Both the position numbers and the translations under genes were made by a program. Of a stretch of DNA of 64,000 nucleotides, positions 1 to 64,000 are shown in pieces. Numbering within the stretch: the stretch's first letter is position 1; the number at the start of each line of letters is the position of its first letter. The notes beneath the pieces were generated by a model, which had not been told where the DNA came from, did no database searches, and was given only the letters and a program-made list of their open reading frames with translations. Origin of the DNA: a virus; the IMG/VR virus record IMGVR_UViG_3300027816_000057. One strand, given 5' to 3'.

Positions 1-17
1 CGGGTCCAGAACCGGGA

Positions 18-221
18 ATGTGTAGAGGTTTAGGACATTTAGAGCCTTTTATTTTTTACGGCGTAAAAGCACAGTCTTATTGTACGCTGTGTAACGGAAG
101 CGGAGAATATAAAGAACAGACAACGCTTGTTCAACAAGAAAATGATAAAGTATCTAGTATTAAATTAAGTTCTTGGAACTCGCTAAGAATGAATGTTATT
201 GAACCGCCGGACTTAGTATAA
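18..221 (+). CDS. DnaJ-type zinc-ribbon small protein (may begin before the window)
   Basis: CRGLG and CTLCNGSG motifs; the stop codon lies inside tRNA-Trp. Confidence 0.5.
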   Translation: MCRGLGHLEPFIFYGVKAQSYCTLCNGSGEYKEQTTLVQQENDKVSSIKLSSWNSLRMNVIEPPDLV

Positions 222-277
222 TGGTAGTATAATTGATTCCAAATCAATAGGTGTAGGTTCGATTCCTCCAGTCCGGA
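207..277 (+). tRNA. tRNA-Trp(CCA), no encoded CCA end
   Basis: Acceptor CCGGACT/AGTCCGG; anticodon arm ATTGA-TTCCAAA-TCAAT; T-loop TTCGATT. Confidence 0.85.
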
Positions 278-279
278 TT

Positions 280-522
280 ATGAAAATTATTCAACTTTAT
301 GACATAGGAAAAGAAGACAGAGCTACTACCGCGTTATATATAGATTCACAATTAGTTATGTTTGGTGATTACTATCATGATAAAATACATTATAAAATTG
401 CTGGATTTACTATAGCTTTAAAATACATGAAAGTAGAATTTTCATTTAAAGAATATAAATACGAAGAAGAATCTGAAGACGGTATTCCTCCAGATGTTTT
501 ACCGGAAAAATATAATAAATAA
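280..522 (+). CDS. hypothetical protein
   Basis: ORF; ATG 2 nt after the tRNA-Trp discriminator. Confidence 0.7.
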   Translation: MKIIQLYDIGKEDRATTALYIDSQLVMFGDYYHDKIHYKIAGFTIALKYMKVEFSFKEYKYEEESEDGIPPDVLPEKYNK

Positions 523-523
523 T

Positions 524-811
524 ATGCCAAAATTCATAGAAAAACCTAAACAAGTAATTGCTCATCAATGGTTTCCGCCGGGACATGAAAAGCATGATCC
601 TTCTATATTAAGTGAATACGGATATGAAGTAGGAAAAGTATATACGTCGTGGTCTGATTTATATTGCGTTGATCTCGGTGAGGGGGAGACTGAAATTTTA
701 CCGGGATATTGGATTGTAGAGTCATACGACTATTATGAAGGTATAAATCGTTATGTTCTTTTAAGAGACGCTCAATTTAAAGAAATGTATGAACGGGTTA
801 CGGAAAAATGA
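524..811 (+). CDS. hypothetical phage protein
   Basis: ORF; start refined to MPKFIEKPK. Confidence 0.65.
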   Translation: MPKFIEKPKQVIAHQWFPPGHEKHDPSILSEYGYEVGKVYTSWSDLYCVDLGEGETEILPGYWIVESYDYYEGINRYVLLRDAQFKEMYERVTEK

Positions 812-1284
812 ATAAAGAAAAACTAAAAAACCGAGACGACGTTGTAAGAGATACTTTTAATCATATTAAAAGAGTTGGTACATTATTAATGGAGATAGTT
901 ACGGATTTACAAAAAAGAGCTATTAACCACGATACATCTAAATTTTCTGAATCAGAATTTCCTTACTTTGCCGAGGAAACCCCAAAGCTAAAGAATCTTG
1001 TATATGATTCTGACGAATATAAACAGTCCATAAAAAATCTTGGACCTGCATTAGAACATCATTATTCTTGGAACGATCATCATCCAGAGTATCATAAAAA
1101 TGGTATTAAGGATATGAATTTAATTCAATTACTAGAACTATTATCTGATTGGCGGGCGGCTAGCGAAAGACATGCGGGAGGAAGTTTAAATTCATCTATT
1201 GATAAAAACGCGGCACGCTTTGGATATGATGATAATATGATTAATCTGCTTAAAAATACCGCTAAGTATTTGGGGTGGATTTAG
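808..1284 (+). CDS. HD-like metal-binding protein (DUF5662-like)
   Basis: HDTSKF, HHYSWNDHHPE and DWRAASER motifs. Confidence 0.7.
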   Translation: MNKEKLKNRDDVVRDTFNHIKRVGTLLMEIVTDLQKRAINHDTSKFSESEFPYFAEETPKLKNLVYDSDEYKQSIKNLGPALEHHYSWNDHHPEYHKNGIKDMNLIQLLELLSDWRAASERHAGGSLNSSIDKNAARFGYDDNMINLLKNTAKYLGWI

Positions 1285-1292
1285 GATAACAA

Positions 1293-1523
1293 ATGGCAGA
1301 AATTAAACAACGTCTTATGGATATATCCGCTAACTGTAGAGCAAAAGGAATGACTCATGCAGAAAACGCAATACTTGACGGTTTAGATTATATTAGACTT
1401 TTAGAATTAATAATAATCCGTACAGACGCATTAAATAAAATTAAAGATGAATCATCGGAAGATATATTAACTCTTCCCCATCTTTGTAAATTAATTAAAG
1501 GATATAATGAAAAAGCCAAATGA
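1293..1523 (+). CDS. hypothetical protein
   Basis: ORF in a tight operon, AGGA SD. Confidence 0.6.
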   Translation: MAEIKQRLMDISANCRAKGMTHAENAILDGLDYIRLLELIIIRTDALNKIKDESSEDILTLPHLCKLIKGYNEKAK

Positions 1524-1875
1524 AGTAGATATTAATAAAAATAAAAACGAGATTCTACGATATAGATTAAATAATATAGAATATGATTTTAATTATCGTC
1601 TTAAGGAGATTTTAAAATATCCATTTGAATATTCTATCGCTCATCATAGAGATGGTACAGACTTACCAGTTATCTCTTTATTTTTAGAAAGACTAAAAGA
1701 AAACGGATGGTTCGCAAAAGAACTACGTTCATCTTATATCACTATTCTCCTAATCTCTGATAAAGAGAGTGATATCTTAGAAACTGAAACAGATAAAAAA
1801 CCAAAACCTGCTAAAAAATCATTTGTCGAAAAATGTATGGAATATTGTTTTGGACCGCACCATCATGGTTATTAA
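1507..1875 (+). CDS. hypothetical protein
   Basis: ORF overlapping the previous stop. Confidence 0.6.
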   Translation: MKKPNEVDINKNKNEILRYRLNNIEYDFNYRLKEILKYPFEYSIAHHRDGTDLPVISLFLERLKENGWFAKELRSSYITILLISDKESDILETETDKKPKPAKKSFVEKCMEYCFGPHHHGY

Positions 1876-1922
1876 CGGGAATTATTTCACCGGGGCGGTG
1901 AAACTGAGGTAAGGAGTAAATA

Positions 1923-2180
1923 ATGGCGACCGGCGACTGGTACATAGACTCACTACGAAAATCCGGTAAGAGTGAAAGTACTTATAATTTAATTGAAACA
2001 ATTCGACAAATGAATGAGTATATTATTCGCCTTGAAGTAGAGAATAAAGCTTTACGAAAGGCGTGCGAAAAAATTAGAAACGAGTGGACATCAAAGCATA
2101 TTGCAAAGACCGCTTTGGATTTTGCGGTTGTAGAAGCTATTTTAGCTCTTGGTGATTTTCCTAGTCGCGATCGCCTATAG
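1923..2180 (+). CDS. hypothetical coiled-coil protein
   Basis: TAAGGAG SD; ORF. Confidence 0.65.
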   Translation: MATGDWYIDSLRKSGKSESTYNLIETIRQMNEYIIRLEVENKALRKACEKIRNEWTSKHIAKTALDFAVVEAILALGDFPSRDRL

Positions 2181-2203
2181 AGAAACTTCATTAAGTGCCA
2201 GAT

Positions 2204-2289
2204 TTGTCACGATTCTTGTCGCGATTCATTTTTTACAACAGTTATAGGACTATAATTGCGACACTTTGTCGCGATTTCTGTCGCGATTC
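2204..2289. repeat. two tandem pairs of a 12-mer, consensus TTGTCGCGATTC
   Basis: Copies at 2204, 2216, 2266 and 2278 flanking TATAAT at 2251. Confidence 0.75.
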
Positions 2290-2319
2290 GATTTGGGAAA
2301 ATATGAAAGAAAGTTTAAT

Positions 2320-2697
2320 ATGAAATTGATCGTTGGTAAAAAATATTATTTTCAAACGGATAGTGGCCCTCCGTCTGGTAATTTACACAGCGGAATTCTC
2401 TCTGATTTTAGAAAGCTGACGAGGGGAGAAATAAATCGTTTTAAATTACCCATATACGAAACCTGTTTGCCGGGCGATATTATAATGAAATGGAAAAATA
2501 TAAAAGGTTTATTAGACAAAACCGATCCAGATATAGAAGCAAACGAGTGGTGTCACGAAGAGGACTTAATTATTTATAAATCTTTGAGTCACGCCAAGAA
2601 TAAATTAAAAAAAGAATATAAACGAGAAATAAAAGAAGCTAAGGAAGATATTGATAAACGAATTATATTATTAGACAAACTTAATTCCATAATATAG
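2320..2697 (+). CDS. hypothetical protein
   Basis: Start refined to MKLIVGKK. Confidence 0.6.
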   Translation: MKLIVGKKYYFQTDSGPPSGNLHSGILSDFRKLTRGEINRFKLPIYETCLPGDIIMKWKNIKGLLDKTDPDIEANEWCHEEDLIIYKSLSHAKNKLKKEYKREIKEAKEDIDKRIILLDKLNSII

Positions 2698-2814
2698 TTT
2701 ATTTCTATAAGTCCTCTTTTGCTTGATCCGACCCAACCCCAAAAGCCCTTTAAACCGCCCCTAATAAATTTTTAAAGTCAAACGGTGGCGTGCACGTTTT
2801 AGAGGCAAACATTT

Positions 2815-3027
2815 ATGGTAGACAAATGTAGTCAATGTCAGGGGACGGGTTGTAATCGTTCTTTGCCTCCAATGACAAAATATATGTGGCGAGCTTGTTC
2901 TAAATGTGACGGGTCGGGATTTTTACCGATATTATCAGGATGGGTTCCGGGTAAAACGTCGGCTATATATCAAAGACAAAAAGACGGATCAATTATTTGG
3001 GCGGGTAAAATCAAGGTTTATGTTTAA
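2815..3027 (+). CDS. DnaJ-type zinc-ribbon small protein
   Basis: CSQCQGTG and CSKCDGSG. Confidence 0.65.
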   Translation: MVDKCSQCQGTGCNRSLPPMTKYMWRACSKCDGSGFLPILSGWVPGKTSAIYQRQKDGSIIWAGKIKVYV

Positions 3028-3570
3028 ATTGTTCTGTAATTAAGTCCTCTAATTTTTATCGCTATCAACCTTATTTTAAAAAATACATAGAGTAAAAGAT
3101 AGAGATAGAGAGATAGTAGTTTAAGTACTCTAATTTTATAGGAGGGGTTAATGTGCGTATCAGCATCCCACCCCCGGTTTCGCACCCCGAAAGGCATTAC
3201 CGATCCACCCAACAATACCCGTACACCCTACCGAATAGTTCGTAAGTGTAGTAGTAGCAAGGGTTTACAGATTTTTTCGTCGATTCGTTCCGTTTTCTTG
3301 TTTCTTTCCTTGCATCGTTCCGATATATCGGGTAGACTTGTGTATCGGGTTGGGATTGACAAGTGAATATCAAGGAAAGGATTCGGATGCGATCCAATCG
3401 GGTACGCTCTAGAATCTTTCCGGTATACGTTTGGGCGGGTTTTCACCTTCAACCAAACGATATACAAACAACAAACGACTATCGACGTATAGGTAGAAAT
3501 ACCTATATGTCTGTTCCGAGTTTGTACCCTTCTCGATTCTAAGGGTACGGTAGTCTGTTAGGAGATTGTT

Positions 3571-4194
3571 ATGCTTCTTGAATCCTTCATCGCGTCGTTT
3601 GGTAAGAAGTCGGGATTTGATCGGGTTGTGGCCGATGCTAGTCGTCGGGCTTGTGTTCGTGCTAACATTATGCGTTCGTCGCCGATTTCGGACGAATGTC
3701 TGGAAGAAGTTATTGCTGATTGTTCGGCTGACGTTCGGCTCCGCATCGTTGAACGTTTCGACTATGATTCATCCAAGGGTTCGGGTTCTACTTGGGTCAA
3801 TGCTATCGCATGGTTTATCGGTTCGAATCTTGTTCGGGATGCGGTCGGGGAGTCAGCCTCTACCGTCCGGAATGTCCATTCCGATTCAGAATGCCGTCCG
3901 GGACAAGCTTGGGACCGATTGATTCACGATCACGGTATCAAGGATACCCGATCGGGCACCGATCCGGACATGGCGGATCGTCAGATCGATACGATCTCGG
4001 ATTCCGTCCGAGACAATCCGAGAATGTCCGAGTTTGTTCGGATCGCTCGCGAAGAGTACACCAAAGACTCTAGTGCAGGCGTCAAGGGTAGAATTGCGGA
4101 GCGTTTGGGGGTTTCCAACGCCCAAGTCAGCCACTATCTGAACGGATTGGCTGAAATGATTGATTCGACTACGCTTGCCGAATCGGTAGCGTAA
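3571..4194 (+). CDS. sigma-70 family RNA polymerase sigma factor-like protein
   Basis: Region-2-like ERFDYDSSKGSGSTWV; C-terminal HTH IAERLGVSNAQVSHYL; TAGGAG SD. Confidence 0.7.
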   Translation: MLLESFIASFGKKSGFDRVVADASRRACVRANIMRSSPISDECLEEVIADCSADVRLRIVERFDYDSSKGSGSTWVNAIAWFIGSNLVRDAVGESASTVRNVHSDSECRPGQAWDRLIHDHGIKDTRSGTDPDMADRQIDTISDSVRDNPRMSEFVRIAREEYTKDSSAGVKGRIAERLGVSNAQVSHYLNGLAEMIDSTTLAESVA

Positions 4195-4277
4195 ACAAAT
4201 AGGATAGGCTAACCGAAGGGTTAGTCTAGCCTTTCCCGTAGTTTGCAATAGGGTAGACTATGGTAGGAGTTTGGATT

Positions 4278-4634
4278 ATGAAGGATCGTTATACTAACGT
4301 CGATACCATTATCTCGGATTCCGAAACCTATAACGGTTTCAAGTATTCTGACAAGAAAGTGAAGTTTGTTAAGTCGCGATTCTTGGGGGCATCCCAAGAA
4401 GAATGTATGGATTCGGTTTATCGTCGGCTGATTCTTTCCGTACCGATCGGTGAAACCGATAAGTCTATCCGGTCAATCGGGCGAACATTAGGGTTTGTTG
4501 TGGATGGTCGCTCGTGTCGGCATGAACATGATTGTTGCGGGTGCTATTTCGGCGGACCCGCTACCATTGTCCGGAATCGTGCGGGTGATAAGGATATCGT
4601 TATCCTTGAAGAAGGTTTTTCTCGGAATGTCTAG
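4278..4634 (+). CDS. hypothetical protein with CxHxHDCCGC motif
   Basis: TAGGAG SD; start refined to MKDRY. Confidence 0.65.
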   Translation: MKDRYTNVDTIISDSETYNGFKYSDKKVKFVKSRFLGASQEECMDSVYRRLILSVPIGETDKSIRSIGRTLGFVVDGRSCRHEHDCCGCYFGGPATIVRNRAGDKDIVILEEGFSRNV

Positions 4635-4715
4635 TCTTTTCGCTATTCTTGTCCGAAGGGACGGGAATAGTTTTCAACCCCGATACAATAGGGTGTCGGC
4701 TTAGGAGTTTGTGCC

Positions 4716-4964
4716 ATGCGGGTTATTCACGTCGCGTATTATAAGGACGGACACTACGGTTTGTGGTCCGATATGAAGGTATCCATTTCCGATAATGGGG
4801 AATACCGAACCAAGTCGGCACCCGATGAAGTCTATCCTGATTTGCATCAGGCTATCCTAGTCGCCGAAGGCTACGATTCCCCTGAATGTCCGGTTATCGT
4901 CGAATTGTCCGACCCTTGCCAGATTCTTGCGTTTGGACTCGATCTTTCCGATATCAAGGAGTGA
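4716..4964 (+). CDS. hypothetical protein
   Basis: TAGGAG SD; GATACAAT upstream. Confidence 0.65.
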   Translation: MRVIHVAYYKDGHYGLWSDMKVSISDNGEYRTKSAPDEVYPDLHQAILVAEGYDSPECPVIVELSDPCQILAFGLDLSDIKE

Positions 4965-4968
4965 TGCG

Positions 4969-5121
4969 ATGCATATCAAGATTCTACCGTCTTCCGTTTG
5001 TTTCAACTCGTTCGGCGGACGTTTCCGGTTTTCGGATTTGCCCGCATCGACCCGAAAGGCAATCCGGTATTGGTATCGTACCGCAGGCTATCATCCTACT
5101 TGGTCGGTCGTTACCCTCTAA
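4969..5121 (+). CDS. hypothetical protein
   Basis: AAGGAG SD; MHIKILPSS; followed by a terminator. Confidence 0.5.
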   Translation: MHIKILPSSVCFNSFGGRFRFSDLPASTRKAIRYWYRTAGYHPTWSVVTL

Positions 5122-5130
5122 CAAATACCT

Positions 5131-5157
5131 AACCCTCGCAACGTGCGGGGGTTTTTT
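5131..5157 (+). terminator. intrinsic terminator
   Basis: CCCTCGC/GCGGGGG hairpin plus T-run. Confidence 0.75.
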
Positions 5158-5166
5158 CGTTTCTAT

Positions 5167-5310
5167 AGTCCTCATTTTTACGCTTTTTTAAGCAATAATA
5201 CGAAATTAAAATAAATAGTCAGCCGCTCTAAAAATGTGGCAATCCCCGATATAATCTTATGACCGCTTACAGCGTGAAACTACTTTAGCTACTTTGTAAA
5301 AAATATATTT
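5167..5310 (+). repeat. intergenic module AGTCCTCATTTT...AAGCAATAAT...AGTC...TAAA-GATATAAT-N5-GAC
   Basis: Related copies start at 5167, 6191, 8518, 13675 and 16211. Confidence 0.75.
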
Positions 5311-5324
5311 ATTTGCCCAACAAC

Positions 5325-5351
5325 TTAAAATAAAAAAATTGCCGATATAAT
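5325..5351 (+). promoter_or_regulatory. class I phage promoter TTAAA-N-GATATAAT (representative of about 50 copies)
   Basis: TTAAAA-N15-TATAAT with ATG 5 nt downstream; same motif before dozens of genes. Confidence 0.8.
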
Positions 5352-5356
5352 AAAGC

Positions 5357-5641
5357 ATGGAACCGCAAGTTGACGACATTATCCGAATCGCGGATCGGCC
5401 AATTTCCGAAAAACTTCTTCCGGGCGATGATTTCTCGGATAGTGGTTATCCGGGTAGTCAATTCCGGATTCTTGCAAACGGAGGATTGGGTCCGATTATA
5501 TCCGTGGCGGTCAATGTTAAGATAACCGGAAAAAAGACGGTTATGTATAACGGAGCCTGCTGGCTGCGTTGTCAAATTGAGTTTGTGGGGGATTGTGAAC
5601 CCTCTACATTCTGTCACGGTTTCATTAAACAACGATTCTAA
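5357..5641 (+). CDS. hypothetical protein (leaderless)
   Basis: GATATAAT-N5-ATG. Confidence 0.7.
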   Translation: MEPQVDDIIRIADRPISEKLLPGDDFSDSGYPGSQFRILANGGLGPIISVAVNVKITGKKTVMYNGACWLRCQIEFVGDCEPSTFCHGFIKQRF

Positions 5642-5656
5642 TAGGATAGAATAAGT

Positions 5657-6001
5657 ATGGGATATTCTTATACCGTTAAGGCTGGACATTCCTACGATTA
5701 CATGCTTTCAATCCTGCGGGCGAATGAGCCTTCCGATGGTCCGTGTAACCAATGGACGTACAAAGGGCAGAAGTATTTTGAGGAGTCTAGTCGCCGCGAA
5801 CATGCAGACGGTAGGATTACGTCAACGGTATACCGAACCGATGCTAATAATCTCTGCCAAAAGGTCGGCGGTATTCTGATTTCGGCGGATGGTACGGTAG
5901 TCCGTTGGCCGACAAGTTCTGCGGGGCTACGAAAAGCTGCTAAAGATTTCTCGGACGCTAAAACTCAACTTCATCTTCCTATGAAACGGTTTGTTGGTTA
6001 A
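5657..6001 (+). CDS. hypothetical protein (leaderless)
   Basis: GATAGAAT-N4-ATG. Confidence 0.7.
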   Translation: MGYSYTVKAGHSYDYMLSILRANEPSDGPCNQWTYKGQKYFEESSRREHADGRITSTVYRTDANNLCQKVGGILISADGTVVRWPTSSAGLRKAAKDFSDAKTQLHLPMKRFVG

Positions 6002-6029
6002 GAACTTTCTTTGTAAGATATAATAACGT

Positions 6030-6186
6030 AATGGTGGTTTCAAGGTTTAGACCATAATCGGGGACGTAGCTGCTCTACCGACAAAAACCGAAAAAAGATA
6101 GGACACAATAGGGTTCGATTCCCGTGCTGGTAGCTGAGTGTTCTATAACTTTTCGGGTGCCGCGTTCCCTGCGGTGCCCGTTTTTT
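6030..6186 (+). ncRNA. candidate small RNA
   Basis: GATATAAT at 6017; only an 8-codon ORF; GGGTTCGATTCCC T-loop-like hairpin; strong terminator at 6154-6186. Confidence 0.45.
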
Positions 6187-6407
6187 ATTTAGTCCTCATT
6201 CTTACAAATTTTAAGCAATAATAGAAAATAGTTTTTCGTAGTCAGTGGATTAAATAATACGGGCGGCAAGATATAATATAGTGACTATGGCGTGATATAA
6301 TCTATTTAACTTATTTTGTAAAATATATTTTTATTGTTGCAATGAATTAAAAAGAAACCCCGTGAGGATATAATAGAGAGTACCCAACCTCAACTCGAAA
6401 GGTTATC

Positions 6408-6578
6408 ATGGACGAATTTGATTGTACGGACGAAATTCAGTGTGAGGAATTTTACGATGATTCAACCCTTGATGATTGGGAGGACGATCGAGAGGATAGT
6501 TTTCCGGATTGGTCCGATGCTGAATTCGATGAAACCGATCCGCACGATGATTATGATCCGTCCGATGGTAACTTTTAG
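6408..6578 (+). CDS. hyperacidic 56-aa protein (not in ORF track)
   Basis: GAAAGG SD; MDEFDCTDEIQCEEFYDD...; 26 of 56 residues D/E. Confidence 0.7.
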   Translation: MDEFDCTDEIQCEEFYDDSTLDDWEDDREDSFPDWSDAEFDETDPHDDYDPSDGNF

Positions 6579-6683
6579 TGTCGTCACTTAAATTGGTCCG
6601 GAATTGGGTAAGATAGAGAAAATATAGCTGACATAAGAAAACAGCCGAAGGCTCCTCTACGCCAATTTAAGTTCATTCCTTGG

Positions 6684-6712
6684 AAATCCCGGTGTATGCC
6701 GGGATTTTCGTT
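6684..6712 (+). terminator. intrinsic terminator
   Basis: AAATCCCGG/CCGGGATTT hairpin plus T-rich tail. Confidence 0.7.
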
Positions 6713-6750
6713 TACTGATTAAATTTCTCAATCGACGGATATAATAAAGT

Positions 6751-7065
6751 ATGGAAAACTACGATGCTGTTCTGGCTGAATTCTTGATTGTTCATCAGAA
6801 AAAGATTGGCGATTACTACGCTGAACACTTTAAGAATTTGACGCCGGAAAATTTGGAAATTCGTAGCGGCAGCCGATATGATAGGATTGTGAGAGTTGGT
6901 AACGGTGCTGGAAACGGTTCAGCTTGGGCTTTTATCGACCGAACAAACGGCGATATTCTGAAGCCTGCTAGCTATAAGGCTCCCGCCAAACATGCCCGAG
7001 GAAACCTTTTTAACCGCGAATCTTGGGAAAAGATTACCGCATACGGTCCTCCATATCTAAAGTAA
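6751..7065 (+). CDS. conserved phage protein (leaderless)
   Basis: GDILKPASYKAPAKHARGN motif common in phage proteins. Confidence 0.75.
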   Translation: MENYDAVLAEFLIVHQKKIGDYYAEHFKNLTPENLEIRSGSRYDRIVRVGNGAGNGSAWAFIDRTNGDILKPASYKAPAKHARGNLFNRESWEKITAYGPPYLK

Positions 7066-7068
7066 TTT

Positions 7069-7090
7069 AAGGGGTTTAATCCCCTTTTTT
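7069..7090 (+). terminator. intrinsic terminator
   Basis: AAGGGG/CCCCTT plus T-run. Confidence 0.75.
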
Positions 7091-7166
7091 ATTTGCATAA
7101 TCTAATCAAATATATTTTATCGTTCCAATGAATTAAAAAATAACATACATAAGGATAGAATATAGC

Positions 7167-7403
7167 ATGTTTATTATCTTTCGCAAAGTTACTAGCGTTA
7201 AAGATCACTATTCTAGATCAATTAACGTTGGTCCCTGTAGTATCGAATTTAAGAAAATGATTTACACTGTCAAAGATAATAATTTGGCAGTCGGTATTTT
7301 TCCTGAAGAAACCGATCGTATGCCGATTATTGTTTTTAATCCAACTGTTGATTTTGAAATCTCAGAAACTTGTCCCGACGATATCGGTTTGGTTAATTTC
7401 TAG
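7167..7403 (+). CDS. hypothetical protein (leaderless)
   Basis: GATAGAAT-N5-ATG. Confidence 0.65.
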   Translation: MFIIFRKVTSVKDHYSRSINVGPCSIEFKKMIYTVKDNNLAVGIFPEETDRMPIIVFNPTVDFEISETCPDDIGLVNF

Positions 7404-7425
7404 GCATCCAAGGATATAATAGGAC

Positions 7426-7602
7426 ATGGAAAAGATCAAAACTCAAGAAGAAATTATCCAAGAAGGATATCAGGCTTTCGTGGATGCTTTGAATATTGAT
7501 GATTGTCCGTATAAAACTAATGAAAATATGTCGGCTTGGAAAAAGGGTTATACCGAAGCCGAAAATGATTATTTCGATGCTTTGGACCAAGATTACGCTT
7601 AA
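7426..7602 (+). CDS. RMF/CrpP-fold-like 58-aa protein (not in ORF track)
   Basis: EGYQAF-x7-CPY-x7-AWKKGYTEA matches the RMF pattern GYQA...CPY...W..G; GATATAAT-N5-ATG. Confidence 0.6.
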   Translation: MEKIKTQEEIIQEGYQAFVDALNIDDCPYKTNENMSAWKKGYTEAENDYFDALDQDYA

Positions 7603-7630
7603 ATATGCCATAGGCAGGATATAATAGACT

Positions 7631-7846
7631 ATGCCAAAAGCACTTGAATTGAAGCCGGGAACGAAGTTTCGACTTAAGATGCCCGGTATTAGGGATGTTG
7701 TTTACATCCGCCCGGAAGTAGTTTCTGATGGTCCGGTATTGTGGGTGGATAATGGAAAACTTTACTGTTCTTGTATGGGCAACTTTCAGACATACTTTTC
7801 CGACAATCCCGAAGTGATTGTAACCGACGAAAAAATCACGATCTAG
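7631..7846 (+). CDS. hypothetical protein (leaderless)
   Basis: GATATAAT-N5-ATG. Confidence 0.7.
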   Translation: MPKALELKPGTKFRLKMPGIRDVVYIRPEVVSDGPVLWVDNGKLYCSCMGNFQTYFSDNPEVIVTDEKITI

Positions 7847-7861
7847 ACGATACAATAATGT

Positions 7862-8002
7862 AGTACCGGGTCTGCATCCTGAACAAAATAAAGGAAACCA
7901 AAACCCGACTGAATAGTTATTGGCGGTTTTCTCTGGTCCGCCGTTATATCACCAAAACCGGGAATCCATGTCTGCTCGGTATGAAAATACCGGGCGGATT
8001 TT
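7862..8002 (+). ncRNA. candidate small RNA
   Basis: GATACAAT at 7849; no credible ORF; terminator-like hairpin at 7971-8002. Confidence 0.4.
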
Positions 8003-8055
8003 AGACGGTCGCCCAATACGTCGTAAAAATCTACCATCTAAGGATACAATAAACC

Positions 8056-8328
8056 ATGCCAAAGAATCCCCAACCATCCGCAATTATTATCTACAAATCT
8101 AGTGAAGTGTTTGAGGATGCTCATTCTTCTGATATGGACTTGGAGAATCCACACAACATTTTTGGTCAATTAAATAGGGACGGAGGATATAATTGGGGAG
8201 GGAATGATAAAACTCTTGTGGCTGTGCATTGGGTAGAAAATTACATTAACGCGAATGATCTTTCAACGAACGATCGGCAGCGTTTGCGTAGTTTGCCAGA
8301 ATCGGCCTACATTGATCTTGAAAATTAG
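8056..8328 (+). CDS. hypothetical protein (leaderless)
   Basis: GATACAAT-N5-ATG. Confidence 0.7.
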   Translation: MPKNPQPSAIIIYKSSEVFEDAHSSDMDLENPHNIFGQLNRDGGYNWGGNDKTLVAVHWVENYINANDLSTNDRQRLRSLPESAYIDLEN

Positions 8329-8351
8329 CCTACGGCAGGATATAATAGATT

Positions 8352-8501
8352 ATGAAAGTTATTATCTATACATTCTTTGGTAAGGTTCTAAAGGAATTCC
8401 CCGTTCCTGATAATCAAACGCACCATGCAACATTTGAGGAAGCTAGAGAGTGGGCACTTTCTAATTTAGATTTCAATAAGTGGTGGATTCGAGTAGACTG
8501 A
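8352..8501 (+). CDS. 49-aa hypothetical protein (leaderless, not in ORF track)
   Basis: GATATAAT-N5-ATG; MKVIIYTFFG... Confidence 0.6.
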   Translation: MKVIIYTFFGKVLKEFPVPDNQTHHATFEEAREWALSNLDFNKWWIRVD

Positions 8502-8665
8502 GGGGCTTTAATTCCAAAGTCCTCATTTTTGCATTTTTTAGCATAAATTAGTAATTACTTTTTGACAGTCGGCAACTTAAATAATTGCGGCGGCGGATAT
8601 AATATATTGACTGTTGTTGTAAAAAACAAAGCAAAATAAAAAGCGTATCGCTACGCCTTTGTTTT

Positions 8666-8833
8666 TTAAGTAACTTCTTTCACCGAGAGAACTTTAATCA
8701 AATTTGGATCACAACGCAACATAAAGAAAATTTGATAAAAAGCACGCTTGCTGAATAATTCGGCATTACTAGACATTCCCTCCACATCGTAAACTTTGCG
8801 GCCTTTTTGAACTTGTGCGATGAATTTCTTCAT
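8666..8833 (-). CDS. 55-aa hypothetical protein (leaderless, not in ORF track)
   Basis: Minus-strand GATATAAT-N5-ATG; MKKFIAQVQK...; bidirectional hairpin at about 8638-8660. Confidence 0.6.
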   Translation of the reverse strand: MKKFIAQVQKGRKVYDVEGMSSNAELFSKRAFYQIFFMLRCDPNLIKVLSVKEVT

Positions 8834-8926
8834 ACGCGATTATATCGCAAGCAATCGGTAATTTTATTAGACTGTCTTTTCTTTCCTATTGAATAAAACT
8901 GTGCCGTAGGCACGATATAATGATCT

Positions 8927-9265
8927 ATGAAAGAAACCTTCACTATCGAACGAAATGGTTTCCGAATCACTGGCGAAATTAAGCCCGCTCGGAATAGTTA
9001 TATTCGCACCCATGTAACGATTCTTGATGATCGTTATGGAAACAATTCAAATTCGGCGTGGGCGGATGCCTGCGATGAAGTTTACAAGATTTACGGTGCA
9101 AGTGTAACCGAAGATAACACTGTCGGTCAAATTGTGCAAACGTCCGGTAATGCCAATCAATACGCTAATACTCCTGTTCGTGGTCGATCATTCCAAATGT
9201 CGTGTAACCTGTGGGGAAAGAAGGTACGCGAATTGCATAAGCGTATCACCGATGCTATCAAGTGA
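8927..9265 (+). CDS. hypothetical protein (leaderless)
   Basis: GATATAAT-N5-ATG; terminator at 9269-9292. Confidence 0.7.
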   Translation: MKETFTIERNGFRITGEIKPARNSYIRTHVTILDDRYGNNSNSAWADACDEVYKIYGASVTEDNTVGQIVQTSGNANQYANTPVRGRSFQMSCNLWGKKVRELHKRITDAIK

Positions 9266-9371
9266 CTTAAAGGGGATTTAATCCCCCTTTTTATTATTTT
9301 AATTTTCCTTGCTACTGGCGTCACCCGTCATTGTATTCTATCATTGTTGCGGGATAATTTTCCCGCTTTTC

Positions 9372-9473
9372 TTATCGCTTAACGTGGCCTTTTCCGTTAC
9401 AATGTTTACAAGTTTGAACGCCGTGAGGATAATAATACTTTCGTCCAATACCTTTGCAATGTTGGCATTTCAT
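9372..9473 (-). CDS. 33-aa DnaJ-type zinc-ribbon microprotein (not in ORF track)
   Basis: MKCQHCKGIG...CKHCNGKG; minus-strand GATATAAT-N5-ATG. Confidence 0.65.
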   Translation of the reverse strand: MKCQHCKGIGRKYYYPHGVQTCKHCNGKGHVKR

Positions 9474-9622
9474 GGATGATTATATCATCCAAATAGAGTT
9501 TTTAACTATGTAATATTCTTAAATCTCAGCCGGTAGGCGATATAATATATGACTAGCTACTTATCTAATAGTAATATTTATTGAAACAAATTAAAAACTA
9601 ACCATAAGCCGATAGAATAGGC

Positions 9623-9838
9623 ATGAACGAAAAGATTAACACCAAAAACGATGGCGACTTGGGATATTTAGCGTTCTATACTAAAAAGGGAAAACGAGGC
9701 GAAGTTTGGGCAAAAACATCGGCGGATGCTCAAAAAATTGCGGCGGCTTTTTGGAAGGTTAAAAAGTCCTACGAAGTTAGTGTCTATCTTTGTGTGCGAT
9801 CTGAGGGATCGGAAGTCGTCCATACGTCGGTGGATTAA
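9623..9838 (+). CDS. hypothetical protein (leaderless)
   Basis: GATAGAAT-N4-ATG. Confidence 0.7.
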   Translation: MNEKINTKNDGDLGYLAFYTKKGKRGEVWAKTSADAQKIAAAFWKVKKSYEVSVYLCVRSEGSEVVHTSVD

Positions 9839-9943
9839 CTTGACGGTGCCTGATATTATCTAAACAATAATAATTCTATTTAAATCAACTTAAAAAATCC
9901 GCTGGCAACGATATAATGTTGTGTAACCACAAGGAATTAACCG

Positions 9944-10123
9944 ATGCGAATTGATCCCGACGAATTTTTTAATGTTCTTTCTCGTTATATTGAAGAAGTT
10001 GCAAAGGATAAGATTCGAGATAAATTTAATGAGAATCACGGATATAGTAACTACGGCACCCGCGACAACCTTCATGAATCTGAAAGAGAATTGAAGGCTA
10101 TGATTGAAAATATGATGCGTTAA
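9944..10123 (+). CDS. 59-aa hypothetical protein (not in ORF track)
   Basis: Promoter at 9910; AAGGA SD; MRIDPDEFF... Confidence 0.6.
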   Translation: MRIDPDEFFNVLSRYIEEVAKDKIRDKFNENHGYSNYGTRDNLHESERELKAMIENMMR

Positions 10124-10137
10124 GGATAGAATCGGCA

Positions 10138-10446
10138 CTGCCGATTTGTTGTAGGGTTTACCCTACCGTCAATACTGAGGCTGTTACCCGACGTTAAACG
10201 TAACCAGCCTTCCTTTCGGCGGACGCTGAATAAAGGATAGACTAATCCTTGATAAAATAAAAAGTAGCCTATGGCATGTCGAAAGATTGCCAACGGCTTT
10301 AACAATATAGTCTAGAAAACCGTTAAGGGTTAGTATAGGCTACCGATTGGTGCCTCTTAACAGGCTCGCTAAAATAACCAAAAGGGACCGTTATTCTCCG
10401 GTTAGGGCTTTGACCCAACAGCCAAGAGAAATCTTGGATAATCGGA
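10138..10446 (+). ncRNA. candidate structured ncRNA of about 310 nt
   Basis: GATAGAAT at 10125; closing stem CCGATT/AATCGG; several internal stems; no credible + ORF. Confidence 0.55.
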
Positions 10447-10553
10447 AATAACACTATTTCTATGATATAATATAATGACGGTAACTTTGTAAAAGTAACA
10501 TAAAAAATTTTGCCATGTAATAAAATAATCCCATAGGGATGATATAATACATT

Positions 10554-10736
10554 GTGAAACACCTAGACAAACTTATTCAAGAATACGGCACGGATGGTAT
10601 TTCTTACCTTCTTGAATCCGTTATCCATAAAATTCCCGATGAGGATAAAAACAAAAACGGTTGGGAAAAAGAATTAAAAAAGGTGTCGGATGATCTTAAA
10701 CTCTCACTAAAGGAATACCGTGAGTCACAAGGTTAA
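10554..10736 (+). CDS. hypothetical protein (leaderless GTG)
   Basis: GATATAAT-N5-GTG. Confidence 0.6.
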   Translation: MKHLDKLIQEYGTDGISYLLESVIHKIPDEDKNKNGWEKELKKVSDDLKLSLKEYRESQG

Positions 10737-10959
10737 ATTTTACGCAATTGATAGCGGCGAACCTTCGGCGGGCATCCTTCCTTCTTTCGAGGAAATCGAA
10801 ATTAATTTTGTCCATAGTGGTCCTATGGATTTTGAGAAGGAAGATTTGGAAAACATCGCTAGTTTTTTTAGCGATTTCTACAATGGTGCCCGAATTTTGT
10901 CGGAAAAGCAATATAATGATATGATCGAAGCGGAAAATAATTTGCCCGAGTTGGATTAA
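10720..10959 (+). CDS. acidic hypothetical protein
   Basis: AAGGA SD. Confidence 0.6.
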   Translation: MSHKVKFYAIDSGEPSAGILPSFEEIEINFVHSGPMDFEKEDLENIASFFSDFYNGARILSEKQYNDMIEAENNLPELD

Positions 10960-10987
10960 AACGCCATAGGCGAGGATATAATAGAGT

Positions 10988-11218
10988 ATGAACATCGAAA
11001 TCGTCCCGATTATCCGAAAGCTTAACGAATGCCGATATGGAGATATTGTAAAGTTTGTGCCTTCAGATGGTAAAACTCATACTTGTTTGGTAATGTATCA
11101 AGGCATGGTATCTTTTAATGATCCCGAATCTACTTGGACTTATTCTTCGCAAGGCGAAGAAAATATAGTCGGAAATTATGAAGTCGAATTGGTCGGACAA
11201 CTTAAACTTTCATCGTAA
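10988..11218 (+). CDS. small beta-rich paralog family member
   Basis: MNIEI...GDIVKF...YEVELVGQL; leaderless. Confidence 0.7.
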   Translation: MNIEIVPIIRKLNECRYGDIVKFVPSDGKTHTCLVMYQGMVSFNDPESTWTYSSQGEENIVGNYEVELVGQLKLSS

Positions 11219-11296
11219 CACGATAGAATAGAGCGTAGCAACTAAGCTACAAACCTACCGGTGGTTTACCGGGGAATTCCTAAAAAGGAATTAAAC

Positions 11297-11515
11297 ATGC
11301 AGAAGCGTTTTGTTCGTAAGATGGTTTTTGTTGGCGGGCAGTATCGCGGTTGGGGCGTTATGGATACTCGATGCTGGAATACGCCGCATTGGGTTCGGGA
11401 TGTGTACGGTAATATCATCGCGGTCGAGGACGAGGATAACGCGGCGATGGTCGCAGATAATCTTAACTACGATTTTCGACTGGATTTGAATCGTGATTTG
11501 ATGCCGATTATGTAA
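11297..11515 (+). CDS. hypothetical protein
   Basis: AAGGA SD; start refined to MQKRF. Confidence 0.6.
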   Translation: MQKRFVRKMVFVGGQYRGWGVMDTRCWNTPHWVRDVYGNIIAVEDEDNAAMVADNLNYDFRLDLNRDLMPIM

Positions 11516-11533
11516 TTTCTACGAAAGATAAAA

Positions 11534-11767
11534 ATGTTTAAGATTGAATCTCGTTTTCCGGAACAATTAACTTTGGGTCAGGCTGTTAAGAGGGGAGGAA
11601 GTTTTATTTTTAAAGATAGCGAAAAAGAGGATGCTCTTGCTATCTTTGAAAACGGAAACGTCGTAGCTATTTTTAATGACGGGACTTTTACTACCGATAT
11701 CTCTATTCTTCGCCACCGAGACTTCTATCCGTGTTCGGTTGAAATTAAGGCTCTTTTGACAAATTAA
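11534..11767 (+). CDS. small beta-rich paralog family member
   Basis: MFKIE...RDFYPCSVEI. Confidence 0.65.
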   Translation: MFKIESRFPEQLTLGQAVKRGGSFIFKDSEKEDALAIFENGNVVAIFNDGTFTTDISILRHRDFYPCSVEIKALLTN

Positions 11768-11786
11768 TGAAAGTGGCTAGAAAGTG

Positions 11787-11815
11787 GCTAGGTAGAAATA
11801 CCTAGCTTCTTATTT
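11787..11815 (+). terminator. terminator with GTA-GAAA-TAC hairpin
   Basis: GCTAGGTAGAAATACCTAGC plus T-rich tail. Confidence 0.7.
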
Positions 11816-11871
11816 TGCACTAATCAAATTAGCCTGCTTTAAAAACGCCGTAGGCGGGGATATAATATCTT

Positions 11872-12153
11872 ATGATTATCCAAGACAGCCGAACGCCGGA
11901 AGAAAAGAAAAACACCATCGGTTATGTTGTGGGAACGGATAAATTTTTGTCGGGTTGGGGATCAGCCCGAGGAGGATCATCGTTTTTTGCAGTCTCTATC
12001 ACGAATCACGAGCATTTAGATAGCGTTATGAAAAAGATGAATAATCATAGCGATTTTAAAAACGTTCGATTTAATTTGCGTTCGTGGCGTCCAAAGGGTG
12101 AAGGACACACTCACATTGTTGGACCAACTAAATCAAATTGCTGGTACAAGTGA
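11872..12153 (+). CDS. conserved phage hypothetical protein (leaderless)
   Basis: TDKFLSGWGSA motif; GATATAAT-N5-ATG. Confidence 0.7.
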   Translation: MIIQDSRTPEEKKNTIGYVVGTDKFLSGWGSARGGSSFFAVSITNHEHLDSVMKKMNNHSDFKNVRFNLRSWRPKGEGHTHIVGPTKSNCWYK

Positions 12154-12164
12154 TATAATAGCCT

Positions 12165-12602
12165 ATGGCATATAAGAATAAATCTTTGATTGCAGCCTGT
12201 CTACTTTTTATTCCATCGCTCGGTGCGGGAACCGCTGGCTTCGATTGGGATAGATTCCTTGCGGCTTTGCAAAAAGTTGAATCCGGCGGGGTAAAAAATC
12301 CCGATACTGCTGTAGGCGATAACGGAAAGGCTTTAGGTCGCTATCAATTGCACCAAAACTACGTTTTGGATGCAAAGGCATACGACGGGACTTTGGTAGG
12401 CTCTTATAGGGATATAGCTACCCATCCGGTAGACTCAGGTAGGGCAGTGACAGCCTATCTAACACGGTACGGACGTGCCGATATTGAGGCGGGAAATATC
12501 GAGAATCTAGCTAAAAAGCACAATGGAGGACCGACCGGCCATAAGAAAAAGGCAACAGAAAAGTATTGGAAGAAGTTTAAAAGCATCTATGATGCGATAT
12601 AA
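12165..12602 (+). CDS. secreted lysozyme-like / lytic transglycosylase-fold protein
   Basis: Signal-peptide-like N-terminus; VESGG, GDNGKALGRYQ and HNGGP motifs. Confidence 0.75.
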   Translation: MAYKNKSLIAACLLFIPSLGAGTAGFDWDRFLAALQKVESGGVKNPDTAVGDNGKALGRYQLHQNYVLDAKAYDGTLVGSYRDIATHPVDSGRAVTAYLTRYGRADIEAGNIENLAKKHNGGPTGHKKKATEKYWKKFKSIYDAI

Positions 12603-12608
12603 TCAGTT

Positions 12609-12773
12609 ATGAAAAAGATCGATCACGAAAATGATGACAAACTTTTTCTGAAAAATTCCACGGATCGGAGAATCCATTGGACAAATTGTTATCCGAAGCG
12701 TGGGCAGAGATATAAGAAGGTTGGTTGGGCTTTTGAGTGGCGGAATAACGGAATTCGCCGACCGAATAATTAA
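12609..12773 (+). CDS. 54-aa hypothetical protein (leaderless, not in ORF track)
   Basis: GATATAAT-N5-ATG. Confidence 0.55.
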   Translation: MKKIDHENDDKLFLKNSTDRRIHWTNCYPKRGQRYKKVGWAFEWRNNGIRRPNN

Positions 12774-12775
12774 AG

Positions 12776-12847
12776 TTTGCTGTCGTCTAATGGTCGGACG
12801 CCGTAGCGGAACCTACGGAAATGTAAGTTCGAATCTTACCGGCAACA
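12776..12847 (+). tRNA. tRNA-like RNA with aberrant anticodon arm (identity undetermined)
   Basis: Gln-like D arm GTCTAATGGTCGGAC; canonical T arm GTAAG-TTCGAAT-CTTAC; anticodon arm CCGTAG-CGGAAC-CTACGG. Confidence 0.65.
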
Positions 12848-12867
12848 TTTAACAGAAAGGATATCGA

Positions 12868-13134
12868 ATGAAGATTTCTGCATCAGAGGTTAATCAGAAT
12901 AACGGTTTTTCGTGGACGGACGCCACTGTACGTGGAGGCAGTTATGTTTTCTTTCGTACTATAATGAACGAAAAGGTTCTTTCCATTGGACATTTTGAAA
13001 AAGGGGTTCGGGCGTGGTTTATCAGTCAGAATGAACCGTCCTACGGTATCGGTCTTGTTAGTGCTAACGATTCATCCTACCGCGATCTTCGCTTCTTCCC
13101 GATTCAGGAAATGAATGTTACTTATAGTAAATAA
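12868..13134 (+). CDS. small beta-rich paralog family member
   Basis: MKISA...LRFFPIQEMNV; AAAGGA SD; terminator at 13161-13190. Confidence 0.7.
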   Translation: MKISASEVNQNNGFSWTDATVRGGSYVFFRTIMNEKVLSIGHFEKGVRAWFISQNEPSYGIGLVSANDSSYRDLRFFPIQEMNVTYSK

Positions 13135-13330
13135 CCAAGTTTGATTAACTTGGCGTAAAGAAGCCTCTCCCAAAGGGGCTTTTTTTATTTTTAATCTGCC
13201 TTAATAAGTGCCGCTTGCAGGATATAATATAGTGACAGCCTACAGCGTAAAATTATTTAACTTATTTTTAAAAAATATTTTTTCTTTCCTCTAGCAATTA
13301 AATCCTAACCCCGTAGGGATATAATAGGGT

Positions 13331-13672
13331 GTAAGCGGTTGTGCTAGCCAATTGACTTACTAGCGTGCGGCGGCTTCGATCACGACGTAACGCGAATCCA
13401 TGTATCGAATAGTGGTCTTTCGTCGATGTTTACCACGATAAAAAATAATCCGAGAGTGAAAGAGTTGGAGAACTCTGACCGTACTCTGACGTAAAGTTAA
13501 ACTCATGCCGCAACGTAGCAACGGCTAAAAATAAGGGCGACGGCTTAGGGATTAGTGTAGGCTCCTAAGTTTGTATTGATAATCCGATCTAATCAATCGG
13601 GCGATAAGATTGTGTGATTAACAATTTTATAACGCACTTGGACAGCACTCCCCGAGGGTGCTGTCTGTTTTT
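13331..13672 (+). ncRNA. candidate structured ncRNA of about 340 nt
   Basis: GATATAAT at 13318; no ORF; many stems; terminator GACAGCAC/GTGCTGTC at 13641-13672. Confidence 0.6.
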
Positions 13673-13780
13673 ATAGTCCTCATTTTACCGCGTTTATTTA
13701 AGCAATAATTATAAATAAATTTCGATCAGTCAAAAAGAATAAAGTGAATTAAATACGCCGTAGGCAAGATATAATATCTT

Positions 13781-13987
13781 ATGTACCATTATTATGAACC
13801 CCGATTTTCTGTCGATCAACTTCATAATATGTATAAAGAAACGGGTGAAAAGTTCGTAGGATTTATTCATACTCAAAACAGTAATAAAGAAACTGTCAAG
13901 GTTTCTGATTTAATTACTGAAATTCGCCGTATGTATAAAGAGATTGCCGTTTATAAGGAAAGAGATCAAAAAACTGCCGTAGGCTGA
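13781..13987 (+). CDS. hypothetical protein (leaderless)
   Basis: GATATAAT-N5-ATG. Confidence 0.65.
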   Translation: MYHYYEPRFSVDQLHNMYKETGEKFVGFIHTQNSNKETVKVSDLITEIRRMYKEIAVYKERDQKTAVG

Positions 13988-13998
13988 TATAATACATT

Positions 13999-14232
13999 AT
14001 GAAAATCACATTTACCAAAAATCCTAAGAATATTCCCATTCGCCATTTGGAGCCGGGCACTATTATTAAAGTGAATTGCGGTGCGGTTTATATTGTGCCA
14101 GAAGAGAGTTATATGTTTGCTCTAATTCTAGAAAACGGATGTATTGTCGGCACCGTTTATAATATGGAAAATTTCCTATTCATTGACGATCGTGATTACG
14201 AAATTCTTGGTAAAGTTTCGGTAGTGATGTGA
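13999..14232 (+). CDS. small beta-rich paralog family member
   Basis: MKITF...LEPGTIIK...YEILGKV; leaderless. Confidence 0.7.
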   Translation: MKITFTKNPKNIPIRHLEPGTIIKVNCGAVYIVPEESYMFALILENGCIVGTVYNMENFLFIDDRDYEILGKVSVVM

Positions 14233-14259
14233 TATAATTGCTATCGCAAATAAAATAGA

Positions 14260-14332
14260 GCGTCTGTAACTCAGTTGGCAGAGTAGAGGACTTTTAATCC
14301 TTTTGTCGTAGGTTCGATCCCTACCAGACGCA
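14260..14332 (+). tRNA. tRNA-Lys(TTT)
   Basis: GCGTCTG/CAGACGC; anticodon loop CTTTTAA; canonical arms. Confidence 0.95.
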
Positions 14333-14334
14333 TT

Positions 14335-14583
14335 ATGATTAAAATTAACAGACCGAGACTTCGTATGTTTGTTCCTTTTGATGAAGCAATTGGCAGAGAT
14401 GCTTACGTTTTTCTAGAGTGTGAAAAATATCCTTCCAATGTTTATCTCTGGAATGCAGGTAATCGAATTTTAATTGAATTTGGACACGGCGTTGCTGCTA
14501 TGAACGAAATTCAGTCTATTCCTTATCGTGAATTAAATTACCGAAAAATTGAGCGTCCAGAAATTGTTATCAATTGTAAGTAA
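14335..14583 (+). CDS. small beta-rich paralog family member
   Basis: ATG 2 nt after tRNA-Lys. Confidence 0.7.
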   Translation: MIKINRPRLRMFVPFDEAIGRDAYVFLECEKYPSNVYLWNAGNRILIEFGHGVAAMNEIQSIPYRELNYRKIERPEIVINCK

Positions 14584-14772
14584 TTTTGCGTAGCAAAAAT
14601 CTATGTTGTCGGTTAAAAGATTTAAAGAGACGGATATCTAGAAAAGCAATTTTGTAGGCTGGAGCATCCTGCTAGTAGAAATACTGGCGGGATTTTATTT
14701 TTTGATCTTTCTTAATTACTACCGTAGGCTCGATATGATATAGTGACTGTTACTTTTAAAAAAAGTAACACA

Positions 14773-14913
14773 AAAAAGAAAACGGATATTTTACTATCCG
14801 TTTCTGCCTATACTCCATATGTATACCGTCCTTATAGGCTTAAGGGATATACCGACTTTAATTTTAATTCGCAGTCGAGCGAATACCGAGCCGATTTTAC
14901 TCTCCCGGTGCGA
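14773..14913 (-). ncRNA. candidate minus-strand small RNA
   Basis: Minus-strand TTAAAA-N16-TATAAT (-10 at 14919-14926); stems; terminator at 14773-14803. Confidence 0.5.
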
Positions 14914-15014
14914 AGTATATTATATCTTGCCACAAACGAATTTTAACCAATCACCAAATTTTATTCCGCACATTATCTAATTAAATTTTCACCCCGTAGG
15001 GATATAATAGATCA

Positions 15015-15266
15015 ATGCAAGAGATTAAAAAAGTTCTAGACTACGAAAATTCTTTGAAAACCGGCGATAAAGTTATTGTAAAATGGACGAATAGTTTTAA
15101 TATCTATTCGGCACCAGCTATTGTTTCTAAGATTAATTCTAAAAGTTTTAGAGTTAAACTGACTGGTGGAATTAAGGGACTTTACCCTGTTGGGCAAGAA
15201 TTTCCTGTTCCTCGATTTTTGGGTTCTGGTTGGTCGGATAACAATAGGGTGTTTCCTCTAGGTTAG
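15015..15266 (+). CDS. SH3-like hypothetical protein (leaderless)
   Basis: GATATAAT-N6-ATG; LKTGDKVIV motif. Confidence 0.65.
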   Translation: MQEIKKVLDYENSLKTGDKVIVKWTNSFNIYSAPAIVSKINSKSFRVKLTGGIKGLYPVGQEFPVPRFLGSGWSDNNRVFPLG

Positions 15267-15401
15267 AAAGATTCGCAAAAAAGTTTCAAACGTTAAAAAG
15301 ACAACGAAGGCTGGATAGAATAGGGTGTGGCGAGCGACGATAAGGGTGTTCCGAATCCTAGCCGCCGAAATGGGGAATGTTTCCCCGAAAGGATTTGAGT
15401 T

Positions 15402-15713
15402 ATGCGTATTGTTGAGAATTTTCCGTCGATCGTTCGTGCAGGTGCAGGTGGCAAGGGCCGTGTTGCTGGTCCGGTAACGCAGGGGCTTCGTACCCTTCAG
15501 CCGGGTCAGACCGCTCAGTTTGTTCTTGGGGAGTCGCCGTTTGATAACGTCTCGGATTTTGAGACTATGGCCGCTAAGGTTCGTCAGGCTGCGAATGTTA
15601 AGAATCTCGGATTCCCGGTGGCTACTCGCGTGATCGCATCGGAGCAGTCGGTGTATGTTCGGCGAAAGCTGGATAACGAAGTTCCCGATCTCGCGGTCGT
15701 CCCCGCTCGGTAA
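15402..15713 (+). CDS. hypothetical protein, possibly DNA-binding, with GC-rich codons
   Basis: GATAGAAT promoter; structured leader; AAAGGA SD; terminator at 15740-15768. Confidence 0.7.
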   Translation: MRIVENFPSIVRAGAGGKGRVAGPVTQGLRTLQPGQTAQFVLGESPFDNVSDFETMAAKVRQAANVKNLGFPVATRVIASEQSVYVRRKLDNEVPDLAVVPAR

Positions 15714-15783
15714 AAATACCGAACGTCACACTCAATAATTCCCGGTAGAAATATCGGGATTTTATTTTATCTACGGAGTAAAC

Positions 15784-16158
15784 ATGGCGACAAGAATTGT
15801 TTATCGTGTAGAAAACAAGAAAACTGGTAAAGGTCCGTATACTTGGATGCATAAAGATAGTTCAGAATGTTTTGTAAAACCTAGCGATCATACTAAAACT
15901 ATTTTTGGTACTACGTCACTTAAAAATATTATTTATTGGATCGATGAGCATATGAGGGAAGAAACAACTCTAAAAGGTTGTCATGTTGCTGCCTATCGCG
16001 TAAAACGTGCTAAAATGCTGCTGCAACCTCGATTGAAGTTGCCGCGAAAAGAATATGAAAAAATTTCTCGATATGAATTTCGGGAATGTGTTTTCGATAT
16101 TTCTGCGGCGGAAAAAATCAGCGGAATGTCATTTAAAAAAGCACGACAATTAGCTTAA
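15784..16158 (+). CDS. hypothetical protein
   Basis: GGAG SD; VYRVE..GKGPY motif. Confidence 0.65.
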   Translation: MATRIVYRVENKKTGKGPYTWMHKDSSECFVKPSDHTKTIFGTTSLKNIIYWIDEHMREETTLKGCHVAAYRVKRAKMLLQPRLKLPRKEYEKISRYEFRECVFDISAAEKISGMSFKKARQLA

Positions 16159-16304
16159 AAAATTTACCCGGTATCATCCGGGTTTTATCATTTGTTAATC
16201 ATTATTCTAAAGTCCTCATTTTAGCAAAATTTAAGCAATAATTAGAAACAAAAAATAAATAGTCGGCAGTCTAAAAAATTACCACAAATAGGATATAATA
16301 TCAC

Positions 16305-16550
16305 ATGAAATATACCGTTAAGAGTAATCGTTGTAAAGGTTGGACTCGTGATCAGCTTGTTAGCGGTCTTTATGTCGCCAAGCTAAATAGTAATCGTAGT
16401 TTGGCTGAGCATCTTGTTATGTATAGCGGAGGTAAATTTGCTATTTACAATTCTGTAAGTTCACAAATCGATACTATCGGCGGAACAACTTTTAACGAGG
16501 ACTATCGTTTCTTTCCTGTTGTGTCTTTGAATGTTGAAATTGAGGAGTAA
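16305..16550 (+). CDS. small beta-rich paralog family member
   Basis: ...DYRFFPVVSLNVEI; leaderless. Confidence 0.7.
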   Translation: MKYTVKSNRCKGWTRDQLVSGLYVAKLNSNRSLAEHLVMYSGGKFAIYNSVSSQIDTIGGTTFNEDYRFFPVVSLNVEIEE

Positions 16551-16701
16551 TTTAGATAATCGCCTACCGGCGATTTTTTTTGTTTTTCAATTAAAATATG
16601 TCGCGTAACATGATATAATATAATGACGACGCCTATTATAAAATAATAAAAATTATTTTTTACCGTTGATTAAAAACACCGTAGGTACGATATAATAAGA
16701 T

Positions 16702-17202
16702 ATGAACCAACTCTCTATTAATATTTATCCAGCTCCATCGGTCCAGCCGGTTTATGAGTCTCTTGATTATACTAGTAAGCGTGGTATTTATAAAATTGAG
16801 GGTGATGCTGAATATCCTTATTATGTTTTTCTAGGTAACTCTACTTATCATGTCGCACAGCGTAATAATCTGCACCATTCTCAGAATATGGAAGGTCTGA
16901 ATAAGGGAGGTTTTAAATATACCTTTATTACCGATGAATATTCGGTGAAGGATAATAAAATCTCGTTTGAGATTCCCCAAAGTAAACCGCTAAATTTGAA
17001 AGATAATCCCCCAAGTCCGGGAACGATGATTCAGGTAAACATAAGTGGTGATTACAATACTGATATTTTTATTGTTCCTAATTTTAAAACCGACCATCCT
17101 GCAGTAGTTCGTGGTAATAGAATTGTTTATTCTGTTTGTACGTTCGAAGAGTGGATGAGTGCAGCATATGAATATCGAATTGTTGGTAAAAATTCCAATT
17201 AA
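16702..17202 (+). CDS. two-domain member of the small paralog family
   Basis: GIYK...YTF domain plus PGTMIQV...YRIVGK domain; leaderless. Confidence 0.7.
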   Translation: MNQLSINIYPAPSVQPVYESLDYTSKRGIYKIEGDAEYPYYVFLGNSTYHVAQRNNLHHSQNMEGLNKGGFKYTFITDEYSVKDNKISFEIPQSKPLNLKDNPPSPGTMIQVNISGDYNTDIFIVPNFKTDHPAVVRGNRIVYSVCTFEEWMSAAYEYRIVGKNSN

Positions 17203-17218
17203 TTAGATATAATACTAC

Positions 17219-17461
17219 ATGGAAATTAACCCTGTAGATTATCAAGAACATATTGATATTGGTTATGATGTTATTTCGTGGCATATTGCCGCGTATAATG
17301 ATAATCCAGAATCTATCGCTAGGCCGGGTAAAATTACCGGTCTAGTTGATATGCTGATGGATACTTTGTCGGACGGTGTAGAAAATCGTAATGATGTTCG
17401 TCAGTATTTTATTGAAATGTTTACAAATCGCCTAAAGGAACGCGGATATATTTTTGTTTAA
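17219..17461 (+). CDS. hypothetical protein (leaderless)
   Basis: GATATAAT-N5-ATG. Confidence 0.65.
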   Translation: MEINPVDYQEHIDIGYDVISWHIAAYNDNPESIARPGKITGLVDMLMDTLSDGVENRNDVRQYFIEMFTNRLKERGYIFV

Positions 17462-17484
17462 AAATATCCAAATAAGGATTGATA

Positions 17485-17727
17485 ATGGAAATTAAAGTTA
17501 AAAAAATATCTCTTAAAAAAGTTGATGATACCAAGTTTGTTGTTGGGCAAATTGTAAGATTGTTTTTTAATAATAACAGCTACTACGCTATTATTCCGTA
17601 TGTATTGGATGATACATTGTCTATTTATGATCCAAGAAGTAAAGAATGGAGATGTGAAACTTGGACAATGATTAGAAAACACTATCTCTATGAGATTATA
17701 GACACTCTTACGTTTGTAGAAGAGTAA
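17485..17727 (+). CDS. small beta-rich paralog family member
   Basis: MEIKV...GQIVRL...YEII. Confidence 0.65.
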   Translation: MEIKVKKISLKKVDDTKFVVGQIVRLFFNNNSYYAIIPYVLDDTLSIYDPRSKEWRCETWTMIRKHYLYEIIDTLTFVEE

Positions 17728-17784
17728 TTTATTTATTGCGGGTCGGTATAAATACCGAAGTCTTGCGTACTTAAAGGAGTTAGT

Positions 17785-17910
17785 ATGTCCTCAGAATCCG
17801 ATAATTTAGACAACGATTCTCTATCTAGTATCCTCTACGATCCTTCCTTCTATCTTGGCTGTATCTGTGGCTTTGTTGTTTCTTTTCTTTTTATTGTGGT
17901 TTTCTTCTAA
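17785..17910 (+). CDS. 41-aa membrane microprotein (not in ORF track)
   Basis: AAGGAG SD; hydrophobic C-terminus. Confidence 0.5.
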   Translation: MSSESDNLDNDSLSSILYDPSFYLGCICGFVVSFLFIVVFF

Positions 17911-17958
17911 TAAAAATATACTCATAACTGTAGTAAAAAATATACTCAAAGGATACAT

Positions 17959-18426
17959 ATGTCAAGTGTTACGTTAGAGCAAACAAATAATTCAAAAAAA
18001 GTTATTCCTCATTTAGAAGTGTCTAAGACTGACGGTATTTATATTGGATTTGATAATAATAGGTATTTATCTATTGGTGGTAATATTTTTACTTTAGATG
18101 AGGATAATAAAATTAATTCATCTCAAAGTGGTAGACAAGGATCGTGTTTCCATACTCTTTTAACTACTGAGTTTACTATTGAAAATGGTATTGCTGTTTA
18201 TATTGAAAATCAAACTAGTTTTAAACCTTATACTATTTATGAATTAATTGGCGGCGACAAATTTGGTGCTGTTTTTATTACCGGAAATACCATACATCAT
18301 CTAGTATTTTATATATTTAGTTCCTTTGGTGGCGATAAATATTCATTTGATCAAATAAATAAATACTATTGTAAACAGCTTGGTTATTCTATTAAAGAAT
18401 TAGGTTCTATTAAATATACGCCGTAA
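17959..18426 (+). CDS. hypothetical protein (paralog of 16702)
   Basis: AAGGA SD; DGIYI motif. Confidence 0.65.
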   Translation: MSSVTLEQTNNSKKVIPHLEVSKTDGIYIGFDNNRYLSIGGNIFTLDEDNKINSSQSGRQGSCFHTLLTTEFTIENGIAVYIENQTSFKPYTIYELIGGDKFGAVFITGNTIHHLVFYIFSSFGGDKYSFDQINKYYCKQLGYSIKELGSIKYTP

Positions 18427-18442
18427 AGTGATATAATATATT

Positions 18443-18712
18443 ATGGGAACATACGATTGTTTTAACGTGGTTGATTATACCGGTAAATATCCTTATAAGT
18501 CTTTTACTAATATGGAGGAATGGCGTAATCATAACGTCTATATTGATGTTGAGGATATTTATGGTATTAAGATTAGTATAGGCGATCCCGCTCCTATTAA
18601 TCGCCGCGAATTGTCTTTTGCTGAGTCCTTTTGTCTTTGGGCGGATTTGATTAGTTATATTCTGGCGGTTAGTGCTATTCTTTTGTTTTGTGTTATCTTG
18701 GCGACTATTTAA
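18443..18712 (+). CDS. membrane-anchored hypothetical protein (leaderless)
   Basis: C-terminal transmembrane segment. Confidence 0.6.
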   Translation: MGTYDCFNVVDYTGKYPYKSFTNMEEWRNHNVYIDVEDIYGIKISIGDPAPINRRELSFAESFCLWADLISYILAVSAILLFCVILATI

Positions 18713-18747
18713 TAGTCCTCAAAAATACACTCCATTAACTACTCTAA

Positions 18748-18936
18748 ATGCAACCAAAAAAGAAACAGTCAGATAAAAAAGAAAAACATGGAACTAAGTA
18801 TATATATAACTTAGGATGCCGATGTAAACCTTGTTTAGAGTGGCGTAAAAAGCGTCACGCTAAATATTCTGCTAAGCAAAAATTTAGATTATACTACTTA
18901 TCGGATATAAACAAAAAAGACGAGAAGAGTAGTTAA
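18748..18936 (+). CDS. small basic zinc-binding protein
   Basis: HGT..Y..GCRCKPC phage motif. Confidence 0.65.
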   Translation: MQPKKKQSDKKEKHGTKYIYNLGCRCKPCLEWRKKRHAKYSAKQKFRLYYLSDINKKDEKSS

Positions 18937-19004
18937 TATATAATACTTTGCCTTAAATTTGTTCCACGTTGGATACAATGTATCTAAGGTAGATATAATA
19001 AAAA

Positions 19005-19418
19005 ATGAAAAAAATAATTAAATATGAAGCGTTTAATGGTAAATTATTTGACAATGAAAACGATTGTCATAATTATGAATATATAACAAAAGCAATTACA
19101 GAACTTAAAGAATCTTCTGGCTTGTACAATATTGATTCTAGTGGCTATATTCCTAATTCTGGTAAATGGTATACTCTCGCTTATCGTTTAGGTATTGATA
19201 TTTTGAGTACATATTATAAAGACAAAACTGATTGGATAGAAATGTGGAAGAATAATCCGTCTGGTATAATTGGAAGATTTTTGGAAGATTCAAGCAATCC
19301 AGTATCCACTTTGTATAGTTTTATTATTTGTTTTGATAAATATGGAAATCTTTGGCGTCAGCCTTATTACGCAAATCTGTCTGATACTAAAGGTATCGAA
19401 TATGCCTCTAAAAATTGA
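19005..19418 (+). CDS. hypothetical protein (leaderless)
   Basis: YEAFNGKLFD..C..YE motif. Confidence 0.7.
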   Translation: MKKIIKYEAFNGKLFDNENDCHNYEYITKAITELKESSGLYNIDSSGYIPNSGKWYTLAYRLGIDILSTYYKDKTDWIEMWKNNPSGIIGRFLEDSSNPVSTLYSFIICFDKYGNLWRQPYYANLSDTKGIEYASKN

Positions 19419-19441
19419 AGAGTTGTGGGATATAATAATTT

Positions 19442-19681
19442 ATGATTCAAGAAATTAAAATAACTTTTCAGCCTCTTCCGGCTAACAAACTTCTTCCCGG
19501 AACCGCTGTAAAATTCCATGAAGATGGAAAAATTTTCGTTATCCCTAACCAAAAAGGTTTTAGGGGTGTTTGGATTGAAGAAGATGGATCATTGGTTGGT
19601 TCTGATTATTTATGGATCGAGTCGCCTCATTATAATAAAACAGAATATGCTATTGTTGGTTATATTAATGTTCAAATTTAA
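19442..19681 (+). CDS. small beta-rich paralog family member
   Basis: LLPGTAVKF...YAIVGYI. Confidence 0.7.
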   Translation: MIQEIKITFQPLPANKLLPGTAVKFHEDGKIFVIPNQKGFRGVWIEEDGSLVGSDYLWIESPHYNKTEYAIVGYINVQI

Positions 19682-19690
19682 GGAGTCGTT

Positions 19691-19927
19691 ATGAAGATCA
19701 GTGTTCTACCCCATAGTTGTAAAAAAGAAGCTCGATATCTGCCTCCAAATACTATTGTAAAGTTTCCAAATAACGCGGCTTATTTCGTTGTACCTAGCGG
19801 GGATGATTTGCCGGGTGTATGGCTGTCTGACGGAACTACTCATGGTGCAATTGACGTTTGGGGTGATTCTAGATATTACGACGATACCAATTATACCATT
19901 GTTGGTATGCTAAAGATTGAAATTTAA
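19691..19927 (+). CDS. small beta-rich paralog family member
   Basis: LPPNTIVKF...YTIVGML; AAGGAG SD. Confidence 0.7.
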   Translation: MKISVLPHSCKKEARYLPPNTIVKFPNNAAYFVVPSGDDLPGVWLSDGTTHGAIDVWGDSRYYDDTNYTIVGMLKIEI

Positions 19928-19947
19928 GATAAGTCTTTAGTAGAACT

Positions 19948-20020
19948 GGACATATATGCTAATTGGATAGGCAAGCTCCCTTTCAAGGAGTTGGTCCGGG
20001 TTCGAGTCCCGGTATGTTCA
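19948..20020 (+). tRNA. tRNA-Glu(TTC)
   Basis: GGACATA/TATGTTC; anticodon loop CTTTCAA; T arm CCGGG-TTCGAGT-CCCGG. Confidence 0.9.
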
Positions 20021-20022
20021 TT

Positions 20023-20265
20023 ATGAAAATTAAAATTAAAAAAATTATTGATCGTGATATCAACGACTTAACTTTTAAACAAGCTATTAAGAAAGATGGT
20101 GTTTATTATATTCGAGGATACCACAATGAAAGATTGATTGTTTTAAACGGTCAAGCTATTAATTGGAGGATTTTTGACGTGTGTGTAGACGGCAAGCATT
20201 TAAATTCTGTCTCATATTCTTTTTTCCCATCGGAAGAAAAAATAGAAATGATATTTGACGAATGA
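20023..20265 (+). CDS. small beta-rich paralog family member
   Basis: MKIKI...DGVYY...YSFFP; ATG 2 nt after tRNA-Glu. Confidence 0.7.
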   Translation: MKIKIKKIIDRDINDLTFKQAIKKDGVYYIRGYHNERLIVLNGQAINWRIFDVCVDGKHLNSVSYSFFPSEEKIEMIFDE

Positions 20266-20474
20266 ATAGTTTTAAATATAATCCTGAATTAGATACTTAT
20301 CTTTGGGGTGATCTCAATAATGGTATTGGTTTATATTTTGACAAACTTACGTCAAAATGGATAGCAAATGCTGTTGTTAACAACGATATTCATTGTATTG
20401 GTGATTTTGATTCGTATTGTTTGGCAGAAAATGCCGCTATAAACGCATATAAGGAATTAAAAGATGGAAATTAA
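20262..20474 (+). CDS. hypothetical protein
   Basis: Coupled ORF. Confidence 0.6.
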   Translation: MNSFKYNPELDTYLWGDLNNGIGLYFDKLTSKWIANAVVNNDIHCIGDFDSYCLAENAAINAYKELKDGN

Positions 20475-20712
20475 TATTGTAAAGAATCCGCCTTCTAAAA
20501 AGTGTAAAGACCTGCCTCCCGGTACTATTGTAAGGATTAAAGCAGGTTATCATTGGCTTGCTATTATTCCTAGTTGTTCTTCTAGTTTTTATGCTATTAT
20601 TAATGAGGGATGTTCAGGCAATATTACAGGTTCAAATTGTATTTTTAATCATTCAAGTTTTTATCACGAAGTTCCTTATGAAATTGTTGGTCAAATTTCT
20701 TTGAAAATTTGA
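20464..20712 (+). CDS. small beta-rich paralog family member
   Basis: LPPGTIVRI...YEIVGQI. Confidence 0.7.
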   Translation: MEINIVKNPPSKKCKDLPPGTIVRIKAGYHWLAIIPSCSSSFYAIINEGCSGNITGSNCIFNHSSFYHEVPYEIVGQISLKI

Positions 20713-20768
20713 TAATTGAAATTCTCTAAAGCGGGCTAAAAAACCAAACAATAGGGATATAATAGAGT

Positions 20769-21041
20769 ATGAGACTTGAATTATGCGGTCCTAATACTCA
20801 TAAATATTATTATCGCACAGATAATGGTAAAAAGGTTTTAGAATATTATCCTGATGCTTGGTCTGATCTTCCGTTTAAGAGTAAATACTGTGATTTAGTG
20901 TCTACTTATTTTGATTTAGATTGGACCCCTCAGTCTAAATATCAAAGCAATCTTGTTTGTAAAAGAATGAATAAAGAAAACGGTAATGTATTTTTTGTTT
21001 GTAATGGTCATCTTGTTAGAGAAAATGTAGAATTCGCTTAA
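20769..21041 (+). CDS. hypothetical protein (leaderless)
   Basis: GATATAAT-N5-ATG. Confidence 0.65.
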   Translation: MRLELCGPNTHKYYYRTDNGKKVLEYYPDAWSDLPFKSKYCDLVSTYFDLDWTPQSKYQSNLVCKRMNKENGNVFFVCNGHLVRENVEFA

Positions 21042-21073
21042 AAAATACGCAAGGTTGATATAATAGAATGTAC

Positions 21074-21146
21074 CGGCTTATAGCTCAGTGGTTAGAGCAA
21101 TCCCCTTATAAGGGATAGGTCGATGGTTCGAGTCCATCTAGGCCGA
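21074..21146 (+). tRNA. tRNA-Ile(TAT)
   Basis: CGGCTTA/TAGGCCG; anticodon arm ATCCC-CTTATAA-GGGAT; own promoter at 21057. Confidence 0.9.
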
Positions 21147-21148
21147 TT

Positions 21149-21337
21149 ATGAAATCCAATATTTTAAATATTTTGCTTGTCGCCGCGTATTCTGTGATTG
21201 TAACGGGCCTTATTGTTTTCTCTGGATTTTCTGTGCTTTCGACACCTATCTATATTTGTTGTTTAATTCTATTTTTTATTCTAGGTTACAATTTTGACAC
21301 TTTGTTTTGGAATCCTTTGTGTAGCTTGACCAAATAA
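21149..21337 (+). CDS. small membrane protein
   Basis: Two hydrophobic segments; ATG 2 nt after tRNA-Ile. Confidence 0.65.
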   Translation: MKSNILNILLVAAYSVIVTGLIVFSGFSVLSTPIYICCLILFFILGYNFDTLFWNPLCSLTK

Positions 21338-21387
21338 TATTCCAATCTATCTATGATAGAATGTAATCTATTGAAAGGATTTTTAAT

Positions 21388-21576
21388 ATGACTGTAAAAG
21401 AATTTATTCAATTTATTATAAATAACCATAAAGGTTTTGATTCAAAACTAAAATTTGATATGATTTATAATGGTCATTCTGATTTTATGGAAACGTTTAA
21501 AGCGTCTGAAATCTCTGTTGAAAAAGACGTAGACGGTAAAGAATATATTCTTTTAAATCATCCGAAAGAAAGTTAA
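21388..21576 (+). CDS. hypothetical protein
   Basis: AAAGGA SD. Confidence 0.6.
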   Translation: MTVKEFIQFIINNHKGFDSKLKFDMIYNGHSDFMETFKASEISVEKDVDGKEYILLNHPKES

Positions 21577-21578
21577 TT

Positions 21579-21964
21579 ATGACACGCCCAACTAAACGCC
21601 CAGATAAGCCTTATACAAATAAAGAAATTCTAGAAAGAGTGCATCAACACTTTATTGTTGAAAAGAACCCGAAGTCAGTACTTGTACTTAGCGACGGCAT
21701 AAATAAATGCGTTTACGGAAAAACCGGTTGTGCAGTGGGCTGTCTTATGACTCTGGAAGATGCTCACTATTAGATCATGTTAATGGTTTTGATTGGGGTT
21801 CAAGTATTAAAACTGTAAAGACAGACAACAACAATATTTACCAAATTTATTTTGGGGATGGTTCGCTTGAATTGCTACAATATCTTCAAAATGCTCATGA
21901 TTATAGTTTTGATATTTTTGAAGTTCAATTCAACAATATTAAAGAATCTTTTAATATTACTTAA
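21579..21964 (+). pseudogene. frameshifted paralog of 22613-23002
   Basis: N-half (21579-21773) and the -1 frame C-half both align to 22613 (CVYG.TGCAVGCLMT ... LQ..HD). Confidence 0.65.
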
Positions 21965-21997
21965 AATATTGAATTGAGATGATATAATATATTATAA

Positions 21998-22071
21998 GAC
22001 TCCGTAGCTTAGCTGGATAGAGCGGTCGGTTTCTACCCGACAGGTCGGGGGTTCGAATCCCTCCGGGGTTG
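21998..22071 (+). tRNA. tRNA-Arg(TCT)
   Basis: GACTCCG/CGGGGTT; anticodon arm GTCGG-TTTCTAC-CCGAC. Confidence 0.92.
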
Positions 22072-22078
22072 TTTTATT

Positions 22079-22384
22079 ATGGATATTTCCTTTCACCTTT
22101 TTCAAACATGGATTGAATCATTACCAGATGATACGGTCTTTGATTATGGTAGCCCCGTATTTTCTTTAGAAGCTCGTTTTCTGGCTTCATTAGTCGGAAA
22201 GAATATGAGTGTTTATATTCCTCCGATTGGTAGGGGGCTGGTTCATTCTGGTCATGTAGATATTGTCTGGCCTGACGATCATTGGTTTTCTCAATTGGCC
22301 CGTTTTTCATACGGTAATAGAGTTAAGACTTTAGCACAGGCTAAGGGTTTTTTAGGATTTGCTGCTAGAAAGGATATTAGATAA
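22079..22384 (+). CDS. hypothetical protein
   Basis: ORF 7 nt after tRNA-Arg. Confidence 0.6.
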   Translation: MDISFHLFQTWIESLPDDTVFDYGSPVFSLEARFLASLVGKNMSVYIPPIGRGLVHSGHVDIVWPDDHWFSQLARFSYGNRVKTLAQAKGFLGFAARKDIR

Positions 22385-22385
22385 A

Positions 22386-22604
22386 ATGGGAAATAATAAA
22401 AATAAAACTCCGCTGTTTCCTCATGTTAAAGTAAGTCTCGTTGGAAAAGAGGGTAATGCTTTTTCTATTCTTGGAGCAGTTAAGAAAGAGATGAAGAAAA
22501 ATCAAGTTCCACAGGAAGATATAGATAATTTCTTTAATGAGGCTATGAGCGGTGATTATGATAATGTTTTGCGTACAGTTATGAAATACGTTAATGTCAA
22601 CTAG
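22386..22604 (+). CDS. conserved hypothetical phage protein
   Basis: LVGKEGNAFSILG...EAMSGDYD motif. Confidence 0.75.
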   Translation: MGNNKNKTPLFPHVKVSLVGKEGNAFSILGAVKKEMKKNQVPQEDIDNFFNEAMSGDYDNVLRTVMKYVNVN

Positions 22605-22612
22605 GAATAATT

Positions 22613-23002
22613 ATGTCTAGACCAATGAATCGTCCAGAAAAGCCTTATACTCGCCAAGAGATTTTAGATAGAATAAAACAGCATTTTATTATTGAAAAAA
22701 ATCCAAGATGTACAAATAAAGGCGAGTGTGTTTATGGTCTAACCGGTTGTGCTGTTGGATGTTTAATGACTGATGAAGACGCGAATAGATGGGATAATAT
22801 CTATAGAAAAAGTGATTCTGATATTACTACTATGTCTGAAAAATCGTATATTTATGATTTTTATTTTAATAAAAATGATATTGCTTTTCTTAGAGAACTA
22901 CAACGTATTCATGATAATTTAGATGAATTTAATGATCTAGAAAATAATTTGATTGAACTGACGGAAGAATACAAGTTAAATTATACTAGATATACGATAT
23001 AA
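22613..23002 (+). CDS. hypothetical protein (C..GCAVGCL...LQ..HD family)
   Basis: ORF; AGGA SD. Confidence 0.7.
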   Translation: MSRPMNRPEKPYTRQEILDRIKQHFIIEKNPRCTNKGECVYGLTGCAVGCLMTDEDANRWDNIYRKSDSDITTMSEKSYIYDFYFNKNDIAFLRELQRIHDNLDEFNDLENNLIELTEEYKLNYTRYTI

Positions 23003-23008
23003 TAATCT

Positions 23009-23239
23009 ATGAATAAGAATCGCAAGCCCGCAACAAGCTTTTCGGCGGATTTTATCAGTCGTATTAATGTAATTGAAAACGCTGTCGCTATTAGCGATGA
23101 TGATCTTTTATCGCTGGTTGGATGGTATGATACTATGGTACAGTATTATACTAATCGTAAAGATTCTACTATGCGTTTTGACGCCTATATGAAGTATGAT
23201 CGATATCACGCTATGATGATTCGTAGAATGGAGAAGTAA
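23009..23239 (+). CDS. hypothetical protein (leaderless)
   Basis: GATATAAT-N5-ATG. Confidence 0.65.
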   Translation: MNKNRKPATSFSADFISRINVIENAVAISDDDLLSLVGWYDTMVQYYTNRKDSTMRFDAYMKYDRYHAMMIRRMEK

Positions 23240-23454
23240 TGACTATTTATAATCCAAAAGCAAAAACTCATAACGTAACTATTTCAGCACAAGAAGTTAT
23301 TAATCTTTTGCAAAAATGTATTAATGAGTCAAGAGATTGTGATGTAAGAATCTGTGTTCCTTATGCGGATGGAATAGGATTCCAATTGCTTCCTATTGTT
23401 GATATTCATGCCTGTGAGGGAAGAATTGATATTGTTACTACAAAGTTTGAGTAA
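23239..23454 (+). CDS. hypothetical protein
   Basis: TAATG coupling. Confidence 0.6.
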   Translation: MTIYNPKAKTHNVTISAQEVINLLQKCINESRDCDVRICVPYADGIGFQLLPIVDIHACEGRIDIVTTKFE

Positions 23455-23521
23455 AATTTTAATTATCTAGATATTAAGAATACCGTCGAGTTTATCATTG
23501 GTAAGATTAAGGAATTTTCAA

Positions 23522-23782
23522 ATGAAAATTGAACATACAGATTTTGGTAACAGAAAATATTTAACGGCTTTGACGATTAGAGAAAAACGACAGAAATTTT
23601 ATAAATATTATAATAAAAAGAGTGTAAACGATCCATCAGCAAAAGAGATGGGGTTCTGTGTAGTTGATAGTAGTGGAAATATTTTAGATGTAAATTCTGA
23701 TTTTGAAAATATTAGTATTGATATTTGGAAAGAGTATGTTTTTACAGAATTTCACGGAAAACTTATCATCCAAACGGATTAA
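23522..23782 (+). CDS. small beta-rich paralog family member
   Basis: MKIEH...FTEFHGKLII; AAGGA SD. Confidence 0.65.
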   Translation: MKIEHTDFGNRKYLTALTIREKRQKFYKYYNKKSVNDPSAKEMGFCVVDSSGNILDVNSDFENISIDIWKEYVFTEFHGKLIIQTD

Positions 23783-23817
23783 AAAATAGAACGAGACGGA
23801 TATAATAGATTGTAAAC

Positions 23818-23904
23818 CCCCGTGTGGTGAAATTGGCAAACACTGCGGACTTAAAATCCGCCGCCGTTAATAGCGGCTTGTCGGTTCGACTCCGACCACG
23901 GGGA
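23818..23904 (+). tRNA. tRNA-Leu(TAA)
   Basis: CCCCGTG/CACGGGG; anticodon loop CTTAAAA; long variable arm. Confidence 0.95.
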
Positions 23905-23921
23905 CTTTGAAAGGAAAATAT

Positions 23922-24167
23922 ATGGATCGTCTAGCTAATATTGGATGTGTCGGTATTTTGTTTGTCTATGGTGTTTATTTTACAGTCGTAGGAGCTTTGA
24001 TTAGTCTTCTAGCTTTTTGGACGCAGAATAATCTTGCTTTTTGGGTAAGTCATTCTAAGGGTACTCCAACAGACGTTCCTTATTGGCTAGCTTGGGTAGC
24101 TTCAATTCCAGTACCGTTTACTTTTATTGCTAATATTGTTTCACAAATTGCTCGTTTGTTTGTATAG
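23922..24167 (+). CDS. small membrane protein
   Basis: Hydrophobic; AAAGGA SD. Confidence 0.65.
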   Translation: MDRLANIGCVGILFVYGVYFTVVGALISLLAFWTQNNLAFWVSHSKGTPTDVPYWLAWVASIPVPFTFIANIVSQIARLFV

Positions 24168-24263
24168 TATGAAAGGTTATAACAAAGCTACGGCGGCACG
24201 CCCAAACGCCGTAAGTGAGACTAGAGAGATCGGGCTTAAGGGTTCTCGTTTTCATACTATACA
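24161..24263 (+). ncRNA. candidate structured RNA closed by a perfect 14-bp stem
   Basis: TGTATAGTATGAAA/TTTCATACTATACA enclosing hairpins. Confidence 0.55.
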
Positions 24264-24271
24264 TTAAATAT

Positions 24272-24393
24272 AACACAGATGCCTAATAATAGGCGGTTAA
24301 AACTATCTTGCGGTTTTCTCCCGTAAGCTAAGGCACCTTTCCCTGTTGATAGTTACCCGAACGGAAATCTTGGTGAAAAACCAAGCTGTGTTT
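24272..24393 (+). ncRNA. tRNA-mimic RNA (acceptor stem plus T-arm geometry)
   Basis: AACACAG/CTGTGTT 7 bp; adjacent CTTGG-TGAAAAA-CCAAG arm; followed by TT-ATG. Confidence 0.55.
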
Positions 24394-24395
24394 TT

Positions 24396-24638
24396 ATGAA
24401 TATTGAAATTAAAGAAAAACAACTTCTACCATATCGTCCTTTTAACGATATTTCTTATCGCTATAATCAATGGTTTTACTATTCAAAGTGCGGTAAAGAA
24501 GATCACGGTCTTTGTTATGTTACAGAAAAAGGTGTTTTTTCTGTTGATGTTCTAGGAATTAGTTTGATTAACGATAGAACATGGCAAGATTTTAAATTTC
24601 GTTCTTTTAATGGTGAGATTACTATTAAGGTGAATTAA
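24396..24638 (+). CDS. small beta-rich paralog family member
   Basis: MNIEI...FRSFNGEITI. Confidence 0.7.
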   Translation: MNIEIKEKQLLPYRPFNDISYRYNQWFYYSKCGKEDHGLCYVTEKGVFSVDVLGISLINDRTWQDFKFRSFNGEITIKVN

Positions 24639-24640
24639 AT

Positions 24641-25084
24641 ATGCTGCCTGTAGATAAAATCTTAGATTATCATCTCAAAGAGCATAGAGAAGAAATGTCT
24701 CTGCTGGCGGCGTTACTTGGTAACGATAAAGAAGATTTAGCTGGTATGTGTGCTATTTCTACATTGGAATTAGGTAAAATTTTTGAATCATATGGATATA
24801 ATCCGTTATATTGCACTACGGGTAATCATTGTTTTTTAATTGTAGATGATTTTATAGTAGATGCTACGGCGTCTCAATTTGGTTTTGACGATTGCTTATT
24901 TGACCTTCCGGATGAAGAATTTGGTTATGAATTTTTTCATGCAGATTCTAAATATTTTGAATCGCAAGAAAAGTTTATTCACGCTTTATATCAGTGGCCT
25001 ACAACTCAGCATCCTATTAATTATAAAGAGTGTTTGAAATCGAAAAGTTCCCGAATAAATCAGGATTCTATGATCGGCGTATAG
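24641..25084 (+). CDS. papain/transglutaminase-like fold protein
   Basis: GMCAI, HCFL and DATASQF give a possible C-H-D triad. Confidence 0.5.
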   Translation: MLPVDKILDYHLKEHREEMSLLAALLGNDKEDLAGMCAISTLELGKIFESYGYNPLYCTTGNHCFLIVDDFIVDATASQFGFDDCLFDLPDEEFGYEFFHADSKYFESQEKFIHALYQWPTTQHPINYKECLKSKSSRINQDSMIGV

Positions 25085-25231
25085 CTGAGATTATTCATAT
25101 CGCTACCCAGCGAAATATAGAACGCGGCACATATGAATACGGATATGAATTTGACGTGGGTTTATATTGTACCGACAACGAAATCTCGGAAATTGCATTA
25201 ATTTCTTCCCGTGCTAGGATAGAATTAGCTA

Positions 25232-25831
25232 ATGAAAATCATCTCTCCGTTTAAAGATTATTATGATAATGCCTCCAGTCGCAAGATTGATGATGGTATT
25301 AAGTATTATCGTAAAACTACTACTGATACTATTAATGATAAAAATATTCCCCGTAGTTCTACTCGAAATGGATATTGGTCTAATGGATTTGATTTGAATT
25401 TTATTGGTTTTGCGGGAGTTGTTTTTCCTTATCTTTCTTTTTATGAAAATGATAAAGTGATTCGGATTGATTTTGATCGGGATCGTATCCTTAATAATTA
25501 TAATTACAAAACTTGGGAAAACAAATCCTTTGTTGACAGGCTTCATAAATTTATCGATGATACTTCTTTGTTTGAAAAATATGGTGCTATTTTTGAAATA
25601 CGTTCCGAACCTTATCATTATTCATGGACTCATCAGCTTACTATTAATGGTAAACTTCCATTTGGTTTTGTAAAAGTCCTTGGTCCTACCGAGGCAAATG
25701 AAATGCTTTTTAAATATCTTTGTAATAAAAGTTCTAGCGGTCCAAATATTCCCGAAATGAAAAACGATGATAAGATTGTACTGGCGGGATTTAATACAAA
25801 GTACTCATTTAGAAAAGAAAAGCAAAATTGA
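25232..25831 (+). CDS. conserved hypothetical phage protein
   Basis: MKIISPFKDYYD...KI..AGF..KYSFRK; leaderless. Confidence 0.75.
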   Translation: MKIISPFKDYYDNASSRKIDDGIKYYRKTTTDTINDKNIPRSSTRNGYWSNGFDLNFIGFAGVVFPYLSFYENDKVIRIDFDRDRILNNYNYKTWENKSFVDRLHKFIDDTSLFEKYGAIFEIRSEPYHYSWTHQLTINGKLPFGFVKVLGPTEANEMLFKYLCNKSSSGPNIPEMKNDDKIVLAGFNTKYSFRKEKQN

Positions 25832-25869
25832 TCTATCTAAAAAATCTAGCTTATAGGATATAATAGCAT

Positions 25870-26118
25870 ATGAAAAATAATTCTTGGCTTGAATGTTTTA
25901 CGGCGATTCGAGAAAATATGGCGGTTAATTTGTTCGCTGCTTTATTTCTCCTTTGGTGTAATCACCAAATTGGTGTGTGGGCAGTAACTATTGTCTCATC
26001 CTTCATTCTATTTAACACTGTTGCTAGTATTGTTTATAAAATTGAAATTGGTTACTATAAATTTTTGCTGGCCGGTTTTGCTGCGACGTGGTATCTCCAT
26101 CTTTTTGGCGTGATCTAA
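25870..26118 (+). CDS. membrane protein (leaderless)
   Basis: Hydrophobic segments. Confidence 0.6.
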   Translation: MKNNSWLECFTAIRENMAVNLFAALFLLWCNHQIGVWAVTIVSSFILFNTVASIVYKIEIGYYKFLLAGFAATWYLHLFGVI

Positions 26119-26148
26119 ATTTTTGCTGCAAATTATTGAAAGAATAAA

Positions 26149-26715
26149 ATGATTAATACTCATAAGTTAAGTGAAATTTATAGCTTTGTTCGATACGTTC
26201 ACGGTAATCAATTTAGAGATGACGACAGTTATTATCTAAATCATCTCACTTGGGTAGCAGATAGTTCTTCTCAATTTATGGGTGTTCATAATAAATATTA
26301 CTCTTTTGAGCAATATCTTTACGCTTCCGCTGTGGGTTATCTCCATGATTTTTTTGAAGACTGCCCTCATCATTTGCTTCAGCATATTGAATTAGATGAT
26401 TTTATCTTGGAAAATATGAGGATTTTAACTAACGATAAACACAAATCGCTAGAAGAGAGAACTTTAGAGTTTGGGCGGATCGCGGTTGTTGTAAAGGTTT
26501 TTGACCGTATACATAATCTTCAATCCTGCGTAGGAGTTTGGAAGCCGTCTCGTATCAGAAAGTATCTAGACAAATCCTATAGCTTCCTAGAGGCTTTAAA
26601 GAAACGGAATCAAGACTTTTTTCCCGAACAAGAGTTGCTTCTTCTTTTTCAATGGCAGCTAGATGTTGCTGAATTAGCCTTGGCTAAAATTAATTTAGAA
26701 AATTCTGTAAAATAG
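26149..26715 (+). CDS. HD-domain (p)ppGpp hydrolase-like protein (SpoT/Mesh1-type small alarmone hydrolase)
   Basis: HGNQFRDD..YLNH, LHDFFED and VKVFDRIHNL motifs. Confidence 0.8.
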   Translation: MINTHKLSEIYSFVRYVHGNQFRDDDSYYLNHLTWVADSSSQFMGVHNKYYSFEQYLYASAVGYLHDFFEDCPHHLLQHIELDDFILENMRILTNDKHKSLEERTLEFGRIAVVVKVFDRIHNLQSCVGVWKPSRIRKYLDKSYSFLEALKKRNQDFFPEQELLLLFQWQLDVAELALAKINLENSVK

Positions 26716-26921
26716 TCAAATTATTATAAGATATATAGACTACTGATTTAGAAAACGATTATCAAGGCAAAAGACATTTATCAATATAAGTTTATTATAT
26801 AATTGTTAATTAAATAGTATGAATATACTAAATAATTACTAATAATATACAAATACATTTATATCTGTTCCGTCTAACGGAACACAGATTAAAAATTCCT
26901 AAGTCTTAGATATAATTTCTT

Positions 26922-27212
26922 ATGGAAAAGAAGTACAGAATAAATACTGATATTTCCATTACTTATGAATTAGTTAATGGTGATATGATAGAATTGAATA
27001 TACCTATAATTGGTAATATCTATATTGATCAAGGAAGTTGGGATGATCCGCCGGAAAGCGAAGTGGAAGTAGTATATAATGGGACAGTAGAAGAATTAAA
27101 CGATCTTATTTCCTCTGAAATTGATAACGTTGGTCAGGAAGTAAGTATTGATAAAATTAATCAAATTATCCATGATTATGTTTGTGAAAATTGGGAAGAT
27201 GTAATTGAATAA
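26922..27212 (+). CDS. acidic hypothetical protein (leaderless)
   Basis: GATATAAT-N5-ATG. Confidence 0.65.
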   Translation: MEKKYRINTDISITYELVNGDMIELNIPIIGNIYIDQGSWDDPPESEVEVVYNGTVEELNDLISSEIDNVGQEVSIDKINQIIHDYVCENWEDVIE

Positions 27213-27491
27213 TTGCAGTAACCATAAACTAGTTTCTGCAGGAGAAGATATAGAAATAAAGGTTCTATGTCAAAAAACCACTCATGAATGTATAGTAACT
27301 TTTATTTATAAAGATTATACTATAATCAAAAAAATTAAATACGATTTATATATGTTCTATTCTGAAATAGTTGATGTAAAAATCACAACAAAAATTACAT
27401 ATAAAGAATGCCCGTCAGAATATTCATCTGAAAAAGATGTAGAGACGATTAACAGAATTATTTCCGATATAATTAATAACTATTACACTCC

Positions 27492-28040
27492 ATGATTTAC
27501 CAAGAAACAAAAAATAATAGCGTCCTTACGATTGATTTTGATAAGAATCCATTACATCCAAGAAAAGATCAAGATAATATTGGCGTAATTTATCAAATTG
27601 GATTAGATAGATACAACATTGGTGATAAAAAGATAACTTCCGAAGAGATGGAAGAAATAGCCAATAATCCAGATAATTATAGACTTCCGATATATTGCTA
27701 TATTCATAGTGGTATCACTATCTCTCACCGCCCTTTTAATGATAATTGGGATAGCGGAATGCTTGGATACATTGTTATCTCAAAAGAAATTTGCGAAAAA
27801 GAGGGTATTCCGTTTTCTGATAAGGATAGACTCGGAAAAATATGCTTAAATGAAATTAAAGAATATAATGCTTATTTAATCGGTATGGTATATCAATGGA
27901 CAATTAAAGACAATAACGACTGGATTGATAGTTGTGGAAGTTATACTTTCGAAGGTGACGCTATAACAGAAGGTGCCGATAGTTTTAATCGTTATCTAGA
28001 AGATAAAAGAGATGAAATTCTAGGCTATAAAGCAAATTAA
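27492..28040 (+). CDS. conserved hypothetical phage protein
   Basis: LPIYCYIHSGITIS..WDSG..G motif. Confidence 0.75.
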   Translation: MIYQETKNNSVLTIDFDKNPLHPRKDQDNIGVIYQIGLDRYNIGDKKITSEEMEEIANNPDNYRLPIYCYIHSGITISHRPFNDNWDSGMLGYIVISKEICEKEGIPFSDKDRLGKICLNEIKEYNAYLIGMVYQWTIKDNNDWIDSCGSYTFEGDAITEGADSFNRYLEDKRDEILGYKAN

Positions 28041-28069
28041 AAAATCAAATTGTGTCGATATAATACGAC

Positions 28070-28477
28070 ATGAACAACAATATGATTAACATTGTGTCTC
28101 ATGGCGGCATTCGTTTTAGCGATCGGTTTTTTGATATCCGTCGTTTTGCAGATACTTTCAATAATCTAAAGGAAGTATCGGGTCCGAAATCTACCGAAAA
28201 TTCTCCGGAATATATTTACTTTTGGTATCTTCGAAATTCTGGTATTGTTAATTTTCTTGAAGACGGAACTCTTTTTTTTAACTTTAATGTTAATAGCGGT
28301 GCTTTTACCGGTGATTCTCTTATGAATACGGTTAAGTATCTGAGCCGTTTTTGCAAGGAAAATTGTTTCCATGAAATGACGGTCGCCGGTTTGTCTGGTT
28401 CTCTTATGAAGGAAAATCGTATTCGTATTACCTTTGATCCGAATTCAAAGAAGTCCGGATATATTATTAAGAGGTAA
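28070..28477 (+). CDS. hypothetical protein (leaderless)
   Basis: GATATAAT-N5-ATG. Confidence 0.65.
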   Translation: MNNNMINIVSHGGIRFSDRFFDIRRFADTFNNLKEVSGPKSTENSPEYIYFWYLRNSGIVNFLEDGTLFFNFNVNSGAFTGDSLMNTVKYLSRFCKENCFHEMTVAGLSGSLMKENRIRITFDPNSKKSGYIIKR

Positions 28478-28633
28478 ATTTTTTATGCGTCCAATTAATG
28501 ATCCAGTTACTGTAGAAGAACTAAGAAAATACAAAGAAGAAGTTCGTGACGCTATTAAATTTCTTACAAAAGCAATGATTCTTTTAGCTGAAAAGGTTGA
28601 ATATTTAGAGTCCATTACGGGAGCAGATAGATA

Positions 28634-29137
28634 ATGCTAGTACCTATTCCAATCGAAGTACACCCAAAGGTTAGACCTTATTCTGATCTTAAAGATATCT
28701 TTACTCCAGAAGAATACCAACAAGAAATAAAAGAATCTTTTACTTCAAATCCTATAGATGGTTATACTGGCTATTATTGGGATAATATGTCTTATCAGAA
28801 TCGTGACGATTTAGAATATTTTGGTTTTTTGAATTTTTCTATAAAAGACCCTGAAAAACGGAATTCTCATTTTAATTTCTTTGGTAAATTAGGACGCGGT
28901 TACGGCTCCGTAGATTCTATCGAACAATTTGATAAAAAGTTTCGAAATATTTTAGAAAAATCAGATCGTAAACTTATTGTTACATTCAGAGAAATAGATA
29001 AAAAAGAAGATGGTTACTATCGTTTCCATAAAAACGGTCCTTATCTTGGCGATTGTATTCGTGAAGAATGGGAATATCTTAAAGACGAACCAAATCTAGG
29101 TAATATATTCCAATTTAATATTTATATAGTAAAATGA
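28634..29137 (+). CDS. hypothetical protein
   Basis: YRFHKNGPYLG motif. Confidence 0.7.
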   Translation: MLVPIPIEVHPKVRPYSDLKDIFTPEEYQQEIKESFTSNPIDGYTGYYWDNMSYQNRDDLEYFGFLNFSIKDPEKRNSHFNFFGKLGRGYGSVDSIEQFDKKFRNILEKSDRKLIVTFREIDKKEDGYYRFHKNGPYLGDCIREEWEYLKDEPNLGNIFQFNIYIVK

Positions 29138-29266
29138 GTAGAACAAATAAAAACTCCTCAAATAGAGACGAATACTGGTCGCCTAGACCAAATAAATATT
29201 TCTCTAAGCCGGGAAAGAAAACTAAAAAATACACACATAAAATAGAACGAAGAAAAGGTAAAATTA

Positions 29267-29494
29267 ATGATAAATCCAATTACGATTAATAATAAATCCA
29301 CCGATCATGATTTTATCAGATACGGATATTTTGACGCTATTTTAGGATTAGGTCAGGCCACGGTTGAAAAACTTCGTTTTAATCCTACAAATAGACAGCG
29401 TAAAGCTTATACATTAGGATATCTTCAAGCGGATACTATGATTACCGGTTTAGTATCGAAAATAGGACTAGAGTTAGTTAACAATGAAGACTAA
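29267..29494 (+). CDS. hypothetical protein
   Basis: GYFDA..G...AYTLGY, weakly RMF-like. Confidence 0.55.
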   Translation: MINPITINNKSTDHDFIRYGYFDAILGLGQATVEKLRFNPTNRQRKAYTLGYLQADTMITGLVSKIGLELVNNED

Positions 29495-29700
29495 TATCGA
29501 AAAAGCTGTTTGGTATTATACCTATTGGATTATAGATTCATATTTAGCTGATATAACTATTGAAGTTATTTCTATTGAAAATGAATTAAAAGTGGGAGAT
29601 AAGATAACTCTCTCTAGAGGCGAACGCTTTATTCGTAAAATTATTTACGATGACGATAATCATCCGCCGATTGTAGTTACTAAATTTAAGGATACTAAAA

Positions 29701-30033
29701 ATGGGTTATAATAGTCTTGTTTTAATTCAAAATGATTATGTCCACCAGCTTTCCCATTCTGCGGAAGATTTTGTGGATAGACTTCAAGTGAAATTAAGCG
29801 GCGGTTTTAATTACGAGTCCCAAAATCAAGTATGCCAAGGTGTTTATGTAGTCCATTGCGATCATATGGATATGCATAAAGCATACATTGTTGGGTCAAA
29901 TGATTGTGTAGGTATTCCGGGCGGTCTGATGCATGTAGGAAGAACTAGTAAAACTGATGAAGAGTTAAATATTGAAATGCTAAAATCAATGGCAGACGCG
30001 ATAGGATATCGAATTGTAAAAAAGAGCAAGTAA
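29701..30033 (+). CDS. hypothetical protein
   Basis: AAGGA SD. Confidence 0.65.
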   Translation: MGYNSLVLIQNDYVHQLSHSAEDFVDRLQVKLSGGFNYESQNQVCQGVYVVHCDHMDMHKAYIVGSNDCVGIPGGLMHVGRTSKTDEELNIEMLKSMADAIGYRIVKKSK

Positions 30034-30261
30034 TTACTATGTCAATTCTAATTGATTATCATAAGAACGGCGTTTATACTGCTTTTGACGATAGATCAAA
30101 AAAATATGAAGTTGTTTCAAGTAATTTATATGAAATACCTAAAATTTTACGCCAAAAAGGATATAATAGCATAGAGTATTCTCCGTTAGTAATTGAATTA
30201 CTCTTTGGTGAATGGCAATTTATAAAAGGAAAAAGAGTTTTAATAGATCAGGAGTTAAACC

Positions 30262-30453
30262 ATGTTTGAAAAAGATCGTGATTATAACGCAGACTATGAT
30301 GATAGTATTCCAGATCCGCTTGAAGAAGAAAATCCCATAGAAGATGATGATTACGATGATGATCTAGACGAAGATTATGATGATTACTTAGAAGATTACG
30401 AAGATGACGATTATGATGATGAAGATGACGACGAAGAACTAGAAACAAAATAA
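30262..30453 (+). CDS. hyperacidic 63-aa protein
   Basis: AGGAG SD; D/E/Y-rich low complexity. Confidence 0.7.
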   Translation: MFEKDRDYNADYDDSIPDPLEEENPIEDDDYDDDLDEDYDDYLEDYEDDDYDDEDDDEELETK

Positions 30454-30630
30454 ATAATATGCACTTATTTTTATCGTTTTTATTTGCGTTTTTTGCTTTT
30501 ATTTGTCACGTTTTTTGTAAAAAAACAGAAAATGATAATGACTATTTAACTGCGGTTCCATATGTATTTTGTTGGTGGTTTAGATTTGGCTTTGCGGTTC
30601 TGTCGATTATAGCTTTAGGAGTAGTTCTTT

Positions 30631-30900
30631 TTGGAACGTAATAAAATCACAAAACCTTGTTTTGCATTAGCTATGAAAATCTTTGAACTAAGATTTATCG
30701 AAGCATTTAATAAACACGGTTTTGATACTCATGTTTCTTTTCATGAGACTCTAGGTGATCTTACAGAAGAATATCATGAATTCGTGGAAGCTGTTAAAGG
30801 TAAAAGCGAAAGAGATAAGATTTATGAGTTAGCCGATGTTGCTATTGCTGCCATTTGGGGCATAGCAAGTGCTTATCAAAATATAGAAGATCAAGAATAA
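30631..30900 (+). CDS. MazG-like all-alpha NTP pyrophosphatase
   Basis: EEYHEF...ELADV motif. Confidence 0.6.
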   Translation: MERNKITKPCFALAMKIFELRFIEAFNKHGFDTHVSFHETLGDLTEEYHEFVEAVKGKSERDKIYELADVAIAAIWGIASAYQNIEDQE

Positions 30901-30915
30901 CGTTTTAACAAAATT

Positions 30916-30988
30916 TGCGGGAGGCTAGGCCGGGTGGTCTGGTGAGTCTCATAAACTTGCAACTTGGGTTCGAGTCCCAATCCCGCTA
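30916..30988 (+). tRNA. tRNA-Met/Ile2(CAT)
   Basis: GCGGGA/TCCCGC; anticodon loop CTCATAA; T arm TTGGG-TTCGAGT-CCCAA; atypical D arm. Confidence 0.8.
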
Positions 30989-30990
30989 TT

Positions 30991-31269
30991 ATGGATATTA
31001 ATGTAAAAATAGAACCAAGTGAAGGTGTAAAAAAATATTCTTTTGAAGATATTCTTAAAGAACCCGGTATTTACCAACAAATAGTTTTTGCAGGATCTGC
31101 TGGAATTTTTATTAATGCTGGCAACTGCATATATTATACTGATAGCTGTAAAAACAAATTTTACTCTATTGATGGCAGAAGCTATATGAAAGAGATTTGG
31201 GATAAACCGGATATATTTTTTGAGAAATTAAATTCAAAAACACTCACGGTCACTTTTAAATTCGATTAA
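30991..31269 (+). CDS. small beta-rich paralog family member
   Basis: MDINV...PGIY...FFEKL; ATG 2 nt after the tRNA. Confidence 0.7.
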   Translation: MDINVKIEPSEGVKKYSFEDILKEPGIYQQIVFAGSAGIFINAGNCIYYTDSCKNKFYSIDGRSYMKEIWDKPDIFFEKLNSKTLTVTFKFD

Positions 31270-31314
31270 AAAACCAATCGACGGCGATATAATATATTAT
31301 CAAGGAGATATTAC

Positions 31315-32316
31315 ATGGCTCACGGAATTGAATACTTTGATAAAGTGGTATCGCGTCACGGGACAGAATGGCACGGTAAAGCTATCCATGTTAACGAAGA
31401 TATGGATGTGCATCGTGCCGCTAAGGAAATTAGGCTTGATCAGTGGTCTATTCTAGAAGAACCTATTGAATATAAAGGTAAGAAAGTTGATGGACATAAA
31501 CTTCTAGTCTGCTCAGATAATAATCATGTTATTTCTGTTGTAGGTGCAAAGTATCGCCCCGTTCAGCCTAAAGAAATTATTGATTTCATTAGTGATTTGA
31601 CTGTGGATAAAAATGTCGCTAAGGTTACTTCGGCTGGTACTTTTTGGAATCGTGAGGACGTTGTTTTTAGCGTCGAAATTCCCCGTGAATATAGGGTTAA
31701 TAATGACGAAATGCGTCCTTATCTTTTGGTTTCAAACAATAATGCTGCGAAGCGTAAGTTTGTTGTAGGTTTTACCGCTACTCGTGTAATCTGTAATAAT
31801 ACTCACAAGATTGCTCTGAGAGAACTGAAGGGTAGCAGGTATTATTCTATGAAGCATACTGAGGGTCTTGGTAGTCGAATTCAGGACGTTCGATTGGCTT
31901 TGGAACTTGGTATTAAGGCTTTTGATAACATGGATGAAGAAATGCATAAGATGATTTCCGTCGTCGATCCTACGGTAATCAAATCTTATTATGATGAAGT
32001 GGTTCCCCTGCCAAATAAGCCAGCTAATGCTAGCGGAACTAGTTTAAAGAGATGGGAAACCAAAGTGGAAAAGGCTCGTGAATCACGAGTTAAAATGAAT
32101 CAACGAATGATGTACGAAAGCGATACTCTAAAGCAGAAGCCTAATCTTTGGCTTGCGTATAACAGTGTAAATTGGTACAACGAGAATCATTCTCGTATTA
32201 ATCAAGAAGATGATTACAGTCTCAATCGTCCGTTTAGTATTGCTCTTGGTCGTATTGGCGAACTTAATATCGATGCTTATGATGCTGCGTATGACATGAT
32301 GTTAGCTAACGCTTAA
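31315..32316 (+). CDS. DUF932 / TIGR03299-like phage-plasmid protein
   Basis: WHG, VG.KY.PVQ and TRVICNNT motifs; AAGGAG SD; terminator at 32321-32352. Confidence 0.8.
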   Translation: MAHGIEYFDKVVSRHGTEWHGKAIHVNEDMDVHRAAKEIRLDQWSILEEPIEYKGKKVDGHKLLVCSDNNHVISVVGAKYRPVQPKEIIDFISDLTVDKNVAKVTSAGTFWNREDVVFSVEIPREYRVNNDEMRPYLLVSNNNAAKRKFVVGFTATRVICNNTHKIALRELKGSRYYSMKHTEGLGSRIQDVRLALELGIKAFDNMDEEMHKMISVVDPTVIKSYYDEVVPLPNKPANASGTSLKRWETKVEKARESRVKMNQRMMYESDTLKQKPNLWLAYNSVNWYNENHSRINQEDDYSLNRPFSIALGRIGELNIDAYDAAYDMMLANA

Positions 32317-32588
32317 ACCGATAGTCTAGATAGAAATATCTAGACTATTTTTATGCAATATCCAACTCTAGATGAAGTAAACAATGCTTCTCATGAACAA
32401 ATTTGTAGATTGTATAGATTTTTACCAACCCCAGCGTTTTATTCGCAAGAATCTTTCGATATACTAACTAGAGTTTGCGAAAGGCTTAAAGAATTTGGTG
32501 GTTTTACTCCCGAAATTTCTAAGAAAATTGGATTTCAATTATGAATTGATAATTGCCTTAAAAAATTACAATCTTAGATATAATATTT

Positions 32589-33206
32589 ATGAGCCGCAGT
32601 CTATACTATTTTGAAACTCTCGTTAAAACTAAATCATCTGCTGATTGGCTAGCGTGGGGACTTTTCCCTAATGCTAAAGAAATCACAGAATCTTTAGGCT
32701 GTTTTGAGGCCGTTGCTCAAAATATTGATGAAGATTTTAATAATGACAAAGTTAATTTGGTAGTCATTGGCGACGGTAGCACCCCTAGAACCGCCGCTGT
32801 ATTTGCTACTAGAACAAAGTGGAATTGTTATAGTGTTGATCCTGAAATGAGGGATCGACCTTGGGATTCTATGATCGGTCGTCTTAAAACGTTTAAATCA
32901 AAGATACAGGATGTTCCTCTAGATTTAAACGGTCCTACTATCTTAGTGTTTCCTCATAGCCATGTTAAAATTAATGACGCTATTAAAAATTTGAAAGTTA
33001 ATGGTCCATTGCATATAATGGCTATGCCGTGTTGTCTGCCTTTATATCTAAAAGGCTTTCCACACCATATCGAATATAACGATAATATGATTTGGTCCGA
33101 GAAGAATCTTATTAAAATTTGGAAGAATCTCAGCTTACAAGAAATAAAGGAAAAGAAACATGAAATTAACCCAAAAAGCAAGAAAGTTTCTAAGGCAGTG
33201 GATTAA
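32589..33206 (+). CDS. SAM-dependent methyltransferase-like protein (leaderless)
   Basis: VVIGDGSTPRTA, SVDP and PCC motifs. Confidence 0.55.
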   Translation: MSRSLYYFETLVKTKSSADWLAWGLFPNAKEITESLGCFEAVAQNIDEDFNNDKVNLVVIGDGSTPRTAAVFATRTKWNCYSVDPEMRDRPWDSMIGRLKTFKSKIQDVPLDLNGPTILVFPHSHVKINDAIKNLKVNGPLHIMAMPCCLPLYLKGFPHHIEYNDNMIWSEKNLIKIWKNLSLQEIKEKKHEINPKSKKVSKAVD

Positions 33207-33543
33207 AGATTTAGAGAGTGGCAATTTTAGACAGGCAAGATGTAAACTTAAAGATCAAAGAAATAAAGGTTATAATTATTGTTGTATTGGTGTAGCTGAA
33301 GTTTCGGCTAAAAAATGTGATCTAGTTAATGATGTTACTCATAATGTGAGCGGTGATTTACTTTCAGTACTTGCTGAAGAACCAGACGGTTATGATATCG
33401 TAAAGCATTTTTTGAATACTAAAAATCCAGAAATATCTATCAATAATATTGATACAAATTGTATTTCAGCTAATGATAGATATCTTTGCAATTTCAAGCA
33501 AATAGCACAAGGTTTGCGGGATAAATACAATGTTCGAGGTTAA
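33160..33543 (+). CDS. hypothetical protein (family with 54180 and 54533)
   Basis: W..DLESG.F.Q...L...YCCIG...ND..F..IA. Confidence 0.7.
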   Translation: MKLTQKARKFLRQWIKDLESGNFRQARCKLKDQRNKGYNYCCIGVAEVSAKKCDLVNDVTHNVSGDLLSVLAEEPDGYDIVKHFLNTKNPEISINNIDTNCISANDRYLCNFKQIAQGLRDKYNVRG

Positions 33544-34549
33544 AAACTATCGTCTGCGGCTAGTAGAACCATTAGTTAATTCAGACTTTCTTGATATAGC
33601 GTGGGTTAATGATTGGCCCTGCGTCGTAAAACGATCGCAGTATAAAACTGGTGATCTTGTTACTTATATTCCCTCCGATTCTATAGTTCCGGATGAATTG
33701 CTGGAACAAATTGGTCTTAAAGGGAAATTAAGTGGTAGCCGTAAAAACCGGGTAAAAGCTGTTAGACTAAGAGGCCAGTTTAGCTGCGGTTTGATTGTAG
33801 ATGTTCCTAACGGAACAGAAGAAGGCCAAGACGTAGCCGAGATTTTAGGTATTACAAAATACGAAGAACCTATTCCTGCTCAGCTTAGAGGAGTAGCAAG
33901 AAAACATCCTCCGTATTGGTTACATTATGATATCGAAAATATTAGAATGTATAATAGCTGGTTTGAAGAAGGTGAAAGCGTTGTTATAACTGAAAAAGTT
34001 CACGGATGTAATTGCTCGTTCTCTATTCATCTTTCAGATGAAAATGAAATCGTTTTTAGTGTATCATCTAGAAATATAACCTTAGAAGAATCTGATTCGA
34101 ATACATATTGGTCTGTTGCTAGAAAATATAACATTAAAGATTTCATGATGAAATCGTTTTCGCACCTTTTAAATAAAGGAGACGCGATATATTTGTATTG
34201 CGAAATTCTTAATACTCAGGATTTAAAGTATGGAATTCCAAATGGCGAGTTTGAAATCAGGTTCTTTGATCTCCGATTTAATTATAATTGGAGGTCTTTC
34301 TATGATCTTGCTTCATTTCTTGGAAATGATTATAAAACGGTTCCTGTTCTCTACGAAGGGCCGTTCTCAAAAGAAAAAGTATTAGAATATACTAATGGCA
34401 CTGAATTGATTAGCGGGCAACAACTTCATATCCGAGAAGGCTGTGTGGTTCGTCCGGTATTAGAAAGATATTGTGGACGCAATAGAGTCATAGCTAAATC
34501 AATTAGCGAGGACTATCTAACCAGACAAAATGGTACGGAGATGCATTAA
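33530..34549 (+). CDS. RNA ligase, DRB0094/Rnl2-type
   Basis: N-terminal OB-like domain (LRGQFSCGL); TEKVHG; REGCVVRP; KSISEDYL. Confidence 0.85.
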   Translation: MFEVKNYRLRLVEPLVNSDFLDIAWVNDWPCVVKRSQYKTGDLVTYIPSDSIVPDELLEQIGLKGKLSGSRKNRVKAVRLRGQFSCGLIVDVPNGTEEGQDVAEILGITKYEEPIPAQLRGVARKHPPYWLHYDIENIRMYNSWFEEGESVVITEKVHGCNCSFSIHLSDENEIVFSVSSRNITLEESDSNTYWSVARKYNIKDFMMKSFSHLLNKGDAIYLYCEILNTQDLKYGIPNGEFEIRFFDLRFNYNWRSFYDLASFLGNDYKTVPVLYEGPFSKEKVLEYTNGTELISGQQLHIREGCVVRPVLERYCGRNRVIAKSISEDYLTRQNGTEMH

Positions 34550-35037
34550 TGGGATTTCTCGTAGATATAGATGATGATCTAGGAATAGAGCTTCGTAGAA
34601 CATCTGTTATAATAAGTGATCTTTTTGATGAGTTAGAGGATAATCGCACTGCTAATATTTTTGCTTTTAGTAAATATAAAGTCGAAAATATAAATTCTCA
34701 AACAGTAGAAATAGGGGCATCAACTCTACTAAAATTAGTAGAGTATTTTTCTCTTGATATAAACTTGCAAGATTTAAAAAAGCGTGCAGAAAGAGATAGA
34801 ATTGAAACAAAAAATAACTCTAAAACAAATTAAATCTAATTTAGGATGGATTAAAAGAAAAGCGGAATTACACGAAATTAGATTTAAAGAAGAAGTAGAA
34901 AATTTAAACAATATTGTGAAAAATTCAGGTGCTAAGCCTATTAATTTAGATATGAATATTCGCCATATTTGTGCGTTATATAATAATTATCATGCATTAC
35001 TAGCGTCTGCTGCTATAATAGAAGGGAAAATGCTTTA

Positions 35038-35373
35038 ATGTATATTAACGAATCAAAATTAAAAAAGATTGGGGAAGTAGGAGTTGATGCAGGTTGTGTT
35101 TGGATTGGCGATCCTTGTTATGTTCTTCATAAAGACGAACCTTATCCAGCAATAGGTAAAAACTGGTCTGATTTTTGTGAAATTCTTGACAAGGATAATT
35201 TTTATAATAAAGGTTATTTATCTTTTGGTAATTTAGGTGCGTGTATCAGCACTGCATATGGAGATGGATCATACCCGATTTATATTCAATTTAATAGGGA
35301 TGGTAGACCTAGCAAAATTGTAATTGATTTTGAACCAACAGACGAAGATGAGGAAATCTATGACAGCAGATAA
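35038..35373 (+). CDS. DUF4241-like protein
   Basis: GVDAG..IGDPCY and TAYGDGSYP. Confidence 0.65.
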   Translation: MYINESKLKKIGEVGVDAGCVWIGDPCYVLHKDEPYPAIGKNWSDFCEILDKDNFYNKGYLSFGNLGACISTAYGDGSYPIYIQFNRDGRPSKIVIDFEPTDEDEEIYDSR

Positions 35374-36328
35374 AAAATTAATAAGCGATTTATCGTCTAT
35401 AGTAAGTAACGTAAACAGAGTCCAAGATCATATAGATGATTTAATGAAGCAAAATACAGCACTTAGATTTCCTAAGTCTATAATTAAATTAGAACTGTAT
35501 GAGGACGTAAAATATCCAGAACGTCGCTACGATAGTTATAATAGAACATATTATGATGATTTTACAACAGTAGAATTATGCGATAATATGATAACAAAAC
35601 TTGGCGAAAATCACGCCATTATGTTAGAAAGAAAAGACAAAAACGCGGCGGCTATTAAAAATAATCTAGAAGTTCTAGATAATGCTGTTAAATTTATGAC
35701 ATCATTAGGTTTAACTACAACTTATGGCGAATATAAAGGTTCCGGTAATCGTAGAAAATATGTCAGTTTAACATCTCCTTGGTATTCCTCTATACTTCAA
35801 CAAATTCCAACTGTTGATGGTTGGTATAGCTATGAATCAGCATATAAAATTAGAATGAAAGATATGCAAGATAAAAAAGAAAATATTATAAAGCAACAAA
35901 AAGAAAAAGAAGAAAAAGAAAAACGCGAAAAAGACACAAAAGAAAAAGAATTTGAATTAGCTAAATTAAAAGTAAAATATAATTTAGATGCGGAGGCGAA
36001 TGCTGATGATTTGTTAGATTCTATTTTATCTAAAAATAAATATCTATGTCTAGCTCATTATTTAGAGCTTAATAGAGAAGATTGGAATGACGGCTATGAT
36101 TATGCTCAAATGGGTATAGATAATTTTACAATTGATTCTGATTTAGATCAAAAAATATACAATAATATAACCTCTTATTTTGATGATTTTAGCGATGGTC
36201 GCGTTTTTAGAGATTGTGAATATAACTATAGTTTCTTGTATGGAATAGTAAAAGAACAAAATCAAGAATTGTATAATGATTATAAAACAGCTTTTGAACT
36301 TTTAAATTTTTTCAATCCGAGGTATTAA
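35360..36328 (+). CDS. hypothetical coiled-coil protein
   Basis: Long ORF; C-terminal DGRVFRDC motif. Confidence 0.75.
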   Translation: MTADKKLISDLSSIVSNVNRVQDHIDDLMKQNTALRFPKSIIKLELYEDVKYPERRYDSYNRTYYDDFTTVELCDNMITKLGENHAIMLERKDKNAAAIKNNLEVLDNAVKFMTSLGLTTTYGEYKGSGNRRKYVSLTSPWYSSILQQIPTVDGWYSYESAYKIRMKDMQDKKENIIKQQKEKEEKEKREKDTKEKEFELAKLKVKYNLDAEANADDLLDSILSKNKYLCLAHYLELNREDWNDGYDYAQMGIDNFTIDSDLDQKIYNNITSYFDDFSDGRVFRDCEYNYSFLYGIVKEQNQELYNDYKTAFELLNFFNPRY

Positions 36329-36958
36329 ATGGCAGGAAAAGGTGATACATATAGACCTGTAAACAAAAAAGTCTATAACGAAAACTACGATCATATATTT
36401 CGTAAAACTACTCTTTTAGTTACCGAAGCTAATGTGGATGCTATTTTAAAATTTTTGAAAATTAATTTTAATTATACCACAATAGTTCGTTATAACGATA
36501 AGGATCAAATAGAAGCGGGGATAGAAAGACCAGATAAATCATTAGTTGTAGGATACGGTATATCAACTAAAGAAAAAACGGGCACAAAAATTTTAATTGA
36601 ATCATGTCAAAACGCCGTAAATGAATTAGGATTAAAAGATGAGGAATCTTGAACTTGCTGTTTTGATATTCGAAAAATATAAAATAAATCAATACCTGTC
36701 AAGATGGAACGGGATAGATTTAGTAATGAAAGACAGTAAATATTATTTTGGTTTTGATAAACAATTTCTATTACCTATTCCTTATGAAACCGCCGAAGCC
36801 TATAGCACCGGTATGCTAACCGGCGAATTAATAGGAAGAGGATATCATTCATTTGAATGGGATTATGATTTCAATAGAGAGCTATTATTTTTAGATTTAT
36901 ACTCAAAAAAAAATAGTCGGACGTAATATGACAGAATGTTTATGTAGGGCAATTATAT

Positions 36959-37216
36959 ATGATGAAAGAAAAAATAAAACAACTTAAAAACGGCAAAATT
37001 TTTGGCTGCTCTTTTGTAAAACGTTCGGACGGAACTATCCGAAAAGGATCATTTAGATTTGGTGTTCATTCTTATCTTCATGGTGGTGGTCTAAAATACG
37101 ATCCCGAATCTAATAATCTTATTTCCGTATTCGATATGAATAAACTTGGATATAGAATGATTCCGGTTGATTCTATTGTAGAGATTAATTATAAAGGACA
37201 AAAATGGAAAGATTAA
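36959..37216 (+). CDS. SH3/WYL-like beta-barrel protein
   Basis: FVKRSDGTIR...VFDM..GYRMIP. Confidence 0.6.
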   Translation: MMKEKIKQLKNGKIFGCSFVKRSDGTIRKGSFRFGVHSYLHGGGLKYDPESNNLISVFDMNKLGYRMIPVDSIVEINYKGQKWKD

Positions 37217-37620
37217 TCACTAAGGGAACTATTCGATTTTCCAGAGTAACAACAAATAAAGACCCTGGTTTTTATTTTATTGTTGAAATTGATGATGAAA
37301 CAAGTGGATGTAGGCTAGCTTCTGTTTCTATTCCTCCGGATCAAATAGGACATTTTTTTGGTAATATGTTGGCGACTGCAGAAATTGAAACATATAATAA
37401 TCAACATAAACTAGGTAAAAAACTAGTTGATGAAGATATTCTAGTTGACCTATCTAAATTTAAAAAATATTCTTATCAAGAAGAGCCTAAACTAAAAACA
37501 GATATTATAAACTATCTTAAAAAAGAGTATCCTGAGTGGGAGCCTTTCGGAATTGATCCTAACAATTACAAAAAAATAGACAACGATCAATTAAGAGTTA
37601 CATTAAGAAAATGGATTTAA
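37204..37620 (+). CDS. hypothetical protein
   Basis: Coupled ORF. Confidence 0.65.
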   Translation: MERLITKGTIRFSRVTTNKDPGFYFIVEIDDETSGCRLASVSIPPDQIGHFFGNMLATAEIETYNNQHKLGKKLVDEDILVDLSKFKKYSYQEEPKLKTDIINYLKKEYPEWEPFGIDPNNYKKIDNDQLRVTLRKWI

Positions 37621-38183
37621 ATATGGAACTTCGATACTGTGAAAAGTGGACCGGTCAATATAAAGGTTTTTATTTTGAGATTTCTTGTCACGAAATAAGA
37701 GATTGTTTATCTGACGATAAAAATAAAAAAAAGAAATGCTGGTGTTATTATCTATATATAAATGAAAAACAGGTACCAGACGAGCTTAAATCTAACTTTA
37801 TATTAGTTCCTGATCTTACTAAAGATTATTCTAGATATAATTATTATGACGATATTTGTGCATTAGCAAAAATAAAATGGCACGGCGGTATAACATTCTA
37901 TAATTTAGAAAACGGATGCGTCAAAGCTGGTTGCGATTTTTCCCATATTTGGGACGACGGAGTTTTCTATAATTTAGAATATGTGACGTTTGAATGTCAA
38001 AGAACTATTGATGATCTTATAAGTAAATATCCTAATTTAAAAATTAGATGTCAGTATAACGGAAAATATTACGATCAATCAGTTATGAAACCTTATGGAG
38101 ATAGTTATATTTCCCAAGAAGGCGAAAAAGAAAAAGGCTTGCATTTGTCAAACATGATTAAAAATGATCTCAAACAGATATAA
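37611..38183 (+). CDS. hypothetical protein
   Basis: WHGGITF..GCDFSH motif. Confidence 0.7.
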   Translation: MDLNMELRYCEKWTGQYKGFYFEISCHEIRDCLSDDKNKKKKCWCYYLYINEKQVPDELKSNFILVPDLTKDYSRYNYYDDICALAKIKWHGGITFYNLENGCVKAGCDFSHIWDDGVFYNLEYVTFECQRTIDDLISKYPNLKIRCQYNGKYYDQSVMKPYGDSYISQEGEKEKGLHLSNMIKNDLKQI

Positions 38184-38189
38184 TAGCGT

Positions 38190-38579
38190 ATGCTGAAAAA
38201 CGCTGACGAATATCTGAATATCGCCATGTCTTTGATTGGTGATATTGACTGCACCAATAAGCATATCAGTTTTATTATTCAGCGAAACCGCATCCTCTCA
38301 ATTGGTACTAACAGTTCTAAGACTCACCCCTTGGCAGTTCGCAAAGGATATCCGCTAGAGCAAATGCATTCTGAGTTAACTGCGGTTATTCGAGCGGGGC
38401 GTAATGTGGAATTAAAAAAGTGTCGTCTTGTAAATGTCCGTCTTAGTTCTACATCTTTGGTAGTCGATAGACCCATTCTTAGATTGTCTAAGCCTTGTAA
38501 AATTTGTTCTTCTTGGTGTCTAGGTCTTTTTAAAGAAATTTATTACACAGACGAAAACGGATTTGTTAAGTATGAGTAG
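38190..38579 (+). CDS. cytidine deaminase-like protein (leaderless)
   Basis: HSE...SKPCKIC zinc motif. Confidence 0.75.
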   Translation: MLKNADEYLNIAMSLIGDIDCTNKHISFIIQRNRILSIGTNSSKTHPLAVRKGYPLEQMHSELTAVIRAGRNVELKKCRLVNVRLSSTSLVVDRPILRLSKPCKICSSWCLGLFKEIYYTDENGFVKYE

Positions 38580-38955
38580 AAAATCATTTACAATTATTTC
38601 GCTGTTTTTTATATTAGCTGTTAATTTAGCGGATATATATTTAACGTGGGAATTTTATCATACAGGATTAATGACTGAATTAAATCCATTAGTCTTGTCG
38701 TTTTTAAATCACTCGGTTTTAGCTACTTTTATATATAAAGTTTTTTGCACATTACCAATATGTTTTTTAATAATTCACTTGCAAAACAAAAAATATTATA
38801 AAACAGTCAACGCTATAGCTTTAAGTATTTGTTTTTTCCTCTCTTTATGGTGGGTACAATATCTTGAAAACGAAGTAAAATTTTATCTTGAAAGCGATAT
38901 AAATTATATACTAAAGCTGGAAGAGTATCGTAAACTTTATCCAGATAATTACTAG
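38572..38955 (+). CDS. DUF5658-like membrane protein
   Basis: D..LT...ELNPLV plus transmembrane helices. Confidence 0.6.
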   Translation: MSRKSFTIISLFFILAVNLADIYLTWEFYHTGLMTELNPLVLSFLNHSVLATFIYKVFCTLPICFLIIHLQNKKYYKTVNAIALSICFFLSLWWVQYLENEVKFYLESDINYILKLEEYRKLYPDNY

Positions 38956-39325
38956 GAGATTTTATGAAGCAGAGCGGTTTTGTCGGTAGCGGTTGTACAA
39001 TTTCAGTATTTGGTTTGCCGGTTCATAATCCCGAACCTTCTACTGATCGTGGTCGTCGTCGTCTAGCTAAGCTGAACAATCAGCAGCAGGAGAATCGGCG
39101 TAAATCTTGGAATAAAAATAGGACTAATCGCCAAAGTCGGTATCAGAAAATGATCGGAAGTCTAGGTCTAACACGAGGAGTATAATATGGATCATAAACT
39201 ATACAAACAAATACGTCAGTTTATTAACGAGCTTTCCCAAGCCCGAGAAGTCGATCCTGTTTGGCTAAAAAACAAATCGCGTGAAATTATGTATTCTATT
39301 GACAGTTATGAGGAATCTTTTAAAA

Positions 39326-39892
39326 ATGAAAAATCGGATAATGACGGCGGTTTCGGCCTTAGTAATTACTAATTGTAATGCTTCTGTTTATACAGGAAAT
39401 AATCAGTATTATAATTACAATATAAATACAGGTAATCTGTTTTCTAGTGTCCAGCTAAATAATAATAAGTTTAAATTTTTAGCTAATGGATATAATATTG
39501 TTCAAAACAGTCCCGGATTTAATTTTATTCAGGATACTTCATTTATTAATCTAATTGGTAATAATTATACTTTTACTAATTTAGTAATTACAGTTAAAGG
39601 TAAAGCTAAAGTTTATAATGGAGGATATATACCGACTTTATCAACAAACTTTAATACTTTTGACTCTTATCAAAACAATACTGAAAATTTTTCTTTAGCT
39701 CGATCTCTTAATTTTAATAATTCGATAATCAGCATATCTATGGGCACTTCTCTGTTTCTTTATAATCTAGATTATCAGGTTATGTCGGTAGCTATTGAAC
39801 AAATGGAAGTCGAGGTTTACGGTAATCCTATACCGACTTATTCTACATCTTTACCTTTATTTTTAATGATAGCATCTAGACGTAAACGCTAA
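39326..39892 (+). CDS. secreted protein with PEP-CTERM-like sorting tail
   Basis: Signal-peptide-like start; C-terminus IPTYSTSLPLFLMIASRRKR. Confidence 0.6.
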   Translation: MKNRIMTAVSALVITNCNASVYTGNNQYYNYNINTGNLFSSVQLNNNKFKFLANGYNIVQNSPGFNFIQDTSFINLIGNNYTFTNLVITVKGKAKVYNGGYIPTLSTNFNTFDSYQNNTENFSLARSLNFNNSIISISMGTSLFLYNLDYQVMSVAIEQMEVEVYGNPIPTYSTSLPLFLMIASRRKR

Positions 39893-41460
39893 AGGGTATT
39901 TAACGCACGGTTAGCTTTTAAAGCTTTTAGAGTCAAATTGTTTGGATCTGCACTGGTAATAAAAGTTGGATTTTCGCCGTATCCCGCTATAAATAAATTA
40001 AAAGCGTCTTGTGTATCCGTTGATACTGATAAAAACATATTTATACCGCTGTTATCCACGAATGGATTATTAATTCCGCTTATATCAGCGTAAGCCGCGT
40101 TAAGATAATTATTAAATCCTTGCTGTTGTTCAACATATCTATTCCAAAAATAAGATGTGTTATCGTTATTATAATCTAGCGACTGTCCGCTTCCATACAG
40201 ATAACCTCCGGTAAATAAATTGGTAGTGTATCCGCCGACCGATGGACTACCAAAAGATAATACGGTTCTATTACCACATTCTGGTGGTTTGAAAAATCCA
40301 CTTATATTTCCCGATGATGCGGTATTTATAACTATAAATCTTTTAGCCGCATTATCCCAAGAAAAATTGACTGGACCCAACAGCCAAGGACAAAGATAAG
40401 TATTAGTTTGATTAATACCAGTATTTACGGTAAAAAGACTTGTATGATTTTGTATTCCTGTATTAATTACACCAGCTACTTGATTCATATTAGTACAAGA
40501 AGTAAAATTTAATCCAGTAACATTTACAGGTATATTAGATATAGTTATTCTAAATCCACCGTTATTTATAGTATTCCAAGCAGAAACATCGCCTAAATTA
40601 ACCGATGGGCTGAAAAAATATCTAAATCCTGCTATATATGAGGCTGAATCCCATAATATCATTCCGTGCCCATATCTTCTACTTCCGCTTAAATTTATAT
40701 TAATTAATTCCCAACTCTTAATTTTTCCAATCCAAGCTGTACTAGGATGAAACCAGTAGTTAGTAAAAGTATAAATTTCTTTATCGGCTCCAAAATTACC
40801 ACTAACCAAAGCTAGACTCTCGTTTACAAAATTATAATATCGAGTAGCGTCTGAGTTACCGTAATAACTAAAAGTTGGTATCACAAAAATATCATTATAT
40901 TGATTAAGAGGTCTGTCTGTATATCCTCCGTCACCGTCATATCTTTTATTTAATCTAGTAAAAGCGTTTACCCAATTATTATAATTTGTTAAATTATTCA
41001 AATTTCCCGTAGGACCAAAATAATTTCTTATCGCACCTAAAGCCCAAAAAGAAACTTTTAAACCGGAATTAATAGCTTTAGTTCTATTATATAGAGACTC
41101 AAATTCATTTAAATAAGCATCAACAGTAAGTTCTGAATGATTAGTTATGTCAGTTTTAAAAGCAGATAATTCTAAATCATAGCATATATAATCTTGATTT
41201 CTTGATAATGCTTCATTAATAGCAAAAACAAGCTCTTCGTCAGTTATTCTACTAGCTACAATATCTCTTGATCCAACAACATTGACCGATTCATTTAATC
41301 GAAAAGAAGATATACCCGATCCAAAAAAAAGTCCCGACTGAGTTCCTTGAAACCCCTGCATATCTTCTAAAAATTTAAATTTAGTATTATCTAAATAAGT
41401 TTTTCCTAAATTGATAAAGTCCCCTGTAGGCTGAAGTAGATTATATCTTTTATAATTCAT
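39889..41460 (-). CDS. glycoside-hydrolase-like TIM barrel with tail-sheath-like (DUF3383-like) segment
   Basis: CYDLE and GMILWD shared with 61411; GGFRITI..GLNFTS..QVAGVIN segment; GTGTATAAT promoter. Confidence 0.5.
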   Translation of the reverse strand: MNYKRYNLLQPTGDFINLGKTYLDNTKFKFLEDMQGFQGTQSGLFFGSGISSFRLNESVNVVGSRDIVASRITDEELVFAINEALSRNQDYICYDLELSAFKTDITNHSELTVDAYLNEFESLYNRTKAINSGLKVSFWALGAIRNYFGPTGNLNNLTNYNNWVNAFTRLNKRYDGDGGYTDRPLNQYNDIFVIPTFSYYGNSDATRYYNFVNESLALVSGNFGADKEIYTFTNYWFHPSTAWIGKIKSWELININLSGSRRYGHGMILWDSASYIAGFRYFFSPSVNLGDVSAWNTINNGGFRITISNIPVNVTGLNFTSCTNMNQVAGVINTGIQNHTSLFTVNTGINQTNTYLCPWLLGPVNFSWDNAAKRFIVINTASSGNISGFFKPPECGNRTVLSFGSPSVGGYTTNLFTGGYLYGSGQSLDYNNDNTSYFWNRYVEQQQGFNNYLNAAYADISGINNPFVDNSGINMFLSVSTDTQDAFNLFIAGYGENPTFITSADPNNLTLKALKANRALNTL

Positions 41461-41465
41461 AATTG

Positions 41466-41474
41466 ATTATACAC
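41466..41474 (-). promoter_or_regulatory. class II promoter GTGTATAAT
   Basis: 5 nt before the ATG; also at 47147 and 61394. Confidence 0.55.
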
Positions 41475-41508
41475 CCTAAAAATGCATATTAAATTGATAT
41501 AATAGACT

Positions 41509-41760
41509 ATGGTATTAATGCCGGAAAGACATATCGTTTTAGCTAAATTTAAAAGAATTTGGAACGAATCTTTTGTCGGCGATATAATCGATAATGCGTT
41601 TTTAATTAATAATGTAGTTAACAAATTAGCGGATCAAACAAAAAACGAAGTAGAAATAGGTTCTTGGTGTACTTTAATTATTGAGGGTACTTTATTTACA
41701 AAAGACGAGTGTATATCTATTTTAGACGGAAAGATTAAGGAAAGGAAAAAATATGCTTGA
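41509..41760 (+). CDS. hypothetical protein (leaderless)
   Basis: GATATAAT-N5-ATG, divergent from 41460. Confidence 0.65.
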   Translation: MVLMPERHIVLAKFKRIWNESFVGDIIDNAFLINNVVNKLADQTKNEVEIGSWCTLIIEGTLFTKDECISILDGKIKERKKYA

Positions 41761-42107
41761 TGCTATTGATAAAGAGGCTATTCGAGAAGGTATTGCTATG
41801 ATTAAAATGTGTGGTTATCGAGGTAAAGTACCTAAGCGTAGAAGCACTATTCGTTTAAGTAAAGAGGGTTTAGCTAATGCTGTTGATAAATCAGCATTTA
41901 GAGGACTTTCAAGAAAGGTTGTTAAGAAATGATTTGGTTTATCCTAGGAGTTTTATTGTCTTTATTTGTTGTCTTTTGGTTTGCTCGTAAAAATACGCAA
42001 ACTCTAAATAATTTTTCTGAATCTTTTGTAAAATTTTGGAAAAATTTATATTCAAAAATCAAACGACGATAAATTAAAAAGAGTTTTCCGTATGATATAA
42101 TAAGCAT

Positions 42108-42602
42108 ATGGAAACTTCTAAGAAAACATATCGGAATAAAAGCGAAGAGAATTTCTTTGGGGTTTTGATTGAAAACCCAAAAGTTCCGCAAAATTCATCT
42201 ATCGTTTTTAGAACGGCGGTAGGTTTAGGAAATGTAGATTTTATCGGAACCGTTGGCACTAAATATCACGACTGTCATTCAAATGTAGTTAAAGCACAAA
42301 GAATTCTACCGTGCTGGAATTTTCCTGATTTTAAGACATTTCATGGACAACTACCTATGAATTGTGTTATTGTTGGTGCTGAAATTGATGAACGATCGGT
42401 ACCTATTGAAAATTTTGTATGGCCGGATCGATGTGTTCTTTTGCTTGGAAATGAAAAAGATGGTCTATCTAAAGAAGCTCGTAGCGGTTGTCATAAACTA
42501 GTTAAACTTCCAAATCCTAGAGAGTTGTCTTTTAATTTAGCTATGGCAGGTTCTATGCTTATGTATGATCGATATTGTAAACGTATTAAAGCGGGGTTGT
42601 AG
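42108..42602 (+). CDS. TrmH/SpoU family RNA 2'-O-methyltransferase
   Basis: PQN...RTA, LLLGNEKDGL and SFNLAMAG SPOUT motifs. Confidence 0.85.
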   Translation: METSKKTYRNKSEENFFGVLIENPKVPQNSSIVFRTAVGLGNVDFIGTVGTKYHDCHSNVVKAQRILPCWNFPDFKTFHGQLPMNCVIVGAEIDERSVPIENFVWPDRCVLLLGNEKDGLSKEARSGCHKLVKLPNPRELSFNLAMAGSMLMYDRYCKRIKAGL

Positions 42603-42664
42603 CTCATCGGTAGAGCGGAAAACTGTTAATTTTCTGGTAGTAGGTTCAATTCCTACCTACCCCT
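42593..42664 (+). tRNA. tRNA-Asn(GTT)
   Basis: GGGGTTG/CTACCCC; anticodon arm GAAAA-CTGTTAA-TTTTC. Confidence 0.88.
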
Positions 42665-42668
42665 TTAG

Positions 42669-42757
42669 GCGGGATGTTCCATGAATCCGACTGTAAATCG
42701 GATGAGTGTTATATATTCATGGTGGATGCTCGGAAAGTTCAATTCTTTCATCCCGCA
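42669..42757 (+). tRNA. non-canonical tRNA-Tyr(GTA)-like RNA lacking a D arm
   Basis: GCGGGAT/ATCCCGC; TCCGA-CTGTAAA-TCGGA; T arm GAAAG-TTCAATT-CTTTC; about 30-nt variable region. Confidence 0.7.
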
Positions 42758-42789
42758 TTTAAAAATATCATTAAATCGGAGTATTTATA

Positions 42790-42969
42790 ATGAGAGTATG
42801 GGAATTAATAGAAAAACTATCTAAATACGATCAAAATATGCCTGTTAAAATTTCTGCATATGAATCTTTTATTACAGATGCTGGAACAGATCTAGGAGAT
42901 TTTATCGAAAAAGATATTGATGATATATATGATCTTGAAAGTAGATTAGTAATAAGGGGCGAATATTAA
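42790..42969 (+). CDS. 59-aa hypothetical protein (not in ORF track)
   Basis: MRVWELIEKLSKYD, similar to 21388. Confidence 0.55.
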   Translation: MRVWELIEKLSKYDQNMPVKISAYESFITDAGTDLGDFIEKDIDDIYDLESRLVIRGEY

Positions 42970-43021
42970 ACATTGAATTTTCAAACCGCTTAAATTTTTA
43001 AAAAAGGAGATATAATAGAGT

Positions 43022-43339
43022 ATGAATACAAACATTTATCGTCGTTATGTTCGTCGTCGCAGGCGTGGTCAGGATGTTCCCGTAGGTCTTTTGGTTGCGG
43101 AACGTTTTTCCGAAACTGTGTTTAAACTCGGCTATAGTATTTGCCATAGTACCGACCAGTTTAATCGAAAAGAAGCTTTTGCCGTCGCTACCGAGCGACT
43201 AGTTAACGAACCTATTATTGTTGATCTTAGAGACAGAGATGATATCGAATTAGCTTTAACCAGACTTCCGCATTCGTTTGTTCGTCTCGCAGACAATTTT
43301 CTTACTCTGCAACGTGGTCGTATGCGTACAAGTCTTTAA
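43022..43339 (+). CDS. hypothetical protein (leaderless)
   Basis: GYSICH..DQFNRKEA motif. Confidence 0.7.
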   Translation: MNTNIYRRYVRRRRRGQDVPVGLLVAERFSETVFKLGYSICHSTDQFNRKEAFAVATERLVNEPIIVDLRDRDDIELALTRLPHSFVRLADNFLTLQRGRMRTSL

Positions 43340-43380
43340 TTCACTAAATGTGGCATCTTTAGCGAGGTGCCATTATTTTT

Positions 43381-44565
43381 ATGCCTGATATTGCCAATCA
43401 ATCTATCCGTCCAAAAAGTCTTGATGAAATTATCGGTCTTGAAGAAATTAAAACTTCGATTAATTACGATCTTAAAGGTGCTAAGATTAGAGGATGTGAT
43501 TATCCTCACTATATTTTGTCTGCGGCACCGGGGCAAGGTAAAACTACCTTAGCTGATATTATTGCATCACTCACCGAGGGTAATATTCATAAGGTGTTAG
43601 GAAACGATCTTAAATCATCAGATGATATTTACACCATTCTACAACAGGCAAAAGACGGAGATGTAGTCTTTGTAGAAGAAGCACATGGAATTAATAAGAA
43701 AGTTGATACCGTACTTTTACCTATCCTTGAAGAAGGTGAAGTAATAGGCGGTGCTAATTGGGGCTTGCTTAAAGCACCAAAAGTTGTTTTTATCTTTGCT
43801 ACTACTAATGCTGGTAGACTTTCTCAGGCACTTAGAAACAGATGTAAAGTATTGCAGCTACGATTCTATTCAGTAGATGAATTATGTTTAATTTTGAAGC
43901 GAGCTGCGACTATTCTAGGCTATCAGTTTGAAAATGCCGAAGCTCTTCGTTTACTTGCTCAGTCCAGCCGTGGTACACCTAGAACTGCGGTAGAACAAAG
44001 ACTAGAAGCGGTATTAAATGTTATGGCGGTAGATAGTCTGCCGTTTAGTATTGATACAGTAAAAAAGTCTCTAGAATTAAACGGTGTTAACGAGTGGGGT
44101 CTAGAACGTAACGATCTCAATTATTGTGAAACTCTATACAGAATCCAAACTGATAACGGTAATCGTCCTGTATCTCTAAAAATTATCAGTCAAACACTTA
44201 ATCTATCCGATGATGTAATCGAAATTATTGAACAGTATCTAAATCAAATTGGTGTTATTGTTATTACGTCGCGAGGACGAATACTTTCTGCTTTAGGATA
44301 CAATATTATCGGAAAAGAAAGATTACCGGAAAACCTAGAGATTAAAGGGGCGATTGATTTTATACCTAACATCAGTCCTAACATTAAAGCCCTTGCTGAG
44401 TCCTCTGACTTTGAAACAAGATTAAAGGGAGGCGAGTTTAAAACCATACGAGATATTTGTGTCGCATATGGTTTACGTTATGGTATCGATAATGATATTG
44501 TTAAAATTGAATTAGCTAAATACGGTTATAAATCATCTCAGCGTAGCGGCATCAGAAGTAATTAA
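43381..44565 (+). CDS. ruvB: RuvB-like Holliday junction AAA+ ATPase with C-terminal extension
   Basis: RPKSLDEIIG, PGQGKTTLA, ATT..G.LS.ALRNR, SRGTPR and TSRGR. Confidence 0.85.
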   Translation: MPDIANQSIRPKSLDEIIGLEEIKTSINYDLKGAKIRGCDYPHYILSAAPGQGKTTLADIIASLTEGNIHKVLGNDLKSSDDIYTILQQAKDGDVVFVEEAHGINKKVDTVLLPILEEGEVIGGANWGLLKAPKVVFIFATTNAGRLSQALRNRCKVLQLRFYSVDELCLILKRAATILGYQFENAEALRLLAQSSRGTPRTAVEQRLEAVLNVMAVDSLPFSIDTVKKSLELNGVNEWGLERNDLNYCETLYRIQTDNGNRPVSLKIISQTLNLSDDVIEIIEQYLNQIGVIVITSRGRILSALGYNIIGKERLPENLEIKGAIDFIPNISPNIKALAESSDFETRLKGGEFKTIRDICVAYGLRYGIDNDIVKIELAKYGYKSSQRSGIRSN

Positions 44566-44567
44566 TT

Positions 44568-45029
44568 ATGATACTTACTGTTAACACAAAAGAAAATACA
44601 AAAAATTATGACTTTTCTTGCGAAAATTGCGGTCTAACCGTAGGAAAAAGAACTAAAGAATGGTGTGACTATGCAGGTTATTCAGATCAAAAATGGAAAC
44701 CTAAATTTATAGTCAGATGTGATCGTTGCCATCAGATTCATTTTACTCATTTAATGAGAGAAATAGATAAGGAGTTTTACAGAAAAATGGAAGAAAGTAC
44801 TCAAAATAACGTTAGTCAACCAGTCGAACAGTCGGTAAATATTAATTGGTCAGAAATTGACACTCTTATTTCTGACAGAAAACTAAAACTTGCTGACTAC
44901 GCTAAAACCCTAAATATGGCGGTAAACGAATTTAGGCAAGCCGTAGTTGATCATTACGGCAGTCGAGTAGTCTTTAGACGCGGTAGAGGCGGCGGTGTTA
45001 TGTTTAACGATCAAGCCTCAAATGAATAA
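44568..45029 (+). CDS. zinc-ribbon plus small DNA-binding domain protein
   Basis: CENC...CDRC; RRGRGGG. Confidence 0.65.
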   Translation: MILTVNTKENTKNYDFSCENCGLTVGKRTKEWCDYAGYSDQKWKPKFIVRCDRCHQIHFTHLMREIDKEFYRKMEESTQNNVSQPVEQSVNINWSEIDTLISDRKLKLADYAKTLNMAVNEFRQAVVDHYGSRVVFRRGRGGGVMFNDQASNE

Positions 45030-45318
45030 AAAAATAGAATTTATATTTAACAATAAAGAGAAACCGGAAATAGTATTTTCCGGTTCTTTTTCTTATTCAG
45101 ATTTTGCAAATATACTTTTATATTTTAGCAACGGTAATCCTTCTGATGTTATTTGCGATAAATTAGAATCTACTTTATCTCCTCTAGCTATAGAAAAAAT
45201 ACTTTCTAAGTATATGGGAAGTTTATCTAAATTAACAAAGAATACAAATCATCAAAATATAATTTCAGAATTAATCGAGGCTCAAAGACCGGCGATCAGC
45301 CCCAATAAAGAATAATAT

Positions 45319-45951
45319 ATGTTACACAACAACACGGTACAATTAATAGGGCATTACGGAAGTGATGAAATACATGCGTTATCGGCATGGACTTCAACAT
45401 CTAGAGAGTTATCAGACAGTAAAGTAGAGAGGATACCTGCGTTACTAAATATGCTAGCTAAAGAAGGTCATCATACACCTTTCGAAAAATCTTGTTTTCA
45501 TTTTTTAGTAACAACAGATGTAGCAAGCCATATACATTTAATAAAACATAGAATTAACGTTTCGGTAAATGCTGAGTCGGCAAGATATAAAGAATTAAAA
45601 GAAGATAAATATTACATCCCCTATGATTGGCCTGATAATTGGAAAAATAAACTAGAAGAATATACTGCACAAGGAAATAAACTATATCATGAAGCTATAG
45701 AGGATTTGACTAAGCAATACGGTTTCGACAGAAAAAGAGCGAAAGAATCAGCTAGATTCTTTAAAACTTACAATTCTCAAATTACATCAGATGTAATGTT
45801 TAATTTTAGAAGTTTTAATCATTTTCTTAGTTTAAGAAAAACAGAACATGCTCAAAAAGAAATTTTTTATGTAGCCTCAGATATGTTAAATCTAGTTAAA
45901 AATATACCTTCTAATCCGTTCAAATTTACTCTTGCAGCTTTTGGATATTAA
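45319..45951 (+). CDS. thyX: flavin-dependent thymidylate synthase
   Basis: HHTPFE, KHR..S..ESARY and LR..HAQKEI. Confidence 0.92.
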   Translation: MLHNNTVQLIGHYGSDEIHALSAWTSTSRELSDSKVERIPALLNMLAKEGHHTPFEKSCFHFLVTTDVASHIHLIKHRINVSVNAESARYKELKEDKYYIPYDWPDNWKNKLEEYTAQGNKLYHEAIEDLTKQYGFDRKRAKESARFFKTYNSQITSDVMFNFRSFNHFLSLRKTEHAQKEIFYVASDMLNLVKNIPSNPFKFTLAAFGY

Positions 45952-45953
45952 TT

Positions 45954-46487
45954 ATGTTCTTTGACAAAGACCCGGAAATTGTTTTTACGCATGTAGCTTG
46001 TCCCGTATGTCACGAAAAAACTGGACCAGATACAATCTGTTTTAACGATAAAGTAAAGCCTCAAACTATTAAAACCATAGATGGTACTTCTTTTACAGCT
46101 AGAAGCCCGTCGTGTCATTTTAGACAAAATAAACAAATTAGAGCTGAAACAAACTATACTGTTTCTAAAGCTTTAATAGATTATTTATCTGACAACACTT
46201 TAAATATTTCGTATATATCCGCACTGACTCCTTATTCTTTTGTTTTTTTTCCTGCAAATTTAGTACCGGAAGATTCTGTTAAAAATGAGATAGCTAATAA
46301 TTATCGTTCATTTATAAAACGACTGAATAGTCTAGAATCGGATTTAGTAGAAGATAAAAAAATTAATGTTGAAATAACGATAAATGGTAAAACTAAATCT
46401 TATAGTTTATTTAAAAGTTTGACGAACGAAATAGAGTCAATAAAAAATATAATTCCATTTGCCGAGATTAAAATAAATGATAAATAA
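45954..46487 (+). CDS. hypothetical protein
   Basis: ORF in operon. Confidence 0.65.
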   Translation: MFFDKDPEIVFTHVACPVCHEKTGPDTICFNDKVKPQTIKTIDGTSFTARSPSCHFRQNKQIRAETNYTVSKALIDYLSDNTLNISYISALTPYSFVFFPANLVPEDSVKNEIANNYRSFIKRLNSLESDLVEDKKINVEITINGKTKSYSLFKSLTNEIESIKNIIPFAEIKINDK

Positions 46488-47154
46488 ATACACTGAATGT
46501 TATCTAGGCGAATGCTTTGATTCTATGTTGATAGAAAAATTAGTTAAAGTTATATTAGATAACGGATATAAAGGAATAAGTCTTAGTCCATCAATTATAG
46601 ATATTGTTGGCGAATATACAAATTATCCAAATCTATATCTAAATCTAGATCATCCTTTTTCTTTTCATACGTCAGATATACGATTATTAGTACTAAAAGA
46701 ATATATTAAAAAATATAGCGAACTGATCAAAGGTATTAATTTAAGTCCGGTTTACTCGTTTTTAAATAATTGGTCAATTGAAAAAATAAGAGAAGATTTT
46801 GACATTATAGCAAAAATTTGTAATAAATCTAAAATAGAAACAAGAATGTTTTTAGATATAAGTTATTACTCAAATGATGTTATTTATAGAATAAGTGATC
46901 TAGCTAATCAGTCTGGAATAAACAGAGTAGTATTAGGATGTTTCAATAAAAAATATTTTAATCTACAAGATACTTTAATTCATATAGATAAGATCAAAAA
47001 GTTCTCTAATATTAAAACAGGTATATTTGGAGCGTTTGATTTAGATGAAACAAATGATTATAAGTACTTTTCAGAGTCAAATTTAAAGACAGGTAACGAC
47101 ATAATTTTTTTAAAACCTAAAAAAATATTATCAAATTTTAACGATAGTGTATAA
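46477..47154 (+). CDS. degenerate DeoC-like TIM-barrel protein
   Basis: Overall pattern (DHPF, IRED) resembles the aldolase fold; catalytic motifs unclear. Confidence 0.4.
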   Translation: MINKYTECYLGECFDSMLIEKLVKVILDNGYKGISLSPSIIDIVGEYTNYPNLYLNLDHPFSFHTSDIRLLVLKEYIKKYSELIKGINLSPVYSFLNNWSIEKIREDFDIIAKICNKSKIETRMFLDISYYSNDVIYRISDLANQSGINRVVLGCFNKKYFNLQDTLIHIDKIKKFSNIKTGIFGAFDLDETNDYKYFSESNLKTGNDIIFLKPKKILSNFNDSV

Positions 47155-47160
47155 TGTATT

Positions 47161-47697
47161 ATGGCAGAAAGAACAATAACAAACGGTCAATCTCAAAATA
47201 ATCCTGTAGGATCGCTGAAATTTTCAGGGTCTGAAATACGATCAGAAATGTTTAATACTGTTAATTTAGGTAGTACTAGCGAAGCTAATACTTTAGTCGC
47301 TACCGGTGCTTTAGTTGGAATTCGATTTATTACTACTTCTGTAGGAATACCCGCTGTAACCGGAGAGATTAATCTTATTAATCATCCTTTGGGTGATCCC
47401 GGCAGACCAAGATTAAGCCAAGGTCTAAATATGCAAAACGTAAATCAAGTAGGCTTAATAGCTGGAGGCGGTCATGCCTCTGCAACTTTTGAATTTACCA
47501 GAGATCGACATGGTAGACTTTTCAGTATTGTTTCTAATACAGAGAGTAACGAAAACGATATGACGACCAACGTACAAGACGCTGATAGATTATCCACAGT
47601 TAATAATGATAATTCAGTATCAGCTAGAGGTTATTCAGCATCTGGCGTTGTTCAATACAGAAATGGTAATTCGATTACAAACTACAATATAGTATAA
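47161..47697 (+). CDS. putative virion/structural protein
   Basis: G/S/T/N-rich; paralog of 47707; GTGTATAAT-N5-ATG. Confidence 0.6.
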   Translation: MAERTITNGQSQNNPVGSLKFSGSEIRSEMFNTVNLGSTSEANTLVATGALVGIRFITTSVGIPAVTGEINLINHPLGDPGRPRLSQGLNMQNVNQVGLIAGGGHASATFEFTRDRHGRLFSIVSNTESNENDMTTNVQDADRLSTVNNDNSVSARGYSASGVVQYRNGNSITNYNIV

Positions 47698-47706
47698 AGG
47701 TTAAAA

Positions 47707-48207
47707 ATGTCAAATCAATTAATTAATAATTCTTTACCAAGAAACAATTTTATCGGTGTTACAAGATCAGCCGGTAGTTTAGATTCTAATCGTCAGGCAG
47801 GCGTTTCTGTTCTAGGTAGTAACTTAAGTGGCGATTTACCATTTCCTACAGGCGAGGGATTCTCTTTTATTTCCGGTGCCAGCGTTAGCGGTATAGAACA
47901 AACAGTTACTCTAATTAATAGAAATTTAGGCGATCCTAATAAGACTGGTCCTAAAGGCCAAGTTTCTAATAGAGTCGAGCCTATTGATATTGGCTACGGA
48001 TCAACTTCCGCTGCTTTCGTTAGAGATATTCACGGTAATATCGTTTCACAATCTGACGGTACTTTAGTTAGCAATACAGGTTTAAATCCTTATGTAGCTT
48101 TGTCCGCGACGGGTACGGATAATCAATCATTGATCGGCTACAATCAATCGGGCGTTTATAATTATAATAACGGTGCTAATGTAATTAATCTTAATATGAG
48201 GGAATAA
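47707..48207 (+). CDS. putative virion/structural protein
   Basis: Shares LIN..LGDP, SA.F.RD.HG and GY..SGV..Y.NG with 47161. Confidence 0.6.
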   Translation: MSNQLINNSLPRNNFIGVTRSAGSLDSNRQAGVSVLGSNLSGDLPFPTGEGFSFISGASVSGIEQTVTLINRNLGDPNKTGPKGQVSNRVEPIDIGYGSTSAAFVRDIHGNIVSQSDGTLVSNTGLNPYVALSATGTDNQSLIGYNQSGVYNYNNGANVINLNMRE

Positions 48208-48459
48208 TGTTTTATAGTTCTGAAAAAAAGTTAAGATTCGCCGATTTAAATGTCGGCGATTTTTTTGTAATGGAATATGAAGATAATGATAAATCGGAAT
48301 ATTGTCCTGTTTTAGAAAAAATATCTGATACATCATATAATATAGCTAGATGCGTACATCAACTTAAAAGAGATAATAGAGTATCTAAATACGGAAAACG
48401 TATTCTTAAATTAAGTGGTTCGTGCAGCAATAGTATTATTGTAAAATTTGTAGATAAAA

Positions 48460-48900
48460 ATGAAGTTTAAACTTATAGCCAAGCCGGGTTATATATCTAA
48501 AAAAAATAGAGAAATTCTAGACAAGCTAGATAAAGAATGCTTTAAATACGATCCTTTATATGAAAAAGAAGATTGTTATTGGTGGCTTTTATTTGATAAA
48601 AATCAGCCGGTAGGTTTTGCTGGTTTAAAAATAATCAAAGAAGAGAAATGTGCTTTTTTGTGTCGCGTCGGTATTTCTGAAAAGTATCGAGGAAAAGGGT
48701 ATCAAAAAAGATTTATTAAAATTCGCGAAAGACAATGTAAAAAATTAGGAATATACGATATAATAACCTATACTTATTATAAGACATTAAATTCTGCTAA
48801 TTCACTGATAAGTAGCGGTTATAAGTTATATGAACCGGAAAAACATTGGGCTTCTTTACCAAGAAAAGAAACCTTGTACTTTAAAAAAACTTTACTATGA
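48460..48900 (+). CDS. GNAT acetyltransferase
   Basis: PVGFAG, RVGISEKYRGKG and SANSLI. Confidence 0.85.
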   Translation: MKFKLIAKPGYISKKNREILDKLDKECFKYDPLYEKEDCYWWLLFDKNQPVGFAGLKIIKEEKCAFLCRVGISEKYRGKGYQKRFIKIRERQCKKLGIYDIITYTYYKTLNSANSLISSGYKLYEPEKHWASLPRKETLYFKKTLL

Positions 48901-49532
48901 AATTAATTGTAACAAGCGATCTTCATGGCAATTTACCAGAAATTAGCCAAGATCATGATATCACTATTATTAATGGGGATATTTATCCTGATAAATATTG
49001 GGATTATTATAGAAATCTTGCAATACAAGAAGAATGGCATTATAAGAAATTTGTTCCTTGGCTTAAAAATTTAAAATCAAATCAAATTTTTATTTCGGCT
49101 GGCAACCATGATAATTTTATAGCACATAATATATGTTATCAAAATTGTTTGCCTGATAAATGTATTTATTTTGAAACTTCTGGAATTGAAGTTGACGGTA
49201 AGAAATTTTGGTTTAGTCCTTGGTGTCCCGATATTCCGGGTAGAAATTTTCCTTTTACTAATAGAAAAGAAATATTAGACGCTAACGCTAATTTAATACC
49301 AAAAGATGTTCATATTTTAGTTACACATTGTCCACAGTCTCATGTTTTAGATTTTTGTCCTATACAACAAAGACATTTTGGCTCTACCTCATTAACTGAA
49401 ATAATACCTTCTTTATCGGAATTACAGTTGCATCTTGTAGGGCATATTCACGGAATACAAGAATATATTGTTCACAATGGCAGATTCACAACGATTAATT
49501 CTGCTGAAAGAGTAATAGAATATATACTATAA
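48897..49532 (+). CDS. metallophosphoesterase
   Basis: SDLH, GD, GNHD, THCP and GHIH. Confidence 0.88.
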   Translation: MKLIVTSDLHGNLPEISQDHDITIINGDIYPDKYWDYYRNLAIQEEWHYKKFVPWLKNLKSNQIFISAGNHDNFIAHNICYQNCLPDKCIYFETSGIEVDGKKFWFSPWCPDIPGRNFPFTNRKEILDANANLIPKDVHILVTHCPQSHVLDFCPIQQRHFGSTSLTEIIPSLSELQLHLVGHIHGIQEYIVHNGRFTTINSAERVIEYIL

Positions 49533-49803
49533 GGAATATATATGAATAATGATAATGAAAAAATAGCACAAGAAGTACAAGATTTAGGTAAAAAAATAGA
49601 AAATTTTGCTTTTTTAAGCACGGAAGAAATCCTTGGTCGATTAGAAAAAATTAGAAAAAAACTAAAGATAAAAGATTCACTAGAATCTTTATACCATGTT
49701 TATAGAGATCAACAGACTATATTAACCGAATTTGTAATTCAAGGTATGAATGTATCTAATAATCAAGTGGCTAATCATCAAGAGGAAGGATTTGAGGTAA
49801 CAG

Positions 49804-50235
49804 ATGAATAAAATAAAAATTAAATTAAATCATGCGGACGCGGTAATACCAGTAAAAGCTAACGAGGATGACGCCGGATATGATTTATTTGCAGCAACCG
49901 ATCCAGTATTTAATGGTCAATATTTAGAATATGATACCGGAATTTCTATCGAGCCTCCTTCGGGTTATTATACCGAAGTTGTTCCAAGAAGTAGTATTTC
50001 TAAATATGATCTATTACTATGTAATAGCGTTGGCATAATTGATCCATCGTATAGAGGTAATATTAAACTTCGATTTAAAGTTACTCAGCCTTATGAAAAC
50101 GCTCTAATATACAAAAAGGGTGATAGAATAGGTCAATTAATTCTTAGATCATTGTTGACAAGCGAGTTTGAGTTAGTATCTGATTTAACTGAAACATCAA
50201 GAGGAAGCGGCGGATTTGGATCAACTGGAAGATAA
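49804..50235 (+). CDS. dut: dUTPase
   Basis: AGYDL, PRSS, GIID..YRG and RGSGGFGSTG. Confidence 0.95.
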   Translation: MNKIKIKLNHADAVIPVKANEDDAGYDLFAATDPVFNGQYLEYDTGISIEPPSGYYTEVVPRSSISKYDLLLCNSVGIIDPSYRGNIKLRFKVTQPYENALIYKKGDRIGQLILRSLLTSEFELVSDLTETSRGSGGFGSTGR

Positions 50236-50236
50236 T

Positions 50237-50638
50237 ATGCTTATTTCTTTAAAAGAAACAAAAGAAGTTCAAAAAACAATTAGTCATGTAACTATTCAAT
50301 ATCAATCTAGATATGATGATACCGCACCCGCCTACAAGGAAGATGCGATTGTTACTTTAAAAATTTCCCCTCATGGAAAAATTTTACAATCATCGTATCC
50401 AATTGAAGATGAAGTAAATATATTTGAAAAAGTTGTAGATTGCGGAACATACAGTATTAATTTTGGCAAATACGATTCTTTTATTATTGAGAATAATTAT
50501 GTACCATCTTGGATTCCCGGAAAATATGGTGATTATATTAATTTAGAAATTAAAAATGGTGTAATTACTAATTGGCTGCGATATTTTACAGAACAACATA
50601 TTAGAGAATCGTATGAGTCTCAAAACAATGATTTTTAA
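50237..50638 (+). CDS. hypothetical protein
   Basis: YVP..IPG.YGDYI.L.I motif. Confidence 0.65.
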   Translation: MLISLKETKEVQKTISHVTIQYQSRYDDTAPAYKEDAIVTLKISPHGKILQSSYPIEDEVNIFEKVVDCGTYSINFGKYDSFIIENNYVPSWIPGKYGDYINLEIKNGVITNWLRYFTEQHIRESYESQNNDF

Positions 50639-51329
50639 TAGTATATTATTTTGGTCTTTATTTATAAGCGGATGCAATTTACATCCGCCGGTTGAAGATA
50701 ATGGTAATATTAAATATTTTTTTATTGATGTAACAGTTGAAAGAACAGAACATGAAGTATATCAAATTCCTTTTAAAGAACCTTTTAATGTAAGATTATC
50801 AAAAAAAGAAGAAGATTTTATTGCTTGGATAGCTAAAGTAAATGACAAATTTGAAGATTCTGGAATACAATTTTATTTAAGAAATTTTAAAGAGATTCCG
50901 CCTCAAAAAATTGAAAATAAAAACTTTTTTTTGATGTTAAAAGAATATGGATTAAATAACGAAGCTATTCAGATTTATTATTATTGCAACCCATCAGTTT
51001 TAGCTGGTATATCATCGTTTCCTTGGGAAAAAAATAATAATTTTATTTATTTAACTTGGCAACACAATGATTCAGATAACAGCTATACTCTGTCACATGA
51101 ATTAGGTCATTACTTTGGAATAAGACATATATTTGATCCTAAAAATGATATACCCGATGTTCGGTTTTATGAAAAAAATGATCCCGCTGGTTTTGATTAT
51201 CCAAATATAATGAATTATACATTATATAATATTGATTATCTAAGTTTTACCGCAGGACAACTTGAAAGAATACGATACAACGCCTTGTTTTATCGAAAGG
51301 ATATGATAGCGTTTGAAATCGATCCATGA
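50628..51329 (+). CDS. metzincin (M43-like) zinc metalloprotease, lipoprotein-like
   Basis: HELGHYFGIRH; NIMNY Met-turn; ISGC lipobox-like. Confidence 0.8.
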   Translation: MIFNSILFWSLFISGCNLHPPVEDNGNIKYFFIDVTVERTEHEVYQIPFKEPFNVRLSKKEEDFIAWIAKVNDKFEDSGIQFYLRNFKEIPPQKIENKNFFLMLKEYGLNNEAIQIYYYCNPSVLAGISSFPWEKNNNFIYLTWQHNDSDNSYTLSHELGHYFGIRHIFDPKNDIPDVRFYEKNDPAGFDYPNIMNYTLYNIDYLSFTAGQLERIRYNALFYRKDMIAFEIDP

Positions 51330-51816
51330 TTATGAATCTATCGGAATTTTTTCCGATAATAGATTTGTCGCAAAAAATGAAAGATTATCGTGGGATGAGT
51401 ATTTTCTTAATATCGCTTTTCTTGTTGCGGAAAGATCGCACGATTCACAAACAAAACACGGCTGCGTTTTTGTAAAAAATAATCAAATAATAAGTACCGG
51501 TTATAATGGTTTTCCCGGTGGTTCACCCGATGACATTATACCAAATGTAAGACCATATAAATATGATTTTATACATCACGCAGAAGATAATGCTATTTTT
51601 CAAGCAGCTAAATTAGGATTAACTTTAGATGGTTGTGTAGCATATATTACCGGTATGCCGTGTTGCAGATGTTTACCTAAATTAATTAGTGTTGGTATTA
51701 AAAAAATACACATTGGCGATAGAATACATCAACAAACCGAAAAAGATAAATTGTTGCAAGATTTTTGGATTTCTCAGTTTAAATTGGAGATAATAAAAAA
51801 TGGAATTAACCGATAA
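51313..51816 (+). CDS. dCMP deaminase
   Basis: WDEYFL, TGYNG, HAEDNA and PCCRC. Confidence 0.92.
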   Translation: MKSIHDYESIGIFSDNRFVAKNERLSWDEYFLNIAFLVAERSHDSQTKHGCVFVKNNQIISTGYNGFPGGSPDDIIPNVRPYKYDFIHHAEDNAIFQAAKLGLTLDGCVAYITGMPCCRCLPKLISVGIKKIHIGDRIHQQTEKDKLLQDFWISQFKLEIIKNGINR

Positions 51817-53173
51817 TATACTTTTACAGTCAGATAGTTATAAATATTCAATGCATAATCAGTACCCTTCGGGCACTGAATATGTTTATGAATATATGGA
51901 AAGTCGGAAAAACTCGGAATATCCCGATACGGTATTTTTTGGACTTCAATATTATTTAATGAGATATTTAAGTAAACCTGTTACCAAAAAAGAGGTTGAA
52001 TACGCTAGAGATTTTTTCGCACAACACTTCGGTAAAGAGGTATTTAATTATGACGGTTGGATGTATATTGTAGAAAAACACGGCGGATATCTACCTGTTA
52101 CTATTCGATCGGTTGACGAAGGATCGGTTATTCCAATTGACAATGTTCTAATGACGATAGAAAATACCGACCCTAATTGTTTTTGGCTAACTACCTTTCT
52201 AGAGACATTGCTTCTTAAAGTTTGGTATCCTTCAACCGTCGCCACCATTAGTTATTTCAATAAACAAGAGATTCTTAATAATCTAATAGCAACCGGAGAT
52301 CCTTCTTTAATTGATTTTAAGCTGCATGATTTTGGATTCCGAGGAGTTTCATCCTGTGAATCAGCCGCCCTTGGTGGTGCCGGGCATCTAATAAACTTTA
52401 AAGGAACCGATACGGTATTGGCTCTAGAATTAATACGTCAATATTACGACATTGATATGGTCGGTTTTTCTATTCCGGCTATGGAACATTCTACTGTTAC
52501 ATCTTGGGGAGAGAAAAATGAGTCCGCTGCATACGCTAATATGTTGAATAAATATCCAGACGGATTAGTAGCTTGTGTTAGCGATAGTTATGATATCTTT
52601 AACGCTTGCGAAAATATCTTTGGCGAAGAATTAAAAGATTTAGTTGTCAACAGAAAAGGATGTTTGGTCATTAGACCAGATTCTGGTGAACCTACATTAG
52701 TTTTGATGAAGATTCTTCCTAAATTAGAGGCTAAATTTGGCTCTACAATAAATAGTAAAGGATACAAGGTATTACCTCCTTATGTTAGGATTATTTGGGG
52801 CGACGGTATTGATTCTAAGTCTATCCCTTTTATTTTACGAAATCTGAAAGATTTAGGATGGTCCGGCGATAATCTAGCTTTTGGTTCTGGAGGCGGATTA
52901 TTGCAAAAACTAAATAGAGATACACAATCATTTGCTATTAAGTGTTCATCTATTACTGTATTAGGTAATCAAATTAATGTATATAAAAATCCAGTTACTC
53001 AATCTTCTAAACAAAGCAAGAGAGGTAGACTAGATTTAGATTTAATCGCGGGTAAATATATTACCGTGCCAGAAGGTACAGCTATTAATAGTCAGCTAAA
53101 AACTCGATTCCATAATGGAAAACTATTTAATTTAATTTCGTTTAACCAAATAAGGAAAAACGCGAGCAAATGA
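51800..53173 (+). CDS. nadV: nicotinamide phosphoribosyltransferase
   Basis: DSYK, HDFGFRG, EHS, VSDSYD, RPDSG and GSGGGLLQ. Confidence 0.95.
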   Translation: MELTDNILLQSDSYKYSMHNQYPSGTEYVYEYMESRKNSEYPDTVFFGLQYYLMRYLSKPVTKKEVEYARDFFAQHFGKEVFNYDGWMYIVEKHGGYLPVTIRSVDEGSVIPIDNVLMTIENTDPNCFWLTTFLETLLLKVWYPSTVATISYFNKQEILNNLIATGDPSLIDFKLHDFGFRGVSSCESAALGGAGHLINFKGTDTVLALELIRQYYDIDMVGFSIPAMEHSTVTSWGEKNESAAYANMLNKYPDGLVACVSDSYDIFNACENIFGEELKDLVVNRKGCLVIRPDSGEPTLVLMKILPKLEAKFGSTINSKGYKVLPPYVRIIWGDGIDSKSIPFILRNLKDLGWSGDNLAFGSGGGLLQKLNRDTQSFAIKCSSITVLGNQINVYKNPVTQSSKQSKRGRLDLDLIAGKYITVPEGTAINSQLKTRFHNGKLFNLISFNQIRKNASK

Positions 53174-53811
53174 TCCACTTTACTTGTTGCACTCATTTTT
53201 TTGATGATAGACTAGAGTTACTAGGTAGACCATTTTCTTCAGTAGAGGAAATGAACAGTCATATCGTTGAAAACTGGAATAAAAAAGTTAAACCAGATGA
53301 TGAGGTTTACCATCTTGGGGACGCTATAAAATTTGATAGATTTGATATTGAAGATGATGCGAATGGTTATCCTCTAAAAATATCGGATGAAAATTTAGAA
53401 AAAATTTCTATATTAGGTCGTTTGAATGGTAAAAAACACCTTATATTAGGAAATTATGATCCGTCTTTAGATAAAACCAATTTTTATTTTCAAGAATATT
53501 CAAAATACTTTCTATCGATTTCTAATAACTTCTCATTAGATGTTAACGAACGAGATTTAACCTTTAAGTTATTTTTAACTCATAAACCGATTCATGCGGT
53601 AAAAGACAGATTTAATATCGTCGGACATATTCATGGTGCTTGGAAAATACAACGTAATATGTTAAATGTTTGTCAAGACGCACATCATTATTATCCGGTA
53701 TCTTTTGACAAAATATTATTTTATTATCAAGGTATATCAAAAGGATACTTTGATGAAAATGTTTTTTGTCAAGAATCAGCAGCAAACAAAACAACCGCCC
53801 GAATTATCTAA
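53170..53811 (+). CDS. calcineurin-like phosphoesterase
   Basis: THF, HLGD, LGNYD and GHIH. Confidence 0.8.
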   Translation: MIHFTCCTHFFDDRLELLGRPFSSVEEMNSHIVENWNKKVKPDDEVYHLGDAIKFDRFDIEDDANGYPLKISDENLEKISILGRLNGKKHLILGNYDPSLDKTNFYFQEYSKYFLSISNNFSLDVNERDLTFKLFLTHKPIHAVKDRFNIVGHIHGAWKIQRNMLNVCQDAHHYYPVSFDKILFYYQGISKGYFDENVFCQESAANKTTARII

Positions 53812-53839
53812 AATTTTTGAAAAACAGGATATAATAATT

Positions 53840-54097
53840 ATGAAAATTACAGTAAAAGAATCATCAGAACAAATATTTAATTTTACTTTAAATGATATTA
53901 AAAAATGTGATGGAATTTATCAAGCAAGATGGAGAGATGATTCTTATCAAGAAGTGTGTTATGTTTTAGTTATAAATTCTACTCCTTATACATGCTGTAA
54001 TGCAGAAACTTTTGGATTTAATCAGAATACTATTTTTTCTAATCCAAACTATAGATTTAGAAAATTAGATAACGCGGAAGTAACGCTTAAATTTTAA
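53840..54097 (+). CDS. small beta-rich paralog family member (leaderless)
   Basis: MKITV...DGIY...YRFRKL. Confidence 0.7.
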   Translation: MKITVKESSEQIFNFTLNDIKKCDGIYQARWRDDSYQEVCYVLVINSTPYTCCNAETFGFNQNTIFSNPNYRFRKLDNAEVTLKF

Positions 54098-54102
54098 TTT
54101 AT

Positions 54103-54177
54103 TGGGTTTTGGTGTCATTCGGCTTAGCACTTCTGGTTGTGATCCAGAGAGACAGGGTTCGATGCCCTGAAACCCTA
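54103..54177 (+). tRNA. tRNA-His(GTG)
   Basis: GGGTTT/AAACCC; anticodon arm TCTGG-TTGTGAT-CCAGA; T arm CAGGG-TTCGATG-CCCTG. Confidence 0.85.
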
Positions 54178-54179
54178 TT

Positions 54180-54524
54180 ATGAAAAAGAAATATAAAGAT
54201 GCTTGGATCAAAGCTTTACGTTCTGGACGCTATAAACAATGCCGCGAGCAATTACGCGACGGAGAGGGATACTGTTGTTTGGGTGTTTTAGCAAGAATTA
54301 ACGGATCATCTAAAAAAGATTTGGAAAGTCAAGCATCTGATTTAGATGATGGAGTCTGTATTACAGATTTAAACCTAAGTATTATACTTCATGGACAACT
54401 TTCTGATTCTTTCTTAAAGAAGGTTGGTATAAAAACAACTGAACAATCACGATTGATTAAATTAAATGATGATCTTAGTTACGATTTTATTGGTATCGCA
54501 GATTATATAGAAGATAATTTATAA
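54180..54524 (+). CDS. hypothetical protein (WxKALRSG family)
   Basis: Tandem paralog of 54533; ATG 2 nt after tRNA-His. Confidence 0.75.
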   Translation: MKKKYKDAWIKALRSGRYKQCREQLRDGEGYCCLGVLARINGSSKKDLESQASDLDDGVCITDLNLSIILHGQLSDSFLKKVGIKTTEQSRLIKLNDDLSYDFIGIADYIEDNL

Positions 54525-54532
54525 AGGAAAAT

Positions 54533-54853
54533 ATGAATAAAATAATTAAAAATAAATGGGTTAAAGCGTTACGGTCTGGTAGATATAAGCAGTGCCAAGA
54601 TTATCTTTGTAATGGTGCTGGCTATTGTTGTCTTGGTATTTTGGCAAGAATTAGCGGATGTTCTAAACATAAACTAGTAGAAGACACTATTAATACGGAC
54701 TATCGAAAAGATCAAAACGGTGATCAACTTTTATCATCTAAATTTCTTAGAGAAGTAGGGATGAAAAAAGAAACCCAACTTAATCTAGCTTTAATGAATG
54801 ATGAGCAAAAATCTTTTGAGGAAATCGCCGACTATATTGAAAAGAGACTATAA
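54533..54853 (+). CDS. hypothetical protein (WxKALRSG family)
   Basis: WVKALRSGRYKQC...GYCCLG. Confidence 0.75.
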   Translation: MNKIIKNKWVKALRSGRYKQCQDYLCNGAGYCCLGILARISGCSKHKLVEDTINTDYRKDQNGDQLLSSKFLREVGMKKETQLNLALMNDEQKSFEEIADYIEKRL

Positions 54854-54854
54854 T

Positions 54855-55085
54855 ATGAAAATTAATTTTAATATAAATGATGATTCAAAATACAATCTAT
54901 CTTTAAGAGATATTCAAAAGAAAAATGGCGTATATTCTACCAGCCTCCCCACAGAGAATAAGCATAAAAGTTATGCGTTTGTTTTAAATGGTCTAGTTTA
55001 TACAGAAAACGGTGATGATTTTTTGAATGGTTTATATAAATTTAAATATATACCAAACGGATCAATAACTATTAATTTTGATTGA
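54855..55085 (+). CDS. small beta-rich paralog family member
   Basis: MKINF...NGVY...YKFKY. Confidence 0.65.
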   Translation: MKINFNINDDSKYNLSLRDIQKKNGVYSTSLPTENKHKSYAFVLNGLVYTENGDDFLNGLYKFKYIPNGSITINFD

Positions 55086-55102
55086 TTTTTAAGAGAGAAA
55101 AT

Positions 55103-55579
55103 ATGGATAAAATACAACAATTAGTCACATCATATAAAAAACAAAAAATTACTTTTATCCTTATGGGTGGTGGTGCCGAGTTAGCTGGTATTATAAAGTA
55201 TCCCGGTGCGTCCGCTTTGATAAATAATATTTTTATTCCTTATAATTCGCCAGATTTTTTATCGGCGTATGATATAGAATATAATAAAATTGTTTCACAA
55301 GAAACAAATAATCGTATTATTGAAGCTTTTAGAGATAATAATGATATTACTGTTGTAGTAAACGCTTCGTTAACCACAAATAGAATTCGTAAAGGTGTAA
55401 ACGAGGCTTTTATCTCAATTGATATACCGGGAAAATCTACTATCCATAAACATTTGATTTTTGACAAATTTACAGAAGAACAAAGTTATCAAATATTTTT
55501 TGCTAAACGTTCACAAGAAGATTCAGAGATTTTTGATTTTGTTATTAACACACTAAAGGAATACAATGAAACCAATTAA
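55103..55579 (+). CDS. CinA/PncC-like domain protein
   Basis: GGGA....PGAS...IPY, ASL.T...KG...A.I and R..ED motifs. Confidence 0.55.
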   Translation: MDKIQQLVTSYKKQKITFILMGGGAELAGIIKYPGASALINNIFIPYNSPDFLSAYDIEYNKIVSQETNNRIIEAFRDNNDITVVVNASLTTNRIRKGVNEAFISIDIPGKSTIHKHLIFDKFTEEQSYQIFFAKRSQEDSEIFDFVINTLKEYNETN

Positions 55580-55922
55580 TGTCAATCGAAAGAATTTAGT
55601 TAGTAAATTAATCGCTAATAGAGAATTGCATATCTCAAATTACAAAAGAGCGATTACAGGATATTATAAAGAACGTAATTGTATAATTAAAGAAATGTTC
55701 GATAAAGTTATGAATAATGTGGATTTTTCTCATAACGAGATGTTGGCCGAATTAGATAAACCTTCTTCGCACGAAAAAGATTATGACGCATATATTGAAA
55801 TGTACTCAAATTCCGTCGATGAAACGATAGAATTAGCTGAGCAAGAATTCAAAATGCTATTCCTAGATCAATGGAATTGGCATCAAAGATTTAATGATAG
55901 CGTGACAAAATATGTCAAGTAA
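55566..55922 (+). CDS. conserved hypothetical phage protein
   Basis: P.SH.KDYD..I.M...DQWNW motif. Confidence 0.7.
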   Translation: MKPINVNRKNLVSKLIANRELHISNYKRAITGYYKERNCIIKEMFDKVMNNVDFSHNEMLAELDKPSSHEKDYDAYIEMYSNSVDETIELAEQEFKMLFLDQWNWHQRFNDSVTKYVK

Positions 55923-56511
55923 TTTTAAAGATAAAGTCAATCAAGGCTTAATTATCCATGAGGATGGTAAAGAAGAATTACTATCTTCTTATTTACAGCA
56001 AACTTCAGTACTTCATATATATAGCGGATCATTTAATCCGTTGCATGATGGACACAGAGAAATATTTGACTCTATATCAGATAATACTCCATTAGCACGA
56101 AAAATATTTGAAATATCTACATTGAGAGTTGGAAAAGAAGATTTAACTGAATTTGAAGTTATTGAAAGAACAAAACAATTTGATTATTATGCCAAACTGC
56201 TTGTAACAGATCAATCTTTGTTTATTGATAAATTAAAAGTAATTAAGAATCAAAACAGCGATTGCTCTGTAATTTTCCATATTGGAGACGACACTTTTAT
56301 TAGGCTTGCACAACATCATACACAGAAAGAATTATCAAAATTTGATTGTAAATTCGTAGTCTATCCTAGATCAAGAGAAAAACTACTAGAATATAGACAG
56401 TTGTGCAGATATCAAGAATTTTTTGGTAATTTTTACTGTGATAATTTTATGTTTAATCTTCAAAATAGAAGATATTACAATCTTTCGTCTACCGAAATTA
56501 GAAATAGATAA
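55912..56511 (+). CDS. NadD-like HxGH nucleotidyltransferase (putative NMN/NaMN adenylyltransferase)
   Basis: SGSFNPLHDGH, IGDDT and LSSTEIR. Confidence 0.8.
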   Translation: MSSNFKDKVNQGLIIHEDGKEELLSSYLQQTSVLHIYSGSFNPLHDGHREIFDSISDNTPLARKIFEISTLRVGKEDLTEFEVIERTKQFDYYAKLLVTDQSLFIDKLKVIKNQNSDCSVIFHIGDDTFIRLAQHHTQKELSKFDCKFVVYPRSREKLLEYRQLCRYQEFFGNFYCDNFMFNLQNRRYYNLSSTEIRNR

Positions 56512-56517
56512 ATATTT

Positions 56518-56600
56518 GCCGTCGTGTACCGAATTGGTATGGTACCGGTTTTGTAAACCGGCGAGGAAACTCATTGCAGGTTCAAGTCCTGTCGGCGGCT
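56518..56600 (+). tRNA. tRNA-Thr(TGT) with long variable arm
   Basis: GCCGTCG/CGGCGGC; anticodon arm CCGGT-TTTGTAA-ACCGG; V-arm GAG-GAAA-CTC. Confidence 0.85.
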
Positions 56601-56878
56601 TTATATTGAGATTTAATTAATGAGTAAGAAAAAGTATCCAACAATTTTGACTGGCAACGATTATGCTATATCTAAAGAATTAAAAACAAGAAAACATAAA
56701 TTTGAAATTAAAAAAGCGAATATAGGATATATTTATGGTAAAAATTGTGGATATAAAAAATTGATACTTTTATATCGAGATTCTTTCCCTTCTAAACTAT
56801 CAATACAAAGATTAATTAAAAATAGAAATTTACCTTGGCCTGATTCAAAAATGTTAATCAACACGATAGAATATAAAT

Positions 56879-57982
56879 ATGAATCCAGCAGAAATAGTTA
56901 ATCAGTTCGACTCGATTAAAATTCTTTTACAAGAATTAGATAAATTAGTAGCTGATGGCTATATTTATGAATCCAAAAAGGGTTCACTATCACTATTCAA
57001 TTATTCTGATAAATGCTGTTTTGAAAAACTCTGGAATCCGGTTACTCGTTTAGCACGCGGTCTTATTATTGATCGTGAAAGCGAGCAAATTATATGCTGG
57101 CCTATTCCTAAGTTTTTTAACTATCTTGAAAATATTAATGACAAAATTCCCGATCTCTCATTTGAAATACAAGAAAAAATAGACGGTTCTTGTATATTTT
57201 TATGGATGTATCAAGGTGAATGGTTTTGTTCTACGCGGGGTTCTTTTAATAGCGACCAAGCGGCTTGGGCACAAGACTATATTAATTCTATTTTACATAA
57301 TCTTAATTTATACGCCGACACAACTTATATATTTGAGGTTGTTTATCCCGGTAATAAAATAGTAGTAAATTATAATGGCTACGCCGGATTGTATTCTTTG
57401 ACAGGCTATCAAAATGGAATTGAGGTTGATAAACTATTTTTAGACGATACTTTTCAATATGCTAATTCTCAGAATTCTGATACTATTCGTTTTCCTAAGA
57501 TGTATTCTTACGAAAATATAGAATCTTTAGTTGAAATATGTAAGACTCTTCCGAAAGACGAAGAAGGTTTTGTCGTTCGCTGGAATAATGGTTTTCGTTT
57601 AAAATTCAAAGGTGCGGAATATTTACGAGTTCATAAACTCATTAGTCAAGTTACTCCACTTGGCATTTGGGATATTCTGTGTAATAATGATAATGTTGAT
57701 AATGTAAAACAACAATTACCTGAAGAATTCTGGAATGATTTTGATAGCATAGCCGAAAAACTTAAATTTAAATTTCAACATATAAAATCTCATAATATTC
57801 TTTGGGTTTTAGCTGAAGAAAAAATGAATAATTTAGATAGAAAGACATTTGCGAAGCAGGCTATAGAATCATCTAAAAATGATCCTATTTTAAATACCGC
57901 TTTGTTATTTAAAATATATGACGGAAAAGATATAGATGATATGATTTGGAAAATGATTCGGCCAACGGGTAATGTATTATGA
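56879..57982 (+). CDS. T4 Rnl1-like RNA ligase
   Basis: ARGLI, KFFN, EKIDGS, STRGSF, EGFVV and KFK..EY. Confidence 0.88.
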   Translation: MNPAEIVNQFDSIKILLQELDKLVADGYIYESKKGSLSLFNYSDKCCFEKLWNPVTRLARGLIIDRESEQIICWPIPKFFNYLENINDKIPDLSFEIQEKIDGSCIFLWMYQGEWFCSTRGSFNSDQAAWAQDYINSILHNLNLYADTTYIFEVVYPGNKIVVNYNGYAGLYSLTGYQNGIEVDKLFLDDTFQYANSQNSDTIRFPKMYSYENIESLVEICKTLPKDEEGFVVRWNNGFRLKFKGAEYLRVHKLISQVTPLGIWDILCNNDNVDNVKQQLPEEFWNDFDSIAEKLKFKFQHIKSHNILWVLAEEKMNNLDRKTFAKQAIESSKNDPILNTALLFKIYDGKDIDDMIWKMIRPTGNVL

Positions 57983-58437
57983 ATATTCTAATATCACTTT
58001 TTTGTATTGTCTTTATTGTTTTTATAGTGTCGCTATTAATTATAGACGCCATTATGTGTAATATATGTCCTGATTGCAGCAAAAAAGAATGGAAGTACAT
58101 GACTGAGAAATGGAACGATCTTCCGTTTCCAGATAAAGAAATTCGAGAGTGTGTAAACTGCGGTTGTCGTCAGTGGTATAATGACGGTTACGGTAATTGT
58201 GATGGAGCTTGGTCGTCTTATGAGAATAACAATAATTAGCTGTACAAGCAAATATAAAAGTAGTAGACAAAATCACGACGTTGTTTATTATGCCGTTGTG
58301 ACTGAAGTAGAAACGGGTTGTCCTTTTTTATTGGGTGAAAATATATATAGAACAATTACCGGTTTATCAGTTGTTCCACAAAAATATTCCACAGAAGCGG
58401 TAGTCCATCCAGATAGTTATGATTTTTGGGAGAGAAT

Positions 58438-58806
58438 ATGAATAATGAAATCTTTGTTTTTGGTTCCAATCTGGCTGGCAGGCACGGCAAAGGATCGGCC
58501 CTAGAAGCCCGTTTAAACCACGGAGCCAAATACGGATGCGGGGTTGGTCGCCAAGGTCAATCCTACGCCATACCCACCAAAGACAAAAATCTAGTGGTTC
58601 TAGATTTAAACGTAATTGAAAAATATGTGGATGAATTTGTGTCTTACGCGATACTGAATCCCGATTTAGTTTTTAATGTAGTTAAAGTCGGATGCGGATT
58701 AGCTGGCTACAAAGATGAAGAAATGGCACCATTATTTAAAAATGTGCCAAACAATGTAAAATTACATCCCGATTGGGATAGAATATTAGGAAGAAATTAT
58801 GAATAA
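58438..58806 (+). CDS. conserved phage protein, macrodomain-like (IFVFGSN family)
   Basis: IFVFGSNLAGRHGKG, SYAIPTK and VGCGLAG. Confidence 0.75.
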   Translation: MNNEIFVFGSNLAGRHGKGSALEARLNHGAKYGCGVGRQGQSYAIPTKDKNLVVLDLNVIEKYVDEFVSYAILNPDLVFNVVKVGCGLAGYKDEEMAPLFKNVPNNVKLHPDWDRILGRNYE

Positions 58807-59356
58807 CTGTATTTGCTATTTTACTAATACCGCGTTTCCGAAATCCGATTATCATAATATTGCAGTTGCTGAATTAGTTTTATCTGCTGATGGAAGCACT
58901 GTAATTAAAAATAGATTTGGACCGACAGGAAGAATAGTTGCTAATGATGAAAAATCTGAAAAGGCCGAACTTCAAAGATTGATTACAAAATATTTAATCG
59001 AGAATTAAAAATGACCGAACAAGAAGAAATAAGTTATATTGATAAGCATAAAAGCATCAACTATTTAGTTATTGATTTTGGCGTAATTTCTTTACAGGAC
59101 TTTATTGATAAAGTGCTTGATTTAGGCACGGAACAAGACTTATCTAAGATTATGATTCGTTTTGATGCTGGTTATGAAACGGTTACTCTTGATACGATAA
59201 AAGAAAAAAGTCAAAAAGAACTAGATCAAGAGATAGAAGCTATCAAACTAAAATACCGAAAAGAAGAAGAAAAAAAAGAAAACGCGAAAAAAGCAAGACA
59301 AAAAATTAAACAATTAGAAGAAGAAATTTGGCAACTAAAAATGAAACTATAAATTT

Positions 59357-59977
59357 ATGATATCATCTAAATATAACGAATATACTTTTTTAACTAGCGA
59401 TAATCATTTTCAACATGAAAATATAATTAAATATTCCAATAGACCATTTTCTTCTGTTAAAGAAATGAATGAATGTATGGTTGAAAATTGGAATAACTCG
59501 GTGACTTCTGATGAATATATTGTATATGATTTAGGCGATGTCTGCCTAGGTTACAAAGAAACAATGAGAGATATTGTTTCTAGACTTAACGGAAGAATCC
59601 GTCTTCTAAAAGGCAATCATGAAGGCGTTTTAAATGTTGCAAAAGACAGATTTGAATGGGTAAAAGATTACCATGAAGAAAGTTTTGAAATCAACGGGAA
59701 TTCTCAAAAAATTGTAATGTGTCATTATCCAATCGAGGACTGGAATTGTAAAAATAAAAAATCTTGGATGATACACGGTCATTCCCACGGAATTTTACCT
59801 AATAAAATCCCATTTCGATTTGATGTAGGCGTTGATAGCGTAGCTTCATATCTAACTCAAAAAGATAGAGATTCAGGATTGTGGAATAGTATTAAGAATA
59901 ATCCTAAACATTATAGACCGATTTCTCTAATAGAACTAGCTGAAATATTTGAGGACGATTATGCAAAATCAGGATAA
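59357..59977 (+). CDS. calcineurin-like phosphoesterase
   Basis: SDNHF, LGD, GNHE, HYP and HGHSH. Confidence 0.88.
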   Translation: MISSKYNEYTFLTSDNHFQHENIIKYSNRPFSSVKEMNECMVENWNNSVTSDEYIVYDLGDVCLGYKETMRDIVSRLNGRIRLLKGNHEGVLNVAKDRFEWVKDYHEESFEINGNSQKIVMCHYPIEDWNCKNKKSWMIHGHSHGILPNKIPFRFDVGVDSVASYLTQKDRDSGLWNSIKNNPKHYRPISLIELAEIFEDDYAKSG

Positions 59978-60515
59978 GCCTTATCTAATATTGATTGGCG
60001 GGCCAAGCGGGAGTGGCAAATCTACTCTTGCTAGAACTATTATAAATAGTTTTCATCCTCTACCATTCTATATGTTTGAGGCTGATGATTATTTTAACAA
60101 AAATAGTGAATATAATTTTAATCCTAAAGGATTGGGACAGGCCCACAAAGAATGCTGGAATAATGTTTTATATAATATAAAACACGGCTATAACACAATT
60201 GTTTCTAATACTTTTACTACTCACAAAGAAACCGAAAGATATTTAAATTTAAATAATTGTCAAGTTTACTACACCTTTCCTAATCGTATTAGGCATATGG
60301 ATATAGAAGATTTTTGTAAATCCTCAATTCATAAAGTCCCCAAAGAAACTATTAAAAAACAATACGATAGGTGGTTTGATTATGTGAATAATAATATGGA
60401 TTTAAGTCATTATCTAATTAGCGAAGAAGATTTGTTAGAAAAATTAGAAAAAGAGAGAGAAAAATATGTTGAGTCTAGAAATACTGTACTACATGGAGAA
60501 CCGAAGTCAAGATAA
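59961..60515 (+). CDS. P-loop polynucleotide kinase-like protein
   Basis: GPSGSGKSTLA, EADDYF, AH..C, VSNTF and H.VP. Confidence 0.8.
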   Translation: MQNQDKPYLILIGGPSGSGKSTLARTIINSFHPLPFYMFEADDYFNKNSEYNFNPKGLGQAHKECWNNVLYNIKHGYNTIVSNTFTTHKETERYLNLNNCQVYYTFPNRIRHMDIEDFCKSSIHKVPKETIKKQYDRWFDYVNNNMDLSHYLISEEDLLEKLEKEREKYVESRNTVLHGEPKSR

Positions 60516-60897
60516 GAATAAGACTATAGATGAAACAGTATATTTAGGAATTAACGATAAAAGAGAATATTATTATGGATATGAAACAAACAATCTTTAT
60601 AAGTCAGGTATTAAAGCTAGTGACGATCAACAGTACGGCCCCTATACTAAAAATGAAGTTTTAGAGATCGCTAAGAAACGCGATAATTTAACCAATGATT
60701 CTACAAAACAATGGTATTTATTGTGGTGTGCTTTGTATGATGAAGTAATTCAAAATATTAAATAATGGATGAATTTAGAAAACATTTTTTTGAAAGATTT
60801 GTAAGATCAGGATGTCCCTGTTGCCAAGGGCCGGGTACTCAAAAATCATTCAAAAAGAAAACACGAAAGATTACTCGTAAAAGATTAAAAAATAAAG

Positions 60898-61401
60898 ATG
60901 AGAAACAAAGCCAATCAATATGATCCTAGAGGATATGTAAAAAATAAACCAATCATCTATCTAGATTTAGATGGTGTTTTGACTGATTTTCAAGGACATT
61001 TAAATAACTATAATAAATCTTCCGGTTTAAAAATTACCGCCTATGAAATAGGAACGGTTGATTACAACTGGTGGGCGACTATGCCTTGGACAAAATGGGG
61101 TAAAGATTTATATGATTACTGCAATAACCTTTGCTATACTTGTATTTTATCTTCTGCTGGTGGACACCCGGAAGCTGCTAAAGGTAAAACTATTTGGTTA
61201 GAAAAAGAAGGTATAAAAGATTACATTCTTTCTGGTTCTAAATGGGCAGTAGCTAATAATAAGACTTTGTTAATAGACGACACTCCTAAGAAAGTAGATA
61301 AATTTATCTTAGCCGGTGGTGTAGGTCTTTTATTTTCTGAAGAAAAATTAGAAGGTATTTATAAAGCTGTAAAAGAATGGGCAGATTATCATAGTGTATA
61401 A
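60898..61401 (+). CDS. HAD 5'(3')-deoxyribonucleotidase-like protein
   Basis: DLDGVLTDF, GK..WL and LIDD. Confidence 0.85.
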   Translation: MRNKANQYDPRGYVKNKPIIYLDLDGVLTDFQGHLNNYNKSSGLKITAYEIGTVDYNWWATMPWTKWGKDLYDYCNNLCYTCILSSAGGHPEAAKGKTIWLEKEGIKDYILSGSKWAVANNKTLLIDDTPKKVDKFILAGGVGLLFSEEKLEGIYKAVKEWADYHSV

Positions 61402-61410
61402 TATTAAACT

Positions 61411-62289
61411 ATGCCTAAAATCATATTTGATAATCTTAGCTACAGAGAAGGTAAAACGCCAGCAGAACAATTAGGATTTATTCCTCTTAATTTTTGTAAT
61501 AGAGGATTTTACGGATTAGTTAACGGTCAAATATCTTACGATTTTCCTCCTAATCCAAATGATACAGTAAATACAATTCAATCTATTAGACAAGATCAAG
61601 ATTTGTATTTTGATTTAGAGCCTTGGTTTTGTTTGCCCGATCACGCATCTAGTGTAGACAAGATTAAGAAAAAAGTCTATGCTTTAGATTTATTGTTTAA
61701 TTTTAAACAAACTTATCCTAATTTTAATAAATATTTAGGATGTTTTGGGATACCCGATGGTAATATACATCCTCAAAATCCTTCAGAGGCTATTGAAATT
61801 TGGAAAAATAAAAACCGTAAATTAATGAGCGGCGAAGTTTGGAATTTGATTTATTCTAAATTAAGCTGTATGTTTCCTTGTTGTTACCCATATGATTATG
61901 GAAATGGAAACAGTGTTGAAACCAACAGACTTCAATTTATATATAATCAATTACAGCTAGATATTATAAAAGAACATAACACGAGAAATCTTCCTGTCTT
62001 TGCTTTTTGGCAACCTAGACTTAAAAAAGCAGACGGATCAAGACCTTTTATGAACTACGCTGATACTGTTACTCAATTAAATTGGCTATTATCTCGTTGC
62101 GACGGTGTAGTATTATGGGATTGGGACGGTCAAATAGACCCGCAAACCGGAGATATTGCCGTTTGGGATGATGATGCTCCTTGGTTAAAAGCCGCACAAG
62201 ATGTTTTAAAAAGTTTCAATAGACCGGCTCAATATGCGACTATAAATAAAAACAATGTTACACCTTTTAGAAGCCGTTTTTCAGGTTAA
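61411..62289 (+). CDS. glycoside-hydrolase-like TIM-barrel protein
   Basis: YFDLEPW, P..Y and DGVVLW; related to 39889-41460; GTGTATAAT promoter. Confidence 0.5.
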   Translation: MPKIIFDNLSYREGKTPAEQLGFIPLNFCNRGFYGLVNGQISYDFPPNPNDTVNTIQSIRQDQDLYFDLEPWFCLPDHASSVDKIKKKVYALDLLFNFKQTYPNFNKYLGCFGIPDGNIHPQNPSEAIEIWKNKNRKLMSGEVWNLIYSKLSCMFPCCYPYDYGNGNSVETNRLQFIYNQLQLDIIKEHNTRNLPVFAFWQPRLKKADGSRPFMNYADTVTQLNWLLSRCDGVVLWDWDGQIDPQTGDIAVWDDDAPWLKAAQDVLKSFNRPAQYATINKNNVTPFRSRFSG

Positions 62290-62318
62290 AAAAAATTCGC
62301 ATCTGATATAATATATAC

Positions 62319-63167
62319 ATGGATTATCCTAAATTTTGTGATCATCCCGATTTTCTAGCATTAACGGGGTCAAGATTATACGGTTATCATACCGAAAAAT
62401 CGGATTATGATTATCGCGGTTTTGTTGTGCCTCCCTCTAAATATCTTCTTGGTATAGAGAATTTTTTATTCCACCAAAAGAAAGATACTGACACTATAGT
62501 TTTTTCACTAAAGCATTTTATAGATATAACTCTAAAAGGAAATACTCAAACTTTTGAGATTCTTTTTTCTAATGATATACAACATAGTCAGACCGGATAT
62601 GAATTACTTTCTTTGCGTAAAAATTTCTTTAGTCAAAAGATAATACGTTCTACTTTAGGTTTTGCTTTAAGCGAGTGGAGGAAAACTCTTTCTCAGGCTT
62701 TAGTATTTGAATATCGTGATTCAAAACAAGAAGAAATACTAACTCAATTAGCCGGAACCTTTCAACTTAAAAGAGATGAAATAAAAGAAATATACGATAT
62801 AATATTTAGAGAACGAATAGACGACGATCCGCGTCGATATGTTCCTAATGATAAAATAGGCGAAAAAGCTAAACTAGATATACAGCAGTATGGATATCAA
62901 TTAAAACCTGCCTGTAATACAATACGTTTACTTTGCCAAGCAATAGAATTTGTTGAAACCGGCAAAATAACATATCCCCGTCCGGAATTATCGGTACTTA
63001 AAGATATACGATCCGGTTTACTGTCTTATGCAAATGTAAATGATTTATTTAATGAATATTATAATAAATTATCTAAAATTGATTTGTCTAGTTTACCGGT
63101 AAAACCAAATCATAATGGTGTTATGGAATGGTATCGGGACGTAGCCGAAAAGGAGATTAAAAATTGA
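62319..63167 (+). CDS. Pol-beta superfamily nucleotidyltransferase (RlaP/YcgL-like)
   Basis: GSRLYG..SDYDYRG; leaderless. Confidence 0.8.
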   Translation: MDYPKFCDHPDFLALTGSRLYGYHTEKSDYDYRGFVVPPSKYLLGIENFLFHQKKDTDTIVFSLKHFIDITLKGNTQTFEILFSNDIQHSQTGYELLSLRKNFFSQKIIRSTLGFALSEWRKTLSQALVFEYRDSKQEEILTQLAGTFQLKRDEIKEIYDIIFRERIDDDPRRYVPNDKIGEKAKLDIQQYGYQLKPACNTIRLLCQAIEFVETGKITYPRPELSVLKDIRSGLLSYANVNDLFNEYYNKLSKIDLSSLPVKPNHNGVMEWYRDVAEKEIKN

Positions 63168-63598
63168 TCGCATTTATTATTTTTATTATTGCTTTGATTT
63201 TTATAGTTAAAATTCTTTTAGAATTTAATTATAGTATGGAGGGGGTCATACTGTCTTTCGCAACTGCAGTTATAGCTACTATAGTGATATTGCTTGTTTT
63301 CGCTTCTTCACTAATACCTGCTGGCGATTTAGTGTATGAAAAAATTGATGTTAATCGTTCTATTTTTATTGATTCAGGACAAATTCTTTATTATAAAGAA
63401 AATAATATGCGTCAGCAGTCGGTCAATATAAGATATTTAACCTTTAATACTAAAGGTGAAAATTTAGTAGTTTTTTATTCAAAAGAGGAAACGATTCCTT
63501 TTTGGTTTCCAAATATAAAATCATATGATGCAAAAATACTAAAAGAAATTAGATTAGGTACAAGTGTAAAATTAGAAAGTATAAACAAGGAAGAATAA
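63164..63598 (+). CDS. membrane protein
   Basis: Two N-terminal transmembrane segments. Confidence 0.65.
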   Translation: MIAFIIFIIALIFIVKILLEFNYSMEGVILSFATAVIATIVILLVFASSLIPAGDLVYEKIDVNRSIFIDSGQILYYKENNMRQQSVNIRYLTFNTKGENLVVFYSKEETIPFWFPNIKSYDAKILKEIRLGTSVKLESINKEE

Positions 63599-64000
63599 TG
63601 CATTATCACGGCGGAAAAGCGGTATTATCAAAATATTTAGCACCTTTTATTAATGATCGACTTAATAGATTACAATCGGGCTATAAATGTTATATAGAAT
63701 CTTTTCTTGGTGGATGTAATTTTGTAGACAAAATTCAATTTGACTTTGCTGTATTAAATGATATCAATCTATCATTAATAAATATGTACCGAGCTTTGCA
63801 AAAAGATTGGATTCCTCCAACAGATTTATCAGAGGATCAGTATTATTTCTTACGCGATCAAAAAGATCCTGAAAGACCCGAAACAGCATTTGCCTCTTTT
63901 GGATGTTCTTTTGGTGGTAAAGAATGGGGAGGCTATGCTCGCGGCGTAGACAATAAAGGCAAGGCTAGAAATTACGCCATGCACGCTCATAAAAAGCTTA
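63598..64000 (+). CDS. Dam/D12-class DNA adenine methyltransferase (truncated by window end)
   Basis: MHYHGGK, YIESFLGG and LNDIN. Confidence 0.85.
   Translation, partial: MHYHGGKAVLSKYLAPFINDRLNRLQSGYKCYIESFLGGCNFVDKIQFDFAVLNDINLSLINMYRALQKDWIPPTDLSEDQYYFLRDQKDPERPETAFASFGCSFGGKEWGGYARGVDNKGKARNYAMHAHKKL

Follow-up and report, generated by a model that had tools for sequence, protein, structure and literature searches.

A candidate phage-encoded tyrosine tRNA in which a pseudoknot with the variable arm would replace the cloverleaf D hairpin

The D-armless tRNAs of mitochondria are shortened molecules in which a brief loop replaces the D hairpin and no extra arm is present, and bacterial tyrosyl-tRNA synthetase (TyrRS) selects its substrates through an identity set consisting of A73, G1-C72, the GUA anticodon and a long extra arm. 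In their survey of unusual tRNAs, Mukai et al. 2017 described Ser, His, Cys, Sec and suppressor species, mentioning neither a Tyr species nor a pseudoknot, and the same work connects an acceptor branch of 12 bp with recognition by EF-Tu (PMC5389517). A 2020 review of non-canonical tRNAs, in its available sections, makes no mention of phage tRNAs and describes no such design (PMC7609411), while a 2024 paper holds every known bacterial tRNA to be a cloverleaf. Tyrosine tRNAs are also a target of antiphage defense: Septu and retron-Eco7 PtuAB cleave tRNA-Tyr in its variable arm and thereby halt phages, and the tRNA-Tyr of phage T5 has been reported to be resistant on account of its distinctive variable loop (PMC13096335; PMC11555353). 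Here we describe an element within a 64,000-nucleotide stretch of viral DNA (the whole of which is referred to as the window) that possesses an intact acceptor stem, GTA anticodon arm and T arm, and lacks a D hairpin. Comparison of its sequence with those of its relatives suggests that it is quite probably a phage-encoded elongator tRNA-Tyr(GUA) in which a rewired, pseudoknotted core replaces the cloverleaf.

The window is AT-rich (~32% GC) and consists of phage-like DNA, and freshwater metagenomes contain the same DNA, on contigs that reach ~163 kb. None of the sequencing runs listed as carrying it is an RNA run, a result that weighs neither for nor against expression. ARAGORN identified ten tRNA genes scattered along it, none of which is Tyr. 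Among them, a canonical tRNA-Asn(GTT) at 42593–42664 on the plus strand (Rfam, 66.3 bits) lies upstream of the element and is separated from it by 4 nt, and the two genes are probably carried on one transcript. This tRNA-Asn is in turn overlapped by the 3' end of a gene encoding a SpoU/TrmH-family RNA 2'-O-methyltransferase (42108–42602, plus strand; Pfam PF00588, E 6e-17), a relative of which, at 84% identity, is named 'tRNA G18 (ribose-2'-O)-methylase SpoU' in its source record. Only three protein clusters were recovered for this SpoU neighbor, and the cluster at 46% identity (L003 and L004) has no tRNA downstream; a search for viral relatives of a RuvB-like neighbor found none. Further along the window are genes for an RNA ligase (phrog_968, 33530–34549), a second RNA ligase of the T4 Rnl1/tail-fibre-attachment type (phrog_562, 56879–57982), a nucleotidyltransferase that is possibly CCA-adding (phrog_388, 62319–63167) and NAMPT (51800–53173). 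Together with the SpoU methyltransferase these constitute an RNA-handling kit, in a window where neither the tRNA-Asn nor the element encodes CCA. Two additional features of the window were observed. Between 4600 and 12200 there is no ORF of at least 120 aa on either strand (table 11), TAA, TAG and TGA are frequent in all six frames, and GC content (0.39–0.42) is above that of the rest of the window; this region either holds many very small genes or is mostly non-coding. Also, the tRNA-Thr(TGT) called by ARAGORN at 56518–56600 is unusually long, at 83 nt, and a weak call (33.9 bits on the Rfam tRNA model, with a gathering score of 29).

The element itself occupies positions 42669–42757 on the plus strand (89 nt). 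Its acceptor stem begins with an 8-nt 5' strand, GCGGGATG (42669–42676), which pairs with 42749–42756. Seven of these pairs, GCGGGAT (42669–42675) with ATCCCGC (42750–42756), together with A42757, had been recognized in the original prediction and are present as described, the eighth pair being G42676-C42749; the acceptor 3' strand CATCCCGC plus the discriminator A42757 take up 42749–42757. CCA is not encoded in this copy, in which TTT follows A42757. A 2-nt linker, TT (42677–42678), leads to CCATGA (42679–42684), the 5' strand of a D-like long-range helix, here termed S1, whose partner lies at 42717–42722 (family columns 11–16 and 53–58). S1 is followed by the anticodon arm (42685–42703), comprising a 6-bp stem, ATCCGA/TCGGAT, and the loop CTGTAAA with GTA at 42693–42695. 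The interval between acceptor and anticodon stems is 10 nt only, as had been noted, and a cloverleaf D hairpin is absent. Within the variable region of ~30 nt, the variable-stem 5' strand GAGT (42704–42707) is succeeded by an A/T-rich loop segment, GTTATATAT (42708–42716), which connects the variable stem to the returning strand and is of variable length in the family, with an ATAATAT-like consensus. Next come the S1 3' strand TCATGG (42717–42722), situated within the loop of the variable arm, a conserved TGG immediately 3' of it (42723–42725), and the variable-stem 3' strand GCTC (42728–42731), which closes the pseudoknot. The T arm (42734–42748), again in agreement with the original description, as is the anticodon arm, consists of a 4-bp stem, AAAG (42734–42737) with CTTT (42745–42748), and the loop TTCAATT. 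Several hallmarks of an elongator tRNA are found in the window copy, namely a 12-bp branch (8+4), discriminator A42757, a 7-nt anticodon loop CTGTAAA with U33 and a purine at position 37, and the T loop TTCAATT. Likewise, all four bacterial Tyr identity features (A73, G1-C72, G34-U35-A36 and a long extra arm) are present.

Despite these features, the element was left uncalled by ARAGORN in the window, and among the matches listed ARAGORN overlapped its counterpart in none of 113 viral loci. At gathering scores, no Rfam family matched 42669–42757, where RF00005 (29 bits) was not reached, and none of 78 gathering-level matches overlapped the corresponding gene in L012, L231, L188, L060 or L001; across the window and these five loci, no Rfam family for a pseudoknotted tRNA-Tyr was found at these scores. 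The best relaxed Rfam match of the window was to the tRNA-Sec family RF01852 (30.5 bits, below its gathering score of 47). A TTC/GAA mini-hairpin proposed by the tRNA-Sec model is not kept in L001. This blind spot of ARAGORN and the Rfam tRNA model affects counts of viral tRNAs. In the literature searched, no description of a pseudoknotted tRNA-Tyr without a D hairpin was found, and a family of such non-cloverleaf tRNA-Tyr genes in phages and mobile tRNA arrays is apparently undescribed. Fremin et al. 2023 list a viral candidate RNA, DNAVirus_1423, sometimes overlapping ARAGORN tRNA-Tyr calls, which could represent an earlier sighting of the same family.

Relatives of the element were collected by scanning IMG/VR contigs and bacterial genomes with a pattern in which a Tyr anticodon arm is followed, at over-long spacing, by a T loop. 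Matches were obtained on at least 120 IMG/VR contigs and at 66 places in bacterial genomes, and the layout of the window copy was found in nearly all viral matches among the matches listed as well as in 17 bacterial genome matches. One hundred distinct sequences, with viral rows drawn from among the matches listed, were aligned with MAFFT without fitting to any structure (alignment A2). On the resulting family model, R2, the window scores 81.6 bits, being itself one of the 100 training rows. Because the search pattern itself required the anticodon arm and T loop, their conservation among relatives was not taken as evidence. Two features that the pattern did not impose are A73, present in 100/100 sequences, and the last G of a YGG motif after the returning strand, which is invariant (TGG in 92 relatives, CGG in 4, AGG in 2 and TTG in 2). 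The second T of the 2-nt linker is conserved in at least 90% of the alignment, and 96 of the 100 relatives possess G1-C72. Searches with the window sequence itself yielded little: neither the window region nor the L012 copy had a blastn match among isolate phages, and scans of viral contigs with an exact 21-mer of the window and a 19-mer returned nothing, or the L001 contig only.

Covariation in this alignment supports the proposed structure. Overall, 93.5% of cells were paired, compared to 71.0 ± 0.5% after shuffling (with none of 500 shuffles reaching the observed value), the covariation score was 0.609 against 0.157 in shuffles, and pairing was 40–54% when the partner was slid by 1–3 columns. 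All eight acceptor pairs covary in the 100 relatives, including the eighth (GC in 76, UG in 11, AU in 9, UA in 3 and CG in 1, with no unpaired case). The T stem is 4 bp in the family and its pairs covary, the commonest clade carrying U.U at the outer T-stem pair. For S1, which joins nucleotides 11–16 to the strand in the variable region, 99.3% of cells are paired and 6/6 pairs vary on both sides; one of them, for example, is UA in 51 sequences, CG in 31, AU in 8, GC in 5 and GU in 4. Given no hint of the structure, RNAalifold recovered the same acceptor stem, S1 and T stem, together with a 6-bp anticodon stem. The sixth pair of that stem, 17-35, reads A-T in the window but T-A in L001; at pair 18-34 the window has T-A and L001 has G.T. 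As MAFFT aligns it, the variable stem is 70% paired; since its 3' strand is misplaced in the alignment, this stem was tested with a separate swap control, in which a perfect 4-bp stem was found in 98 of the 100 sequences, compared to 44 ± 4 after 5' strands were swapped among them. S1 and the variable stem cross, and therefore form a pseudoknot.

These results refine several points of the original prediction. An 8-bp complementarity had been proposed between CCATGAAT (42679–42686) and ATTCATGG (42715–42722); it is indeed present in the sequence, but only 6 bp of it, CCATGA (42679–42684) with TCATGG (42717–42722), are conserved, and the remaining two pairs more likely belong to the 6-bp anticodon stem. 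Similarly, the variable region can close as GAGTGT/ATGCTC, as suggested, but the conserved stem amounts to 4 bp (GAGT, 42704–42707, with GCTC, 42728–42731) and not 6. Of the two folds that had been offered, a pseudoknot or an extended anticodon helix, the pseudoknot is favored because the same layout occurs in relatives and both crossing helices covary. The same observations support the proposals that the fold is selected rather than decaying and that it may represent a new, non-cloverleaf tRNA architecture.

In the closest relative, L001, whose SpoU protein is 84% identical, the element likewise follows the same tRNA-Asn, an Asn-then-Tyr pairing, and a tRNA-Asn also precedes the gene in L012. 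Acceptor, anticodon and T stems are identical between L001 and the window, the downstream spacer is unrelated and the flanks diverge, and the differences within the element are located in the D-replacement strand and variable region. There, S1 reads CCATAA/TTATGG in L001 and CCATGA/TCATGG in the window, a compensatory swap of G-C to A-T. The search for homologs that had been recommended thus found S1 kept with compensatory changes, and no normal tRNA-Tyr with a simple deletion was seen among the relatives. Folding of individual sequences was less informative. The window has a fold z-score of -2.83, modestly above shuffles, so the case rests on its relatives; among nested folds, an alternative at -29.5 kcal/mol is 4.8 better than the family fold at -24.7, in a calculation that leaves out pseudoknot energy, and L001 does not keep the alternative hairpin. 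Minimum free energy folding of single sequences missed the family fold in both the window and L001; for L012 it did yield S1 stacked on the anticodon stem, but not the T arm.

The same data bear on whether the element might be a tRNA-Tyr pseudogene in decay, or else a product of misassembly, with the D arm deleted and extra sequence inserted in the variable arm. Such an origin would fit with the gene being uncalled by ARAGORN and Rfam and with the window copy having no encoded CCA. However, an independent contig carries the identical sequence, at least 24 contigs contain the flanking gene, and at least half of the sampled words are present in each of 10 sequencing runs, which come from separate studies. 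Furthermore, 100 distinct sequences share the layout, and every helix shows compensatory changes among them. We therefore give this explanation almost no credence, and regard it as nearly certain that the family is real and that the window copy belongs to it.

The genomic surroundings of the relatives provide insights into their likely function. In the 113 viral loci among the matches listed, the nearest tRNA lies a median of 10 nt away, the median number of tRNAs per locus is 10, and CCA is encoded in 83. At least seven arrays of 25–37 tRNAs (L011, L031, L038, L051, L067, L082 and L110) lack Tyr only, and bacterial copies reside in arrays of 20–32 tRNAs with no Tyr called, in Bythopirellula, Neorhodopirellula and a Leptospirales genome. 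Taken together, the arrays without Tyr, the encoded CCA, the neighboring tRNAs, the 12-bp acceptor branch and the agreement of A73, G1-C72 and GUA with the bacterial tyrosine identity set point to a working tRNA-Tyr, and on such sequence-based grounds there is a good likelihood that the element functions as a tyrosine tRNA.

This gene is not always the sole source of tRNA-Tyr, because at least nine of the 113 viral loci among the matches listed, and four bacterial genomes, hold a canonical copy as well. A canonical tRNA-Tyr was located elsewhere in 4/5 of the carrier bacterial genomes checked; in the fifth, Tateyamaria (G005), none was matched by the patterns used, in a search by pattern only. 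Neorhodopirellula pilleata Pla100 (NZ_SJPM01000014.1; L138 and L191) contains two arrays, of 22 and 26 tRNAs and ~36 kb apart, with an identical copy of the unusual tRNA-Tyr in each, and a canonical tRNA-Tyr on another contig (L194). The possibility that the gene is the standard tRNA-Tyr of Planctomycetota was rejected: in a sample of 151 genomes, examined with strict filters and 29 candidates scored per genome, a match was present in 6/151, and carriers also possess a canonical tRNA-Tyr. The pseudoknotted tRNA-Tyr is an accessory gene and not the host standard.

Co-occurrence with canonical tRNA-Tyr in several genomes would also be compatible with a tRNA-shaped decoy or sponge, which is made and processed, goes unused in translation, and soaks up a tRNA-Tyr nuclease or another tRNA-binding factor, thereby sparing the tRNA-Tyr of the host. 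In line with such a role, an over-expressed phage tRNA-Tyr partly suppresses the Septu-mediated loss of host tRNA-Tyr (PMC13096335), and the window encodes RNA repair enzymes. Against it, a decoy has no need of an encoded CCA, an invariant A73, G1-C72 or a 12-bp branch preserved in two layouts (8/4 and 7/5); the large arrays, the unusual gene aside, are without Tyr only; and a decoy for a nuclease acting on the variable arm should retain a normal arm there, not lose it. The earlier suggestion of a decoy for anticodon nucleases is accordingly left without support, because the element fills the single empty amino-acid slot of large tRNA arrays and keeps Tyr identity features, and we consider a decoy role of any kind improbable relative to a translating tRNA-Tyr.

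A second lineage sharing the topology of the first was also identified. Its 11 distinct sequences possess a 7/5 acceptor branch (7+5 = 12 bp) and a 5-bp long-range helix, which covaries (ACGGC/GTCGT, ACACC/GGTGT and ACGTC/GGCGT), and their variable stems differ in the same manner (CTGC/GCAG, CCGC/GCGG and CCAC/GTGG). One member is an unannotated tRNA-Tyr of Bacteroides phage crAss001 (MH675552.1, 4141–4235, corresponding to L231:1194–1288; helix ACATC/GATGT), which fills the gap between tRNA-Lys t16 and tRNA-Phe t17 in an array of 23 annotated tRNAs containing no Tyr. Second-lineage copies are contained in 31 isolate records (crAss001, the PhiCrAssBcn phages and cr112_1), with no feature annotated beneath the match, and among the isolate phages searched this is the only lineage with cultured phage carriers.

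A UCU anticodon is also borne by the 8/4 pseudoknotted scaffold. Two copies, at L077:7010–7095 (minus strand; R2, 50.2 bits) and L105:7970–8054 (plus strand; R2, 49.2 bits), possess the anticodon loop CTTCTAA (UCU) and discriminator G, and the design is therefore not confined to tyrosine; their G73 and extra arm recall serine identity. A further copy (L046:727–826, minus strand; 46.6 bits), with the helix CCATGT/ACATGG, is located beside a pseudoknotted tRNA-Tyr. In the model alignment it has 19 nt at the position of the 7-nt anticodon loop, which by eye correspond to a 6-bp stem and a loop of ~16–17 nt, and it may represent a variant that carries an intron or does not decode.

The existence of the same scaffold with a UCU anticodon and G73 raises the question of whether the GUA members might be charged with another amino acid, for instance by SerRS acting via the extra arm, with partial recoding of UAY codons as the outcome. 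The 8/4 layout with an extra arm does resemble that of allo-tRNAs, which are charged by SerRS whatever their anticodon (PMC5389517). Nevertheless, A73 is invariant in Tyr members, whereas SerRS, according to one review, uses G73 (PMC7609411). The gene also fills the Tyr gap of the arrays. Moreover, G1-C72, A73 and GUA make up the bacterial Tyr identity set. Charging with a different amino acid thus appears very improbable, and tyrosine is the expected substrate of the GUA members.

For a tyrosine-accepting tRNA, the conserved pairings suggest how the rewired core might be arranged in three dimensions. The 8-bp acceptor and 4-bp T stems keep the usual 12-bp acceptor branch, and nucleotides 11–16, while pairing with the strand inside the loop of the variable stem, continue directly into the anticodon stem. 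Because the 5' strand of S1 runs into the anticodon stem in this manner, the two helices should stack, as do normal D and anticodon stems. The returning strand, directed toward the elbow, may replace the 5' strand of the normal D stem; since it runs elbow-ward and is followed by GG, that dinucleotide of the YGG motif would land roughly where G18-G19 meet the T loop, and might stand in for them. The variable stem would be positioned alongside the long-range helix, where the link from the returning strand, of 3–5 nt only, may be sterically tight. An L shape could still be reached in this way, and be usable by RNase P, the CCA-adding enzyme, host TyrRS, EF-Tu and the ribosome, with TyrRS presumably reading A73, G1-C72, the GUA anticodon and the extra arm. 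We hold this three-dimensional logic with even measures of belief and doubt.

Why the core would have been rewired is a more speculative matter. Escape from nucleases is plausible given that Septu and retron-Eco7 PtuAB cut the variable arm of tRNA-Tyr, a basis that consists of E. coli systems only. By analogy, the design might have spread in phages through a remodelled variable arm that evades these systems, which we put forward tentatively and consider less than probable. The most far-reaching proposal would be a naturally evolved tRNA whose core has a strand order unlike that of every described tRNA, with its D helix formed in trans with the variable arm through a pseudoknot, which is active in translation, has arisen at least twice (8/4 and 7/5), also exists with a UCU anticodon, and has been selected because it makes tRNA-Tyr resist variable-arm-cutting nucleases of the Septu and retron PtuAB type; as a whole, this combination seems doubtful.

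If a widespread pseudoknotted tRNA-Tyr does work without a D hairpin, it would constitute a natural exception, and would demonstrate that the L shape is attainable with a different strand order. It would also account for the many phage tRNA arrays that seem to miss tyrosine alone, and offer synthetic biology a ready-made non-canonical scaffold. Should the shape protect against tRNA-Tyr-cutting nucleases, it would represent a new kind of counter-defense. Cultured systems are at hand for such investigations: phage crAss001 on its host Bacteroides intestinalis, and two planctomycetes, Bythopirellula polymerisocia Pla144 and Neorhodopirellula pilleata Pla100.

In relation to known systems, the tRNA-Tyr of T5 (PMC11555353; PMC13096335) shares with the present element its presence in a phage and a variable region unlike that of the host, and suggests a possible selective reason; T5 tRNA-Tyr keeps the normal cloverleaf and varies in its loop, whereas the element is pseudoknotted and any resistance on its part is hypothetical. 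D-armless mitochondrial tRNAs, such as mammalian mitochondrial tRNA-Ser(AGY) and those of nematodes, similarly have no D hairpin between acceptor and anticodon stems. Unlike these, the RNA described here is full length (89 nt), would rebuild a D-like helix from the variable arm, and belongs to phages and bacteria rather than organelles. The (8/4) tRNA-Ser and tRNA-His species and allo-tRNAs (PMC5389517) have in common with it a branch of 8+4 = 12 bp, a lengthened anticodon stem and an extra arm that is likewise long, and they too are found in clusters of phage tRNAs, but those are described as variants of the cloverleaf, while the element carries GUA and A73 (G73 in Ser) and no D hairpin. Bacterial tRNA-Sec (RF01852) is comparable in its 8-bp acceptor stem, 6-bp D-type helix, 6-bp anticodon stem and long extra arm, and differs in its anticodon (UCA, not GUA) and branch (8/5, not 8/4); its D helix closes a 4-nt loop of its own, whereas that of the element encloses the anticodon arm. 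Finally, canonical class II tRNA-Tyr(GUA) (RF00005; copies in L198, L194, L211 and L223, and in T5 and T6) matches the element in several respects: both are ~85–89 nt long and located in arrays, both present GUA in a loop of 7 nt and agree with the T-loop consensus, and both have A73, G1-C72 and an extra arm that separates the anticodon arm from the T arm. The canonical molecule is set apart by its D hairpin and 7/5 branch, in place of which the element has a pseudoknot built from nucleotides 11–16 and the loop of the variable arm, on an 8/4 branch.
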